Source: a virus
Taxonomy: Duplodnaviria; Heunggongvirae; Uroviricota; Caudoviricetes
Length of the DNA stretch: 64,000 nucleotides
IMG/VR virus record: IMGVR_UViG_2724679539_000005
Span: 1-64,000 of that record
Reading direction: 5' to 3' (one strand)
Position numbers and translations under genes: made by a program. The notes under the pieces are model-generated. The model saw nothing but the letters and a program-made list of their open reading frames with translations, searched no databases and was not told the DNA's origin. This document shows positions 1 through 64,000 of the stretch, in pieces. Each line of letters starts with the position of its first letter. Positions within the stretch are counted from its first letter, which is position 1.

Positions 1-1215
1 GTGAAACTCAATGCCCGTCAAATAGACACAGCCAAGCCAAAAGAGAAGGCTTACAAGCTGGCCGATGGTGGCGGTTTGTATCTCTTGGTAAAACCTAATG
101 GAGGTAAATACTGGCGACTTAAATATCGTGTAGCTGGTAAAGAGAAGCTATTGGCACTAGGTGTGTATCCTGAGGTTACTCTAGCCGATGCTCGGGCAAA
201 ACGTGAAGATGCGAAAAGAGGTATCGCTGGTGGTATCGATCCGATGGAAGCGAAACGAGAGGAAAAGATTGCCCGGGAAACGCAGTTAAACAACACCTTC
301 AAAGATATTGCCCTTGAGTGGCACAGCAGCAAATTAAAAAAATGGTCTGCTGGTTATGCTTCAGACATCCTCGAAGCCTTCAACAAAGATGTGTTCCCTT
401 ACATTGGCAAAAAACCAATCGCCGAAATCAAACCACTTGAACTTCTGAATGTGCTGCGGCGCATCGAGGGGCGCGGTGCTACAGAAAAAGCCAAAAAAGT
501 GAGGCAGCGGTGCGGGGAAGTTTTCCGCTATGCAATAGTCACTGGTCGCGCAGAGTATAACCCTGCACCAGACCTTACTAGCGCGATGCAAGGCCATGAA
601 TCTAATCATTACCCTTTCCTTACAGCTAAAGAATTACCTGATTTTTTCAAGGCATTGTCCAGTTACTCAGGAAGCGCATTGGTTGTTATGGCGGCTCGTC
701 TACTGATTATCACCGGCTTGCGGACTGGCGAACTACGTGGCGCATTATGGGATGAAATTGATTTCAACAAGGCTATCTGGGAGATACCCGCTTCACGTAT
801 GAAAATGCGGCGGCCTCATATTGTGCTATTGTCTGATCAGGCTCTTTCGCTTATTGGGAAGATTAGAGAAATAACAGGCAATTACCCTCTTATGTTTCCC
901 GGGCGCAATGATCCAAGGAAAACAATGAGTGAGGCCAGCATAAACCAAGTGTTTAAGCGCATTGGTTACGCTGGACGTGTAACTGGTCATGGGTTCCGGC
1001 ACACTATGAGCACGATTTTGCATGAGCAGGGCTATAACACCGCGTGGATAGAAACGCAGCTCGCTCACGTTGATAAGAACTCAATTCGTGGCACATACAA
1101 CCATGCGCAATATCTGGATGGAAGGCGGGAGATGCTTCAATGGTATGCCGACTATATGGATGCGCTGGAGAAGGAGGAGAACGTTGTTCATGGTTCGTTT
1201 GGGAAACGAGCTTAA
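1..1215 (+). CDS. int: Tyrosine recombinase, P4-family integrase (start at or just beyond window edge)
   Basis: N-terminal KAYKLADGGGLYLLVKPNGGKYWRLKYR arm-type motif; C-terminal HGFRHT and LAH..Y catalytic motifs. Confidence 0.9.
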   Translation: MKLNARQIDTAKPKEKAYKLADGGGLYLLVKPNGGKYWRLKYRVAGKEKLLALGVYPEVTLADARAKREDAKRGIAGGIDPMEAKREEKIARETQLNNTFKDIALEWHSSKLKKWSAGYASDILEAFNKDVFPYIGKKPIAEIKPLELLNVLRRIEGRGATEKAKKVRQRCGEVFRYAIVTGRAEYNPAPDLTSAMQGHESNHYPFLTAKELPDFFKALSSYSGSALVVMAARLLIITGLRTGELRGALWDEIDFNKAIWEIPASRMKMRRPHIVLLSDQALSLIGKIREITGNYPLMFPGRNDPRKTMSEASINQVFKRIGYAGRVTGHGFRHTMSTILHEQGYNTAWIETQLAHVDKNSIRGTYNHAQYLDGRREMLQWYADYMDALEKEENVVHGSFGKRA

Positions 1216-1357
1216 CTGTATGAATAGACCGTGTTAAGCAATGGTAGTAGACTTATGTAGACGAACAAAGAATAGGCTATGTCTAGGCTGATCCCCGAAA
1301 ACCCGTACACCCCTACGGGCTGGCATAGCCGTCAGAATTAGGGGCGCGGGGTGGCGT

Positions 1358-2239
1358 ATGGTGAGAGCCAAAAAACAAGATTTAGCATGGTTTGATATTA
1401 ATAATTATGAATTTTTAAATGATTTAACCTTGCCGGACTTGATTCAAGAATTAGAGTGGCGCGATTTTTTATTGCGTCATGCAAAAGATGACACTGCTAT
1501 ATTCAAAGAAGAGTACGATATAAAATATGAAAGGATTTTTTCGGGCGATCCTAACCTAACCATTCTCAATGAAGAAGAGGAAGAGGTCGAAGAATTTATT
1601 CGCAAAGTAAATGATGAAGCCCCATCATTAAGAAATGAGTACGATGATCTTCCCTCATTATCTTCAGCTATGGGGGTTAGTCCAGTAACATTTTCAGAGC
1701 TGGCCATGTACTCTTTCTCATCGATAGATCAAGGCTTTTTTAAAAGAGACGAAGAGGATTGCTACCTCAAGGCAAACGCTATGCTTGCGAGTGTTACTGG
1801 AAACCTAAGTAATTGTTCCCCTAACATCATACTCGTTTCTATAGATTTAGATGACGCCACTGATGACGAAATTATTACCAGCCTGACTCACCTTCTACCT
1901 CTATGGCGAAAAGAGTTAAAAGTACCAGAGAGAGAGCATGTCGCTCAGAAAAGGATTGGATTAAAGACCCTTCAGAAGTTGATATCTAATAGAGTGATAC
2001 CTATTGTTGATCTGCTGATTTGGGGTGAGAAGTCAGGTAAGGAAGTGAGCAATCCGATGATTTCTGCCTTGGTTTTTAGTGATGATCCGAAAGATACGCA
2101 GGCTATTAAGGAATCAATAAAGCCTTTTGCACTTGAATCTATAAGCGAGAGATACACCCGCTTGCTTCAGCTTTATGTAAACAAAGACAGAGAAATGAGC
2201 TTGATAAAAATATCTGATTTAATGAGTAGAGATTTATAG
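1358..2239 (+). CDS. Hypothetical acidic protein (293 aa), AT-rich, integrase-proximal
   Basis: Long ORF with much lower GC than flanks; no recognisable motif. Confidence 0.5.
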   Translation: MVRAKKQDLAWFDINNYEFLNDLTLPDLIQELEWRDFLLRHAKDDTAIFKEEYDIKYERIFSGDPNLTILNEEEEEVEEFIRKVNDEAPSLRNEYDDLPSLSSAMGVSPVTFSELAMYSFSSIDQGFFKRDEEDCYLKANAMLASVTGNLSNCSPNIILVSIDLDDATDDEIITSLTHLLPLWRKELKVPEREHVAQKRIGLKTLQKLISNRVIPIVDLLIWGEKSGKEVSNPMISALVFSDDPKDTQAIKESIKPFALESISERYTRLLQLYVNKDREMSLIKISDLMSRDL

Positions 2240-2436
2240 CAAGCAAAATCCTACGTAAACGTTTTAAGTAAATTTCGCGATTTCCGCTTTGAATACGCTA
2301 CTGTGTATTTCAAAGCGGATAATCTTCTCAAAAAAATATTTTATTTTTATCCGCTATCACCCATTCACCGGTTTGTTTAATCTCCTTTCTGTCTACTGAT
2401 GTCCATTAAAGAAGATGACAGAATATAGGAGTAAAC

Positions 2437-2634
2437 ATGTCTCAATCATTTATTCGTCTTTCTGAGGTTCAACGCCGTACTGGTTACAGCAAAGCGTGGA
2501 TTTATCGGCTCATCAAAGAACAGCGATTCCCTCAATCTGTAAAGATTGGAAGCCGATCAATTGCGTTTATTGAAAGTGAAATTGAAGAATGGATTAATCA
2601 GCGCATCGCTGAGTCGCGTGGCGAGGTAGCGTAA
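2437..2634 (+). CDS. alpA: AlpA-family DNA-binding regulator
   Basis: 65 aa, motif RLSEVQRRTGYSKAWIYRLIKEQRFP typical of AlpA/Vis; good RBS. Confidence 0.8.
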   Translation: MSQSFIRLSEVQRRTGYSKAWIYRLIKEQRFPQSVKIGSRSIAFIESEIEEWINQRIAESRGEVA

Positions 2635-3065
2635 TGAATAAGAAAAACCGCCCATTACAGGCGGCTAATTCAGATATTCGCGTATCTGATGTTACGCCCC
2701 TGACAAAATCCCTTCAAGCACCAAAGCGCACACCGAAAAAGCATCGTGCCAGAGTCTATATGCTGCGTACTGGTATAGAGGGATGGACAGAAAATGACAT
2801 TCTTCGCTACTGCCGTCTGTCTTCTGGTCGTAACTATGCAACAGAGTTAGAACGCCAGCTTGGAATCACTCTGGAGCGTATCGACGAAAAGAATCCTGAT
2901 GGTATCGGAACACACCTTCGCTACCGTTTCTCCTGCCGTGGTGATGTTCTGAAAGTGATCACTCATATTAACCATCTTGCGAACATAAATGATCACAACG
3001 GACTTTCTCAGCAGGAAATTGCCGACATTCTGAAACTCTACCCGGACGCGTTTAACGCCGCCTAA
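2634..3065 (+). CDS. Hypothetical protein (143 aa)
   Basis: ORF start overlaps alpA stop (coupled). Confidence 0.45.
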   Translation: MNKKNRPLQAANSDIRVSDVTPLTKSLQAPKRTPKKHRARVYMLRTGIEGWTENDILRYCRLSSGRNYATELERQLGITLERIDEKNPDGIGTHLRYRFSCRGDVLKVITHINHLANINDHNGLSQQEIADILKLYPDAFNAA

Positions 3066-3077
3066 CGGAGACTGAAA

Positions 3078-3911
3078 ATGAACATCGAAAAAAGCAGATT
3101 AATTTCTGAGGCCGCCCCTCATCTGAACGCCTCTCTGGGCACAATTAACGGTAATGAATTTGCCGCAATTGTCCCGGTTATTCCTGGTCATATCGGTGGG
3201 CGTGAAACCAATATTGTTAGCGCAAAAGCGTTGCACAAAGCGTTGGGCGTGGGAAAAGACTTCTCTACATGGATCACTGATCGCATCTCTGAATATGACT
3301 TCACCATTGGGCACGATTACTCAGTCCATAAAACAATTTCCCCAAATTTGGGGAAAAGCCCGAATGGCGCGGCTTACAGCAAGATAAAGCACTCTGGCAG
3401 ACCCGGCAAAGACTATCTGTTAAGTGTCGGAATGGCGAAAGAACTGGCAATGATCGAACGCAATGATCAGGGTCGCGCTATCCGCCGTTATTTCATCCAG
3501 TGCGAGGAAGAATTACAGCGTACCGTGCCTGAAATCGCCGCCCGCTATCGTCGCCAGCTAAAAGCCCGTATCAGTGCCGCAAACAACTTTAAGCCAATGT
3601 GCGATGCGCTGAATATGGCCCGTGCCGAGCAGGGGAAAACGACGCAGCAACACCACTACACAAACGAGAGCAATATGATTTCTCGTATCGTTCTTGGTGG
3701 GCTAACTGCCAAGCAGTGGGCGCGGATAAATGGCTATTCTGGCGAACCTCGCGACCATATGAACGCAGAACAGCTTGAGCACCTCTCATATCTCGAAAGC
3801 ACCAATATCACGTTAATTGATATGGGCATGGAATATGAGCAGCGCAAAGGAGAACTCACCCGCCTGTCGCAACGCTGGCTCGCCAAGCGTCTGGAGGTAG
3901 TCAATGTCTAA
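3078..3911 (+). CDS. Phage antirepressor-like protein (KilA-C type)
   Basis: 277 aa; C-terminal region resembles KilA-C antirepressor domain. Confidence 0.6.
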   Translation: MNIEKSRLISEAAPHLNASLGTINGNEFAAIVPVIPGHIGGRETNIVSAKALHKALGVGKDFSTWITDRISEYDFTIGHDYSVHKTISPNLGKSPNGAAYSKIKHSGRPGKDYLLSVGMAKELAMIERNDQGRAIRRYFIQCEEELQRTVPEIAARYRRQLKARISAANNFKPMCDALNMARAEQGKTTQQHHYTNESNMISRIVLGGLTAKQWARINGYSGEPRDHMNAEQLEHLSYLESTNITLIDMGMEYEQRKGELTRLSQRWLAKRLEVVNV

Positions 3912-4086
3912 GCCAACAGGAACACCACAACCACAAAAACGCTACAAAGATGCCCACGGAGCACTCGTTACTGTCGAAAGCGTGTCTCACAACCGAGTGA
4001 CGTTTTATCGCGACGGGTATCAATCGCCATGCGTACAACCGCTGGCACGTTTCATGAAGGAGTTCGCGGAGGTTAACAAATGCTAA
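3904..4086 (+). CDS. Hypothetical small protein
   Basis: 60-aa ORF coupled to the upstream gene. Confidence 0.3.
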   Translation: MSKPTGTPQPQKRYKDAHGALVTVESVSHNRVTFYRDGYQSPCVQPLARFMKEFAEVNKC

Positions 4087-4604
4087 CCGTCCAGAAGAAG
4101 ACATTTTCACTGGCAGGTATGTCGCCAAAATCCAGCAATATGACGGCAAAGTCAGGCATTAATACAGCAGATACAAGCAAAGTTTATCATTTGCTGGTGG
4201 TCGGAACGGATGCCTTAACCATACCAGAAATCTCGGGCGATGATATTAGCATTGAGAAGGTCAGCGGCTATGCCAGAGAATTTCTGGTCGTAGATGGCTT
4301 TCTCTGCTCGTGTAGTGACTCCACAAAAACCTTCGTCCACGCGCGTGACGTTAACGAAATGAGCGCGATGTACTGTGCTTCTGGTTCTTCCAATAGTGAG
4401 TTTTCGGAGTCCATAAAAAAGAGCTTGCCGTTATGCGGCAACACGGTTTATGGTTATAAGGCACCTCATAAAACGGGTGCCGGGATTGGCGTCCTGAAAA
4501 TTCTGAAGGCGACATATGACGCGCCGAGCGTCTTTTTTTATGTCGTAGGTCTGACTCACCCATTTTTTGGGCGTTGGTGTATAATCCAGCGCCTTTGTCA
4601 ATCA

Positions 4605-4690
4605 ATGGTGGCTCAGGCGGGGGCTTCTTCGGAAGCGCCGGTATCCTTCAGAGCCGGTTACGCCAACCCTGTCTGGGCTACCACCAGCGA
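4605..4690 (+). ncRNA. C4/CI-like antisense RNA (P1 C4, P4 CI type), copy A
   Basis: GGGCTTCTTCGGAAGCGCCGG hairpin with UUCG loop and CCGGTTACGCCAACC shared exactly with copy B at 32687; loop CCTTCAGA is complementary to TCTGAAGG in the RBS of the ORF at 4742. Confidence 0.5.
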
Positions 4691-4741
4691 AATTGGCGTT
4701 TCCGGTGGTAGCGTAACCTGCTATCTGAAGGAGGCTGCCAC

Positions 4742-4936
4742 ATGCTGGCTACTACCCCTACCCAAAAACCGCAATTTATCTGGATTATCGCCGCAGTTCG
4801 CCGCGATTGCCCGACAATTACCGCCAAAATTCATCATATTGCTGCCGAGTCTGAACGCGATGCTCGCCGTTCTCTGGTGCGCGATCACGTCTGCTTTTTT
4901 GCTGGTCGTATCCGCATGGAGGTGGCACATGATTAA
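4742..4936 (+). CDS. Hypothetical small protein, first gene after the antisense RNA
   Basis: Strong SD GAAGGAGG before ATG; SD overlaps predicted antisense target. Confidence 0.45.
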   Translation: MLATTPTQKPQFIWIIAAVRRDCPTITAKIHHIAAESERDARRSLVRDHVCFFAGRIRMEVAHD

Positions 4937-5147
4937 AACCTACGATGTGCATATGGATCCCCTCGAACGCACAAGCCAGATCATCACACTGACAGAAGTG
5001 ATTAACGACATTCTGGTGAGCAACTCTCCCTCACGAGACGAAAGACTGAAGGCGTTACTCGCGATATTGGATCTCGCCGTTCGTGACGTTCATTTCCTGC
5101 TGGAAGGTGGCGAAATGCCAGGAAAAACGGGGGCAACCAATGAATAA
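4929..5147 (+). CDS. Hypothetical small protein (72 aa)
   Basis: Internal ATG with GGAGGTGG SD inside a dubious 355-aa ORF. Confidence 0.35.
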   Translation: MIKTYDVHMDPLERTSQIITLTEVINDILVSNSPSRDERLKALLAILDLAVRDVHFLLEGGEMPGKTGATNE

Positions 5148-5334
5148 CTCAATTAATACCCCTCGCCTTACGTCCGCACTTCAATTAATCGAGCAAGCAG
5201 CGGCTGCCCTGGTTGCTGTCAGTCTTTCGGCTGAAGAAATGGACGCTGCTGATGTCGTGGATGCGATTAAAGCGTGCTCATCTTTGGTTAACGATGCCCG
5301 TGCCGAGCTGGTAATTCTTGGGGGTGAAAAATGA
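5140..5334 (+). CDS. Hypothetical small protein
   Basis: ATG MNNSINTPRL overlapping upstream stop. Confidence 0.4.
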   Translation: MNNSINTPRLTSALQLIEQAAAALVAVSLSAEEMDAADVVDAIKACSSLVNDARAELVILGGEK

Positions 5335-5594
5335 ATATCAACTTAATTTATCGTCATCCGTGTGAGCTGGAAATTGAATCATTGCTGGGGCGTGAAGAGC
5401 CATATCCAGACACATTCACTCCCGCAGATTGCGCGACTGAACGGCTTACCAGAGCGCGCACAGGTCTGGTTCATGTGATGAATGAGATTGTTCCCTCGGT
5501 GGGAGGGGAACAGGCGACAGTAATCAATAGCTGGCTACAAAAAGTTACCTCCCTGATAGATATCGGTTTAATCGATGTGGAGAGTGCGAAATGA
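5331..5594 (+). CDS. Hypothetical protein
   Basis: Coupled ORF in the operon leading to primase. Confidence 0.4.
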   Translation: MNINLIYRHPCELEIESLLGREEPYPDTFTPADCATERLTRARTGLVHVMNEIVPSVGGEQATVINSWLQKVTSLIDIGLIDVESAK

Positions 5595-5812
5595 CCAACA
5601 TCCAGCTCATTGAAGCGCAATGTCGCATCGAACAGGTTCAGACTGTTTTAGGGTTCTGGCTTGAAGGGGCCAGCCCCAGCAACAGAGACAAGTTAATGAT
5701 TGGCGCGGTTATGTCACTGCTCAATGGCGTACCAGAAGCTATTCAGGAAGCGGACGAATTGTTGGGCAAATATGAGTTACAGAATCATTCAGGCGAGGCT
5801 AAACATGAATAA
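5591..5812 (+). CDS. Hypothetical protein
   Basis: Coupled ORF. Confidence 0.4.
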   Translation: MTNIQLIEAQCRIEQVQTVLGFWLEGASPSNRDKLMIGAVMSLLNGVPEAIQEADELLGKYELQNHSGEAKHE

Positions 5813-6407
5813 TTTCTTAATCTTCCATGCAGAAGCAACGCCTGACGGCGTAAACATCATGCACCGCAGCAACGATGGCATGACAGAACGCGTTGAAACC
5901 GTCTCATATATTGATGCCGTAAATCGTCTGGATGCCGGGGATTATGACGATAAACCAGATGAAGGCATGTTTATACATCTCGCTATTGCCAGTGGCGGCA
6001 ACCAGGGATATTTCGATTACACATCACAGCATCACGTGATTATGTGGCGCTGGCTGATAGCAACAGCATTCATCAATGAAATGAGAAAGGAAAACGGCAC
6101 CGTCAGCATTATTGATGACAGTGGCAATCATTCCGTGGTTTCTGTTTATTCCAATGGCATCGTCGCCATGCCGCTGTATCCAGTAGCAGAGCGCCTCGCT
6201 ATGGCAAACAACATTGAGGGCGCAATGATCGAGAAATATGGTGTTGATGTCGGAACAAATAATGCCATCATTTTTTACAGCAACATGTTCGATGTCGAAC
6301 AGGGAACACTCACTTCGTTTGGGCGAGAAGTGCTTGCCGATCTTCACAACAGCTTTATTGCCGAACTAAACGAAAACGGCATCCCAGAAGCACCAGTGAC
6401 GCACTAA
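5805..6407 (+). CDS. Hypothetical protein (200 aa)
   Basis: In-frame ATG MNNFLIFH overlapping upstream stop. Confidence 0.5.
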   Translation: MNNFLIFHAEATPDGVNIMHRSNDGMTERVETVSYIDAVNRLDAGDYDDKPDEGMFIHLAIASGGNQGYFDYTSQHHVIMWRWLIATAFINEMRKENGTVSIIDDSGNHSVVSVYSNGIVAMPLYPVAERLAMANNIEGAMIEKYGVDVGTNNAIIFYSNMFDVEQGTLTSFGREVLADLHNSFIAELNENGIPEAPVTH

Positions 6408-6419
6408 ACGGAGGCCAGA

Positions 6420-8771
6420 ATGCGAAACATTGATCTTATCCGTCAGGTTATCAGTGCGTCTGAAAACAACTGGCCTCATGTGCTGGGCTGCCTGAACATA
6501 AATGTCCCTGACTCTCCGCGCCGTCATGCTCCCTGCCCTGCATGTGGGGGCAAAGATCGATTCCGGTTCGACGACAACGGGCGCGGTAGCTTCATCTGTA
6601 ATCAGTGCGGCGCTGGTGATGGGCTGGATTTAATTAAACGCGTAAATAACTGCGACACAACAGAGGCGGCGCTTCTTGCCGCTGATGTTCTGGGTATTGA
6701 TTACCGGACAACGGAAACACCAGAAGCCACCAGCCAGAAACGGGAACAACTGGAAACCGAGCGCCAGCAACGCGAACAGGAGCGCCTGAAAAGGGCAGAG
6801 AAGGACGAACAACAAAGACGGGATACGTTTTCCCGTCAGTTTGATGACATGCGCAGAAAGGCTGTAAACGGCAAATCTGATTATCTGTTTGCGAAAGGGG
6901 TAGGTGATTTTACATTCCCTGTGTTGCCCGATGGATCTCTGTTGCTGGCGCTGGTGGATAAATCCGGCGCAGTCACAGCAGCACAGACTATTACCTCACA
7001 TGGTGAAAAAAGACTCCTGACAGGTTCAGCAAAGCGAGGGGCATATCACGCCATAAACGCACAGAAACGACCTCACAGCATCATAATTGCTGAGGGGGTG
7101 GCTACCGCCCTGTCGTGCCATTTAATTCGCCCTGACGCAATGACAGTGGCAGCAATCGACGCTGGCAACCTGTTGCCAGTAGCGGAAGTCATGCGCAGAA
7201 CATATCCACAGGCACAAATCATCATTGCCGCAGATAACGATCACCAGCAAGGAAACTCCGAAAGTGGAGGGATCAACACGGGGAAAGATGCCGCAGAGAG
7301 GGCCGCTATTTCCGTAGCTGGCTGGGTGTCTCTGCCACCGACTGACTATAAAGCCGACTGGAACGACTATCACCAACAACACGGGCTGGCGGCAGCCACA
7401 GCAGCATTTAAAGATTCGATGTACCAGCCACGGGGGAAAGGGGCGCAGGTGAAAAATCACAAACAGTCAGTCGGGGCGCTGAATGAGATCAGTTCTGGCG
7501 AGGTGTTAAGCGATGATGAAATTGCTGTCCTCGAAGAAATCAACCGGACGTTTACGCATGTCACCATCGGCGGGAAACACAAGGTGGTGTCGCTAAAGCC
7601 TTCTCAAACCGGCGGTGTATCGCACGTTTTCGAGGATTTATCACAATTTCAGCATTATTTTCATCATAAACCGAGAGTCGCCAGAAAGCTGGCGGGATCG
7701 GCGTGGCTGTCATGGAGTGGGAAGAACTACAAGCCAGGAGGCGTAGGATTTTATCCAGTACCAGACAAATGCCCTGACGATGTTTTTAATCTGTATGAGG
7801 GGCTGGCACTGGAACCAATTGAAGGAGATTGCACGGTATACCTTAATCACCTGTTGCAGGTTGTCTGTGCCGGTAATGAAGAGGCATACCAATATCTTAT
7901 CCAGTGGATGGCGCACATTATCCAAAAGCCTGATGAAAAACCGTCCGTGGCAATCGTGATGAAATCTGTCCCGGGCACAGGGAAAGGCACAACGGTTAAA
8001 CCGCTGCTGCAAATACTGGGGCAGTACGCCGCCCACATTAACGGGGCGGGACATATTTCAGGGCGCTTCAATTCAATACTTGCTAACAAGCTACTGGTAT
8101 TTGCTGACGAAGTGACGATCCACAAGCCGTCTGAAGCTGACAGACTTAAAGCGATTATTAGCGAACCGACGTTTAACCTTGAGCGCAAGGGAATTGATGC
8201 TGAACCAATGCCGAATTTTGCCCGGTTGATATTTGCCAGTAACAGCACACAGGTATTACAGGCAGGGATAAGAGAGCGCCGCTATCTCGTGCTTGAGCCA
8301 TCTCCTGAAAAAGCACAGAGCCGGGAGTATTTTGATCGGCTGTACAGTTGGCTTAATGATGGCGGTGCCGCAAAGTTGCTTTGGCATCTTAAAGGGGTGG
8401 ATCTCTCAGGTTTTGACCCTCAACGAGCGCCACAGACCGATGCCTTACGTGAAGAAATCTTGCTGGGGCTGTCTGGCGTTGAATTGTTTCTTTATGGCGA
8501 GCTAATCAATGAACCTCCGTTTAATGGCGAAGTCCGTTTGTTTGCAAAGGATATGGTTAGTCGATTTGTAGCGTGGTCGCTTGAGCGTGGGGAAAAGCTT
8601 AAAGAACCAGCTGCCAGATCACTACTGGGTAAATCACTTGCACAAATGGGGCTGGTGAAGCATGGAAGACCAGACCGAGGGAATGGCGTGTTCTACGAAC
8701 TACCAGAGGTCGGAGTTCTACAGGCTGCGTTTGCCCGTCTGATCGGTATGGGGGGTTATGATGTTTTTTAA
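6420..8771 (+). CDS. P4 alpha-type primase/helicase
   Basis: N-terminal zinc-binding CPACGG..CNQCG, primase region, P-loop VPGTGKGT (D5/P4 alpha helicase type). Confidence 0.85.
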   Translation: MRNIDLIRQVISASENNWPHVLGCLNINVPDSPRRHAPCPACGGKDRFRFDDNGRGSFICNQCGAGDGLDLIKRVNNCDTTEAALLAADVLGIDYRTTETPEATSQKREQLETERQQREQERLKRAEKDEQQRRDTFSRQFDDMRRKAVNGKSDYLFAKGVGDFTFPVLPDGSLLLALVDKSGAVTAAQTITSHGEKRLLTGSAKRGAYHAINAQKRPHSIIIAEGVATALSCHLIRPDAMTVAAIDAGNLLPVAEVMRRTYPQAQIIIAADNDHQQGNSESGGINTGKDAAERAAISVAGWVSLPPTDYKADWNDYHQQHGLAAATAAFKDSMYQPRGKGAQVKNHKQSVGALNEISSGEVLSDDEIAVLEEINRTFTHVTIGGKHKVVSLKPSQTGGVSHVFEDLSQFQHYFHHKPRVARKLAGSAWLSWSGKNYKPGGVGFYPVPDKCPDDVFNLYEGLALEPIEGDCTVYLNHLLQVVCAGNEEAYQYLIQWMAHIIQKPDEKPSVAIVMKSVPGTGKGTTVKPLLQILGQYAAHINGAGHISGRFNSILANKLLVFADEVTIHKPSEADRLKAIISEPTFNLERKGIDAEPMPNFARLIFASNSTQVLQAGIRERRYLVLEPSPEKAQSREYFDRLYSWLNDGGAAKLLWHLKGVDLSGFDPQRAPQTDALREEILLGLSGVELFLYGELINEPPFNGEVRLFAKDMVSRFVAWSLERGEKLKEPAARSLLGKSLAQMGLVKHGRPDRGNGVFYELPEVGVLQAAFARLIGMGGYDVF

Positions 8772-8800
8772 TATAGTCTTTTTACAAGAAGATCGTTTTT

Positions 8801-8906
8801 ACCTGTACCACCTATACCACTTTTCTAATTCAGCATTAAAAACAATGCGTTATAGTGGTACAGGTCAATATCTTACCTATACCAGACCTGTACCACCTAT
8901 ACCATT
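8801..8906. repeat. Iteron cluster 1 (CCTGTACCACCTATACCA / GGTACAGGT units)
   Basis: Three or more direct/inverted copies immediately downstream of the primase gene. Confidence 0.5.
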
Positions 8907-8947
8907 AACAAACGCATTTCTTCTGGCTGGCTGAGAGGGAACAACCA

Positions 8948-9178
8948 ATGATGAGCACACCATTTTACAAAGTGCGCCAGTTAGCTTCTTCCTCTGGCTG
9001 GCAGCTACGGTTTGAGGGGCGTTCAGACTGGCTACCCATTGCGGCATGGGCGAATGTTGAAATGTGTATTGACGGCGATACCGTTGAAATCATTATTCCC
9101 TGCGTGGCAAGTCGGGACGGCTGTATAGAGCCAACAGATATGGCAGCAGAAATCAGAGAGGTAAAACATGAACAATAA
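8948..9178 (+). CDS. Hypothetical protein
   Basis: 76-aa ORF. Confidence 0.4.
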   Translation: MMSTPFYKVRQLASSSGWQLRFEGRSDWLPIAAWANVEMCIDGDTVEIIIPCVASRDGCIEPTDMAAEIREVKHEQ

Positions 9179-9905
9179 CTATTGCATACTGCAGGGAATG
9201 ACCAGAACGGAGCGCGAAGAATTAAAAAGTTTCGCTACACAGTGCGGGAATGCTGGCGACATCCAAAGTCTGGAACGCACTTTAATTATGATTGCGCACT
9301 GGATGCGCCAGGGGCAAAGAGTTTCATTTACTGAATATGCCAGCCAGTGGACAGAGGCACAGCGCGAACGGAGCGACGGTAATCACTCAACACCCGAAAT
9401 GGCGAAGCAATGGCCTTTCAGTGGTAAAAGCTGTATCAGTCCCGGTGGTTCAGATTATTACCCTGCTGGTGTGGGAGATGAGCCATGTTGTGACGAGACT
9501 GAAATCCGCCACGCAGTGACAGTAATTACCGCTGAATACCCACAATTTAACCTTGACGGACTGGCGCTCCACAACCGGAATGCGGACTGGGAAAACCCGC
9601 TTGATAACCCGTCATTTATCGTGTCGGCGAAAAGCTGCCTGAGATGGATCAGAGACAACGGGATGAGTAATGCCCAGATTGAGAGCTTCCCGCAGGATAA
9701 CCCCACATCTGACACGTTGAAGCATGAAGTGGAGCGATATAACCAGATAAACCACCAGCACAGTGATCACCCGCACTATATCCCCAACGGAGCATTTATT
9801 GCGGCGATGGTGGCAAGCGGCTACAAGGTTAAGCCAGCGGGAAGAATGAACGCATTTTTCAATATTTCAAAAAAGGGATTATGTGCTGCTATGGGTAAAA
9901 ATTAA
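9168..9905 (+). CDS. Hypothetical protein (245 aa)
   Basis: ORF flanked by the two iteron clusters. Confidence 0.5.
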   Translation: MNNNYCILQGMTRTEREELKSFATQCGNAGDIQSLERTLIMIAHWMRQGQRVSFTEYASQWTEAQRERSDGNHSTPEMAKQWPFSGKSCISPGGSDYYPAGVGDEPCCDETEIRHAVTVITAEYPQFNLDGLALHNRNADWENPLDNPSFIVSAKSCLRWIRDNGMSNAQIESFPQDNPTSDTLKHEVERYNQINHQHSDHPHYIPNGAFIAAMVASGYKVKPAGRMNAFFNISKKGLCAAMGKN

Positions 9906-9911
9906 ATAAAT

Positions 9912-10014
9912 GGTACAGGTCTGTACAGGTGGGGAGAGGTCATTTTTACCCACCTGTACCACCTGCAGGCCGCGCCACACAAGGGTTTGTGACATGGTGG
10001 TACAGGTGGTACAG
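9912..10014. repeat. Iteron cluster 2 (GGTACAGGT / ACCTGTACC units)
   Basis: Several direct and inverted copies of the same motif as cluster 1. Confidence 0.5.
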
Positions 10015-10381
10015 CAAAAACAGCGATTTTCTTTATAAGGTATGTTTTGCTCATCTGGCAGACGGAGGTATTCGCTGCGGTTTGGCACATAGCCCAGAAC
10101 AGCAAAGAGTTTTACGAGACTTTTGTAAAATCCAGTGTACAAGGGCGTGACGTTTTTGAAGGTGAGCACTACGAAATTTTTGTAGTTCAAAAAATAGCCT
10201 CTGAGATGTTGTTATGCCTGTTCAGCAAACCATCCGCATAGCTGATCGCGAATCAAATTACCAATGGAGCCAGAAGCAAGGGAAGAACTGGAAAGCGCCT
10301 GCCGTGAAGAGTAATGCGACTCCATAAATATAGTTTTTAGAGTCCATAAAAAAACTGTCAAAACCTGACATACAGAACGAT

Positions 10382-10412
10382 GCCACCAGCTACTGAACGG
10401 TGGCATTTTTTT
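10382..10412 (+). terminator. Rho-independent terminator
   Basis: GCCACC..GGTGGC hairpin followed by T7 run. Confidence 0.45.
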
Positions 10413-10507
10413 GTGCTATTTGTTTCATATTTTGCAATCACAATGATGAATGTTGCGTTTTATGAAACTATAATGACTGTTGTTTTATACAGTTCTAAGG
10501 GGGCGTT

Positions 10508-10681
10508 ATGGCTATTTCAGTAAAGCCAGTATTGATAAGTGAGAAGCAAATGGAAGCGATAAAGAAAATTCAGGAGGAGCAGCGTAAAAAATCAGAGGTA
10601 GGAGTTGCGCCAACGATCCACGAAATTGCTCGGGGATTAATGGATAAGGCGCTGGCTTACACTTTAACTGGACGTGGGTAA
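10508..10681 (+). CDS. Small protein (57 aa), possibly YlcI/YnfO-like prophage protein
   Basis: ATG with AAGGGGG SD; product MAISVKPVLISEKQMEAIKKIQEEQRKK; not in supplied ORF track (under 60 aa). Confidence 0.35.
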   Translation: MAISVKPVLISEKQMEAIKKIQEEQRKKSEVGVAPTIHEIARGLMDKALAYTLTGRG

Positions 10682-10685
10682 ATTT

Positions 10686-12029
10686 ATGGCTACGTGGCAA
10701 CAGGGTATTAATTCTGGTGGTTTTCTGGCTGGCATCGGTGCGCAAAATGAGAATGCGCCAAAGGCAAGCGACATTAACGCAACGCTTGGTCTGATCCGCG
10801 AAAACAATGAACTGGCTCGCTCAGGTGCAAATAACGTTGCTCTGACAGGTCTTCGTGGTCTGGCTGGAGTTGCTGACATTTATAAGCAGCAGCAACAGCA
10901 GGAACGTAAAGCGGCATTCCAGAAAGGTTATGCAGATGCTTATGCGTCCGGTGACAGGGAGCAGATGCGTAATCTTATTACAGCATTCCCAGAAGAGTTT
11001 GAGGAAGTCCGTAAAGGGATGAGTTATGTCGATGATGCTCAAAGGGATGATTATGGCAATCTGGCGCTCAAAGCACAGGTAGCCTCATCGCTTGGTCAGG
11101 GCGCATTTGGCAGGTTCATGATGGATAATGAGCAGGAGATGCGTCGTTTAGGTATCCCTCCAGAAACTATTGCTGAAATGCAGGTTAATGACCCGCAGGG
11201 CTTCCAGCATTTCGCAGGTAATCTGGCGCTGTTTTCTCTCGGTCATGAGAAGTATTTCGATATCAAAGATCAAATGGAAGGTCGTCGACTTGAGCAAGGG
11301 CGACTGGATGAAAGTATGCGTCAGGCTGACATGGAGAACGCGAGAGGATGGGCAAATATCCAGAACGCTCAACTAGACAGGGCTCAGCGAGCACAAATTC
11401 ACTCAGATGAGATGGGATTGAAGCTAATGGAGCTGGGGCAAAAAGGTAAGCCGTCAGCAGACTTAATTAAGGGATTAAATTCTGACATTACCAATTTTGG
11501 CAAAAATTATAACTCTGTCAGAGCGGCGGCAAACTCTCTGCAAGCCCTTAGCAAGGTAAATACTGGCGCTGCCCAACTTGGGATTATCTTCAACTACATG
11601 AAATCTCTTGACCCGCAGTCAGTCGTTCGTGAAGGCGAACAGGTTCAGGTAATGCGGTCTGATGGCATATGGGGACAAATCAAAGGATACATAGACCAGC
11701 TTAATGCTGGAAACGGCCTGTCGCAGGAGGCAAAGGATAACATTGTTAACGCCGCAAAAATCAACGCCAATGCTATGGGGCAGCAGTTTAACCAGCAGGT
11801 TGACGAGTATCTCGATACATATGGAGAAACTATTCCTCAGGGGCTAAGAAAAAGCCTTGAAAGAAGGAAAGCGAAGCTATTTGACGATGTTTCCGGGCAG
11901 CCTACATCACAGGCTGGCACTGGACAGGCAAAAGCGGCAACCGGAGGAATATCAGAAGGCGCAACGGCAACCAACCCTAAAACTGGTCAGAAAATCATTT
12001 ACAGGAACGGAAAATGGCAGCAAATGTAA
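10686..12029 (+). CDS. Hypothetical protein (about 450 aa), Gln/Ala/Asn-rich
   Basis: Long ORF; alternative GTG start at 10674. Confidence 0.6.
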   Translation: MATWQQGINSGGFLAGIGAQNENAPKASDINATLGLIRENNELARSGANNVALTGLRGLAGVADIYKQQQQQERKAAFQKGYADAYASGDREQMRNLITAFPEEFEEVRKGMSYVDDAQRDDYGNLALKAQVASSLGQGAFGRFMMDNEQEMRRLGIPPETIAEMQVNDPQGFQHFAGNLALFSLGHEKYFDIKDQMEGRRLEQGRLDESMRQADMENARGWANIQNAQLDRAQRAQIHSDEMGLKLMELGQKGKPSADLIKGLNSDITNFGKNYNSVRAAANSLQALSKVNTGAAQLGIIFNYMKSLDPQSVVREGEQVQVMRSDGIWGQIKGYIDQLNAGNGLSQEAKDNIVNAAKINANAMGQQFNQQVDEYLDTYGETIPQGLRKSLERRKAKLFDDVSGQPTSQAGTGQAKAATGGISEGATATNPKTGQKIIYRNGKWQQM

Positions 12030-14131
12030 TCTTACCGGAAGGTTTTGTGCTCGATGAACAACCTGATAACTCACAGTTTCCTGATAGTTCACAGCTTCCT
12101 GATGGTTTTGTGCTTGATGCCCAACCAGAACAGCAGCAATCACCTTTGGTTTCACCAGAGGAAAATTCCAGACAGGAAAATGTTGTTAATAATGCTAACG
12201 GTTTCGACCGTTTTATGTATGGCGTTCTCAGTGGATTGATGGATGTTGGTAAAGGTGTTGGCCTGTTTCAGGATATGACACCAGAAGAGCAAGCCGCAAT
12301 TCAGTCTCTACAGCAGAAGTTAGCGGCAAAACCATCAACCGCACAAGATGTTGGTGAGTTCGTTGGACAAGCAGCGCCATTTGTTAGTGGTGGTGGGATT
12401 ATTTCTCAGGTTCCCAAAGGGGCGGCAAGACTGGCTGCCGCCGCAGGGCTTGGTGCTGGAGAAGGGGCTATTGTAGCCAATGGAACAAATAGCGATGTTG
12501 CTTCCGGCGCTGCTATTGGCGCTGTGGCTGGCCCTGTAGCCGAACTTGCTGGCCCTGCAATTAATAAAATAGCTGGGAAATTAACCAAGAAGAATGTTTC
12601 TTCGATTCCAGATATTGAGGGGATTACTCCTGCCGAAGAGAAAATTCGTAAGTTATCTGCACAAGGCAACCCAAATCTTGCCTCTTCGCTTGAAGGGCTA
12701 GATCTAAAACCTCAGAAAGAAATTGTTGAGGCTGCAAATAGGCTTCATGTTGATTCAGTTCTTCCTTCTCATTTATCAGGAAATGAGCAATACCAAGCTG
12801 TAGAGCAAGCCCTAAAGTCACGGACAGGATCAGCGTTAAAAGCTCAAGAAGATAAAGCAATAAGCGAATTAGCCTCTAGTGCTGGCAAGATAATCGATGA
12901 TGTTGCTGGTGCGCCAGATGCGTTAGCTATGAGCGAAAAATATATTTATCAGATAAATAGTAGAATGGAAGCACTAAAAAACCGTAGTGATCAGTTATAT
13001 AAACGTGTTGATTCCGCTCTATCACCAAGAACAAAAGTCGAAGCAAATAACACAAGCACTATGCTGGAAAAAATCGCTGATGATTTAGGAGGGTGGGATA
13101 ATCTTGACCCAATAGAAAAGCGAGTTTTTACAGCAATAAACCCCGGACCAGATAGCATCCTAACGTATGCAAATTTAAACAGGCAAAGGCGTTTAGTTGG
13201 TGATGCCCTAAATAAAAAGCAGGGGCCATACAAAGATGCTGATAAAGAAACGCTATCAAGACTATATGGAGCTTTAGCTGAAGACCAAAAATCTGTCTTA
13301 TCCAATACTGGATACTTGCGAGATTTCGAAGTCGCACAACGCCTTGTAGCTATGAGAAAAAACTTAGAAAGGCAAATGGTAAATCTTCGCGGGAAAACAC
13401 TTAATGGGGATATAGCGTATAAAGTAACGAATTCTCTTCAATCTATGGCAAAAGGTGATGCGAGAGGGTTTCGTGAGATTATGCAAAATACTCCATCAAG
13501 AACATTGCGAAGGGAGCTAGTAGGAACAGCATTAAGAGATATGCTTTCCTCTGGGAAGCGTGGGGCCGACTTTAATCCATCTGGCTTTGCAGATTGGTGG
13601 CAAAACTTGCAACACAGTGGACAGCTAAAGACTTTGGCTGAACATTTGCCAAAAGAAACAATGAGCGGACTATATGATGTATACAAAGTTGCCAGAGCAA
13701 TAAAAAATGCTAAAGCGCATGAAATATCTACTGGTAAGCTGAATGAGTTTGTAAACAGATTTAATCGGGTAACAGCTCCATACGAACTAGCAGCAAAACA
13801 CATTCAAAAAATAGGCACGATGGTAGGCGCTCATTTTGGATCGCTTGGAGCCATTGCTGGGGCTGATATTGGAGCAAGATTGGCGAGTAAAGCTCGATTA
13901 GCTGGTGGAGCAGGGGCGGCTGATGCTGCGGATAAATTAATTGCCTCGCCAGCCTTCCAGAGCGCAGTAAAAAATCTACACGGAAAAGCGCCTGGGCACA
14001 TTGTTGATTCACGTATCAGGCGCTCCCCTCAATGGAAGAGTTTTTTTAACTCTCTTCCTGAACAGGAAAAACGGACCATCGCCAGACTGGGCATCATTAC
14101 TTGGCTATCTAATGATCCAGATAATGACTAG
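12014..14131 (+). CDS. Hypothetical protein (705 aa) with Ala/Gly-rich segments
   Basis: Start overlaps end of upstream gene (coupling). Confidence 0.65.
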   Translation: MAANVILPEGFVLDEQPDNSQFPDSSQLPDGFVLDAQPEQQQSPLVSPEENSRQENVVNNANGFDRFMYGVLSGLMDVGKGVGLFQDMTPEEQAAIQSLQQKLAAKPSTAQDVGEFVGQAAPFVSGGGIISQVPKGAARLAAAAGLGAGEGAIVANGTNSDVASGAAIGAVAGPVAELAGPAINKIAGKLTKKNVSSIPDIEGITPAEEKIRKLSAQGNPNLASSLEGLDLKPQKEIVEAANRLHVDSVLPSHLSGNEQYQAVEQALKSRTGSALKAQEDKAISELASSAGKIIDDVAGAPDALAMSEKYIYQINSRMEALKNRSDQLYKRVDSALSPRTKVEANNTSTMLEKIADDLGGWDNLDPIEKRVFTAINPGPDSILTYANLNRQRRLVGDALNKKQGPYKDADKETLSRLYGALAEDQKSVLSNTGYLRDFEVAQRLVAMRKNLERQMVNLRGKTLNGDIAYKVTNSLQSMAKGDARGFREIMQNTPSRTLRRELVGTALRDMLSSGKRGADFNPSGFADWWQNLQHSGQLKTLAEHLPKETMSGLYDVYKVARAIKNAKAHEISTGKLNEFVNRFNRVTAPYELAAKHIQKIGTMVGAHFGSLGAIAGADIGARLASKARLAGGAGAADAADKLIASPAFQSAVKNLHGKAPGHIVDSRIRRSPQWKSFFNSLPEQEKRTIARLGIITWLSNDPDND

Positions 14132-14150
14132 TGAATGGCCACGGATGGCC

Positions 14151-14576
14151 TCAATCTTTATTCTTTGAAATAGAGTCATTGATCTTTTCGAAACACCAAT
14201 GAAATCCACAAAAGAGAGCTACACCAATATAACAATACAAAACTATCAACCACCTTTCAGTGTCCGAAGGGTAAAAAACATCAATTACATAAGCAACACC
14301 AATTGGTATTAATGCTAGTAATAACATCGACACAGGACGTACAAACTTCTGAACTATATCAATTTTATAGAACCACAAGGCGGTATGTTTAATGATATAA
14401 GTAAAGATGGCTGCGCCAATAATGGCAAAAAACACCATCGATAAAGTCGGGTATAACTTTGCGACAATTAAACCCAACAAAATAATTATAACTGCCTGCC
14501 CCCTCACACCAACCCTCCCTTTAGCTTTGTTTAGAATGGCAATCATCATATATCCAAGACATGGCATTTGGTACAT
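14151..14576 (-). CDS. Predicted multi-pass membrane protein (about 141 aa from internal Met; ORF extends to 14765)
   Basis: Three hydrophobic helices; convergent with the 705-aa gene. Confidence 0.4.
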   Translation of the reverse strand: MYQMPCLGYMMIAILNKAKGRVGVRGQAVIIILLGLIVAKLYPTLSMVFFAIIGAAIFTYIIKHTALWFYKIDIVQKFVRPVSMLLLALIPIGVAYVIDVFYPSDTERWLIVLYCYIGVALFCGFHWCFEKINDSISKNKD

Positions 14577-14699
14577 AGCTTGGGTCGGGATTTCAAATCC
14601 GCCCCCGTTGATGGGGTCGTTACAGTACGCGCATATCCGCTTTATGTGAAACAGGAAGATTTTTCTGATATCACTGCCACAGCAAAACACCAATTTCGT

Positions 14700-14715
14700 G
14701 ACCAGTACGCGCGCG
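14700..14715. repeat. 16-bp motif GACMAGTACGCRCRCG, copy 1 (others at 14753, 14984, 17701)
   Basis: Four near-identical copies within 3 kb; copies 1 and 2 flank the palindrome CAGTTGCAAAATTTTTTGCAACTG. Confidence 0.5.
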
Positions 14716-15338
14716 AGGGGTATCAGTTGCAAAATTTTTTGCAACTGCGTCCGACCAGTACGCACACGATGGCGGGGGATACCATGAAACTGTTCTCTAC
14801 ACGAGACAGAGTGGTGGTGATGTGTTGATTATCGGCGTATATGCGCACAGGACGCGCTATGACGATGTTTTATGCGGGTACACCAATCACATGTATCTGG
14901 TGTGATAAATCGCGTTACATGACCTCTCATGTTGTGCTGGTGGTTATCACGACGTTCTGAATCTGGCTTTTGTCTGATATTTTGCGACAAGTACGCGCGC
15001 GTAACATCGAAATTATCGGATGGCGTATGTTGCTGGCAAGATAAAGTCGGCGTAATACAAAGGCGTTACTTGATAGCAGCAAGATTACAACAATGGTTGT
15101 TGAATTTGAGCGATGTAAGGAATTGATTTAGGGAGGCGCTGATGGCTAAAAAGTTCCACTACCAGCGGATGAATGCGCCAGCGATGGCCGTTTGGTAGTA
15201 AAAGAGGAGCCATTCCTCAATCAGTTGAATACATTATGCCAACTAAATGGGTGGGGGCACTGTGTGGGTATTCAGCGGTGACGGTATTTTTTAAGCCAAG
15301 GACTATCCGTAGCAGGGGGACTCATTTTGAAATATTTA

Positions 15339-15776
15339 TCATATGTAACTTATTATTTTAGATAAAGATTTCCAGTTAAAGAAAAAAGTTATCATTGATA
15401 TAATCAAATATGCCCCTGCGAGTAGCAGGGCATAATAATCCAGAGGCAGATTGCTGACAACAGGGGCAAACATCGAGATCATTGCTAATAGGCAGGCTGT
15501 GATCAGCGTAGTTCCTGTATCAAAAAGCCCCTCAATAATGCCTTTTAGTACTCCGTTACTTTTTAGAGCGCCTACAATTCCCTTTGAACTATCAAAGCTA
15601 CTTAGCATGGTGACTGATGCCAAAACAAAACCAAAGAGAACTCCAGAAATAGTTGAAAGAGCACCAGCAGCCGAAATGACAGCATTGTGATCTAGGTCGT
15701 GTAAAAAATGGGCACCAGCAATAGCCATAGCTAGAGCAAACAATGACTTGGCAGCAAACAATTTCCGAGAACTCAT
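15339..15776 (-). CDS. Small membrane protein (145 aa, four predicted TM helices)
   Basis: AGGAA SD 12 nt after upstream stop; hydrophobic segments throughout. Confidence 0.6.
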   Translation of the reverse strand: MSSRKLFAAKSLFALAMAIAGAHFLHDLDHNAVISAAGALSTISGVLFGFVLASVTMLSSFDSSKGIVGALKSNGVLKGIIEGLFDTGTTLITACLLAMISMFAPVVSNLPLDYYALLLAGAYLIISMITFFFNWKSLSKIISYI

Positions 15777-15788
15777 AATGTATTCCTG

Positions 15789-16874
15789 TTACGTTTGACT
15801 AACCAAATAGTACTGGGTTAGATACCTAAGGTTGTCATTCTTTGCTTGTAGCATAGCATTTTTAACGTCAGTATCGGTCGGATACCCATCTGCTTGGATA
15901 GGCACCATCTTCTTTACCGTAAGAACTTCGTCTACAAGACTTTTCTTCTTTTTATCGCCCTGAGCAACAACATTTGCTTTCTCAAAAGTTAAACGACCAT
16001 CACCACCAGGGAACTTTTCTAGCATCTCCTTAAGGCTTTTTTTAACGTCATCCTCAAGCCATCCCTTTGCTTTTCTTTTTAATGGAGAATGTCCGCGTAA
16101 CGAAATAGTCAGGTGGCTTGAACTGGTGCCTCTGATCATCTCAATCATCTGATTCGCGAACATTCCATCGAGTTGATACTGTGCGGCATTGAAGTTTCTT
16201 GGGATGGCCACAGAAATCTCGCAGCTTCTTAGATTGGATCCAGTTTCGAGTAGTTCTTTGATGCTTTCTTCTTTCCAAATGGCTTCAAAAGAAACAGGGA
16301 CTCCGCGATCACTGGAGTTGAAAAGAAGGAAGGCTAAGTCACTATGGCGTGGACCTAAATGATTTAAAGACAATACTAGAATGTCTGTCTGAGGATAATA
16401 AATAAAGTATGTACGTTCTGAAAGAGTCTTTGCCCCGGCTAGAGGGATTTTCTCTTCCACCCACTCTTTATCTGTAATATATGCCAGTGTTGCGCTTTTT
16501 CTTCTTCGAGACATGAATCCGAAGTAGGAGCCATCCTCGGGTGAGATGTCTAGAAAATGAATTTTAAGTTCTCTTTCACCAAAGTCTGCATAGTGGGTCA
16601 TCTTGAAGTCTTTAGAACACCGATCATACAGATTTTTAAAGGCCTCTGCGGTTAACCCCTTGTTACTAGTGCGAATATTCTCAGAGCTTGTGTAAAAGCC
16701 CACCCTTACAGATTTCAAACTTTGATCTTTTGGTGCCACAGTCATTTGAGCTCCATTGTACTCTGCGATAGTTTTTGCACACCTTGAAATCAAAATCTCC
16801 ATGTCAGTCACGAGAAAATAACTATGGATGAAACCCATCAAAGGCATTGAATACAGGTGGCTTTTGAGAATCAT
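15789..16874 (-). CDS. Hypothetical protein (361 aa), first gene of two-gene AT-rich operon
   Basis: Long AT-rich ORF, no recognisable motif. Confidence 0.65.
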   Translation of the reverse strand: MILKSHLYSMPLMGFIHSYFLVTDMEILISRCAKTIAEYNGAQMTVAPKDQSLKSVRVGFYTSSENIRTSNKGLTAEAFKNLYDRCSKDFKMTHYADFGERELKIHFLDISPEDGSYFGFMSRRRKSATLAYITDKEWVEEKIPLAGAKTLSERTYFIYYPQTDILVLSLNHLGPRHSDLAFLLFNSSDRGVPVSFEAIWKEESIKELLETGSNLRSCEISVAIPRNFNAAQYQLDGMFANQMIEMIRGTSSSHLTISLRGHSPLKRKAKGWLEDDVKKSLKEMLEKFPGGDGRLTFEKANVVAQGDKKKKSLVDEVLTVKKMVPIQADGYPTDTDVKNAMLQAKNDNLRYLTQYYLVSQT

Positions 16875-17225
16875 CCTAACCTGGTGACGGTGGTTCGCAT
16901 ATCCTGATGGATGATCAGTGATTAATCAATGCGCCAAGCAGATGTGTCTATGTGTTTGTTAATCATTGCATGACAGTAGATCGACATGGGAGATCACGTT
17001 ATATAGTTGAATTGTTAGGATATCCATGCACCGATCAACTGACTAGGCTGATGTGCTTTTTAGCAGGTGCCATATAGTAGTTAGGCGGTTCTGTGAAATG
17101 ATTACTGTTCCAGCATAACTGCGGCATAAAGCGGTGCTATATAAGCTATTTGCTGGCGGATTTAGTCTTCACCGTTAATATATGTAGTGACTATTTGACA
17201 GAGTGTTAGTTCACGGACACTTTTT

Positions 17226-17335
17226 GTTGGTTCAAAATGAGTTGATGTTGGTTCAATATTTTAGAAAAAACACAATAAAAACAACGCTCTTTACAAATTG
17301 AACCAACTGAACCAACTGAACCAACTGAACCAACA
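17226..17335. repeat. GAACCAAC repeat array: two inverted copies plus four tandem 9-bp copies (GAACCAACT)
   Basis: Tandem array at 17300-17335 and GTTGGTTC copies at 17226 and 17247, upstream of the PerC-like gene. Confidence 0.6.
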
Positions 17336-17370
17336 CCTTTTTGCTTATCTATATAATCTGAGAGGCAGAA

Positions 17371-17652
17371 ATGATAAGGGACAGGAAAGCTGAAGAGCTG
17401 GAGTCAAAAGGGCTATACCGGAGAGCTGCCGCACGATGGATGGAAGTCATGCTGTTATGCACCGAGGACGATGATCGGGAATGGATAAAGCGCCGCCGTG
17501 AAACGTGTCTGGAGAACGTGAAGCGCCCGCCCGTGAAGGTTGAGGAATTTGGCGACCTGCATAAAGCTGTTACCGAAACGCAACACCGCATGGGGATAGC
17601 GCAACCGAACGGTAACGCCTTCCGGTTAAATGGCGGCAAGAGGCAAAGGTAG
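17371..17652 (+). CDS. PerC-family transcriptional activator-like protein
   Basis: 93 aa with LESKGLYRRAAARWMEVM motif resembling PerC/Pch. Confidence 0.55.
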   Translation: MIRDRKAEELESKGLYRRAAARWMEVMLLCTEDDDREWIKRRRETCLENVKRPPVKVEEFGDLHKAVTETQHRMGIAQPNGNAFRLNGGKRQR

Positions 17653-17949
17653 ACCACCAGAGGGAAATCATCCTCTGGCTGGCGGTTTCTGGTATTTCGG
17701 GACAAGTACGCGCACGCGTAGCACCCAATCGGTGAGGAAATAGCGGCGACCTGAATGGTCAAAATCACAACGCAGCTATCCCCGTAAGCATCGCTTAACG
17801 GAATAGCAGTAACCTGAATCCAGTGGGGAGGGGGTAGTCAAATCTCTACAGGCCTGACTATCCGGGACTGCCCGCCCCATCGTTTTTTTATACCCGCGAA
17901 AAATGAAATTTAATCCGGGCGTGTTTCATCCTTCCAGAGGGTATGACGT

Positions 17950-18135
17950 ATGGCACCACGCGAAATAGCCTTATTGACCATCGCCAAACTTGAGCACGGA
18001 GGCCACCAGCTTACACAGGCAGATCAACGGGAGATAGAACGATCAGTTAATGCCGATATAGCCCGGCGCGACAGGTTCCGCGAAATGATGCGAGCACCTG
18101 CCTACCAGTGGAAGAAGCCAGCGCCGCGCAGGTAG
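17950..18135 (+). CDS. Hypothetical small protein
   Basis: 61-aa ORF. Confidence 0.3.
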   Translation: MAPREIALLTIAKLEHGGHQLTQADQREIERSVNADIARRDRFREMMRAPAYQWKKPAPRR

Positions 18136-18255
18136 ATATGGGATTATTCCACATGTAACTTATGCGTATTAAGCAAATTTCCTTTATTCACCTTTACAGA
18201 ATTGTGAGTACGTCAGTATCGTTATCCTTCCGATTCGCATTTATTCAGGATTTGC

Positions 18256-18798
18256 ATGTACCAGCTAAAGATAACCATCCGAGACAGCAAACCACCTATA
18301 TGGCGGCGTGTGCTGGTTCCAGAGCAAATCCCCTTTAGTAAACTTCATGCCGTGATCCAGTTAGCTTTTGGCTGGAATGACGAACACCTGTATATGTTCG
18401 AGAAAGGGCGTAAAGGTGATCCAGGTAGCGAGTATCGCGTATGGGGTGAGGATGAAAGCATGGGTAACGCGGCAATCACGCCACTATGGGCGGCGCTCCA
18501 GAATGAGGGTGACAAGCTGGTTTACACGTATGACTTTGGCGACTGGTGGGATTGCGTCATTGTGCTGGAGAAGCAAACACACGATACGAGTAATCAGCCC
18601 ATTAGCTGCCTGCGTGGGAAAGGCACCACCCCGGCGGAAAACTCAGGCGGCTTGCATGGTTACAATGAATTGCTATTACAGGCCAGAGAGTCTGATAATC
18701 CTGAGCAGGCCGAGATCCACAATTTCCTGATGCTGGATATTGAACGCCGGGTTTACGACCTGAGCCGCATCAACGACAGATTGCAGGCTATTAACTGA
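18256..18798 (+). CDS. pRiA4b ORF-3-like family protein
   Basis: YDFGDWWDCVIVLEK motif and N-terminal pattern recalled for this family. Confidence 0.45.
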   Translation: MYQLKITIRDSKPPIWRRVLVPEQIPFSKLHAVIQLAFGWNDEHLYMFEKGRKGDPGSEYRVWGEDESMGNAAITPLWAALQNEGDKLVYTYDFGDWWDCVIVLEKQTHDTSNQPISCLRGKGTTPAENSGGLHGYNELLLQARESDNPEQAEIHNFLMLDIERRVYDLSRINDRLQAIN

Positions 18799-19150
18799 CC
18801 CGCATGTATTCACCTGATATTGCGTTATCAGCGCCGCCAGTATCGCGCATAACAGCACAATGACCGGGTAAACCGTAACGCACGACCGTTGCGTTAGTCT
18901 CACCGCCGCGCCGTATCTGGCGCGATTCATACACTGTCACCCGCTCAAGCAGTCCACCAGCAACCATGCTTTCCAGTGTGCGCCGGGTTGATTCGAGCTG
19001 GTGACGCTTATCGAACGACACCATGCCATGAAGCAGGTAGGCCACACCCGACACATCGAACGGCGGCGCACCAATCTCACCAGTCACCCATTCGAGGTTA
19101 TCCGGTTCAAAGTAGCTAAGTATCTCTTTTTTGCGGCTGGTCATTCTCAT
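18791..19150 (-). CDS. Hypothetical protein
   Basis: 119-aa ORF. Confidence 0.35.
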   Translation of the reverse strand: MRMTSRKKEILSYFEPDNLEWVTGEIGAPPFDVSGVAYLLHGMVSFDKRHQLESTRRTLESMVAGGLLERVTVYESRQIRRGGETNATVVRYGLPGHCAVMRDTGGADNAISGEYMRVS

Positions 19151-19362
19151 GGCTGGCTGATTCCTTATTGTGGGATAGCACTATCATACAATAAGTGGGT
19201 TAAAGGGAGAGCGTTACCGCCTGATATGCTGTATGAATAACAACCAAATTTCAGGGGCGGAAAAAGATATGGGGGTACTTTTGGGGGTATCTATAAAAAA
19301 TGAACAATAAAAAAGGCAACAAAAACAAAGCTTATCGCCTATGTGTATTGTTCCTATTATCG

Positions 19363-19379
19363 CACCATCTAAATCAATA
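19363..19379 (+). repeat. attL core: 17-bp direct repeat CCTATTATCGCACCATC
   Basis: Identical 17-mer at 61139-61155; an AATCAATAA block follows both copies; 2 bp upstream of int stop. Confidence 0.7.
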
Positions 19380-19381
19380 AG

Positions 19382-20542
19382 TTACCTCGCATTTAAGTAA
19401 ACTACGTTCTCCTCTTGTGCCGTATTTGTGCCATTGCGACTTATAATCGCATCGATTTTGCTCGCGTGCTCGGTGAGATGCCCAGCTGAAAGGTGGGCGT
19501 ATCTTTGAACCATTTCGAGAGTTTCCCATCCTCCCATCTCTTTAAGTGCAAGAAGAGAGACACCGGACTGAACCAGCCAGCTTGCCCAGGTATGCCTCAG
19601 GTCATGGAAGCGGAAGTTGCTAATGCCTGCCCGCTTTAACGCTCCCTTCCATGCCTTGTTGCTGTCGGTTCTCATCTTCCTTACCGCTGCTGTTTTTGTT
19701 CCGTCGCTTCGGTAGGCAGGTTTGGTGTGGACAAATACCCATCTCTTATGGAGCCCCTGCTGTTTTCTTAATATCTGGCATGCGGTTTCGTTAAGAGGAA
19801 CTCCGATCGCATTGCCAGCTTTTGTTTCATCAGGGTGCATCCATGCCATTTTCTTATCCAGATCGACCTGTGACCACTCAAGGTCTGTAACGTTGGAACG
19901 ACGAAGGCCTGTCGTGATTGCAAACATGACCACAGGGAAGAAATGAGGAGCAATTTCTGCAAACAGGCGCTTCGATTCCTCCTCTGTAAGCCATCTGATT
20001 CGTCCATTCTTAACGCGTGGTGTTGATATTTTGGGCGCCCTGTCAAGCCATCCCCATTCAACAGCCATATTGAGAATAGCGCGAAGTATTGCCAGATGCC
20101 GCGTCTTCGTTCCTTTGCTTGCCAGCTTTGGTTTATACTCCGGCACTGGCTTGCCAAGCCGCAAACACCTATCCCGGCTCATCTCCCAGTTCAGGCGATG
20201 GCGGCGGTTTTCCATCCCGTCTACCGCCTCCATTATTTTTTCTGTTGTTATGTCAGAGAGAATGGTTTCTCTGAAGTGCAACATCCAGAACGATATAATG
20301 CTCTTGTCATCATCAATGGACTTCTTATCCGATTTCTCACGCAGCCACCGTATGCAGGCTTCCTTGAATAGCTTTTTCGGTGATTCCCCGAGATTTTTTA
20401 CTCTCCACGCTTCTGCTTTCAGACGATCGTGAAGTTCTTGCGCTTGCCTCTTGTCCGATGTTTCAAGAGAGCGTCTAACTCTTGATCCATCTGGCGCGAC
20501 GAAATCGCAGTGCCATGTGCCACCGCGCAGTTTGATTGACAT
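19382..20542 (-). CDS. int: Phage integrase (tyrosine recombinase, lambda family)
   Basis: 386 aa; catalytic HDLRHTWAS and LEMVQRYAHL motifs. Confidence 0.9.
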   Translation of the reverse strand: MSIKLRGGTWHCDFVAPDGSRVRRSLETSDKRQAQELHDRLKAEAWRVKNLGESPKKLFKEACIRWLREKSDKKSIDDDKSIISFWMLHFRETILSDITTEKIMEAVDGMENRRHRLNWEMSRDRCLRLGKPVPEYKPKLASKGTKTRHLAILRAILNMAVEWGWLDRAPKISTPRVKNGRIRWLTEEESKRLFAEIAPHFFPVVMFAITTGLRRSNVTDLEWSQVDLDKKMAWMHPDETKAGNAIGVPLNETACQILRKQQGLHKRWVFVHTKPAYRSDGTKTAAVRKMRTDSNKAWKGALKRAGISNFRFHDLRHTWASWLVQSGVSLLALKEMGGWETLEMVQRYAHLSAGHLTEHASKIDAIISRNGTNTAQEENVVYLNAR

Positions 20543-20838
20543 GCTTTAACCTCCTGCACATCAACCGCATTCACCGCGCCATTGTGTCTCACAGACTTAA
20601 GCGCCGCAATGCAGTCTGACTTGCAAATGCGATATGGGCTTTTAGGTTTATCTGGATTTATCTTTGCGGCTTGAAGTCGTCCACTTCGTATCCACTGCGT
20701 GATAGTGCCTTTGTCTACCTTCAGATACGACGCAGCCTCTTCACGAGTGAAGATTTCTTCTTCCACTTGGAGTCTCCATTTATTGGATTGACATGATTGC
20801 TGTAGGTCTGGATATCTTGAGAAGCTGGCAGGCCTCAT
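20419..20838 (-). CDS. xis: Excisionase-like DNA-binding protein
   Basis: HTH segment FTREEAASYLKVDKGTITQWIRSGRL; overlaps int start by 124 nt, so exact limits uncertain. Confidence 0.5.
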   Translation of the reverse strand: MRPASFSRYPDLQQSCQSNKWRLQVEEEIFTREEAASYLKVDKGTITQWIRSGRLQAAKINPDKPKSPYRICKSDCIAALKSVRHNGAVNAVDVQEVKACQSNCAVAHGTAISSRQMDQELDALLKHRTRGKRKNFTIV

Positions 20839-21113
20839 CGAGTGTGAGGCTGTATGATTCCATGGTTACCTCTGCTTTTTGAACGCATGTCACGTAACTT
20901 CTTAATGTGTTCTGCCGTTTCGATCTCTTCTGCTATCCGATCTGCATCAGCTTTATTCACAGGTTCAAAGTCATGATTAAATCGGAACATGCTGGCGATA
21001 CATGTTCTGCCTTTTCGGATGTAGTGAACTTTGTTGTGGGTAGAACGCAGGATTTTGCAGGGAGTGCCGTGGTGATCGACGTACCAGGTGTTAGGAAAAA
21101 TGATTCTGAACAT
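20835..21113 (-). CDS. Hypothetical protein
   Basis: 92-aa ORF. Confidence 0.4.
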   Translation of the reverse strand: MFRIIFPNTWYVDHHGTPCKILRSTHNKVHYIRKGRTCIASMFRFNHDFEPVNKADADRIAEEIETAEHIKKLRDMRSKSRGNHGIIQPHTR

Positions 21114-21160
21114 TTTTACACCTCAGTTGGACGATGTTGAAATTTGCTGCTTTGAGGCCA

Positions 21161-21379
21161 TCACAGTCCCCATTGTTTGTTCTTAAGTTCGATCTCCTCC
21201 TGGCAACTTGCACAAGTCCGACAACCCTGAACAGCCAGGCGTCTTCGCTCATCTATCGGATCGCCACACTCACAACAATGAGTTGCGGATACAGTCTGGT
21301 AGTTCAGACGACGCATTTTTATTGCTGTATTGCGCTGTAATTCTTCGATTTCTGATGCTGAATCAATGATGTCTGCCAT
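21161..21379 (-). CDS. TraR/DksA-family zinc-finger protein
   Basis: CCECGDPIDERRRLAVQGCRTCASC four-cysteine motif. Confidence 0.7.
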   Translation of the reverse strand: MADIIDSASEIEELQRNTAIKMRRLNYQTVSATHCCECGDPIDERRRLAVQGCRTCASCQEEIELKNKQWGL

Positions 21380-21477
21380 CTTCCATTAATCCCTGAATTG
21401 TTGGTTAATACGCTTGAGGATGAATGCGAACAATAAAAAAGGAGCCTGTAGCTCCCTGATGATTTTGCTTTTCATGT

Positions 21478-21693
21478 TCACCGTTCCTTAAAGAGGCCGT
21501 TTAACATGCCGATCGCCAGGCTTAAATGAGTCGGTGTGAATCCCATCAGCGTTACCGTTTCGCGGTGCTTCTTCAGTACGCTACGGCAAATGTCATCGAC
21601 GTTTTTATCCGGAAACTGCTGTCTGGCTTTTTTGATTTCAGAATTAGCCTGACGGGCAATACTGCGAAGGGCGTTTTCTTGCTGAGGTGTCAT
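21478..21693 (-). CDS. Hypothetical small protein (71 aa from internal Met)
   Basis: ORF in early-left operon. Confidence 0.3.
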   Translation of the reverse strand: MTPQQENALRSIARQANSEIKKARQQFPDKNVDDICRSVLKKHRETVTLMGFTPTHLSLAIGMLNGLFKER

Positions 21694-21769
21694 TGAACAA
21701 GTCCCATGTCGGCAAGCATAAGCACACAGAATATGAAGCCCGCTGCCAGAAAAATGCATTCTGTGGTTG

Positions 21770-22327
21770 TCATGCAGCCTCCCGACGGGCAAGAATCCTT
21801 GAGCCGAACGCCATCAACTCTCCACGATCAACGGTCGTAAAGTGGCAGTGTGTACGGGGATATGGGTGCCAGATAATGAGCATCGAGCCTTTATTATTTC
21901 CACTGACGGGTTTCCCGGTGAGTGGGTTAATAAATGCCAGTCGTCCTGCCGTGATGAATCTGACCTCACTGGCGGTTTGTATCGCTTCATGAAACCATCC
22001 GACAGACGTGTCAGCAGGCAATAACATTACACATCCCACACTACTGAATTTGTTTTCAGTGGCTGCCTTTTTAACAAAAGGGGAAATATTGCTGTATGGT
22101 GGATTCAGCCAGACATAACCAGAGGCATATCCCATTGCTTCAGGCCATGAAGTGGTTAATGTGTTCTGCTCCTGTGAGATAAAAAGCCGACATAGTCGGT
22201 TTTTTTCACTGGCTGCAGCATCAAGTTGAAAAACGAACTCTGCATTAAGCGCAGCAAAAATCTCTGGTGGTGTGCACCAGCTGTCGCGATGTTCTGCAGG
22301 AGTATTGCTTCCGGTGAAATCAGTCAT
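21770..22327 (-). CDS. Phage N6-adenine DNA methyltransferase (Dam-like)
   Basis: WLNPPYS catalytic motif. Confidence 0.75.
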   Translation of the reverse strand: MTDFTGSNTPAEHRDSWCTPPEIFAALNAEFVFQLDAAASEKNRLCRLFISQEQNTLTTSWPEAMGYASGYVWLNPPYSNISPFVKKAATENKFSSVGCVMLLPADTSVGWFHEAIQTASEVRFITAGRLAFINPLTGKPVSGNNKGSMLIIWHPYPRTHCHFTTVDRGELMAFGSRILARREAA

Positions 22328-22478
22328 ACAGCCCCCCGTTTATTATTTATCTCCTCAGCCAGCCGCTGGGCTTTCAGTGGATTTCGGATAACAGAAAGGC
22401 CGGGAAATACACAGCCTCGCTTTGTAACGGAGTAGACGAAAGTGATCGCGCCTACCCGGATATTATCGTGAGTATGCT

Positions 22479-23159
22479 TCATCGCCATTGCTCCCCAAAT
22501 ACAAAACCAATTTCAGCCAGTGCCTCGTCCATTTTTTCGATGAACTCCGGCACCATCTCGTCAAAACTCGCCATGTACTTTTCATCCCGCTCAACCACGA
22601 CATAATGCAGGCCTTCACGCTTCATTCGCGGGTCATAGTTGGCAAAGTACCAGGCATCTTTTCGCGTCACCCACATGCTGTACTGCACCTGGGCCATGTA
22701 AGCCGACTTTATGGCCTCGAAACCACCGAGCCGGAATTTCATGAAATCCCGGGAGGTAAACGGGCATTTCAGTTCAAGGCCGTTGCCATCACTGCATAAA
22801 CCATCTGGAGAGCAGGCGGTACGCATACTTTCGTCGCGATAGATGATCGGGGATTCAGTAACATTCACGCCGGAAGTAAACTCAAACAGGGCCCTGGCGT
22901 CGTTCTCGTACTGTTTTCCCCAGGCCAGCGCCTTAGCATTAACTTCCGGAGCCACACCGGTGCAAACCTCAGCCAGCAGGGTGTGGAAGTAGGACATTTT
23001 CATGTCAGGCCACTTCTTTCCTGAGCGGGGCTTTGCTATCACATTGTGAACTTCTGAAGCGGTGATGACGCCGAGCCGTAATTTGTGCCATGCATCATCC
23101 CCCTGTTCGACAGCTCTCACGTCGATCCCGGTACGCTGCAGTATAATGTCCGGTGTCAT
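22479..23159 (-). CDS. exo: Lambda exonuclease (Red alpha)
   Basis: 226 aa, near-identical to lambda Exo as I recall it. Confidence 0.95.
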
Positions 23160-23941
23160 GCTGCCACCTTCTGCTCAGTGGCTTTCTGTTTCAGGAATCC
23201 AAGAGCTTTCACTGCTTCGGCCTGTGTCAGTTCTGACGATGCGCGAATGTCGCGGCGAAATATCTGGGAACAGAGCGGCAATAAGTCGTCATCCCATGTT
23301 TTATCCAGGGCAATCAGCAGAGTGTTAATCTCCTGCATGGTTTCATCGTTAACCGGAGTGATGTCGCGTTCCGGCTGACGTTCTGCAGTGTATGCGGTAT
23401 TTTCGACAATGCGCTCGGCTTCATCCTTGTCATAGATACCAGCAAATCCGAAGGCCAGACGGGCACACTGAATCATGGCTTTATGCCGTAACATCCGTTT
23501 GGGATGCGACTGCCACGGCCCCGTAATTTCTCTGCCTTCGCGGGTTTTGAATGGTTCGCGGCGGCATTCATCCATCCACTCGGTAACGCAGATCGGATGA
23601 TTGCGGTCCTTGCGGTAAATCCGGCATGTACAGGATTCGTTGTCCTGCTCAAAGTCCATGCCATCAAACTGCTGGTTTTCATTGATGATGCGGGACCAGC
23701 CATCAACGCCCACCACCGGAACGATGCCATTCTGCTTATCAGGAAAGGCGTAAATTTCTTTCGTCCATGGATTAAGGCCGTACTGGTTGGCAACGATCAG
23801 TAATGCGATGAACTGCGCATCGCTGGCATCACCTTTAAATGCCGTCTGGCGAAGAGTGGTGATCAGTTCCTGTGGGTCGACAGAATCCATGCCGACACGT
23901 TCAGCCAGCTTCCCTGCCAGCGTTGCGAGTGCTGTACTCAT
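23156..23941 (-). CDS. bet: Recombination protein Bet (Red beta)
   Basis: 261 aa, near-identical to lambda Bet. Confidence 0.95.
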
Positions 23942-23946
23942 CCGTT

Positions 23947-24243
23947 TTATACCTCTGAATCAATATCAACCTGGTGGTGAGCAATGGTTTCAACCATGTA
24001 CTGGATGTGTTCTGCCATGCGCTCCTGAAACTCAACATCGTCATCAAACGCACGGGTAATGGCTTTTTTGCTGGCCCCGTGGCGTTGCAAATGATCGATG
24101 CATAGCGATTCAAACAGGTGCTGGGGCAGGCCTTTTTCCATGTCGTCTGCCAGTTCTGCCTCTTTCTCTTCACGGGCGATCTGCTGGTAGTGACGCGCCC
24201 AGCTCTGAGCCTCAAGACGATCCTGAATGTAATAAGCGTTCAT
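23947..24243 (-). CDS. gam: Host-nuclease inhibitor Gam
   Basis: 98 aa [21 protein letters not shown], matches lambda GamS. Confidence 0.9.
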
Positions 24244-24318
24244 GGCTGACCTCCTGAAAATGGCTGTGAAAATATCGCCCGCGAAATGCCAGGCTGATTA
24301 GGAAAACAGGAAAGGGGA

Positions 24319-24729
24319 TTAGTGATTCAGGCCGTTACCGCGTCCGTCGAGAAAAACTTCCACGAGCAAATCACGGGTATAAGTGCGCTCGATGCCGCGA
24401 TGCAGATAAAGCCGTCCGCGTAAATTAGCTGATGCAGTCCAGGTACCATCTTTGTGTTTGACCAGCATTCCTGGCATGACCGCACCTCGATTAACGGTCT
24501 GCGTTCCATAATGTTGATGAACCATAAAAACTCCTGCCCGTAAGCTGGGCTGCTGAACATATAGAGACTTCTGCGCGTATTCAGGCGGTGGATGGCCGCC
24601 GGTTGTCATAACTAAGCCGCCTCGTTGAAGCGACTGAGGTATGAGGTGTTGAGTTGATTTCAGCTGGTCACACCGACGTTCACGCGTCCGTTTCACCCCT
24701 CGCACTCCCCGGAGCCTGCCGAAATTCAA
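24319..24729 (-). CDS. Hypothetical protein with Arg-rich N-terminus (possible N-like antiterminator; uncertain)
   Basis: First leftward ORF downstream of putative OL; N-terminus [16 protein letters not shown]. Confidence 0.3.
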
Positions 24730-24799
24730 GCTGCGGATCTAAGCGGTCATCGCAACGGTGAATCAGGCGGTTGCCGTATCGTTGTGTTGTTGCGACATG

Positions 24800-24860
24800 G
24801 TAATAATAGCTATTGCTATTGGTGGTATCAATACTTATTGCTATTGATTGATGTGTTTTG
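24800..24860. promoter_or_regulatory. Putative OL/PL operator region
   Basis: Three TTGCTATTG copies plus ATCAATA, the same motif as the cI-cro intergenic region. Confidence 0.4.
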
Positions 24861-24964
24861 ATATTAACTGTTTGATAGCAAAAAGAATTAATTTTGTGAC
24901 TTGCATCGCATAGCGATAACTGAAGGGAGGTTGTGGTGGTTTTTCGAACGGTTTGTGTGATGAG

Positions 24965-25001
24965 GGGAGGGGACAAAAGAAAACCCGGCACGGTGGCCGG
25001 G
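24965..25001 (-). terminator. Putative terminator of the cI-kinase (PRM) operon
   Basis: CCCGGCACGGTGGCCGGG hairpin followed on the minus strand by a T-rich run. Confidence 0.4.
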
Positions 25002-25168
25002 CTAGATCTTAAAGTATTTATCTTTTAGAGATGTAGATGCAAAATTTTTTGCCTTTGAAAATTTTTTGTCATCAGAAGAGCTTATGAACTCATCTTTTTT
25101 GTAGGGAACCGCTAATGCTGCATCACGTCTGCGAGGCAGCTTACTTACTTCCTCGCACTTTTTCATGA

Positions 25169-26215
25169 TCAGTTATCCTTTAATAACCTATACAGTTTTG
25201 TAGGGGTACATCCTGAGGATATTGTTAAGTTCGTAGCACGCCTTTTCCGCCCACCATCGTATAAACGAAAACCAGTAGTAGACGAATTTTCTGCGTCAAA
25301 AACTATAGACAGTATAACGTCCCCAGACTTTTTTTGCCATTCATATGTGCCGTTAGTTGGTTTTGTCATCTGTAGACGCCAGTCAAGAACGCCATCACTT
25401 ATAGCTGAGAGATCGTTTAGTACGTCTAGTACGGATTGATATCTTTCATTTGGATCTACATGAATGCATTTGTTTACTATTGTTATCAATTTTTTATGTA
25501 TGTGGGAAGGATACTCTTTTAATGGATAGGAGCCATTAATTATCGACTCTCTGAGTTGTTCAATCGTTCTAAATGCAGATCTTTCTCTTTCAAAATTATC
25601 ATATCCAACACACATTCTATATATGGTTAATCCTGCCTGATATATGTCATATGTGAAATTATAATCATTTGTTGATAAAGAAAAATATTCCGGTGGCACA
25701 TGAAAATGATATCCAAACTCAGGCGCAGCTCTCGATTCCTCATTGACTAACTGAGACAATCCAAAGTCAGATAGCATGGCCTCATTTCTGTTTGATATCA
25801 TGATGTTATTAGGTTTTATATCAAAATGCATAAGACCTTTTGAGTGTATATGATAAAGCCCACTTAAAAATTGAATAGAATACCGTATTATCTCCCTGCT
25901 CGTAAGATTAATCTTTTTTATTAATTGGTTTAGCGAACCATTATGATAAAATGGCATGGCTATATAGATATTGCTCTCACATTGAGCAGCATACTGAACT
26001 TGCACAATATTTGGATGTGCATGTTTATAGAGAAGCCTTGCTTCATTAAAGTAGTCGTCGTGGTTAGTGTTTTCTTTTTTTTCTATTTCTTTAATCACCA
26101 AGTCATGAGCTAGGTGTCTGTCATGAGCCAGATATACTTTTGAAAAACAACCCTGTTCTTCTAGATCACGAATCCATTCGAATGCTACATCAGCTCTTTT
26201 GTATGGAGTCAGCAT
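25169..26215 (-). CDS. Eukaryotic-like (Hanks-type) Ser/Thr/Tyr protein kinase
   Basis: Gly-loop GCFSKVY, VIK lysine, catalytic loop HFDIKPNN, SDFGLS, PPE; AT-rich. Confidence 0.8.
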   Translation of the reverse strand: MLTPYKRADVAFEWIRDLEEQGCFSKVYLAHDRHLAHDLVIKEIEKKENTNHDDYFNEARLLYKHAHPNIVQVQYAAQCESNIYIAMPFYHNGSLNQLIKKINLTSREIIRYSIQFLSGLYHIHSKGLMHFDIKPNNIMISNRNEAMLSDFGLSQLVNEESRAAPEFGYHFHVPPEYFSLSTNDYNFTYDIYQAGLTIYRMCVGYDNFERERSAFRTIEQLRESIINGSYPLKEYPSHIHKKLITIVNKCIHVDPNERYQSVLDVLNDLSAISDGVLDWRLQMTKPTNGTYEWQKKSGDVILSIVFDAENSSTTGFRLYDGGRKRRATNLTISSGCTPTKLYRLLKDN

Positions 26216-26670
26216 CCCCTTACCTCCGCAGATAGTGCAGCCAAAACAGCTTCATTTGTTTCAGTTGTAAAACCAGAATTATCGATTCCATTTATATTAC
26301 GGTGTGACTTCAATATTTCTTTATACTCGATCTCTGTTAGGTTCAATGATGACTTCATACCAGATTTTCTAATGGTGTAATATCTTCTTACATCACTGCT
26401 TGAAAATGCTTCTTGAATAACAGCTTCTATATAAAGGCGGTCAATGCTAAGATTATCAGAGTTTGATTCAGTAACGCGTATAGCAGCTAATTCAACATTA
26501 TATAAATTAAGAATGTCGAGGATGTTATTTCGCACATACTTTAATTTTTCTGGTGTGTCTAAGGTCGAAGGTATTTTAATAACATCAACACATTTGAGTG
26601 CAGACTCATCAGTGCAATATACAACAAAAGATGTAACTTTGGGCGCCGCCCTAACACCTAGTATTCTCAT
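26209..26670 (-). CDS. Hypothetical protein (153 aa) coupled to the kinase gene
   Basis: Stop overlaps kinase start by 7 nt; AT-rich. Confidence 0.5.
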   Translation of the reverse strand: MRILGVRAAPKVTSFVVYCTDESALKCVDVIKIPSTLDTPEKLKYVRNNILDILNLYNVELAAIRVTESNSDNLSIDRLYIEAVIQEAFSSSDVRRYYTIRKSGMKSSLNLTEIEYKEILKSHRNINGIDNSGFTTETNEAVLAALSAEVRGC

Positions 26671-26750
26671 TTTTTATATCCCATTTTAGAATCAGGCTGC
26701 GTTTCTGCAGCCTCTCTCATCACCCAAATGTCTAATCAGGCTATTATTGA

Positions 26751-27443
26751 TTATCCATGTTTCCTGTATGTTTGCGGCATGCTCCCAATAACTTTCCCGA
26801 AGATAAACACCCGGTTCATCTCGTCTTTCTCGATTGGGTCCCACGGTGAGTAGCTCTTGTTATCAGAGATAACCAGCAGTTTATCCTTCATCATTTGCAG
26901 GCGCTTAACATGGGCTGTGTCGTCATACAGAAACGCATAGATACCATCACCGTCGAAAGATTTAACAGTGATATCAACGAACAGAAGATCACCTGGTTCG
27001 ATCGTTCCTGACATGCTGTCACCGCGTACGTTAATGATGCGGATATTTTCTGCCTTCCTGCCATCGAACATGTGACGAGCATCGTCAAACGAGTACTCAA
27101 CCGAGCGTAGAACTTCTACAAACTCACGGTTGATGACTCCCGGCCCGGCACTCACTTCTATATCAAGAACGTCAATCTTGAAGTATTTGGGATGGTTGGC
27201 AGCAGGCTTCCCTGATTGTTGACCGTCATTTCTCATCGGGCCTATGCCTGATGAGAGCCACTCTGTTCGAACACCCAATGCATTAGCTATTTCAACAATT
27301 TTTGTTGAGCCGCGTGCGTTGCCGCTTGTCAGTCTCCAGATTGTGGGTTGAGCTACGCCAGACGCCTTTGCAAGAGCGCCTTGAGACATTCCAGATTGTT
27401 CCATCGCTAGGTTTAAGCGATCAGCAAGAGTTTCTTTTTTCAT
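26751..27443 (-). CDS. cI: CI-like prophage repressor (HTH plus S24 peptidase domain)
   Basis: N-terminal HTH MSQGALAKASGVAQPTIWRL, C-terminal LexA-like domain; ATG at 27443 preferred over track TTG at 27479. Confidence 0.85.
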   Translation of the reverse strand: MKKETLADRLNLAMEQSGMSQGALAKASGVAQPTIWRLTSGNARGSTKIVEIANALGVRTEWLSSGIGPMRNDGQQSGKPAANHPKYFKIDVLDIEVSAGPGVINREFVEVLRSVEYSFDDARHMFDGRKAENIRIINVRGDSMSGTIEPGDLLFVDITVKSFDGDGIYAFLYDDTAHVKRLQMMKDKLLVISDNKSYSPWDPIEKDEMNRVFIFGKVIGSMPQTYRKHG

Positions 27444-27547
27444 AAGTTTTAATTTATACGCTTGCGTATTGATGGTCAAAACACGTTTTGCTATTGATTG
27501 GGTTAATACGCATTGCTATTATCCATTCATTGTAATACCAATAGGAA
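27444..27547. promoter_or_regulatory. Putative OR/PRM/PR operator-promoter region
   Basis: Divergent cI/cro intergenic with repeated TTGCTATTGAT / TACGCATTGCTATT motifs. Confidence 0.5.
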
Positions 27548-27781
27548 TTGATAATGACAAATCAAACCATTCAACTCGCAATCAGTATTACAGGTAGTCA
27601 AAAACGACTGGCAGATCTATGCGGTGTAGCCCAGCCCACTGTTTGGCGTTGGCTACACGGTGGCGGAATTGATGCCCGCTATGTAATGAAAATTGTCTCA
27701 GCCACTGGTGGAAAGATTAAACCAGCAGATATTCGTCCCGACCTTGCACCATTGTTTAACGCGAGTAATTCTGCCGCCTAA
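27548..27781 (+). CDS. cro: Cro-like HTH regulator
   Basis: 77 aa HTH LADLCGVAQPTVWRWL, divergent from cI. Confidence 0.7.
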   Translation: MIMTNQTIQLAISITGSQKRLADLCGVAQPTVWRWLHGGGIDARYVMKIVSATGGKIKPADIRPDLAPLFNASNSAA

Positions 27782-27805
27782 ACTGCGGCGTTAACTGATA
27801 AGGCA

Positions 27806-28351
27806 ATGATTATGCAACCACTTACATACCAACAGACTAGCGGATTTAGCCCGACTGCGGTGATAAATCGTTCTCAAATAAAACAGGTGCCAGGCCACGA
27901 AAAAATCCGTGATGCCGTTCGCGCCTGGTCGGCTGCAGATAATCAGGATGTTGTTGCCGCACTCATTGTGAATGAGTATCGGGAGCAGGGCGGCGGCACC
28001 ATCGATTTCCCTGATGATGTCAGCCGTGCACGCCAGAAGCTGTTCCGCTTCCTCGATAACAAATTCGATTCTGAAAAATACCGAAATAACGTGCGTGAAC
28101 TGACCCCGGCAATTCTGGCGGTACTACCGCTGGAATATCGCGGCCACCTGGTTGAGCAGGATAGCTTCATGGCTCGGCTGGCTGAAATGGAAAAGGAACT
28201 CTGTGAGGCAAAGCAGGCGGTCATTCTCAACGCACCACGCCACCAGAAACTGAAGGAGATGAGTGAAGGTATTGTGTCGATGTTTCGTGTGGACCCGGAT
28301 CTGGCTGGTCCATTGATGGCGATGGTCACCACCATGCTGGGGGCAATATGA
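27806..28351 (+). CDS. CII-like regulator (YdaT-type)
   Basis: 181 aa, position and size match the cro-proximal regulator of Rac-type prophages. Confidence 0.5.
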   Translation: MIMQPLTYQQTSGFSPTAVINRSQIKQVPGHEKIRDAVRAWSAADNQDVVAALIVNEYREQGGGTIDFPDDVSRARQKLFRFLDNKFDSEKYRNNVRELTPAILAVLPLEYRGHLVEQDSFMARLAEMEKELCEAKQAVILNAPRHQKLKEMSEGIVSMFRVDPDLAGPLMAMVTTMLGAI

Positions 28352-29367
28352 CAGGTTCAGAAATGGCGAAAGCCGGTCTGCGGGAACAGAGCCGACTTTC
28401 AGGTGCAAATCGTAACGCACTCATTGCGGGAGGAATTATGGCAAACACTGCTGAGATATTCAATTTTCCAGTGCCGGATGTGGCACAAAAGGAGCCGCGC
28501 GTGGCAGATCTTGATGATGGTTATACGCGCATTGCTAATGAGTTGCTGGAAGCTGTGATGCTGGCGGGATTAACACAGCACCAGCTTCTGGTCTTCCTGG
28601 CTGTCATGCGCAAAACATATGGCTTTAATAAAAAACTGGATTGGGTGAGCAACGAGCAACTTTCCGAATTGACCGGGATATTGCCGCACAAGTGTTCTGC
28701 TGCAAAAAGTGTTCTGGTAAAGCGTGGGATTTTAATTCAGAGCGGGCGGAATATCGGCATTAATAATGTGGTCAGTGAATGGTCAACATTACCCGAATCA
28801 GGTAAGAAAAATAAAGTTTACCTGAAAGAGGTAAATTTACCTGAATCAGGTAAGAAAAGTTTACCCAAATCAGGTAAAGGCGTTTACCCGAATCAGGTAA
28901 ACACAAAAGACAAACTAACAAAAGAAAATATAAAACCTTTTTCGTCCGAGAATTCTGGCGAATCCTCTGACCAGCCAGAAAACGACTTTCCTTTGGAGAA
29001 ACTGGATGCTGCAATTCAGAGCGGCAGCAAGTGGGGGACAGCAGAAGACCTGACCGCCGCAGAGTGGATGTTTGACATGGTGAAGACCATCGCGCCCTCA
29101 GCCAGAAAACCGAATTTTGCAGGGTGGGCTAACGATATCCGCCTGATGCGTGAACGTGACGGACGTAACCACCGCGACATGTGCGTGCTGTTCCGCTGGG
29201 CATGCCAGGACAACTTCTGGTCCGGTAACGTGCTGAGTCCGGCCAAACTCCGCGACAAGTGGACCCAACTCGAAATCAACCGTAACAAGCAACAGGCTGG
29301 CGTGACAACCGGAAAATCAAAACTCGACCTGACAAACACTGACTGGATTTACGGGGTGGATTTATGA
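28348..29367 (+). CDS. O: Replication initiator O-like protein
   Basis: Iterons embedded mid-gene; position before P. Confidence 0.8.
   Translation: MTGSEMAKAGLREQSRLSGANRNALIAGGIMANTAEIFNFPVPDVAQKEPRVADLDDGYTRIANELLEAVMLAGLTQHQLLVFLAVMRKTYGFNKKLDWVSNEQLSELTGILPHKCSAAKSVLVKRGILIQSGRNIGINNVVSEWSTLPESGKKNKVYLKEVNLPESGKKSLPKSGKGVYPNQVNTKDKLTKENIKPFSSENSGESSDQPENDFPLEKLDAAIQSGSKWGTAEDLTAAEWMFDMVKTIAPSARKPNFAGWANDIRLMRERDGRNHRDMCVLFRWACQDNFWSGNVLSPAKLRDKWTQLEINRNKQQAGVTTGKSKLDLTNTDWIYGVDL
28790..28902. repeat. Origin iterons inside O (five copies of about 19 bp, TTTACCYGAATCAGGTAA)
   Basis: Five palindromic repeats in tandem within the O coding sequence. Confidence 0.65.
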
Positions 29368-30065
29368 AAAACATCGCCGCACAGATGGTTAACTTTGACC
29401 GTGAGCAGATGCGCCGGATCGCCAACAACATGCCGGAACAGTACGACGAAAAGCCGCAGGTACAGCAGGTAGCGCAGATCATCAACGGTGTGTTCAGCCA
29501 GTTACTGGCAACTTTCCCGGCGAGCCTGGCTAATCGTGACCAGAACGAACTGAACGAAATCCGCCGCCAGTGGGTTCTGGCTTTCCGGGAAAACGGGATC
29601 ACCACGATGGAACAGGTTAACGCAGGAATGCGCGTAGCCCGTCGGCAGAATCGACCATTCCTGCCATCACCCGGGCAGTTTGTTGCCTGGTGCCGGGAAG
29701 AAGCATCCGTTACCGCCGGGCTGCCAAACGCCAGCGAGCTGGTTGATATGGTTTACGAGTATTGCCGGAAACGTGGCCTGTATCCAGATGCAGAGTCTTA
29801 TCCGTGGAAATCAAACGCGCACTACTGGCTGGTTACCAACCTGTATCAGAACATGCGGGCCAATGCGCTGACTGATGCGGAATTACGGCGCAAGGCTGCC
29901 GATGAACTGGCCTGTATGACAGCGCGAATTAACCGTGGTGAGGCGATACCTGAACCAGTAAAACAACTTCCTGTCATGGGCGGGAGACCGCTTAATCGTG
30001 TTCAGGCTCTGGCGAAGATCGCAGAAATCAAAGCGAAGTTTGGGCTGAAAGGAGCAAGTGTATGA
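29364..30065 (+). CDS. P: Replication protein P (helicase loader)
   Basis: 233 aa, near-identical to lambda P. Confidence 0.95.
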   Translation: MKNIAAQMVNFDREQMRRIANNMPEQYDEKPQVQQVAQIINGVFSQLLATFPASLANRDQNELNEIRRQWVLAFRENGITTMEQVNAGMRVARRQNRPFLPSPGQFVAWCREEASVTAGLPNASELVDMVYEYCRKRGLYPDAESYPWKSNAHYWLVTNLYQNMRANALTDAELRRKAADELACMTARINRGEAIPEPVKQLPVMGGRPLNRVQALAKIAEIKAKFGLKGASV

Positions 30066-30349
30066 CGGGCAAAGAGGCAATTATTCATTACCTGGGGACT
30101 CATAAGAACTTCTGTGCGCAGGACGTTGCCGCGGTAACAGGCGCAACCGTAACCAGCATAAATCAGGCTGCGGCTAAAATGGCGCGGTCAGGAATCCTGG
30201 TCGTTGATGGTAAGGTCTGGCGAACGGTGTATTACCGGTTCGCTACCAGAGAAGAACGGGAAGGAAAGGTGAGCACGAATCTGATTTTTAAGGAGTGTCG
30301 TCAAAGTGCCGCGATGAAGCGGGTGTTGGCTTTATATGGAAGAGAGTAG
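30062..30349 (+). CDS. ren: Ren protein
   Basis: Near-identical to lambda Ren. Confidence 0.9.
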   Translation: MTGKEAIIHYLGTHKNFCAQDVAAVTGATVTSINQAAAKMARSGILVVDGKVWRTVYYRFATREEREGKVSTNLIFKECRQSAAMKRVLALYGRE

Positions 30350-30413
30350 GTATGAGCAATTATTGTTACTAATTTTAGTTTTACGACATTCGTGATAACT
30401 AAATAATTGATGT

Positions 30414-30668
30414 GTGGAACTGAATTATAAAGGGGATGATGTTTTGGGAAATAAAGAAAATATCGATTGTAAGCACACAAGAAGCTCATGCTATAAAAAC
30501 AAGCAGATGAAAGATGTTATTTATATTACATTGCCTAAACTCACTGAAGAAGAAGTAGAAATTTTTAAGGGACCAATGCATAAAGCATTGCTTGCAGGGA
30601 TAAATGTTACAAAAAAGGCAGTTTCTGATGCCCTGCTAAACAAAGGGATAAAAGTTGAATTTAAATAG
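30414..30668 (+). CDS. Hypothetical small protein, AT-rich
   Basis: 84-aa ORF in the AT-rich insert. Confidence 0.3.
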   Translation: MELNYKGDDVLGNKENIDCKHTRSSCYKNKQMKDVIYITLPKLTEEEVEIFKGPMHKALLAGINVTKKAVSDALLNKGIKVEFK

Positions 30669-30719
30669 AGTAATTCAGTGGCAACAATAGCACTCATTTG
30701 TGAGTGCTATTGAAATTTA

Positions 30720-32138
30720 TTAGAAAATAATGTTTGCTATATCCGAGATAGCATTTAAAGAACCTCTGTGGTCACTTCCTGTTTTAGGTAAAATATAGGA
30801 ATATCGAGGGTCTTCATTATATGTTAACTTCCAGTGTTTTCCATCGCTTGACGCACTGAAACCTAAGTCCTTTAAATTTCTTTGTGTTGCGCTATCCATG
30901 CTTCTGTAACCTGTTAAAGTCCTTTTAAGTAATTGGCGGCGACTCTCGGTTTCTTTATTGTATTCATTATTGGCAATTAGGGATGATAAGATATGGTAGC
31001 TTCTACCAAATTCATTTTTATTTTTTATGGCAGTTTTTAGCGCGTCAATAATTATATTTTTGATTTCTCCATCAAAAAAATCAGTCTCTTCACCAGCATT
31101 AAGCACAATGCTTCCTTGGGCTGAAGCTTGTGATTGAAGAGTGCGTACTCTGTGCTCTAAAGAGGAGATCTTATGCTTAAGATCTTCTATTTGGTCATCT
31201 TTCGCAACATTATCGGCTTCGTAAAGCGCCATCAGTTCGCGTGTGTATTCTCCTCTTTCTTTGAGTGAGTTAATAGAGTCTTTCGTTTTTCTGGTTTGTA
31301 TCTCACTCCATCCACTATCTGAGACAGGAGCCATTGTAGTCGTAGCTCTTACAACATCATCAAATAACTCATCTTCAAATTCTTTTGCGGTTTTCTCACC
31401 ACGGCGATAAAAACTGATATTTTGACCCCGTGGCCAATAGATACCAACAGCACCAGCATAGGCATTTTTAGCATTTGTCTCATTTTTTAGCTTAATAGAA
31501 AATAGTCTATTGCTAGGCTCAATTAATACATGTGCTAATCCGCATACCTTTCTTGCAAGGCGTTCTGGGATGATATTGTGAGCATGTTCATTAAAAAAAT
31601 ACTTGGAGCTAACGTATATTATTGGTAGTCTGTTGTCAGTTTCACCATTTATAACTTTAGCTGCTATATTTAAATGTTCATCAGTATCATCTAAGGAATG
31701 AGGTTCGACTGACACCTTGAAAATATCATCAAGACCACCAGAAAATTTATCAATCAATCTCATAACAACTAATGGTTTCTTAGGTTGCGGGGCTAGATAA
31801 GCTGCATCTTGGCTTACAACGCTAGATTCCACCTGAATCCACATGGTATCAGTTTTGAGATTTTTATTAATTGAAATATCTGTTACCCATTTGTGTGGCT
31901 CAGATATTTTCGAATACCTAAAACAGCCTAAACTAGTATCTTTGTTTTTATAAGTTATTATATCAATTCTTTCATTTTTAGACTCTATGAAGTACTCCTC
32001 GCTTTTATAATCACATACTAATTGTGCTGGAATAAAAGTTGTATGTGGTGAGTCGTTTACCCAAGAAAAACATTCATTAAAGATCTCAGCTAGAGATGTG
32101 GAGTTTGAAACATAAAAACCAGTTGAGAAATATTTCAT
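30720..32138 (-). CDS. Hypothetical protein (472 aa), AT-rich moron
   Basis: Long ORF with coiled-coil-like C-terminal half; no recognisable motif. Confidence 0.65.
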   Translation of the reverse strand: MKYFSTGFYVSNSTSLAEIFNECFSWVNDSPHTTFIPAQLVCDYKSEEYFIESKNERIDIITYKNKDTSLGCFRYSKISEPHKWVTDISINKNLKTDTMWIQVESSVVSQDAAYLAPQPKKPLVVMRLIDKFSGGLDDIFKVSVEPHSLDDTDEHLNIAAKVINGETDNRLPIIYVSSKYFFNEHAHNIIPERLARKVCGLAHVLIEPSNRLFSIKLKNETNAKNAYAGAVGIYWPRGQNISFYRRGEKTAKEFEDELFDDVVRATTTMAPVSDSGWSEIQTRKTKDSINSLKERGEYTRELMALYEADNVAKDDQIEDLKHKISSLEHRVRTLQSQASAQGSIVLNAGEETDFFDGEIKNIIIDALKTAIKNKNEFGRSYHILSSLIANNEYNKETESRRQLLKRTLTGYRSMDSATQRNLKDLGFSASSDGKHWKLTYNEDPRYSYILPKTGSDHRGSLNAISDIANIIF

Positions 32139-32242
32139 GAAATTTCCTTATTAAAAATGAGATTAATCTCATTGGCTATGATAATTGTTACCCTCCTTTG
32201 GATCTAGTGTTCATTTGACATAAGAACCTATTGATTCATCAT

Positions 32243-32386
32243 AATCAACTCGCCATAATCATGTCATCGGAGCCTAAAAAACTCCGGTGACTTCTGCGCT
32301 AAACGGGGACGTTTATGCGCACACACAATCCAAACTCTCATCTCCATTCACAGATGCAGAAATGCACCTACGATTTTTTACATTCG
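32243..32386 (+). repeat. Direct repeat copy 1 (about 140 bp, about 90 percent identical to copy at 34177-34317)
   Basis: Alignable by eye: AATCAAC..GCCATAATCATG..AACTCCGGTGACTTCTGCGCTAAACGGGGACGTTTATGCGCACA..CGATTTTTT. Confidence 0.75.
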
Positions 32387-32669
32387 GTGTTTTACTTCGA
32401 CAGCCAGAATTGGGAGTCTCTATTCGTCTGGCGGCTAAAGGTGATATGGAAATCGTTATGTTTTGGCCTGAGGTAGTTGTAACTGTTGTAGCAGCTATGG
32501 CTGTGATCATCATGGTGTCCATTTACTGGGGTTGACGACATGATTTATCCGGCGCTATATTCTGTGCGTTGCCGCAAAATCGGCACACGGGATTGGCGTC
32601 CCGGGATACTACTCAACGCATACCGCGTTAAGCGGTTTTTTTGTGCGCTAAGCACGGCTATGCCCAAAT

Positions 32670-32755
32670 TATGGTGGGCTGTGTGAGGGCTTCTTCGGAA
32701 GCGCCGGGTTTGAGTAGCCGGTTACGCCAACCTTACACAGTTCACCACCAGTCGA
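32670..32755 (+). ncRNA. C4/CI-like antisense RNA, copy B
   Basis: Same conserved scaffold as copy A; loop TTGAGTAG is complementary to CTACTCAA at codons 2-4 of the ant gene. Confidence 0.5.
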
Positions 32756-32798
32756 TTGGCGTCGTTGGTGGTGATGGTTAACCTGATGAGGTGATACT

Positions 32799-33407
32799 AT
32801 GACTACTCAATTAGCATTCCACAAAACGACGTTTACCCCGATTTGCCACAATAACAGAATTTGGCTTACTGCCACTGAAGTTGGTTTAGCACTGGAATAT
32901 GCGGACGATAAAGCAGTTCAGCGCATTTACTCTCGGCACTCAGATGAATTCACAGATATGATGACAAGGGTGGTCAAAGTGACCACCCCTCGTGGAATGC
33001 AGGAGTCTCGAGTATTTAGCCTTCGCGGAGCCCATTTGATCGCCATGTTTGCTCGTACTCCTGTGGCCAAAGAATTCCGCCGCTGGGTTCTGGATATTCT
33101 CGATCGAGAAGTTCAACAATCCCCAATCACAAAACAATTCACTGATAACGAACTTTGCACACTCGCCTGGTTATGGCGAGCAAGTGATACGATGTTAACC
33201 GCCTGCCAGAACGTTACGCCCCTTCTTCAGGTCGCAGAGCATCGCGAAGCAGGTAGATTCACTTCAATCGAACAAGAATATCCTCGGATACTCAACAGGG
33301 CGCGAGAAATCCTTGCCAGAGAAACGGCGCATGTAAAATTCCAACCGTGGCAGGATGATAAGTGGAGTCGTGTGTTACCATATTTCCGTCAGAATCTGTT
33401 GCAATAA
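32799..33407 (+). CDS. ant: Phage antirepressor (Bro-N/Ant family)
   Basis: N-terminal NRIWLTATEVGLALEY region typical of Bro-N; directly downstream of C4-like RNA as in P1 immI. Confidence 0.65.
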   Translation: MTTQLAFHKTTFTPICHNNRIWLTATEVGLALEYADDKAVQRIYSRHSDEFTDMMTRVVKVTTPRGMQESRVFSLRGAHLIAMFARTPVAKEFRRWVLDILDREVQQSPITKQFTDNELCTLAWLWRASDTMLTACQNVTPLLQVAEHREAGRFTSIEQEYPRILNRAREILARETAHVKFQPWQDDKWSRVLPYFRQNLLQ

Positions 33408-33426
33408 AGTCACTAGTTAGAAATAC

Positions 33427-33467
33427 TGCCAGCATTCTGCGATGACGGAAGTGCTGGCATTTTTTTT
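33427..33467 (+). terminator. Rho-independent terminator
   Basis: TGCCAGCA..TGCTGGCA stem followed by T8. Confidence 0.5.
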
Positions 33468-33642
33468 GGTAATGTGCGAGTCCATTTCATAAAATACGGG
33501 TACTGGAACTGGACGATATAATCTAAAAGATACCATTATCAGTAGCATTAAAATCGCTATGTGCCGATACGGATATAAATTATATTGATTGTTCACATAC
33601 CTTATTGGATATTACTGAGGGGTGTTTATATAAGGTGTAACG

Positions 33643-34152
33643 ATGATGTGGAACTTTGACAGTGCCGACTTAAGTGCAATAGCAGCAGGCATTTCTGCGT
33701 TTGGCACATTAGCCGCAGCGGGGTCGGCGCTTGCAAGTTGGTACACGTCAAAAAAAGCGCTGCAGCTACAAAATAGAGTTTACCTTTATGAGTCTTTAAA
33801 GGCTTGCGCTGAGAGAGCCAATTCATCAGCTAAAGATAAGCGCGGATCTGAATGGAGCGTTAATGATGCAGCGGATATCATCAGGTGCCTAGTACGGGCG
33901 ATGGAGATCATCAAGCAGGATAGCCAGCAGAAAGAAGGTAATCAGGCATTAATGTTGAAACAGTACTTTGTTAATCTGCTAATAATGGAACTGTACGAGG
34001 AAGTTCATAACGGTGATGCGGCTGATTCTGTTTTTAAAAGTACGGAACCTACACAAGTACTTGATAACTTATGGAGCAAATGGCAGGAGGCTATAGCTTT
34101 TTTTGATATTTGGAATTACCCAGTTGCGACTGAGGAAGACTTGGCAGACTAA
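33643..34152 (+). CDS. Hypothetical protein (169 aa), AT-rich
   Basis: ORF inside repeat-flanked cassette. Confidence 0.45.
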   Translation: MMWNFDSADLSAIAAGISAFGTLAAAGSALASWYTSKKALQLQNRVYLYESLKACAERANSSAKDKRGSEWSVNDAADIIRCLVRAMEIIKQDSQQKEGNQALMLKQYFVNLLIMELYEEVHNGDAADSVFKSTEPTQVLDNLWSKWQEAIAFFDIWNYPVATEEDLAD

Positions 34153-34176
34153 TTTTCAGCACATTTGATTTCCAAT

Positions 34177-34317
34177 AATCAACCAGCCATAATCATGCCA
34201 TTGGAGCTTGAACAACTCCGGTGACTTCTGCGCTAAACGGGGACGTTTATGCGCACATACAATCCAAACTCTCTTCTCCCTTCACAGATGCAGAGATGCA
34301 CCTGCGATTTTTTGCAT
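34177..34317 (+). repeat. Direct repeat copy 2, immediately upstream of ninB
   Basis: See copy 1. Confidence 0.75.
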
Positions 34318-34346
34318 CCAGCGTTTGACCTCTGCGGAGGTGAAGC

Positions 34347-34802
34347 GTGAACCTCCCACAAGACGGCATCAAATTGCATCGTGGTAACTTCACTGCTATC
34401 GGTCAGCAGATCCAGCCTTATCTGGAGGAAGGCAAATGCTTTCGCATGGTGCTTAAACCGTGGCGTGAGAAACGCAGTCTTTCCCAGAATGCACTCAGCC
34501 ACATGTGGTACAGCGAAATCAGTGAATACCTCATCAGCAGGGGTAAAACGTTCGCCACTCCAGCTTGGGTAAAAGATGCTCTCAAACACACATATCTCGG
34601 TTATGAAACCAAAGACCTGGTTGATGTCGTAACCGGTGAGATCACCACTATCCAGTCGTTACGCCATACCTCCGATCTTGATACCGGAGAGATGTATATC
34701 TTCCTGTGTAAGGTTGAAGCCTGGGCGGTGAATATTGGCTGCCACCTGACTATTCCGCAGAGCTGCGAGTTCCAGCTGCTCCGCGACAAGCAGGAGGCGT
34801 AA
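34347..34802 (+). CDS. ninB: NinB-like recombination protein
   Basis: [13 protein letters not shown] motif resembles NinB; first nin-region gene. Confidence 0.6.
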
Positions 34803-34925
34803 TGGCTACACCGCTTATTCGTGTCATGAACGGACACATCTACAGAGTATCAAATCGTCGTAAGCGTAAACCTGAGCTGAAGCCATCCGAAATACCAACT
34901 CTGCTCGGATATACCGCCAGCCTGG

Positions 34926-35255
34926 TTGATAAAAAATGGTTGCGACTGGCAGCAAGGAGGAATCATGGCTGATTTGAGAAAAGCAGCGCGTGGTCGGGAA
35001 TGCCAGGTAAGAATCCCTGGCGTATGTAATGGCAATTCTGAAACGTCTGTACTGGCACATATCCGGCTGGCTGGATTGTGCGGTACCGGTATCAAACCGC
35101 CAGACCTGATTGCCACCATCGCATGTTCTGCCTGTCACGACGAAATCGACCGCCGCACACATTTTGTCGATGCTGAGTATGCAAAAGAATGCGCGCTGGA
35201 AGGTATGGCGAGAACACAGGTTATCTGGCTGAAAGAGGGGGTTATTAAGGCGTGA
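34926..35255 (+). CDS. Nin-region Cys-rich protein (DUF1364-like)
   Basis: Cys-rich segment [16 protein letters not shown]; coupled to rusA. Confidence 0.45.
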
Positions 35256-35614
35256 ATACCTACAGCATCACATTACCCTGGCCTCCGAGCAATAATCGCT
35301 ATTACCGCCATAATCGCGGGCGCACGCACGTCAGCGCAGAGGGGCAGGCATACCGCGATAACGTCGCCCGAATCATTAAAAACGCAATGCTGGATATCGG
35401 CCTGGCTATGCCTGTGAAAATCCGTATTGAGTGCCACATGCCGGATCGCCGTCGCCGTGACCTGGATAATCTGCAAAAAGCCGCTTTTGACGCACTCACC
35501 AAAGCAGGTTTCTGGCTGGATGATGTTCAGGTCGTTGATTACCGTGTTGTGAAGATGCCCGTTACCAAAGGTGGGAAGCTGGAGCTGACCATCACTGAAC
35601 TGGGGAATGAATGA
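35252..35614 (+). CDS. rusA: Holliday-junction resolvase RusA
   Basis: 120 aa with RRRRDLDNL motif. Confidence 0.85.
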
Positions 35615-35821
35615 TGTTTGAGTCTTATATGGCAGAACGTCTTCGCCACCGCTGGATGCGCCTGCGCTTATATCGTTTCCCCGGTTCTGTTTTGACCGAT
35701 TACCGGATACTGAAGAATTATGCCAAAACCCTGACAGGAGCAGGAGTATGAAGTCAGAGATAACAATCAACTAATACTGTTTTGTTGATTTTTGCTTGTA
35801 ATTGGCGTTCTGGTCTGATTT

Positions 35822-36214
35822 TTGTGGAGTAAGTTGATGCGTGATATTCAGATGGTTCTTGAGCGTTGGGGAGCGTGGGCGGCTAATAATCATGAAGATG
35901 TGACCTGGTCGTCCATTGCCGCCGGTTTTAAGGGATTAATTACTTCAAAAGTAAAATCTCGCCCGCAATGTTGTGACGATGACGCGATGATCATTTGCGG
36001 GTGCATGGCCCGTCTGAAAAAGAACAACAGCGATTTGCATGATTTATTGGTGGACTATTATGTCGGCGGCATGACTTTTATGGCGCTTGCACGTAAGCAT
36101 GGGCGATCTGATTGTTGGGTTGGCAGGATGCTCCAGAAAGCTGAGGGCGTAGTGGAGGGTATGCTGATGGTGTTGGATCTCCGATTGGAGATGGATGCTG
36201 ATTGTTCGAAATAA
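35822..36214 (+). CDS. Q: Antitermination protein Q (non-lambda Q family)
   Basis: Position after rusA, Cys/His-rich; alternative start 35837. Confidence 0.55.
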
Positions 36215-36312
36215 TTAAAGGAAAAGTTGCTGTCTGATTGTCATTAGTCTAATATTTTAAATGTTGGAATCGCAACGTAGTTATTATCATATAACAGCTT
36301 GTTTCCTGATTT

Positions 36313-36340
36313 AGCCAGCCTCCCCAAAGGCTGGTTTTTT
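36313..36340 (+). terminator. Putative tR-prime-like terminator after Q
   Basis: AGCCAGCC..GGCTGG hairpin followed by T6. Confidence 0.5.
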
Positions 36341-36368
36341 CTAATAAGTATTATTTCGAGTAGGGATT

Positions 36369-36893
36369 TTATTGTTTAACCCATAATAATTCATTGACAT
36401 TGAATCCCAACTTTTGAGCGGTTCGCACATAGTCTGCTTTTACTTTATCTGGAATAGTTGGGGTCCTTGCCAGAATCCATAGGTATTCTCTGTTCGGACC
36501 ACTGACAAGAGCATACTTATACTTATCATCCAGTTTGATTACATTATAGCCACCATAGAAGGGGCCAAAAAACGAAACCTTCAACGCTGCAGTTTTAGTA
36601 TCTCCAGTAAAGTATGCTTTACCTTCGCTCTCGCTCCATTTATTTTTCGTTGGATCGTATCCACGGTTAAGTACACGAATCCCTCCGTCGTTCCGTTTTC
36701 CATAAGTAGCGCTGACCTGTTCCAGACCACGTTCGAACCGGTTCTCGAGGCGAGCTATTTCATACCATTTTCCGAGGTAGCGGTTGGCGTCAAAATTTGT
36801 AATCGGCTGCACACCTTTAGGTGGTGTCGGGGCCTTACATGCTATAAGAGTGAAAGAGAGTGCAATGCCAGTCAACACAGGCCATAACTTCAT
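36369..36893 (-). CDS. blc: Outer-membrane lipocalin Blc-like lipoprotein
   Basis: Lipobox LIAC, motifs YLGKWYEIARLENRFERG and FFGPFYGGYNVI. Confidence 0.85.
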   Translation of the reverse strand: MKLWPVLTGIALSFTLIACKAPTPPKGVQPITNFDANRYLGKWYEIARLENRFERGLEQVSATYGKRNDGGIRVLNRGYDPTKNKWSESEGKAYFTGDTKTAALKVSFFGPFYGGYNVIKLDDKYKYALVSGPNREYLWILARTPTIPDKVKADYVRTAQKLGFNVNELLWVKQ

Positions 36894-37085
36894 AATAAAT
36901 CCTGTACTTTTGATAGTTGAGAGTAAGTATGAAAGATAGATGATTACGACCGATCACTTAAAGAACTTTCATACTATATTAGGAATAGTCCATAACAGGA
37001 AAATTGTCAGTGATGACGCCAGAAAGGCAATTTATTCCATGCACTACACAGTTTATGTGTTAATGAATTAGTCAAGGGGGAGAAT

Positions 37086-38045
37086 ATGATAAAAAAACCT
37101 GTGATTGGAATCAGCGGTTGTTTGGCCGGTTCTGCTGTTCGTTTTGATGGTGGTCACAAAAGAGCTGACTTTTTAATGGACAAATTAGTGGAATGGGTAA
37201 CATTCAGACCAGTATGTCCAGAAATGGCTATAGGGCTGCCAGTTCCGCGTCCTGCTCTACGTCTTGTGCGCTCGACGCAAGGGAATATACGGATGTGTTT
37301 CAGCCACGACCAGAATGAGGATGTGACAGAGAGAATGACAGAGTTTAGTCGTTCTTATATGGACAAATTAAAGGATGTATCGGGATTTGTGGTTTGTGCT
37401 AAATCTCCCAGCTGTGGCATGGAGCGCGTGCGTGTCTATGATGAAAATGGTAATCGAGGTCGTAAAGATGGAGTGGGACTATTTACGAGCACTTTGATGG
37501 AAAAGTTTTCCTGGCTACCGGTTGAAGAGGATGGGCGATTACATGATCCAGTGCTTCGTGAGAATTTTGTTGAAAGAGTTTTTGCTTTGCATGAGCTCAA
37601 TCACCTTTACAAGGAGAAATTATCAAGAAGAGAGTTATTAGCTTTTCATAGTCGTTATAAGCTTCAGTTGTTGGCGCATAGTCAGGCAGGCTATAAAGAT
37701 ATGGGACCATTTGTGGCTGCAATACACGAGTGGGCGGACCTTGAATCATACTTTGAGGTGTATCGTGATAAGCTGATGGCGATTCTCAGAAAACCTGCAT
37801 CACGTAAAAATCACACGAATGTGCTGATGCATATACAGGGGTATTTTAGTAACTACTTAAGTACACGCCAGCGTAAAGAGTTGAGCGAGGTTATACTTAA
37901 CTATCGTTCTGGCACATTACCTCTTCTTGCGCCGTTGACTCTGCTGAAGCATTATCTGGGTGAGTATCCTAATGATTACTTGCTTACACAGAATTACTTC
38001 GATCCCTATCCGGACGAACTGGCTCTAAGACTGATGGTAAATTAA
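37086..38045 (+). CDS. DUF523/DUF1722 (YbgA-like) protein
   Basis: 319 aa resembling YbgA-type proteins. Confidence 0.5.
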   Translation: MIKKPVIGISGCLAGSAVRFDGGHKRADFLMDKLVEWVTFRPVCPEMAIGLPVPRPALRLVRSTQGNIRMCFSHDQNEDVTERMTEFSRSYMDKLKDVSGFVVCAKSPSCGMERVRVYDENGNRGRKDGVGLFTSTLMEKFSWLPVEEDGRLHDPVLRENFVERVFALHELNHLYKEKLSRRELLAFHSRYKLQLLAHSQAGYKDMGPFVAAIHEWADLESYFEVYRDKLMAILRKPASRKNHTNVLMHIQGYFSNYLSTRQRKELSEVILNYRSGTLPLLAPLTLLKHYLGEYPNDYLLTQNYFDPYPDELALRLMVN

Positions 38046-38385
38046 TTGTATGCGATATCATCCAAAAGGATGAGTTCCTGCATGCAGGATATTTACAATC
38101 GTAAAAACTACACTATGATACCCAGAGTGTCAGTTTGTATAAAAACTCTGTTTACGCTGAAGAAACCATTGAGATGCAACTTAAAGTTGGTAAACATGCC
38201 AGTCAAAATATAATATTATGATTCCACGCAGCTATATATAATATAACAGATTGGTTTAATAATTTGTCTTTGTGAGTTAAATACATAATTTTATACTTGT
38301 GATGCAATGAGATTTTCCTTATTGTTGAACTGGCGAATATTGATTTTCCACCTATACTTACCTGGTGTAACCTCAATGATATCAG

Positions 38386-39126
38386 GTGGATAATATGCCA
38401 TACATATGTTCTATCATTTTGGTGTTGAACTCGTTTGATGCCCGAATTGGTAAAGAAGATATTTTGTTTAAAAAGGGAAGTGCTGTTCTCATTGATTACA
38501 ATTTAAAAGATTTTTTTTCATCAAATATAGATCATGTAATGATCGTAGATGTTGAAGAGAAAACAGTTAATGATTTCTTTAAAAGCAACACACTCTCACC
38601 TTTTTCTGTAAGAAGGTTTTATCCGGCATACTTGATGGTGGAATGTGAAGATTTTTCATTGTTAAAGAACTTGATTGCATGCTTGAATTGTGATGGCAGA
38701 ACTGTAGATTTTGTTAGAAATCAAATATCACTTGCATGTCTTGCTATCTTATCTTCAGAGAAAATAGTGCAAAGTTTTTTATTTGGATGTCTTAATAGTT
38801 TAGGAAGTAAAGTTAAGGCTATTATTCACACGGATATATCTGCAGCATGGAGACTTTGTGATATATCTTCAAGACTGTATCTGAGTGAAAGTCTGTTAAA
38901 AAGAAAATTAAAGCACGAAGGCTTATCATTTAGTAAGTTAATTCTTGAAGAGCGAATGGTGATGGCGGAAAGGTTATTAAGCTACAATTTATATTCTGTT
39001 GGAAAAGTTGCTGAGATATGCGGTTATGGAAACACGTCATATTTTGTAAGTGTTTTCAGAAGATATTTTGGTGTTCCTCCCCATCAATATTCATCAAGAT
39101 TTTTTTTAGAAAAAGACATGATGTAA
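38386..39126 (+). CDS. AraC-family transcriptional regulator, AT-rich
   Basis: C-terminal AraC HTH KVAEICGYGNTSYFVSVFRRYFGVPPHQY. Confidence 0.75.
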   Translation: MDNMPYICSIILVLNSFDARIGKEDILFKKGSAVLIDYNLKDFFSSNIDHVMIVDVEEKTVNDFFKSNTLSPFSVRRFYPAYLMVECEDFSLLKNLIACLNCDGRTVDFVRNQISLACLAILSSEKIVQSFLFGCLNSLGSKVKAIIHTDISAAWRLCDISSRLYLSESLLKRKLKHEGLSFSKLILEERMVMAERLLSYNLYSVGKVAEICGYGNTSYFVSVFRRYFGVPPHQYSSRFFLEKDMM

Positions 39127-39314
39127 CGTGATGCGTTTTAATGATTTTGTAATTTTCGTATTTGATAATTGTATGATGCTTTCAGCTACGCCAGAATAAT
39201 CGCTGGCGTTTTTCTTTTTGAATAGATGTTCAAGCCTTACGCTAATGTAACTTCTATACCTTTCCTCTTCGTTCCGAACCGTGTACACCATCCGTTATTT
39301 GCGGAGGTGAGGCT

Positions 39315-39530
39315 ATGAAATCCATGGATAAGTTAACAACGGGCATTGCCTACGGCACCTCCGCAGGCAGTGCTGGCTACTGGTTTTTACAGCTGCTCGA
39401 TAAAGTCACGCCCTCACAGTGGGCAGCAATAGGTGTGCTGGGTAGCTTGGTATTTGGCCTGCTGACGTACCTGACAAACCTTTATTTCAAGATTAAAGAA
39501 GATAAGCGCAAGGCTGCGAGAGGTGAATAA
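39315..39530 (+). CDS. S: Holin (phage 21 S-type)
   Basis: 71 aa with two TM segments, closely resembles S21. Confidence 0.85.
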
Positions 39531-40027
39531 TGCCTCCATCATTACGAAAAGCTGTTGCTGCTGCTATTGGTGGCGGGGCTATTGCTATAGCATCTGTGTT
39601 AATCACTGGCCCAAGTGGTAACGATGGTCTGGAAGGTGTGAGACATAATCCTTACAAAGACATAGTTGGTGTATGGACTGTATGTTACGGACACACCGGA
39701 AAAGACATTATGCTCGGTAAAACGTATACCGAAGCAGAATGCAAAGCCCTCCTGAATAAAGACCTTGCCACTGTCGCCAGACAAATTAACCCGTACATCA
39801 AAGTCGATATACCGGAAACAACGCGCGGCGCTCTTTACTCGTTCGTCTACAACGTGGGTGCTGGCAATTTCAGAACATCGACGCTTCTTCGCAAAATAAA
39901 CCAGGGTGATATCAAAGGCGCATGTGATCAGCTACGGCGCTGGACATACGCTGGCGGTAAGCAATGGAAAGGTCTCATGACTCGTCGTGAGATTGAGCGT
40001 GAAATCTGTTTGTGGGGTCAGCAATGA
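39530..40027 (+). CDS. R: SAR endolysin (lysozyme)
   Basis: N-terminal Gly/Ala-rich SAR segment; lysozyme-like motifs. Confidence 0.85.
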
Positions 40028-40485
40028 ACAGAGTAACCGCGATTATCTCCGCTCTGGTTATCTGCATCATCGTCTGCCTGTCATGGGCTGTTAATCATTA
40101 CCGTGATAACGCAATCGCCTACAAAGAGCAGCGCGATAACAAGGCCAGTGAACTGAAGCTGGCGAACTCGACAATTACTGATATGCAGCTTCGCCAGCGT
40201 GATGTTGCTGCGCTCGATGCAAAATACACGAAGGAGTTAGATGATGCGAAATCTGAAAATGATGCTCTGCGTGATGATGTTGCCGCTGGTCGTCGTCGGT
40301 TGCGCATCAAAGCAGTCTGTCCGTCCGTGCGTGAATCCACCACCGCCTCCGGCGTGGATAATGCAGCCTCCCCCCGACTGGCAGACACCGCTGAACGGAA
40401 TTATTTCACCCTCAGAGATAGACTGATAATAATGCAGAAACAACTGGAAGGGACTCAGCAGTATATTAAGGAACAGTGCAGATAA
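40024..40485 (+). CDS. Rz: i-spanin Rz
   Basis: N-terminal TM, coiled-coil; start overlaps endolysin stop. Confidence 0.8.
40241..40426 (+). CDS. Rz1: o-spanin Rz1 (embedded in Rz, +1 frame)
   Basis: Lipobox VVGCAS, Pro-rich mature region. Confidence 0.7.
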
Positions 40486-40516
40486 AGTTGCCCATATTGA
40501 TGGGCAACTCATGCAA

Positions 40517-40810
40517 TTATTGTGAGCAATATACCCGTGCTTCCAGCGGAGTATAAATGCCAAAAGTGATGAAACCGAGCAATCCATTTACGAATGTTTG
40601 CTGGGTTTCTGTTTTAACAACATTTTCTGCGCCGCCACAAATTTTGGCTGCATCAACAGTTTTCTCCTGTCCAATTCCCGAAACGAAGAAGTGATGGGTG
40701 ATGGTTTCCTTTGGTGTTACTGCTGTCGGTTTGTTTCCAACAGTAAACGTCTGTTGAGCACATCCTGTAATAAGCATTGCCAGAGCGGCAGAAAACAACA
40801 TTTTTTTCAT
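40517..40810 (-). CDS. bor: Bor lipoprotein
   Basis: 97 aa from MKKMLFSAALAMLITGC lipobox start. Confidence 0.8.
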   Translation of the reverse strand: MKKMLFSAALAMLITGCAQQTFTVGNKPTAVTPKETITHHFFVSGIGQEKTVDAAKICGGAENVVKTETQQTFVNGLLGFITFGIYTPLEARVYCSQ

Positions 40811-41390
40811 CTTATTATCCTGCATTGTTAAAAACGGCAGAATCCTATGTGACAACAATTAAACGATAGTTAAATGAATTGATGAAAATTAAAACTACAC
40901 AGGTGGACGCTCAGACTATTGGAGGGAGTTGGGGACATTCAGAATCCTGTGGAATGAAATAAACCGCTCTATCTGTCCTTTACCCTTTTAGCTGCGCTGT
41001 ATCGTCGCCGTATTCCCGCATTAACAATGACCGTAGCCCGACGGGGAACTCCTCTGCGCGAGTGTGCGGAAATAATCAAAAACGATGCACACCGGGTTTT
41101 TACCGCGCTAATTATTCGCGGGTTTGTCCCTCATGCTCGCAAGTTCTGTGTGGGGGGGAAGAAACAGGACATGTATTCTAGTCTGTGCGACCGTGGTCGT
41201 TCAGATTTTCATTCGTTTTGCGGAGTAAACCAGAGCGGTTGGCGGGTCCTCCTGGCGATTTGAAACACCGGGGGGCTGCGGACACGCGGAAAACGGCTGG
41301 TTTTTTGCATTTTATCGGCATCATCATCTTTTATCTAACCTGTTGATATTTCAGTTGTGAAGTTATTCATGATGTCGATTCGCTTAAATA

Positions 41391-41909
41391 TTGTTCACCA
41401 TCATGGATAACGAACTGAAAAATCTTCGCCTCAATATTAACCAGCTGGCGGCGCTGACTAATCTGCATCGTCAGACCGTCGCAAGTAGACTGAACAATGT
41501 TGAGCCTGCCCCCGGAAGTAACTCCCGCCTCAAGCTGTATTCGGTTCTGGATATTCTCAGGGAATTACTGGGCAGGACTACGACGCCGGAGCTGGTTGCT
41601 GTTGACAAAATGACACCGCCGGATCGAAAGGCGTGGTTTCAGTCTGAGCGGGAGCGCCTCAAGTTTCAGCAGGAGACCGGAGAGCTTATCCCGGCCTCAG
41701 AAGTCAGCCGGGAGTTTGCCTCAATGGCAAAAGCTGTCGTTCAGGTACTGGAAACGCTACCGGATATTCTCGAGCGTGACTGTGCAATGACACCGTCAGC
41801 CGTCGTCAGGGTGCAAAAAGTCATAGATGACCTGCGGGATCAGATTGCCATGAAGGTTGAGCTGGCAGAGTCGCCGGAACAGGAGGACAGTTTGTCACAA
41901 GAGGAGTAA
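41391..41909 (+). CDS. Putative terminase small subunit
   Basis: HTH-like N-terminus; immediately upstream of terminase large subunit. Confidence 0.5.
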   Translation: MFTIMDNELKNLRLNINQLAALTNLHRQTVASRLNNVEPAPGSNSRLKLYSVLDILRELLGRTTTPELVAVDKMTPPDRKAWFQSERERLKFQQETGELIPASEVSREFASMAKAVVQVLETLPDILERDCAMTPSAVVRVQKVIDDLRDQIAMKVELAESPEQEDSLSQEE

Positions 41910-41912
41910 GCC

Positions 41913-44030
41913 ATGCGACAGGCCACGGCGGCGGAAGTCAGAAAGAATACCGCCGGGATCATAAAGGCACCGCGTCGGATGCCTGTTGCCGAGGCCGTTC
42001 ATAAGTACATGCGGGTTCCCGTGGGCGTCGGAAACTCCGTCGAATGGGATCCGCAACTCGCCCCCTATGTCGTGGAGCCGATGAACTGCCTGGCATCACG
42101 TGAGTATGATGCTGTTATTTTTGTTGGTCCGGCCCGAACAGGTAAAACAATTGGGCTGATTGACGGCTGGGTGGTGTACAACGTGGTGTGTGACCCGTCG
42201 GATATGCTTATCGTCCAGATGACGGAAGAAAAAGCGCGTGAACACTCCAAAAAACGTCTGGCCAGAACATTTCGCGTCAGCCCGGAAGTGGCATGCAGGC
42301 TGAGTCCGTCGCGTAACGATAACAACGTTCATGACCGCACGTTTCTTGCCGGAAACTACCTCAAGATTGGCTGGCCCTCCGTCAACATCATGTCATCCTC
42401 GGATTTTAAATGCGTTGCACTGACGGATTACGACCGTTTTCCGGAGGATATCGACGGGGAAGGCGATGGTTTTTCGCTGGCCTCAAAACGAACCACCACA
42501 TTTATGTCGGCGGGCATGACCCTGGTGGAGAGCTCGCCAGGGCGGGAAATCACCAATACCAAATGGCGACGAAAATCACCCCATGAAGCGCCACCCACTA
42601 CCGGTATTCTGGCTTTATATAATCGCGGTGATCGCCGTCGCTGGTACTGGCCCTGTCCGCACTGTGGTGGGTACTTTCAGCCTGCTATGGAGGCGATGAC
42701 CGGTTACCGCGATATTGCCGATCCGGTAAAAGCCAGTGAAGCGGCACATATCGTCTGCCCGCACTGTAACGGGGTGATCACAGCTGATAAAAAGCGGGAG
42801 CTTAACGGACGTGGCGTCTGGCTCAGAGAAGGTCAGAGCATTGATAAAGCCGGGAATATATCGGGTGATGCCCGTCGTTCCCGCATCGCGTCCTTCTGGA
42901 TGGAAGGTCCCGCCGCGGCTTACCAGACCTGGGCACAGCTGGTTTACAAATTACTGACGGCAGAGCAGGACTATGAAACCACAGGCAGTGAAGAAACACT
43001 GAAAACGGTGATCAACACTGACTGGGGCTTACCTTATCTGCCACGCGCGGCGACCGAACAGCGCAGGGCTGATGTACTGATGCAGCGGGCGGAGGACTAC
43101 GGTAAACGTCTGGTACCACCGAAGGTGCGTTTTCTGCTGGCATCGGTGGATGTACAGGGCGGGAAGAAACGTCGTTTTGTGGTGCAGATTATCGGTTACG
43201 GTGAGAACGGCGAACGCTGGCTGGTGGATCGCTATAACATTCGTCAGTCCCTGCGCTGTGATGAAAACGGCGAGGCACTGACGATTCATCCGGGCTCTTA
43301 CCCTGAGGATTGGCAGTTGCTGATCACGGATGTGCTGGAGAAAACATACCCTCTCCAGTCAAATCCTTCCCGCCGTATGCCCGTGCTGGCTATGGCTGTG
43401 GACAGTGGGGGTGAGGATGGTGTGACGGATAATGCGTATAAGTTCTGGCGCACATGCCGCCGTGATGGTCTGGGAAAACGGGTATACCTGATAAAAGGTG
43501 ACAGTACCCGTCGCCAGAAAGTGATCACCCGAACACACCCTGATAATACCGGACGAAGCGATCGCCGGGCTGATGCCCGCGGCGAAGTACCGGTATATCT
43601 GTTGCAGACCGATCTGCTCAAAGATCAACTCAGCAATAATCTGGAGCGTGAAACCCCGGGGGCCGGGTATATCCATTTTCCCGACTGGCTCGGTGAGTGG
43701 TTTTACGAGGAGCTGACTTATGAGGAGCGGGGCAGCGACGGAAAATGGCGCAAGCCAGGTAAAGGGAACAACGAAGCATTCGACCTGTTCTGCTATGCCC
43801 ATGCCGTCGCTATTCTGCGTGGTTACGAAAAAATCCGAGACTGGGAGCAGCCGCCTGCCTGGGCGGCATCTCAGGACACAAATCCGGACATTATTGACGG
43901 GGAACGCCCCGGGGAGAGGGGAGTGAAAAAAGCGATATCCGCTCGTTCATCTCCGGTTGCCGTCACCGAACAGGCCAGCCCACTGTCTGGCGGCTGGCTG
44001 GGGGTCAGTGGTAACGGAGGCTGGCTATGA
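41913..44030 (+). CDS. Terminase large subunit (lambda gpA family)
   Basis: 705 aa; Walker A GPARTGKT; gpA-like organisation. Confidence 0.9.
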   Translation: MRQATAAEVRKNTAGIIKAPRRMPVAEAVHKYMRVPVGVGNSVEWDPQLAPYVVEPMNCLASREYDAVIFVGPARTGKTIGLIDGWVVYNVVCDPSDMLIVQMTEEKAREHSKKRLARTFRVSPEVACRLSPSRNDNNVHDRTFLAGNYLKIGWPSVNIMSSSDFKCVALTDYDRFPEDIDGEGDGFSLASKRTTTFMSAGMTLVESSPGREITNTKWRRKSPHEAPPTTGILALYNRGDRRRWYWPCPHCGGYFQPAMEAMTGYRDIADPVKASEAAHIVCPHCNGVITADKKRELNGRGVWLREGQSIDKAGNISGDARRSRIASFWMEGPAAAYQTWAQLVYKLLTAEQDYETTGSEETLKTVINTDWGLPYLPRAATEQRRADVLMQRAEDYGKRLVPPKVRFLLASVDVQGGKKRRFVVQIIGYGENGERWLVDRYNIRQSLRCDENGEALTIHPGSYPEDWQLLITDVLEKTYPLQSNPSRRMPVLAMAVDSGGEDGVTDNAYKFWRTCRRDGLGKRVYLIKGDSTRRQKVITRTHPDNTGRSDRRADARGEVPVYLLQTDLLKDQLSNNLERETPGAGYIHFPDWLGEWFYEELTYEERGSDGKWRKPGKGNNEAFDLFCYAHAVAILRGYEKIRDWEQPPAWAASQDTNPDIIDGERPGERGVKKAISARSSPVAVTEQASPLSGGWLGVSGNGGWL

Positions 44031-44242
44031 CGAAATCTGAAATCCAGCAGATGCTGGTCACGGTACGCCAGGCGTATCGTGATTCTCTGGACGGGAAAAG
44101 CGTGTCTTTTACTGGCGTGAATGGGCGCGCCATTACCAACCATGATCCCGTCGCACTTCGTAAAGAGCTTGAATACTGGGAAAAACGCTGGCAGGCCGTC
44201 AACGGTCGCGGCACCAACTTCAAACTCGCTAACTTTCTGTAA
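44027..44242 (+). CDS. Head-tail joining protein gpW-like
   Basis: 71 aa between terminase and portal. Confidence 0.55.
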   Translation: MTKSEIQQMLVTVRQAYRDSLDGKSVSFTGVNGRAITNHDPVALRKELEYWEKRWQAVNGRGTNFKLANFL

Positions 44243-44250
44243 GGTCATTC

Positions 44251-45762
44251 ATGGGCATTTTTGACAGGGCACTTGGCGCGATTGCGCCAGGGTGGGCTGT
44301 TTCGCGCGCCAGAAACAGAATGCTTCTTCGCGCCTACGAGGCGGCGCACCCCTCCAGAGTGAACAAAACAAAACGTGAGAGTCGGGCGGCAGATACTGCG
44401 GTGGGTGTGGCTGGCGTATCTCTGCGTGAGCAGGCACGGGCACTGGATGAAGACCATGACATAGTGATTGGTCTGCTGGATAAGCTGGAAGAACGTGTTA
44501 TTGGTGCGCAGGGGATCCAGGTGGAGCCGCAACCGCTCAGTCTGGACGGTAAGCTGCATGAAGAATTTGCAGCACAGATATCTGCACTCTGGTCGGAATG
44601 GTCGGTGCGTCCGGAGGTGACGGGGGTGTTTACCCGTCCGGAAGCCGAGCGACTGGCGCTGCGTTCAGCACTGCGTGATGGTGAGATGTTCACGCAGCTG
44701 GTGCGGGGCCCGGTTGCCGGACTGACGCACGCTACCCGAGTGCCGTTTTCACTGGAACTGCTGGAAGCTGATTTTGTCCCGTTCAGTCTGAACAGCACAT
44801 CGGGGCAGCAGATCCGCCAGGGCATTATCGTTAACGACTGGGGGCGTCCTGTTGGTTACCGGGTTTACAAATATCACCCGGCCAGTATGACGCGCTTCAG
44901 CGCTGAACTGAAAACCATTGCGGCAGAGAACATGCTGCACCTTGCCCAGCGTAAACGCCTTCACCAGTTACGTGGCATAAGTCTGCTTCATGGGGTGATC
45001 CGCCGTCTGGGTGACATTAAGGACTACGAAGAGAGCGAACGTGTGGCTGCCCGCATTGCTGCCGCGCTGGGCTTCTACATCAAGCGTGGTGATGCCGCCA
45101 GCTTTCCGGCGGATGAAGACTGGAAACCCTCAGGACAAAAGTACCGCCACTTTGATATTGCGCCAGGCATGATTTTCGACGACCTGGCGCCGGGGGAAGA
45201 TCTGGGCATGGTTGAGTCAAACCGTCCGAACGTCCACCTCCATGAGTTTCGTAACGGGCAACTGCGGGCGGTTGCCGCCGGGAGTCGCGGTAGCTATTCC
45301 AGTATTGCCCGTGACTATAACGGCACCTACAGCGCACAACGTCAGGAACTGGTGGAAAGTTACGAAGGTTATAACGTCCTGCAGCAATGGTTTGTGGGGC
45401 AGTTCAGCCGTCCGGTGTACCGCGCCTGGCTGGCAATGGCGCTGCTTGACATGGATATCCCGCCTGATATCGACAAAACCACGCTCTTTAACGCGACCTA
45501 TCTTGGTCCGGTGATGCCGTGGATTGATCCCGTCAAAGAGGCTGCAGCATGGCGGGCCATTCTTCGTGGTGGAGCAGGAACGGAAGCCGAGTGGATCCGT
45601 GCCAGAGGGCAGTCACCGCAGGAGGTCAAACGCCAGCGAATGCGTGAAACCGAATTTAACCGACAAAACGGGCTGGTGTTCGATTCTGACGCCGCCAACG
45701 ATAAAGGAGTGCTCCCTGATGCAGCAAATGATAAGCCCGCCCTGTCGCGGGATGACGATTAA
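44251..45762 (+). CDS. Portal protein (lambda B family)
   Basis: 503 aa after gpW. Confidence 0.85.
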   Translation: MGIFDRALGAIAPGWAVSRARNRMLLRAYEAAHPSRVNKTKRESRAADTAVGVAGVSLREQARALDEDHDIVIGLLDKLEERVIGAQGIQVEPQPLSLDGKLHEEFAAQISALWSEWSVRPEVTGVFTRPEAERLALRSALRDGEMFTQLVRGPVAGLTHATRVPFSLELLEADFVPFSLNSTSGQQIRQGIIVNDWGRPVGYRVYKYHPASMTRFSAELKTIAAENMLHLAQRKRLHQLRGISLLHGVIRRLGDIKDYEESERVAARIAAALGFYIKRGDAASFPADEDWKPSGQKYRHFDIAPGMIFDDLAPGEDLGMVESNRPNVHLHEFRNGQLRAVAAGSRGSYSSIARDYNGTYSAQRQELVESYEGYNVLQQWFVGQFSRPVYRAWLAMALLDMDIPPDIDKTTLFNATYLGPVMPWIDPVKEAAAWRAILRGGAGTEAEWIRARGQSPQEVKRQRMRETEFNRQNGLVFDSDAANDKGVLPDAANDKPALSRDDD

Positions 45763-47797
45763 CCCCCGCGCCAGCCTTGCGGGTGTCGATGCCGCAAACG
45801 GTCAGTGCTGGTACGAAATCCGTGCACAGGCAACCGGACGGGTGGAAATTTTCCTCTATGACGTGATTGGTGGATGGGGCATCACCGCGCAGCAGTTTAT
45901 CACTGACTGTAAAGATGCGGGGGTGTTTGAGGCCAGCGCCATTGATCTGCATATCCACAGCCCGGGCGGTGATGTGATGCAGGGCTTTGCCATCTTTAAC
46001 ACGCTGTCACGCCTGAAAGCGAAGGTGGATATCTGGGTGGATGGTGTCGCTGCCAGTATGGCATCGATGATCGTCTGCCTTCCCGGAGCCACAGTACATA
46101 TGCCTGAAAACGCCTGGATTATGGTGCATAAGCCCTGGGGCGGGATCGCCGGTGATTCCGATGATATGCGTGATTATGCCGACTGGCTGGATCGCAACGA
46201 GGCGCTGATGCTGTCTGCCTACATGAATAAAACCGGACTGGGGCAGGAGGAGCTGGAGGCCATGCTGAAAGCGGAAACCTGGCTCAGCGGCGCTGAAGCT
46301 GTGGAAAAGGGCTTTGCAGACTCCCTCGAACCCGAATTACAGGCTGCGGCCTGTGTGAACCAAAATAAACTGAAGGATTATCAGAATATGCCAGAACAGG
46401 TTAATGCTCTTTTTGCTCCGCGTGCAGAAACTCAGGTTACCCCACCGCAGGCCAGCCAGCCTCCGGCACCACAGGTATCTCAGGACACGCAGCAGCCAGG
46501 CGCCGTAGATATTGCCGCGCTGGCCACTCAGCTTCAGCAGCAGATGCAGGCTGCCAATGCGGAACGTGTGAACGCTGTCTCTGCCGTGTTCGACGCATTT
46601 CCGGCATTTGCCTCGCTGAAAGCGGAATGCCTGAGCGATTTCACCTGCTCGGCTGAAAAAGCCCGTGAACGACTGCTGCAGGCGCTGGCGGCGGGTACCA
46701 CGCCCTGTGCCGGGCCGGGAGCAGCACACATTTACGCAGGCAACGGCAATCTGGTGGGTGATTCCATCCGTGCAGCAGTGATGGCTCGCGCAGGGTACAG
46801 CGAAGCCGAAAAAGACAATGCCTATAACGGCTTTACGTTACGCGAACTGGCGCGTGCCTCACTGGTGGATCGCGGCATAGGGATTTCAGGACATGCCGCA
46901 CCGATGGCAATGGTGGGGCTGGCATTCACCCACAGTGGCAGTGACTTTGGCAATATCCTGATGGATGTTGCTCACAAAGCGGCACTGCAGGGCTGGGACA
47001 GCGCCAGTGAAACGTTTGATCAGTGGACCCGCAAGGGCACACTGTCAGATTTTAAAACTGCCCACCGTGTGGGGCTGGAGGCTTTCCCGACCCTGCGACA
47101 GGTTCAGCCGGGCGCTGAATATAAGTATGTAACCCTTAAAGATCGTGGTGAGCCCATTGCGCTGGCTACGTATGGCGAACTCTTCAGCATTGATCGCCAG
47201 ACCATCATTAACGATGACCTGGATATGCTGACCCGTATTCCGATGGCAATGGGAGCAGCAGCGCGTACCACAGTGGGCGATCTTGTCTGGGCCGTACTGA
47301 CCAGCAACCCGAAAATGTCTGATGGTAAACCGTTGTTCCATGCCGATCACGGCAACCTGGTGACTGCGGATCTGTCCATTGAAGGACTGGATGCAGGGCG
47401 TAAAGCCATGTTGCTGCAAAAGTCCGGTAGCCGCCGCCTGAATATTCGTCCGGCCTTTATGCTGACACCTGTTGCCATTGAATCCCGGGCAAGTCAGTTA
47501 ATTAAATCTTCCAGTGTACCGGGGGCAGATGCCAACAGCGGCATTGTTAACCCGATCCAGAACTTTGCCACCGTTCTGTCAGAAGCCCGTCTGGATGACA
47601 GCAGCCCGACCGATTATTACCTGGTGGCGGCACAGGGGCGTGACACGATTGAAGTGGCTTATCTTGACGGTATCGATACTCCGTATCTGGAACAGCAGCA
47701 GGGCTTTACCGTTGACGGGGCCGCATTCAAAGTGCGCATTGATGCCGGGGTCGCACCGCTTGACTGGCGTGGCATGGTTAAAGTCAAAAAACAGTAA
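45719..47797 (+). CDS. Head maturation protease (ClpP-like) / scaffold / major capsid fusion protein
   Basis: ClpP-like N-terminal domain, Gln/Ala-rich linker, capsid-like C-terminus; AAAGGAG SD before ATG at 45719. Confidence 0.8.
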   Translation: MQQMISPPCRGMTINPRASLAGVDAANGQCWYEIRAQATGRVEIFLYDVIGGWGITAQQFITDCKDAGVFEASAIDLHIHSPGGDVMQGFAIFNTLSRLKAKVDIWVDGVAASMASMIVCLPGATVHMPENAWIMVHKPWGGIAGDSDDMRDYADWLDRNEALMLSAYMNKTGLGQEELEAMLKAETWLSGAEAVEKGFADSLEPELQAAACVNQNKLKDYQNMPEQVNALFAPRAETQVTPPQASQPPAPQVSQDTQQPGAVDIAALATQLQQQMQAANAERVNAVSAVFDAFPAFASLKAECLSDFTCSAEKARERLLQALAAGTTPCAGPGAAHIYAGNGNLVGDSIRAAVMARAGYSEAEKDNAYNGFTLRELARASLVDRGIGISGHAAPMAMVGLAFTHSGSDFGNILMDVAHKAALQGWDSASETFDQWTRKGTLSDFKTAHRVGLEAFPTLRQVQPGAEYKYVTLKDRGEPIALATYGELFSIDRQTIINDDLDMLTRIPMAMGAAARTTVGDLVWAVLTSNPKMSDGKPLFHADHGNLVTADLSIEGLDAGRKAMLLQKSGSRRLNIRPAFMLTPVAIESRASQLIKSSSVPGADANSGIVNPIQNFATVLSEARLDDSSPTDYYLVAAQGRDTIEVAYLDGIDTPYLEQQQGFTVDGAAFKVRIDAGVAPLDWRGMVKVKKQ

Positions 47798-47800
47798 TTC

Positions 47801-47826
47801 ACCGCCGCGTCAGGCGGTTTTTTTTA
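47801..47826 (+). terminator. Rho-independent terminator after capsid gene
   Basis: ACCGCC..GGCGGT hairpin followed by T9. Confidence 0.55.
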
Positions 47827-47868
47827 CTCAGGCGGCACCGTCGGGAGCCGCTTATACCGGAGGTAAAA

Positions 47869-48198
47869 ATGTCAAAAAATTATGTTCAGGACGGTACGAC
47901 CGTTGAATGGGTGAACGATAGCGGTAAAACAGTCTTATCCGGGGAACTGGTCGTTAAAGACAATCTGATCGGGGTGGCGCATGCGGATATTCTGCAGGAT
48001 GGCTCAGGTGTTTTGCATACCACGGGGATTTTTGCATTACCCAAAGAAGCTGAAGAACTGACACAGGGAAAACGGGTATATCTCAGGTCTGATACTGCCA
48101 CGCTGACAGCAACAGAATCGGGCAATGCGCTGGTGGGAACCGTATGGGCAGCGGCAGAAACCAGCGATGCTACCGTGTGTGTGCGTCTCGGTTACTGA
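47869..48198 (+). CDS. Phage head-associated protein (hypothetical)
   Basis: 109-aa ORF after capsid gene. Confidence 0.45.
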   Translation: MSKNYVQDGTTVEWVNDSGKTVLSGELVVKDNLIGVAHADILQDGSGVLHTTGIFALPKEAEELTQGKRVYLRSDTATLTATESGNALVGTVWAAAETSDATVCVRLGY

Positions 48199-48554
48199 TG
48201 GGCAATTTCCATGAACGGCTGATGCGGGCAGAGGCCCGCATAACGCGACTTTTTGCGCAGCCATACCCCGCAGTGTTGTACATCGGTAATGAATGTCGTC
48301 AGGTGAATGTGATTTTTGAAACGCCGGATGCTCCGGTCAGTGTTCCGGGTGGCGGAGAAATCAGCAATCACGCCCCGGCATTCAGTGCGATGACGACGGA
48401 TATTGTCGGACTGTCCAGGCATGATGAGGTGGTGGTGAACAATATTCGCTACCGGGTAACGCATGTCGGTGCGAACGAAGCCGGGCGCACCCGTGTCACA
48501 CTGGCGTATGGCGCACCGGGAAACGTTCAGCCACCGATTGAACAATGGAGCTGA
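48198..48554 (+). CDS. Putative head-tail connector protein
   Basis: ATG overlapping upstream stop. Confidence 0.4.
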   Translation: MGNFHERLMRAEARITRLFAQPYPAVLYIGNECRQVNVIFETPDAPVSVPGGGEISNHAPAFSAMTTDIVGLSRHDEVVVNNIRYRVTHVGANEAGRTRVTLAYGAPGNVQPPIEQWS

Positions 48555-48555
48555 T

Positions 48556-49212
48556 ATGGCGCGAGGATTCAGACTGCGACGGGATTTACCGATCGATATT
48601 GATGTGGATGCTATCTGGCAGATTGCGGACAGTATCGGTGCCACACAAAAACAGTTTCGGGCAGCCTACTCCCGGGCGCTCAGACGAACTGCTGCCACCC
48701 TGCGCAAAAAAGCGCTGGCTGATCTGAAAGACGGGCTGGCGCCGCGCAGTATCGGGCTGGTACGCCGCCGTCTGCTCTCTTTTCGCCTCGACAGAGGCTC
48801 CCGGCTGGATAATTTCAGGATCTGGTTTGGTCTCAACGCCATTAAGGTTAAAGACCTGAAAGGGCGAATTAACGGGCGGCTACGCCCGCGCCATACCCTG
48901 CGGGATAAATCCACGGGGCGTTTTATCAAAGCTCGTCGACAGGTAAAAAATGCCGGGTTTACGCCTAAAGGCAGTCTGCTTTCGACACTGACCTTCGAAA
49001 ATGGCGAAGTCGCCCGCTCAAAACGAGAGAATCGGCGAACGGTGGTTATTCGTGATCCGCAAACCCGGCGTACCCGGGAAGCTGAGGTGGATATTTATGA
49101 ACCGATGCTCAATTACATTGAAGATAACGCCTTTGCCGAAGCAATGGACATTTTCATGCACCATTTTGAAACAGATATCCGTGGGCGGGTGAAAGCCAGG
49201 ATATCTGTATGA
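48556..49212 (+). CDS. Putative head-tail/tail completion protein
   Basis: ORF from internal ATG MARGFRLR. Confidence 0.4.
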   Translation: MARGFRLRRDLPIDIDVDAIWQIADSIGATQKQFRAAYSRALRRTAATLRKKALADLKDGLAPRSIGLVRRRLLSFRLDRGSRLDNFRIWFGLNAIKVKDLKGRINGRLRPRHTLRDKSTGRFIKARRQVKNAGFTPKGSLLSTLTFENGEVARSKRENRRTVVIRDPQTRRTREAEVDIYEPMLNYIEDNAFAEAMDIFMHHFETDIRGRVKARISV

Positions 49213-49222
49213 GGTCATCACA

Positions 49223-49774
49223 ATGGCTGAACCTTTATCTCTGGCCCGATACCACGATGCGGTTATCAGTGCGCTGAAGCAGATAACGTGGGTAAGTGAT
49301 GCCGGAGCTTATCCTGAAAAAAATATTCCCCGTTTCACCGGGCTGGTGACGCCTGCCGTGTATTTCACCATTAACAGCTGGGAGCAGAACGGCGGCAATG
49401 AGGGGCAACTCAATGTTGAACTCTCGTGCGATCTTTATGTGGTGGTTGATGCCGCGTCTGGTCTCAGTTGTCCGGAAATCTTCCTGCGAACAGCGGCAGC
49501 AGATATTACGCAGTGGATTGACGGGCAACAGTTTGGTCTGACTCACATTTCACCCGCCGTATTCACTGCTGCAGAGCGTGACGAATTTGATCCTCGCATG
49601 GATGACTACCTGGTGTGGCGGGTGTCGTTTACCCAGGAGGCAGCTTTTGGCGTGGATCCGTTCGCCCGCACCGCTATGCCACTGAGTCAGGTCTGGCTGG
49701 GAGTAGCACCGGATACGGGGCGGCAGCATGTGGACGACTATTACCTTATCCTGGAGGCAGGAGCTGATGAGTGA
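49223..49774 (+). CDS. Phage structural protein (hypothetical)
   Basis: 183-aa ORF. Confidence 0.4.
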   Translation: MAEPLSLARYHDAVISALKQITWVSDAGAYPEKNIPRFTGLVTPAVYFTINSWEQNGGNEGQLNVELSCDLYVVVDAASGLSCPEIFLRTAAADITQWIDGQQFGLTHISPAVFTAAERDEFDPRMDDYLVWRVSFTQEAAFGVDPFARTAMPLSQVWLGVAPDTGRQHVDDYYLILEAGADE

Positions 49775-50384
49775 CATTACAGGGGATTTGCAACGCAGAC
49801 TGGCAAATCTGGTACGACGCGGTGTGATTCATTCTGTCCGGCATGATGGTATCCCCAAATGCCGGGTTGATCTGGGCGATATCATCACGACCTGGCTGCC
49901 GCTGTGTCAGGGTTTTTCTGGCGCAAACCGGGCTGATTCGAATCCTTATGCCGTCGGTGATGCGGTGACAGTGTTGTCGGAGGCCGGAGAGTTAAACAAC
50001 GGGCGGGTGTTTCCTGGCTGGAACACCGGGAAATTACCCGTGCCGGAGGGCAGCGACAGCGAACATATTACCCGTTACAGCGACGGCACAGAGATCCGGT
50101 ATGACCGGGCAGCTCATGCCCTGACGATCACCCTGACCGAAGGAGGCACTTACAAAATCACCGGTAAGGGTACGCTTGATGGTCCGGTTGAAATCACCGA
50201 TACCCTGACTGTACAGGGGAAAACGCAGATTAACGCCGATACGACGGTGAAGGGTAATATTGGTGCCTCTGCAGAAATTACCGACAAAACCGGCAGTATG
50301 AGCGGGATCCGCAACATCTTTAACGAGCACAACCACCCCGGCGACAGTGGCGGGAGTACGGATAAACCTAATCAGAAAATGTGA
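49767..50384 (+). CDS. Baseplate spike protein gpV (P2 V family)
   Basis: C-terminal HNHPGDSGGST and N-terminal VRRGVI..CRV..WLP resemble P2 gpV. Confidence 0.75.
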   Translation: MSDITGDLQRRLANLVRRGVIHSVRHDGIPKCRVDLGDIITTWLPLCQGFSGANRADSNPYAVGDAVTVLSEAGELNNGRVFPGWNTGKLPVPEGSDSEHITRYSDGTEIRYDRAAHALTITLTEGGTYKITGKGTLDGPVEITDTLTVQGKTQINADTTVKGNIGASAEITDKTGSMSGIRNIFNEHNHPGDSGGSTDKPNQKM

Positions 50385-50406
50385 CCTGCTGCGGCAGGTT
50401 TTTTTA
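50384..50406 (+). terminator. Rho-independent terminator
   Basis: CCTGCTGCGGCAGG hairpin followed by T7. Confidence 0.5.
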
Positions 50407-50421
50407 TGGCTGGAGAAAGAC

Positions 50422-51891
50422 ATGTCTCAGTTACATGGTGTTGAAACAATTGAACTGACCTCGGGAACTGTGGCGGTGACCACTATCCAGACGGCTATTA
50501 TCGGTCTGGTGGGCACGGCACCGGAGTCGTCTGCCGGGAGTGCGGCAGCGGTCACCACCGGGACGCCGATTCTGGATAACGTTCTGAACTTCACAGCAAA
50601 GGAGAGGGGCCGGGCTGGCAATGTTATCCAGGTGGACGCGGTGGCGGCGGTACCAGATACGGAAAGCCCGCAGGCTGTTAACACATCGGCATCCTGGGAT
50701 GACGTTACGCACAAACTGACGGTGACACTGGGCTGTGATGAGCAGGGGGTGATCACGGCGCGACCTGCTGATGTGGTCAGTGTGGTCAATGCGCTGGATG
50801 GCGTCAAAGTTCAGGCCGAAGGCAGTGGCGAGGGGCTGTTGGTAACGTTCAGTGTAAAGCTGGAAGGGGGCGAAGATGAGCCTTTTCCGTTAAATACGCC
50901 TGTGGCTGTGGCGGGCACCGCGCTCATTAATCGTCTGGGAGACAAGGGGACTCTCAAACAGGCGCTGACAGAGATTAATGATCAGCGTAATGCGCTGACA
51001 GTGGTGGTGCGGGTGGCTGATGAAACTGACGGGGCAAAAAAACGGGCAGCCATACTGAAAGGGATTGGACTTCTGTCATCAGCAAAATCCATTACCACGT
51101 ATCAGCCACGTATTGTGATTGCGCCGGGATTCAGTGAGGACGATGCGGTCGGGAAAGCCCTGGAAACGGTGGCCGGGAAATTACGCGCGGTGGCTTATGT
51201 TGACTGTGCTTCCGGAGCAACGTTGCAGGAGGTGGTACAGCGCCGTCAGTCCTATGGTGCCCGTACTGAACTGTTGCGACCGCGTGTTCAGGCTGCCGAT
51301 GCGGATGGCCAGTTAGTGTATCGCCCTTACTCTGCTTTTGCCGCCGGATTACGTGCCCGTATCGACTACGAAAAGGGCTGGTGGTGGAGCAAATCGAACC
51401 AGGACATCAACAATATCCTCGGAGTGGAGCAGATCGACGAATTTATTCTCGGGGATGAAAACTGCGATGCGAACCTGCTCAACATGCAGAACGTATCCAC
51501 CATTATCCGTCGTGCGGGCTTTAAACACTGGGGAAACCGTCTGTGCGCAACCGATCCGCAGTGGCGTTTTGAATCCGTACGACGTACAGCAGATGTTATC
51601 GAGGACAGCATTCAGGAAACCATGCTGGAGTATGTTGACCGTCCGCTGGATCGCGAAAATGCCGATGACATTATCGGCACCATTAATGCCTATATGCGAC
51701 AACTGGTCGGACTGGGCGCCATCTTCGGTGGTCGGGCCTGGCTGGATGAAGAACTTAATACCGCAGAGAGCATGGCGGCAGGTGTTCTGTATATCAACTA
51801 TGACTTTGGACCGAAATCGCCGACTGAACTTATCAGTCTGCGCGTCCGGGTGAATAATAACTATGCGCTTGAGGAGATGCTGGCAGCATGA
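50422..51891 (+). CDS. Tail sheath protein (FI-like)
   Basis: About 490 aa preceding tube gene. Confidence 0.8.
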   Translation: MSQLHGVETIELTSGTVAVTTIQTAIIGLVGTAPESSAGSAAAVTTGTPILDNVLNFTAKERGRAGNVIQVDAVAAVPDTESPQAVNTSASWDDVTHKLTVTLGCDEQGVITARPADVVSVVNALDGVKVQAEGSGEGLLVTFSVKLEGGEDEPFPLNTPVAVAGTALINRLGDKGTLKQALTEINDQRNALTVVVRVADETDGAKKRAAILKGIGLLSSAKSITTYQPRIVIAPGFSEDDAVGKALETVAGKLRAVAYVDCASGATLQEVVQRRQSYGARTELLRPRVQAADADGQLVYRPYSAFAAGLRARIDYEKGWWWSKSNQDINNILGVEQIDEFILGDENCDANLLNMQNVSTIIRRAGFKHWGNRLCATDPQWRFESVRRTADVIEDSIQETMLEYVDRPLDRENADDIIGTINAYMRQLVGLGAIFGGRAWLDEELNTAESMAAGVLYINYDFGPKSPTELISLRVRVNNNYALEEMLAA

Positions 51892-52394
51892 GCGATAAAA
51901 ATACACTACGTGCCTGGACTTTCTTCCGGCAGGGGATCCGTATTCAGGGGGCGCATGAGTTTACGCCGCCATCGCTGACAATCGTGAAAACTGACCTGCG
52001 AACTGGTGCCCAGGATGCGCCCACGCCCGTGGATGACGGGATGGAAGCACTGACCTGTCAGGTGAAATTTTACGGTCTGGACACGGATATGCTGGCCAGC
52101 TTTGGATTTGTCAGTGGCAGTCGTTCCCGCTTTACGGCCTACCAGGGGTATCTCGGCAACGGTACTGCTCGCGGTACTGTTGAGGAAATTGAAGGGTTTA
52201 TTCAGGCTGTCACGCCAGATGCGCGGGGTAAGGATAATCTTTCTGAAAATGCCATCACGGTCGATATTGCGGTCAGTTATTACCGACAGACGCTGGATGG
52301 TCGTGAACTGTTTGCCATTGATACCGAGCGCTTTTCCCGTCGGGTAAATGGTGTCGATATGTTGTCGGGTCTGGCGGCAAAAGTTCGTCTCTGA
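51888..52394 (+). CDS. Tail tube protein (FII-like)
   Basis: 168 aa coupled to sheath gene. Confidence 0.75.
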   Translation: MSDKNTLRAWTFFRQGIRIQGAHEFTPPSLTIVKTDLRTGAQDAPTPVDDGMEALTCQVKFYGLDTDMLASFGFVSGSRSRFTAYQGYLGNGTARGTVEEIEGFIQAVTPDARGKDNLSENAITVDIAVSYYRQTLDGRELFAIDTERFSRRVNGVDMLSGLAAKVRL

Positions 52395-52418
52395 TTATTC
52401 CCGTTCTTTAACTACCTG

Positions 52419-52439
52419 ACGGCCTGCGGGCCGTTTTTT
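52419..52439 (+). terminator. Rho-independent terminator
   Basis: CGGCCTGCGGGCCG hairpin followed by T6. Confidence 0.5.
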
Positions 52440-52440
52440 A

Positions 52441-52752
52441 ATGGAGGTGATTATGCCTTTTCCCGGTGAAACCCGCGTTATCCGATTGTTTTCCCCTGTC
52501 ACTCTGGAGGGTGGCGTGATCCTTGAGGAAGTGACGATGCGTGAACCGCTGGTGCGCGATCGTATTGCTCATGCCAAAGATCGTGGCAATGAAGAAGAAA
52601 AAGAAGCCCGGATGATTGCGCTGTTGTGCAACCTCAGTGAAAAGGACATCTGGCAACTGACGGCTGCAGACTATGCGCAACTGCTGGATGCCTTCAATGT
52701 TTTTATGCTGCCGCCCGCGAAGCGTCCGAAAGACACCTCCTCCGGGCGATAA
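52441..52752 (+). CDS. Tail assembly chaperone
   Basis: Small ORF between tube and tape measure. Confidence 0.5.
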   Translation: MEVIMPFPGETRVIRLFSPVTLEGGVILEEVTMREPLVRDRIAHAKDRGNEEEKEARMIALLCNLSEKDIWQLTAADYAQLLDAFNVFMLPPAKRPKDTSSGR

Positions 52753-52854
52753 AACTCCTTGGACGGCGACTGCATTTTCCTATGTCGGACTATCTGGATA
52801 TGCCGTTCAGCACTTTCTCTGATTTTCTTACTGATGAACTGGAGACGATGAACC

Positions 52855-54765
52855 GTGGGCGGAATAAGCCAGAATCTTAAAGCCGTTATCACGTTTGGCG
52901 GTAACCTGGACAGTTCATGGAAGCGCTCGGCTGACGGTTTACAAAAGAGCCTGAATGATGTCGGGAAACGTTCAGAACGTCTGACAAAGGAGCAGGCAAA
53001 ACTGGCTGCTGAAATTAAACGCGCGAAACTGGCAGGTGAAAGTCTGGGGAATTTGAAACGCCGTTATAGCGAAGTTTCCAGAGAGATCCGCAAGGCAGAG
53101 GCAGAGCAGCAGAAACTGAATGTCCAGATGCAAAAAGCACAGCGGATTGAGGCATTCAAAGGTGCCGGGAAGGGATTGTTCCGGCGTGGTCTGGGGATTG
53201 CCGGTCAGGTCGGAGGTATGTTCGGTACCGGACTGGCATTTGGTGGCGGTGGTGTGGTGGCCTCAGCGCTCGGCACGCTTATCGCCCCGGCGGCAACGAA
53301 TGCTGAAACTGCCACCCGCGCCAGTGTGGCGAAAAGCTACGGTGTGGATGTCGCCACCTTCAGTGCGTGGGACTCCCTGGCCCGTCAGTACGATATGAAT
53401 GCCGAAAATATTGGTGACCTTTTTGAGGAGTATCTGCACAAAGCGGGTGAGTATAAGCAAAATGGGAAACAGGGCTCTCTGCAGGATGCCTTTGAAACGC
53501 TGGGGTTTAAAGAGGGCGATTTTGCCGGGCTCAGTGATATGGCGCAGTTCGATAAAATTGTTGAGCGGGCGCTCAGTCTCCAGGATGAGGCAAAAGCATC
53601 TTTTGCGCTGGACTCTCTTTTTGGCGGGGAGGCCAGTAAGCTGCTGATGCTGATCAAACAGTCGGGCAGAAGCTACCGGGAGCTGATGGACGAGCAGCGT
53701 CGTTATAACCTGGTGACCCGGGAGGGGGCAGAAGGTGCGATTGCCGGTAATCAGGCTATCAGTAATCTGCGCACGGTGTTCTCTTCGGCGGTGGCGGAGA
53801 TTTCCGGGCAACTGGGTAATGAGCTGGCACCTGATATCCGGCGATTAACGGACGATTTGGCAGACTGGTTTAAAGGGGGCGGCGTCAGGCGTATTGTCAC
53901 TTTCCTGCGTAACGATCTTTATCCCGGGGTGTTGAGCTTTGGTCAGGGCGTGGTTTTTGTTGGCAAAATTGTCTATGCGCTGGCTAAAAAACTGGCCTGG
54001 CTGTTACCGGATGAGCGTGAAGATCAGCGTGATGTGCTGAAGGCGCTCGCCAGAAGTGGTTCCGTTGACCTTGCCAGACTGACCGCGCAGCGAAGTGGAC
54101 AGGGGGAATGGTTTGAACAGCAGTTAACAGCGCATCCGGACTTACCGGAAAAGGTGAAACGGTCCTGGACATCGACACGTGGTTATTTTGGTTTTGATTC
54201 GGATGATGAGGCATTTAACCAGTCTGTTGATCACTATCTGACCCCGGAAAGCCACGAATCCTTATTAAACTGGAATACCGCTTTACAGCGTAACCAGCGG
54301 GAGTCTGCATCGTTTCCCCCGGTAACAACGGAAAATAACACAGTTATTCATACCGCTCCGATGACGACAGAAAACAACACATTTATGCATTACGTTCCGG
54401 CAATGACGGAGAACAATACCGAAGCCTGGAATAAAGATGTGTTACCTCCCGTCTTTCCTGCTGTTCTACCGGAATTCACATTTTCTTCACGACAACAACA
54501 AGCCGCGGATCCGCGTTCTGCCAGAGAGCAGGAGGACAAAACAGGGGGCTACTGGGAAAATCTGCTGCAGAAAATGGACGCACTGGATAAACAGCCGCCG
54601 TCCAGGCAGGTTATCGATAACCGGAAGTTTGATTATCACTTCGAAATTAATGCAGCTCCCGGGCAGGATGAAAAAGCCATTGCCGATGAACTGACCACGG
54701 TCACCCGAAATAATCCGGCTTTTAACGGGGACAACCGTCTGACGGATGGAGGACTGGTCTGGTGA
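52855..54765 (+). CDS. Tail tape measure protein
   Basis: 636 aa, coiled-coil N-terminus, Gly/Ala-rich hydrophobic segment. Confidence 0.75.
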   Translation: MGGISQNLKAVITFGGNLDSSWKRSADGLQKSLNDVGKRSERLTKEQAKLAAEIKRAKLAGESLGNLKRRYSEVSREIRKAEAEQQKLNVQMQKAQRIEAFKGAGKGLFRRGLGIAGQVGGMFGTGLAFGGGGVVASALGTLIAPAATNAETATRASVAKSYGVDVATFSAWDSLARQYDMNAENIGDLFEEYLHKAGEYKQNGKQGSLQDAFETLGFKEGDFAGLSDMAQFDKIVERALSLQDEAKASFALDSLFGGEASKLLMLIKQSGRSYRELMDEQRRYNLVTREGAEGAIAGNQAISNLRTVFSSAVAEISGQLGNELAPDIRRLTDDLADWFKGGGVRRIVTFLRNDLYPGVLSFGQGVVFVGKIVYALAKKLAWLLPDEREDQRDVLKALARSGSVDLARLTAQRSGQGEWFEQQLTAHPDLPEKVKRSWTSTRGYFGFDSDDEAFNQSVDHYLTPESHESLLNWNTALQRNQRESASFPPVTTENNTVIHTAPMTTENNTFMHYVPAMTENNTEAWNKDVLPPVFPAVLPEFTFSSRQQQAADPRSAREQEDKTGGYWENLLQKMDALDKQPPSRQVIDNRKFDYHFEINAAPGQDEKAIADELTTVTRNNPAFNGDNRLTDGGLVW

Positions 54766-55232
54766 GTAATTTCATGTCTTTTATTGATGAATTTGGTCAG
54801 CAACAGGCTGAAAACCTGCGTTCGGCAGGAGCCGCCCGCGTGATGATGATGCTGGGAGATTTTGCTTTTTCGATTGATACGACAGCCTATAACCAGCTGA
54901 CCCGCGAAGCAACCTGGCGCTGGAGCGAACAGGAGCGCATTGGTAAGCAGGATCTTCTCCAGTACACCGGAAAGCCGGGGCGTACCGTCAGACTTGAAGG
55001 CGAATCCCATGCCTTTTTTCGAAAAGGTGTTGGCCCCGTCAATGACCTGTTTGCTCTTGCCGACCAGGCGAAGCCACTGCAGCTGGTCAGTGGAGAAGGG
55101 GATGTTCTGGGATGGTGGGTGGTAACTGACTTTACTGACACCACTAACCGGTTCCTGCCGGGAGGTGGTCACCGTAATAAAAACTGGACAATGACACTGA
55201 AACACTATGCCGACGATATATCAAACCCGTGA
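54762..55232 (+). CDS. Tail protein (P2 gpU-like)
   Basis: 156 aa following tape measure. Confidence 0.5.
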   Translation: MSNFMSFIDEFGQQQAENLRSAGAARVMMMLGDFAFSIDTTAYNQLTREATWRWSEQERIGKQDLLQYTGKPGRTVRLEGESHAFFRKGVGPVNDLFALADQAKPLQLVSGEGDVLGWWVVTDFTDTTNRFLPGGGHRNKNWTMTLKHYADDISNP

Positions 55233-55422
55233 CGGTGATGTGCTGGATGCGATTTGCGCCGCGCACTATGGCAGCGAAAATCTCGCTGACACGATAATCC
55301 AGGTTCTGGAGGCAAATCCCGGGCTGGCTGATCGTGGCGCGGTATATCCCTCCGGTCTGTCTGTTATTCTGCCGGAACGGGTGATCCCGGTTGTGGAGTC
55401 TGCTTTCAGCTTATGGGATTAA
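55207..55422 (+). CDS. Tail protein X (P2 gpX-like)
   Basis: DVLDAICAAHYG..ANPGLA..LWD resembles P2 gpX. Confidence 0.7.
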   Translation: MPTIYQTRDGDVLDAICAAHYGSENLADTIIQVLEANPGLADRGAVYPSGLSVILPERVIPVVESAFSLWD

Positions 55423-55423
55423 T

Positions 55424-56542
55424 ATGGTTTCTCAGACGATGACTCCTGAATATGCGCCAGCATTCCGCATAAAGGCAGAAGGGAAAGATATTACCCGCAT
55501 ACTTGAGCAATGCCTTTCTGAACTGACGCTGACAGATTACGGTGGCGCGACCGCCAGAGCCGATGAACTGAAAATTACCCTGCTTTCTGAAACGCTGACA
55601 CTTCCGCCCAGAGGGGCGCGACTACAGGTTGCGCTGGGATTTAATGAGCAGCTTGTCGATAAAGGCTGGTTTGTTGTCAGCGGAGTTGCCAGCAGTGGGC
55701 CACCGAGGCGCATTGAAATTTATGCCACCGCAGCGCCCATGAATGCACGGAAGCAACCCGGTGACGTCACCAGTCAGAAAACACGAAGCTGGGATAACAT
55801 TCGTCTGGAGGATGTGGTGAAAACCGTGGCCACCGATAATGGCCTGATCCCCAGAGTCGCTGCCGTGCTGAAAGATATTCACATTAACCACATCGACCAG
55901 GTGGCTGAATCTGATGCTAACCTGCTGTCCCGGCTTGCCCGCATCTACAACGCGGTGAGTAAACCTTCCGGTGGTTACTGGCTTTTTCTGCCGCAGGGGG
56001 CGACAGCGACCGTTTCCGGTAAACAGATTGACAGTATCACCATTACGCCTGCAGACGTGACAACGTGGTCATACAGTGAAGGTGAGCGGGGGAGTTCCAC
56101 GGGTAAGGTCACGGAAAGTGGGGGTAAAGCAAAAGAGAAAATCGGGGTTCGCTATTACGATGAAGTGGATGGCAGGACAAAAACCGCAGCGGTCGAACAT
56201 GACGGACCGGCAATGACCAACCCGTATACCCAGTCAGAAAAGGATACGGCAGAGAAGCAGGCGAAAGCACGAAAAACACAGGTAAGACGGAATGAGCAGA
56301 AAATGACGCTCACCGGCCCCTGCCGACCACAGCATATTCCCCTGACGGCAGAAGCAGGGGTGGCAACCTCAGGATTTGGTACCCGGGAAGACAGAGCCTG
56401 GGTGGTTGAGTCGCTGGTCTTTTCACTGACCGCTGCCGGATTCAGTTATACCTGCAATCTGGTGGTGGATATTCACAAACCACAAAAATCCGCAAAAAAA
56501 TCGAAGCAACAGGATAAAACTGGTCCGGCTTACTTCGGTTAA
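55424..56542 (+). CDS. Tail protein D (P2 gpD-like)
   Basis: About 370 aa in gpD position. Confidence 0.65.
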   Translation: MVSQTMTPEYAPAFRIKAEGKDITRILEQCLSELTLTDYGGATARADELKITLLSETLTLPPRGARLQVALGFNEQLVDKGWFVVSGVASSGPPRRIEIYATAAPMNARKQPGDVTSQKTRSWDNIRLEDVVKTVATDNGLIPRVAAVLKDIHINHIDQVAESDANLLSRLARIYNAVSKPSGGYWLFLPQGATATVSGKQIDSITITPADVTTWSYSEGERGSSTGKVTESGGKAKEKIGVRYYDEVDGRTKTAAVEHDGPAMTNPYTQSEKDTAEKQAKARKTQVRRNEQKMTLTGPCRPQHIPLTAEAGVATSGFGTREDRAWVVESLVFSLTAAGFSYTCNLVVDIHKPQKSAKKSKQQDKTGPAYFG

Positions 56543-56582
56543 TCCATCGCGCCATCCGGCGCTTTTGTAACGGAAAATCATC

Positions 56583-56936
56583 ATGAACGGTGTAAACAGC
56601 CGGACAGGCAAACGTCTGTCTGGCGTGGCGCATTTGCGCCAGTCTGTCCGGGACATTCTGACCACGCCCGTCGGGAGTCGTGTGCTGATCCGTGACTATG
56701 GCAGTGAACTGTTTTCGTTGCTGGATAACCCACGGGATGACCTGACGCGCCTGCGGATAATCGCCGCCTCAGCGACTGCACTGGCTCGCTGGGAGCCGCG
56801 TTTAAAGGTGACGCGGGTGATGGTCTCCTTCCCGGCGGGCGAATCCGGTTGTGTTCTGGATATCGAAGGGATCAACAAAGAAGACGGCTTACCCGTCAGA
56901 ACAGGAGAAATAACGCTAAATGCCCAACAGTTATGA
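56583..56936 (+). CDS. Baseplate protein gpW (gp25-like)
   Basis: 117 aa with GPW/gp25-type motifs. Confidence 0.7.
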   Translation: MNGVNSRTGKRLSGVAHLRQSVRDILTTPVGSRVLIRDYGSELFSLLDNPRDDLTRLRIIAASATALARWEPRLKVTRVMVSFPAGESGCVLDIEGINKEDGLPVRTGEITLNAQQL

Positions 56937-57840
56937 TGTGATCAATCTGTCTGAACTCGCTGTTCCTGATGCGCTTGTAGTGCCGGATGCCACAGAGATT
57001 TTCTCCCGATGGCTGGCACGTCTGCAGGAGCTGGATCCGCAGTTTGATGCGCTGGTAGAGTCCGATCCGGCGTTTAAACAGGGAGAGGTGAATGCATATC
57101 AGCTGACGCTGGCCTTTCAGCGTGTCAATGATGCAGTGCGGGCAGTATTTCTTGCCAGCGCCAGAGGCGCAGACCTTGATCAGATTGGCGCTGCCTTCAA
57201 TGTTAAACGCCAGGTTATCAGACCGGGTGATCCGGATGCCGTTCCCCCCGTCGAAGTGGAACTGGAAGATGACGGCGCATTTCGTGAACGTATTCAGTTG
57301 TCCTGGGCACAGTTAAATACGGCGGGTGCCCGCAACGCTTACCGCTTCCATGCGAAATCGGCGGATACCGATGTGCTGGATGCTGAAGCTTATGGCCCCG
57401 AAACACACAGCCGCCCGGGGTGTGTTGATGTGTATGTGCTTTCCCGTACGGGAGACGGAACAGCAGCTGCACCACTGCTGGATAAAGTTAACAGCACACT
57501 GAATGCCGATGAAATCCGTCCATTGACAGACTACGTGACGGTGAAGAGCGCCACTATCAAAAATTATGCCATCACGGCTGAACTGGAGATCCCGGACGGC
57601 CCGGACGCCACGACAGTTCTGAACAATGCCATTGAAGCCTTGCAGTCCTACACCATGCTGTCTCACCGGATTAACACCGTGGTGCCGTTATCTGCCATCT
57701 ATGCCGCTTTACAGCAATCCGGTGTGGTTCGCGTCAGACTGATCTCCCCCGTGGCTGATCTGGAAGCCGAAGCCGGAAAAGCACCGTGGTGTACTGCCAT
57801 CAACGTCACCCGCAGGGAGGTAAGCAGCCATGACGGATAA
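56920..57840 (+). CDS. Baseplate protein J
   Basis: 306 aa in gpJ position. Confidence 0.75.
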   Translation: MPNSYDVINLSELAVPDALVVPDATEIFSRWLARLQELDPQFDALVESDPAFKQGEVNAYQLTLAFQRVNDAVRAVFLASARGADLDQIGAAFNVKRQVIRPGDPDAVPPVEVELEDDGAFRERIQLSWAQLNTAGARNAYRFHAKSADTDVLDAEAYGPETHSRPGCVDVYVLSRTGDGTAAAPLLDKVNSTLNADEIRPLTDYVTVKSATIKNYAITAELEIPDGPDATTVLNNAIEALQSYTMLSHRINTVVPLSAIYAALQQSGVVRVRLISPVADLEAEAGKAPWCTAINVTRREVSSHDG

Positions 57841-58393
57841 ATTTCGCTCCCTGCTGCCGCCGGGCGCATTTCATGAAGAACGGGTGCAGGAGCAGGCGAC
57901 GACAGAACACATCATCGCACTGGATACCAACATGGTGCGTAAGGTGAAAGATGCGGCCAGCTGCCCGGCACATCTTTTACCGTGGCTTGCGTGGGAACAT
58001 GCCGTCGATTTCTGGGATGACAGCTGGACAGAGACACAAAAGCGCCAGGTGATTAAGGACGCCGCTTACGTGCATCAGCACCGGGGAACGGCGGGTGCGG
58101 TCAGGCGTTCTCTGGGGGCGGTAAACCTGCCGACCACTGTCGTGGAGTGGTGGCAGGATTCACCGCAGGCTGCACCCTACACATTCCGGATTGAAGTTCA
58201 CAGCAGTCAGGGCGTCAGCGATGCACTGTATCACCAGATTCGTCAGCTTACTGACCGGGCTAAAAACCTGCGCAGTCATCTGAGCAAAATAGATGTTCTG
58301 GCGAATATCGGGATGGATGGCGCTTTTTATATTTCAGGTGCGACGACAGCACATATCGATGTGGATATTTTTGCCGGGGAGTCTCATGGCTGA
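57830..58393 (+). CDS. Tail protein I (P2 gpI-like)
   Basis: 187 aa coupled between J and fibre gene. Confidence 0.6.
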
Positions 58394-60083
58394 ATATTAT
58401 TCAATTATTACTAACCGGGGAAAAGAACTGGAGGCGGAAGCGCTTGCCAGTGGTAGCCAGATTATTCTGACACAGTTTGTGGTTGGCGACAGTAATGGCA
58501 AACCGCTGAAACCCGATCCGGCACAAACGCAGCTTGTTAATGAAACCTACCGTGGAGATATTGCAGAGCTGGTGGTATCACCGGAACAGCCGACACAGCT
58601 CATGGCCAGAATTGTGCTGCCAACGGGAACGGGGGGGTTTACAGTCCGCGAAGTGGGACTGATGACTGATGGGGGGGAATTGTATGCCGTGGCGAACTGC
58701 CCGGCGATTGACAAACCGGTTGGCGGTGTCAGCGTCAATATGCAGTTCCGGCTTGCTGTATCTGACACCTCAAACATCACGTTAAATGTGGCAACGGGAG
58801 ACGGACTTTTTCTGCGCATTGACCAGAACCTGAAGGAAATCAAAGCGCGCGGAGCTGGCGCGCAAAAAGAATCCCGCGAGTCTCTTGGTGTTCTGGATGC
58901 CACGACTAAGCAAAAAGGTCTGGTGCAACTGAACAGTGCGGTGAACAGCACCAGTGAGACACAGGCAGCGACATCAAAGGCGGTTAAGACAGCATATGAC
59001 CTTGCTGATGGCAAATACACTGCACAGGACGCCACCACGGCACGAAAAGGGATTGTTCAGTTAAGCAGCGCCACTAACAGTGATTCTGAAACGCTTGCCG
59101 CGACTCCGAAAGCGGTGAAAGCTGCCAATGACAATGCAAACGGGCGTGTGCCCTCAGGACGTAAGGTTAATGGCAAACCACTGAACAATGATGTCAATGT
59201 TACATCGCAGGATATTTTTAACGGTCAGAGTATTGAGATTGGTGCAAACCAGAATCTGGATAATTACAAAACGCCGGGGCTGTACCATCAGCCACTGAAT
59301 GCCAATACAAGCGCAGTGCTGAAATACCCTGAGAATCTTTCAGGTACTCTGGTTGTGCTTAAAAATGCCGGAATAACACAAATTTACTATGTGTATAACA
59401 CATCCAGAAGCTATACCCGCAGCCAGTACTCAACGGGTGGCTGGACACCATGGACGCCGCAGGATTCATTTCCGGTAGGTGCGGCGATTCCGTGGCCTTC
59501 TGATTCAGTACCTACAGGCTATGCCATTATGCAGGGGCAGACTTTTGACAAGGCAGCCTATCCCCTGCTTGCAGGAGCTTATCCGTCAGGAGTGATTCCC
59601 GATATGCGGGGCTGGACAATCAAGGGCAAACCCGCCAGTGGCCGCGCTGTATTGTCTCAGGAACAGGACGGTATTAAATCGCATACTCACAGCGCCAGTG
59701 CGTCAAATACGGATTTAGGAACGAAAACGACAAGTTCATTTGATTACGGCACGAAGACAGTCAGCACGTTTAACCATGGTACCAAAACCACCAATACAAC
59801 AGGTAATCATACCCATACAATTTACAGGGGTAATGCCAGAACCAACAGTGAAACCGGTTATACGGGTTTTGATAATCCATCATTTAATGGAACATCAAGT
59901 GCAGCAGGGAACCATGCTCATACTGTTGACATTGGTCAACATAACCACACCGTAGGTATTGGTGCCCATGCACACACTGTGGCATTGGGGGCGCACGGAC
60001 ACACCATCACGGTCAATGCTACGGGGAATGCAGAGAACACCGTAAAAAACGTTGCATATAACTATATTGTGAGGCTGGCATAA
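58386..60083 (+). CDS. Tail fibre protein
   Basis: Conserved N-terminus [12 protein letters not shown]; His-rich C-terminal repeats. Confidence 0.8.
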
Positions 60084-60667
60084 TGACTTTCAGAATGAGT
60101 GCAGAGGCACAAACTATTCGTGTATTTAATTTACTGGATGGAAGCAATGAATTTATTGGCGAAAGCGATGCATATATTCCACCGTATACAGGTCTGCCTG
60201 CAAACAGTACAGATATTGCACCTCCAGATATTCCAGCTGGCTATGCTGCCGTTTTCAATGCAGACGAAATGAAATGGCATTTGACAGAGGACCATCGTGG
60301 GAAAACTGTCTATGAAACAAAAACAGGAGCAGCCATTTATATTTCTGAACTTGGTGCATTACCTCCTGACGTGACAACAATTTCCCCGACTGGCAATTAT
60401 CAGAAATGGAACGGGAATGCGTGGGTCGATGATGTAGATGCGGAGCGTGTGGCACTTATCAACGAAGCCGAATCGCAGAAGAAAGAGCTGCTCAGACATG
60501 CAAGTGAAATCATCGCCACCTTACAGGACGCTGTTGATTTAGATATGGCGACCGATGAGGAAAAATTACGTCTGAATGAATGGAAAAAATATCGAGTTTT
60601 ATTGAATCGTATCCGACCGGAGAATGCTCCGGATATCGAGTGGCCGGTAATCCCTGTCATGGAATAA
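60083..60667 (+). CDS. tfa: Tail fibre assembly protein
   Basis: 194 aa; C-terminal motif [13 protein letters not shown]. Confidence 0.8.
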
Positions 60668-61108
60668 TCGTTTTGTGATATGCCGCAGACACGTAGCATG
60701 CAATAACGTGCTGCGGCTGGCTGGTGAACTTCCGATAGTGCGAGTATTGAATGATTTCCAGCCGTTACCGATTTTACGTGTTAATACTTCCACATCATTT
60801 AAACGGTTTGTAAGTTCCTGGTAGGTAATTCTCCCGTTAACATGCCTATGGCGCCGTTTGGTTTCAGGCTTATCTTTTTTTGCGTAATAAAAGGTGAGAC
60901 AAAAATGAGACACACAAAGCTTTGTACTGGATTGCAAGGCTTTGCGCTCTTCTGTGGATGTGTGGCTACATGTTTGAAGATCGTTGTGCCGTATTTGTGA
61001 CATACACATGACAACATCATGCATCAACTTTCTGTTTGTGCCATCAACTATAGCTTAGTGAATGCGGTTAATGCTTGCTAAAACAGATAGTTATGATTGG
61101 TGCTACAG

Positions 61109-61153
61109 ATTCGTAATGCGAAGGTCGTAGGTTCGACTCCTATTATCGCACCA
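61109..61153 (+). pseudogene. 3-prime half of a tRNA-Thr(CGU)-like gene (thrW-like), no matching 5-prime half
   Basis: ATTCGTAATGCGAAGGTCGTAGGTTCGACTCCTATTATCG..CACCA matches anticodon loop, T-arm and acceptor of tRNA-Thr as I recall it; upstream bases cannot pair as acceptor/D-arm. Confidence 0.6.
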
Positions 61154-61155
61154 TC
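61139..61155 (+). repeat. attR core: 17-bp direct repeat CCTATTATCGCACCATC
   Basis: Identical to 19363-19379. Confidence 0.7.
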
Positions 61156-61758
61156 AAGAAAATCAATAACTTAGCTTAACTTCTCTAAGAAATTGTATCT
61201 TCTGTTATCACTTACAAACGCCTATACGTTGTTATGGGCTTTGGTAGTGTAACACGTATGGGCGAGTAGTTCCCAGGCTCAACCTCGTAACAAGTTCCTT
61301 TGAAGCTGGAAGACGTGCCACCGTCTCTAAACCTTCTACCAAAACTCTTAGCAAGATGTTCCACACCTGGCGCGGTGTCCAATGATGCTACACGTCGTGA
61401 GACGTTGCAGAGGATAAACAGGCTAAATGATGGGAAGAGTTTTAAGTGCAATAGTGGATTAAAGCCCACCTCTTCAAAACCTAACTTGATCGGGAAAGAA
61501 TCAAGCTCTAGCACGGTTTCGTCCACCGGAGTACAACGGGTGCCTGATAAGAGAAGAACTGCTAAGACTTCATAGCTTTTGTGAAAAAGCCCTTTTTAGT
61601 GGATACGCCTACGGCGCTTATTTTTTGGTATAACCATCAAAGGCGCTTTATGGCTCCTATTGTCTTGAAAATGTATCTTTACTTGTATTGTGTTTTATGC
61701 GTAGTCTCCCTGTGTAGTATGTAACTTGTTAATTTTCATATGAATACAGAGGCACACG

Positions 61759-61911
61759 ATGAAAAACATTGCAGCTATCAAACGTAATAACCGCAAGATT
61801 CACGCTCGTAAGTTCCTGTCTACGCCAGAGGGAAAAGCCTGGCTAGAACGTAAACAGCGAGAGAACGAAGAAAGAAAACTCCTTAGTGAGTTGAAATGGC
61901 TTAAGGATTGA
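61759..61911 (+). CDS. Hypothetical small basic protein (50 aa)
   Basis: AGAGG SD before ATG; not in ORF track (under 60 aa). Confidence 0.3.
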   Translation: MKNIAAIKRNNRKIHARKFLSTPEGKAWLERKQRENEERKLLSELKWLKD

Positions 61912-62530
61912 ATCACCAGTAGGCGCATAACACATCCAGCGATCAAAGATGTGTTTATGCACCTGATAGTGAAATTATTAAAGTCGTTTAGTTAACATCG
62001 CCATTGCTTGAGCAATAATTGCAACAGCGTCCATCTCTTCACTGGAAGCGATGCAAATGCGGTAACTAATAGCCACAACGAATACATCAATAACGAGAAA
62101 GTGAATAGTGTGAAGATGTTTTGAAAGTAAATGCATAACTTCCTCCGGTTTGTAGATAGGAGGATTAGAACACGCATTAAATGATGTTGCAACAATGGCA
62201 ATTTACCCTAATAGTCTACTATTCACCTCAATCTACGTCAACCAATATTTGATGTGGATTTAATTTTCTTTTAAAAACAATATGTTGCTATTTGTTGGGT
62301 TTTGGAGTTAGGTTGTTTTTTGGACGTTTCCATCAAGTGTAAAGATACGTCTAGCCTTCATAGTGAGTTCAGTTACTGTCTTTTTCTCTGAAATCGGCGC
62401 AAACGTGATCATCGCTTGAGGTTGCTGCTCTTACTTCTCAAATTGTGATGGAGAACGATAAAGGTTAGAGGGCACTTTTATTTTTTTAAGCAAGTGTATA
62501 GCATAAGAATAATCTAAAAAGGGAGGTTAT

Positions 62531-63082
62531 ATGCGCAGGTCTGCATTTGTGAGGATGATGATTTTTACAACGTTGTTTGTAGGGGGAGCTTCTACCGCAG
62601 TTGCTAAAAACTGCAAAAAAGGAATACCTTGTGGTAACTCGTGTATAGCTGTTGGTAAGACGTGCCGGATTGGCTCTTATGCCCCTTCATCTTATAAAAA
62701 TCATTCATACTCTTATCCTTCATCCTCTATTCGAAGCTCGCAATCAAATAATTCACGAAAAACTGAAGGAGTGAAAACGACTCCTGCTGCCAAAAATTAT
62801 CTTTGCCAATACTCTATTGCATCAATCGAAAACGGACGTTTAGGGGCATTACGTGTTCAGGGATACGCACAAGTAACTTTATATGCAGATAGCTTCAAGG
62901 CTAACAGATTAAATGGAACATATTTGATATCGCCAAAACTGTATGCTAACGGCAAGTTTATGATGGCAGATGATAAAAGCAAGGTTTATGCTTATGATTC
63001 TTGGCTATTAAATTTTGCAATAAGCGATCGTATCACAAGAACGACAGAACAATGGGATCGATGTAAGCTCAATCAAAAATAA
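62531..63082 (+). CDS. Hypothetical secreted protein (signal peptide, Cys-rich N-terminal region)
   Basis: N-terminal hydrophobic signal-like segment; GGAGG SD. Confidence 0.4.
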   Translation: MRRSAFVRMMIFTTLFVGGASTAVAKNCKKGIPCGNSCIAVGKTCRIGSYAPSSYKNHSYSYPSSSIRSSQSNNSRKTEGVKTTPAAKNYLCQYSIASIENGRLGALRVQGYAQVTLYADSFKANRLNGTYLISPKLYANGKFMMADDKSKVYAYDSWLLNFAISDRITRTTEQWDRCKLNQK

Positions 63083-64000
63083 CAGTTAGAGAAGCTCTTG
63101 TAGAGGCATTATTGAGTTATTGGTTTTAATATTTTTGTGCCTCTATGGGCTTTTTTTGCCTTTTTGCAATGTAGGAGAGAGCACAGGAATCGTTAAAATT
63201 AATTATTGGGGTATTTAAGGTTATTTTCAGGTGATTTAAGGGTATTAAACTTGATTTAATTGGTTAAAATATAAACAGATAGTTCTGTATCTTATTGATT
63301 TATAAGGTTATTTTTAAATAAAGGTAAATAAAAAATAAATAGCTATAAATACATCTTAATACCTATATCCCTTCCCTTATGGCTAGATTGCGAGAGGTGC
63401 TTAACGCGATTTTCAGCGCCCCCCGATCTGGAAAATCCAGAATCCCCAAATATCAGCAAGGAATTTCTTGCACAATCAACATCGTTTTTACCTATTAAAT
63501 CATTACACAGAAAGCCTTTCTGTAATGCCTCTCACTAAACTTTCACTAAACACGAGAATGATCGGTTTTATGTCGGATCTGATGCTAGAAACAGCACCAC
63601 GTCTCACAAGGGCTGTAAGCGATGAAACCAGTGTTTATGCGGGTGCGGGTCAAAATATAGGCCAAAATCCATTTAACATAATAATCGTAATATGCACTAA
63701 GGAACACATAGAACGCCTTGAATTGATGTATCAGGGGAAAAGTGATGGATTTTTTACGTAGGAGCACGAGAGGGCTTCTGTTGACTTTTGTATGTTATGA
63801 AATATAATTAAAGGTTTTTTTGTTTTTATCGTGTGATGTAGTGGATTACACAGGGGAATAGATTAAATGGTGTTCTGTTTATACAGGTTTATTTGTTAGA
63901 TCAACAATTTGGCATTTCTAAACAGATGTTTGAACGTTGCCAAATGTTTTGACAACACAAGAAAAGGGCTTGCTATGCCACGCATTACACGAAATAAGGC

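Follow-up and report, generated by a model that had tools for sequence, protein, structure and literature searches.

In the Salmonella prophage Gifsy-1, the isrK promoter transcribes the antirepressor-type gene anrP without the gene being translated (Hershko-Shalev et al. 2016, PMC4825925). When IsrK was not supplied in trans, a transcriptional fusion gave 280 units and translation 4 units, and its supply in trans raised translation 139-fold and the transcriptional fusion 8-fold (PMC4825925). Base pairing of IsrK G28 with C162 and of G31 with C159 was supported by compensatory mutations, and a processed stable RNA, STnc1160, was found to cover the C4-like region downstream (PMC4825925). The authors accounted for these observations by a structural switch in the mRNA combined with translation of orf45, and constitutive STnc1160 did not relieve IsrK toxicity (PMC4825925). 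In lysogens, transcription of both IsrK and STnc1160 was high in every condition that was assayed. With regard to phage P4, IsrK has been described as a structural homologue of seqA (PMC4825925), and in the view of Barquist et al. IsrK is the equivalent of P4 seqA and C4 that of the P4 CI RNA, such systems having been seen in lambdoid prophages (PMC3632133).

The window analysed here is a stretch of 64,000 nucleotides, positions 1 to 64,000 of IMG/VR record IMGVR_UViG_2724679539_000005, whose host is E. coli. On its plus strand, a C4 antisense RNA, hereafter copy B, extends from 32667 to 32752 and scores 74.8 bits against the Rfam covariance model RF01695, the gathering score of which is 45. 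The match spans model positions 1-87 of 87, and the model flags no non-canonical pairs either in copy B or in copy A, a second C4 RNA of the same window. Independent folding of the C4 RNA alone gave a minimum free energy structure of -42.9 kcal/mol (z = -5.9), which equals the family fold: a long basal stem around two hairpins and an unpaired junction. A CCA directly follows the basal stem on its 3' side, and this succession is, at the level of sequence only, a correlate of RNase P-type processing. As in the P1 record, whose annotation rests on experiments and from which the site names a and b are taken, two target-complementary segments were located in each C4 RNA, with sites on both sides of it. 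In copy B, b' is the variable specificity loop GUUUGAGUAG (32708-32717, plus strand), with the pairing core UUGAGUAG at 32710-32717, and a' is the sequence ACGCCAA (32724-32730, plus strand) in the unpaired junction. Two scaffold strings are the same in both copies, namely GGGCTTCTTCGGAAGCGCCGG, at 32687-32707 and 4621-4641, and CCGGTTACGCCAACC, at 32718-32732 and 4654-4668. The basal stems differ in sequence between copies A and B, with full pairing kept in both. The Rfam C4 and isrK matches confirm copy B as a member of the described C4/IsrK antisense-RNA family, known from P1, P4 and Gifsy-1. It is an ordinary member, whose sole unusual trait is a specificity loop predicted to pair just past the start codon, and not on the ribosome-binding site.

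The only promoter-like site found at the copy B cassette is of the sigma-70 type and lies upstream of the C4 RNA on the plus strand at 32532-32561, with a -35 element TTGACG (32532-32537), an 18-nt spacer and a -10 element TATATT (32556-32561). It predicts a transcription start near 32568-32570, and the arrangement TTGAC(G/A)-18-TATATT is kept in Gifsy-1, VT2-Sakai and other loop classes. The promoter is followed by an IsrK-like leader RNA (32570-32642, plus strand), the equivalent of P4 seqA and of the P1 a1b1 element, which scores 58.7 bits against Rfam isrK RF01394 (threshold 50) and in which two hairpins are followed by unpaired sequence and by an intrinsic terminator (32622-32642). The c4-a1b1 model RF03163 also matches, at 32555-32607, with 39.6 bits, under its cut-off of 46.7, and an E value of 1.3e-8. 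Within the leader, the loop of hairpin 2 exposes a1, UUGGCGU (32593-32599, plus strand), which is complementary to a' of the C4 RNA, and an exact complement search located b1, the upstream target of the specificity loop, as CUACUCAA at 32609-32616 on the plus strand. The relative position of b1, -92, is that seen in most other loop classes.

On the other side of the C4 RNA, RNAalifold predicts a further leader hairpin at 32742-32774 (plus strand), the loop of which shows a2, again UUGGCGU, at 32756-32762. In an alignment of 77 distinct leaders, this hairpin comprises 11 pairs, each of them paired in 67-77 of the 77 sequences and several showing compensatory changes. The C4 basal stem has as its 3' strand the very bases that form the 5' arm of this hairpin (32742-32747), so that the two structures are mutually exclusive. 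The constant contact of the system sets ACGCCAA of C4 against UUGGCGU in hairpin loops upstream and downstream of it. By our own indexing, G28 and G31 of Gifsy-1 IsrK fall in a1, and C162 and C159 in a'.

The gene that follows, ant (32799-33407, plus strand), begins 46 nt after the C4 RNA and codes for an antirepressor-type protein of 202 residues, with matches to Pfam PF02498 (Bro-N) and PF10548 (P22AR_C) and to PHROG anti-repressor families. Its Shine-Dalgarno (SD) sequence, GAGG (32788-32791, plus strand), stands 7 nt before the ATG and outside the loop target in the copy B class. No Icd-like ORF and no terminator-like site were found between the C4 RNA and ant, and no Rfam match to isrJ was obtained in the 64-kb window. 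Two direct repeats of 168 nt, the left one at 32231-32398 (plus strand) and the right one (87%) at 34165-34332, just before ninB/ybcN, bracket the cassette together with a 169-aa ORF.

The 8-nt core UUGAGUAG of the specificity loop is complementary to CTACTCAA at 32803-32810 on the plus strand. This downstream target, b2 (in RNA letters CUACUCAA, located by exact complement search), covers the last two bases of ant codon 2 and all of codons 3 and 4 (+5 to +12). In the 64-kb window, CTACTCAA has three occurrences: one on the minus strand, which is the loop, one in ant, and one at 32609-32616 in the isrK-like RNA. The only two plus-strand copies of the loop complement therefore flank the C4 RNA within 100 nt, and a rough estimate for a 10-nt loop puts the chance of a loop 8-mer recurring in both 100-nt flanks at about 2e-5. 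The b'-b2 duplex of 8 bp has an energy of about -10 kcal/mol, and the b1 duplex one of -12 kcal/mol. When long segments of the C4 core were given to RNAduplex, own and foreign energies came out similar, the program inventing bulged pairings and ignoring intramolecular structure; for these reasons, we relied on exact complementarity and co-variation instead of RNAduplex energies. Within the copy B class, b1 and ATGACTACTCAA are kept in 12 of 12 members. Codon 2 of ant is ACT in all 12, whereas the loci of other classes that share the MTTQ start, 15 in number, invariably have ACA or ACC there. Beyond codon 4, the Ant of one class member is of another allele, yet this member retains ATGACTACTCAA.

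Copy A belongs to another element. From position 1 to about 19.4 kb, the window holds a P4-like integrative island with an integrase, an int-alpA RNA, an AntA-type gene, copy A, an Icd-like gene and a P4-type primase; in one related genome, the P4-like island adjoins tRNA-Thr. No recognised P4 capsid-hijacking genes occur among the island genes examined. The isrK-like leader of copy A (4461-4538, plus strand; Rfam isrK, 67.8 bits) carries a1 at 4486-4492 and b1, TCTGAAGG, at 4502-4509, and is followed by the C4 RNA (4601-4688, plus strand; Rfam C4, matched over the full length with 79.9 bits), with the loop UAUCCUUCAGAG at 4642-4653 and a' at 4660-4666. The loop matches TCTGAAGG upstream and TCTGAAGGA (4724-4732) downstream, the latter being b2 on the SD of the next gene. 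This Icd-like cargo (4742-4936; target and cargo together 4724-4936, plus strand) matches NCBIfam NF033153 with 71.7 bits, and the same model matches P1 Icd. The copy A region carries the annotation 'ash family protein'; a search of the ORF fragments over copy B gave no match to the Phage_ASH domain.

The sequences of a', a1/a2 and C4 hairpin 1 are identical in copies A and B. Each loop matches its own targets over 8 nt, as against at most 5 nt for cross matches in the target windows. Copy A is thus assigned to a different loop class, predicted to be orthogonal to copy B at the variable sites, which leaves the constant 7-nt a site as the one that the two share. These results agree with the original prediction, which had described copy B as a C4-like RNA, for which it proposed an Infernal-type scan, built on scaffold strings identical to those of copy A, with its loop complement at codons 2-4 of a downstream Bro-N antirepressor, and each copy tuned to its own target; the full-length C4 match above the gathering score, the strings at both pairs of coordinates and the complement inside the ORF that opens at ATG 32799 bear it out. 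Half of the system was absent from that first description, namely b1, the constant contact of a' with a1 and a2, and the promoter and terminator of the leader. The element of copy A, to which the prediction had referred as a satellite, is described here as a P4-like integrative island and is at most a candidate satellite.

With regard to the wider family, loci with the constant scaffold were gathered from IMG/VR and from one genome per GTDB species. The GTDB scan returned 120 stretches, 68 of which, from Streptomyces, Acidobacteria and similar, lack the a2 motif; these are chance matches in GC-rich DNA and were dropped, and 52 were kept. Among the 31 IMG/VR classes, the longest exact downstream match of a loop averages 8.45 nt for the own loop and 4.22 nt for foreign loops, and foreign matches of at least 8 nt make up less than 1% of pairs, nearly all of them between near-identical loops. 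When the two sources are combined into 49 classes, matches of at least 8 nt are seen for b2 in 43 and for b1 in 30, the positions being fixed. Locus L070, which is nearest to copy B in its scaffold, has b1 TCAAAACGA, loop AUUUCGUUUUGA and b2 TCAAAACGA, so that b1, b' and b2 have all changed together relative to copy B. Because loop and target co-vary across the classes and synonymous codons are conserved in the copy B class, we conclude that the match of loop and target is under selection and does not reflect chance.

The position of b2 relative to the start codon could be assigned in 46 of the 49 classes, and it covers the SD region (-23 to -7) in 43 of these 46, a count which includes five classes whose b2 holds an ATG mistaken for the start by the automatic start finder. 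Six classes had been labelled automatically as overlapping the AUG, two of which (L009 and L199) were checked by eye and the other four judged from their sequence context to have been misassigned like L009. The true start of L009 lies downstream, which places its b2 on the SD, and L199, from Lelliottia, is the only one of the six in which b2 overlaps the AUG. In L114, b2 ends at -2. Among the 46 placed classes, that of copy B alone has b2 wholly inside the coding region (+5 to +12) and the SD uncovered. The SD is left free by b2 in the copy B class, unlike in 45 of the 46 placed classes. A target at +5 to +12 is still inside the ribosome footprint, and pairing of a small RNA within the first five codons can reportedly block initiation (Bouvier et al. 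2008). The 49 loop classes represent a natural set of mutually orthogonal specificities of 8-10 nt on one scaffold, which should be useful for predicting prophage heteroimmunity and as parts for synthetic regulation.

The element that carries copy B is a lambdoid prophage, which comes after the island and comprises int (19382-20542), exo/bet, kil, a CI-like repressor (26751-27479), CII, O, P, Ren, the cassette, ninB/ybcN, rusA and Q (35822-36214). The cassette thus occupies the nin region between ren and ninB. The CI-like repressor shows a UmuD-like match in its C-terminal part and is a plausible candidate for the Ant target. A region of 1.3 kb around the cassette is covered to at least 80% in 135 of 5426 complete E. 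coli genomes, and the cassette is near-identical in these 135. The complete genome deposited for Escherichia phage PhiR26_1, with E. coli K-12 MG1655 given as host, is 100% identical over 93% of the region, a stretch of 1,206 nt in which the cassette is fully contained. Matches to the cassette were obtained in more than 100 records of Stx phages, where it is situated in the nin region before 'ant', and many Shiga-toxin phages hence have it in front of ant. Neither of the two records inspected, NZ_CP150019.1 and PhiR26_1, annotates an RNA at the cassette, and in the records examined the C4 cassette is unannotated, with no RNA feature in RefSeq, or mis-called as a protein, such as orf34 in VT2-Sakai.

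We propose, with a probability of roughly 70%, that the locus is a self-contained antisense cassette of the C4/CI family, which keeps the antirepressor of a lambda-like E. coli prophage silent in lysogeny. The sequence itself shows to which family the locus belongs, its anatomy, the complementarity of its sites, their co-variation and the genomic context; how it is transcribed and processed, how ant is repressed and how the leader serves as a decoy are proposed on the model of the homologues. On this model, transcription would start near 32568 from the conserved sigma-70 promoter at 32532-32561, and most transcripts would end at the intrinsic terminator (32622-32642), giving an IsrK-like RNA of about 73 nt. 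Read-through transcripts would carry C4 (32667-32752) together with ant. The C4 part would fold into its tRNA-like long stem with a 3' CCA and would be excised from the precursor, as in P1 and P4. Once free, it could make two contacts downstream, the constant junction ACGCCAA (a') kissing the UUGGCG hairpin loop a2 (32756-32762), and the variable loop UUGAGUAG (b') pairing with CUACUCAA (b2) at ant codons 2-4. Because b2 is inside the ribosome footprint, binding of the 30S subunit would then be blocked and no Ant would be made; the loss of ant translation may also permit premature termination. The leader could hold the same C4 surfaces, since it carries both sites, a1 and b1; as a part of the read-through transcript it would do so in cis, and as a separate decoy RNA in trans. 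If leader RNA rose relative to C4, the effect would be to release Ant, which would inactivate the CI-type repressor, the assumed target of Ant, and induce the prophage. The 8-nt loop would set the specificity class, that of copy A governing the Icd-like gene. The strength of repression at copy B is uncertain, because the b'-b2 duplex is of only 8 bp and the SD is left free. Given the STnc1160 result in Gifsy-1, a C4 repressor acting in trans is putative in the lambdoid relatives. The cassette probably constitutes a second, SOS-independent gate on the induction of a lambda-like E. coli prophage.

The account given for Gifsy-1 leads to a different reading, which appears unlikely for copy B. According to it, the C4-like stretch would act chiefly in cis, in an inactive fold of the mRNA with a1 and b1 of the leader, and the short IsrK-like RNA would open this fold in trans; ribosomes would then translate the ORF at 32671-32781 and reach ant by coupling, the match at codons 2-4 being secondary. 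Such control has the genetics of Gifsy-1 behind it (PMC4825925), and copy B has kept the leader, the terminator and the AUG: its ORF of 36 codons (plus strand) over the C4 RNA, the counterpart of Gifsy-1 orf45, starts at the conserved AUG in the C4 5' strand and stops 18 nt before ant. However, the short ORF is unconserved, since its length varies across classes and the frame after the loop differs, one class having a stop at codon 15 and another lacking the AUG. It probably does not code for a conserved protein, and while its lack of conservation speaks against a protein role, its translation could still be of importance in some members. Moreover, positive control of this type leaves unexplained why b2, at the SD of the cargo gene or adjacent to it, co-varies with the loop in 43 of the 49 classes, and even the Gifsy-1 loop has its complement, AUCACCG, directly beside the anrP SD.

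A P4-type control, in which pairing of C4 with the upstream and downstream sites would mainly terminate transcription and the block of translation would be incidental, seems to us very unlikely. The P4 CI RNA is reported to act in this way through seqA and seqC in the P4 literature, as far as it is cited in PMC4825925. At copy B an intrinsic terminator is indeed present between b1 and C4, and the 8-fold rise of the transcriptional fusion caused by IsrK in trans in Gifsy-1 (PMC4825925) points the same way. Against this, transcription in Gifsy-1 was already active at 280 units when translation was near zero at 4, and the translational effect, at 139-fold, was far larger. Furthermore, b2 falls on the translation start region in every class in which it could be placed (46 of 49), and the interval between C4 and ant yielded no terminator-like site.

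Interference between the two elements is less probable still. In that case the shared scaffold and a sites would enable the prophage copy to interfere with the co-resident P4-like element or make it visible to that element, or the roles would be exchanged, and we hold such cross-talk or defence to be highly improbable. The idea has been raised for Salmonella lambdoid prophages (PMC3632133). The identity of a', a1/a2 and C4 hairpin 1 between the copies would allow it, and codons 2-4 of the copy A icd-like gene contain GGCUACU, a 7-nt match to the copy B loop extended by two bases of its stem, which needs opening of the stem. On the other side, the variable sites are orthogonal, with matches limited to 5 nt in the target windows, and the same cassette is found in many phages and genomes, which may or may not carry a class-A island. 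The shared hairpin variant is also present in the unrelated loci L070, L023 and L095, and the examined genes of the island include no recognised P4 capsid-hijacking genes. In addition, the helper phages of P4 are P2-like, which counts against cross-talk with a lambdoid prophage. Sequence analysis yielded no positive evidence for an interaction of copies A and B.

That copy B is a decaying RNA whose 8-nt match to ant is coincidental, as the shortness of the match and the c4-a1b1 score below the gathering cut-off might suggest, can practically be dismissed in view of the full-length, high-scoring C4 and isrK matches, the retention of both targets in 12 of 12 class members with the matching synonymous codon, the family-wide co-variation of loop and target, and the identical cassette in the complete phage genome of PhiR26_1.

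Beyond the antisense block itself, two extensions can be considered, although we regard them as quite unlikely. Since the loop pairs inside codons 2-4 and leaves the SD free, the copy B loop class may represent a distinct mode of immunity specificity, written into synonymous codons of the cargo gene. The a-site kissing loops being identical in the two co-resident elements, the island and the prophage might also sense each other's balance of leader and C4 RNA. If true, mutual sensing would couple the release of the antirepressor in one element to expression of the Icd-like gene in the other.

In other respects, the cassette can be set beside four described systems, with which it is homologous: Gifsy-1 isrK-STnc1160-anrP, the VT2-Sakai ant cassette, P1 c4-icd-ant and P4 seqA-CI-seqC. 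The comparison with Salmonella isrK arrangements, which had been recommended at the outset, led to Gifsy-1 isrK-orf45/STnc1160-anrP as the closest characterised relative. Both reside in lambdoid prophages and have the conserved promoter, an IsrK leader with terminator and the a2 hairpin, with a C4-family RNA directly after IsrK (Rfam C4, 69 bits in Gifsy-1) and an antirepressor-type gene that begins with MTTQ, without icd. The Gifsy-1 architecture, IsrK with an intrinsic terminator upstream of an antirepressor-type gene, is thus met again at copy B, where read-through is predicted. The two differ in the loop, which in Gifsy-1 is UCGGUGAU and has its complement next to the anrP SD, whereas the copy B complement lies in codons 2-4. 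They also differ in location, the Gifsy-1 cassette being just downstream of Q and that of copy B in the nin region between ren and ninB, and in isrJ, which follows anrP in Gifsy-1 but is absent at copy B. Copy B Ant and AnrP have only about 59 N-terminal residues in common (37%, E 0.003).

The original prediction had also seen in copy B a P1 immI-like circuit, a view that is fair with regard to the mode of action and the order of the sites and fails for the genes and for the place of b2. P1/P7 immI (c4-icd-ant1/2) belongs to the same Rfam C4 family and has the same order a1, b1, C4, a2, b2; in P1, too, b' is a hairpin loop and a' a junction, and a2 comes right after C4, its hairpin overlapping the C4 3' end. 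However, P1 b2 covers the SD of icd, from which ant is reached by coupling, whereas copy B has no icd and its b2 is inside ant, off the SD; an Icd-like gene is carried by copy A instead. The a site is UUGACAG in P1 (a' CUGUCAA) and UUGGCGU at copy B (a' ACGCCAA), and P1 has a C1 operator on one of two promoters, as compared with the single promoter-like site at copy B. The Ant proteins are unrelated, BLASTP of copy B Ant against P1 Ant1 giving no significant alignment (best E 11).

As concerns P4 immunity (seqA, CI RNA with seqB, seqC), IsrK corresponds by structure to seqA, and C4 to CI (PMC3632133, PMC4825925). In both systems a processed RNA acts on sites either side of itself, which for copy B is the predicted behaviour. 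The P4 system is reported to terminate transcription before the replication genes (alpha primase) of a satellite phage, whereas copy B has an antirepressor as cargo and belongs to a lambdoid prophage that replicates with O and P genes. P4 is more closely paralleled by copy A, since the island of the latter is P4-like and encodes a P4-type primase.

VT2-Sakai orf34-ant-roi resembles copy B in having a promoter in the nin region, a leader, a C4 RNA and an a2 hairpin, followed by a gene described as 'similar to antirepressor of P22'. It differs in its loop class, UCGGUUUC, with b2 GAAACC at -22 to -17, and its RNA is unannotated, the C4 region being called protein orf34. The Ant proteins of copy B and VT2-Sakai have only the C-terminal P22AR_C domain in common (24%). 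The cargo thus varies from cassette to cassette, sharing the N-terminus with AnrP or the C-terminus with the Sakai protein, or being replaced by an Icd-like gene as in copy A. Compared with these described systems, what is new here is the b2 site within the coding region in the copy B class, its signature in synonymous codons, and the co-variation table of 49 loop classes.

The cassette of copy B, in which an isrK-like leader and the C4 antisense RNA (RF01695, 32667-32752) precede ant (32799-33407), lies between two direct copies of a 168-nt repeat (32231-32398 and 34165-34332), which are 87% identical and 1934 nt apart. The enclosed module also includes orf169, a 169-aa ORF downstream of ant (33643-34152, plus strand), and is directly followed by ninB/ybcN. 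The repeat sequence was also found in other lambdoid phages, at two places in most of them among the matches listed. The bracketing repeats and their occurrence in these phages suggest, from sequence comparison, that the isrK-C4-ant-orf169 module may be a moron cassette carried by recombination. With regard to orf169, PHROG 1779, a family of unknown function, matches it over its full length, and searches of Pfam, NCBIfam and PADLOC returned no match. Between ren and the cassette, the minus strand encodes a 472-aa ORF (30720-32138) with a weak PADLOC match to HEC-07 (E 1e-9) and no domain found in the Pfam search. Since phage PhiR26_1 carries PD-lambda-1 at this same position, the site is consistent with a hotspot for defence genes.

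Copy A belongs to a P4-like island extending from position 1 to about 19400, which carries a P4-type integrase followed by an int-alpA RNA (RF02996, 1276-1343, plus strand, 46.7 bits), an AntA-type gene and a primase of Zn-ribbon/Toprim/DUF5906 architecture; in a related genome, tRNA-Thr and proA adjoin the island. The lambdoid prophage integrase (19382-20542, minus strand) follows immediately, and the two mobile elements are therefore adjacent. A 355-aa ORF on the plus strand (4080-5147), annotated by PGAP as 'ash family protein', runs over the copy A RNAs, crosses the icd-like gene in a different frame and then enters the next gene in frame. Its Pfam Phage_ASH match (PF10554) is confined to residues 124-232 (4449-4775), which coincide exactly with isrK-A, C4-A and the leader, and the PHROG 'transcriptional repressor' families match this same part. 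In copy B, the homologous stretch contains neither a counterpart of this ORF nor a Pfam match. Phage_ASH-type proteins may represent a family founded on the translation of an RNA locus.

Deposited phage records either leave the C4-like RNA without annotation or mis-call it as a small protein. It is named orf34 in VT2-Sakai (L246, 1905-2078), and the corresponding region of Gifsy-1 is L124 34131-34214. The Sakai loop UCGGUUUC forms 7 bp with the upstream target b1 (GAGACCG) when G-U pairs are allowed, so that, judged by predicted pairing, exact-match counts underestimate the pairing in some loop classes.

In copy B, the conserved hairpin displaying the downstream target a2 (32742-32774) overlaps the 3' strand of the C4 basal stem (32731-32747) by six bases; because of this overlap, the precursor, as modelled, can adopt either the C4 fold or the a2 hairpin but not both. 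Such an arrangement could act as a switch dependent on processing, and P1 shows an equivalent overlap. Copy A controls a gene (4742-4936, plus strand) for an Icd-like homologue of cell-division inhibitors (NCBIfam NF033153, 71.7 bits), and the same model matches P1 Icd; the P1 cargo is therefore divided between the two copies, the P4-like island carrying c4-icd and the lambdoid prophage c4-ant.
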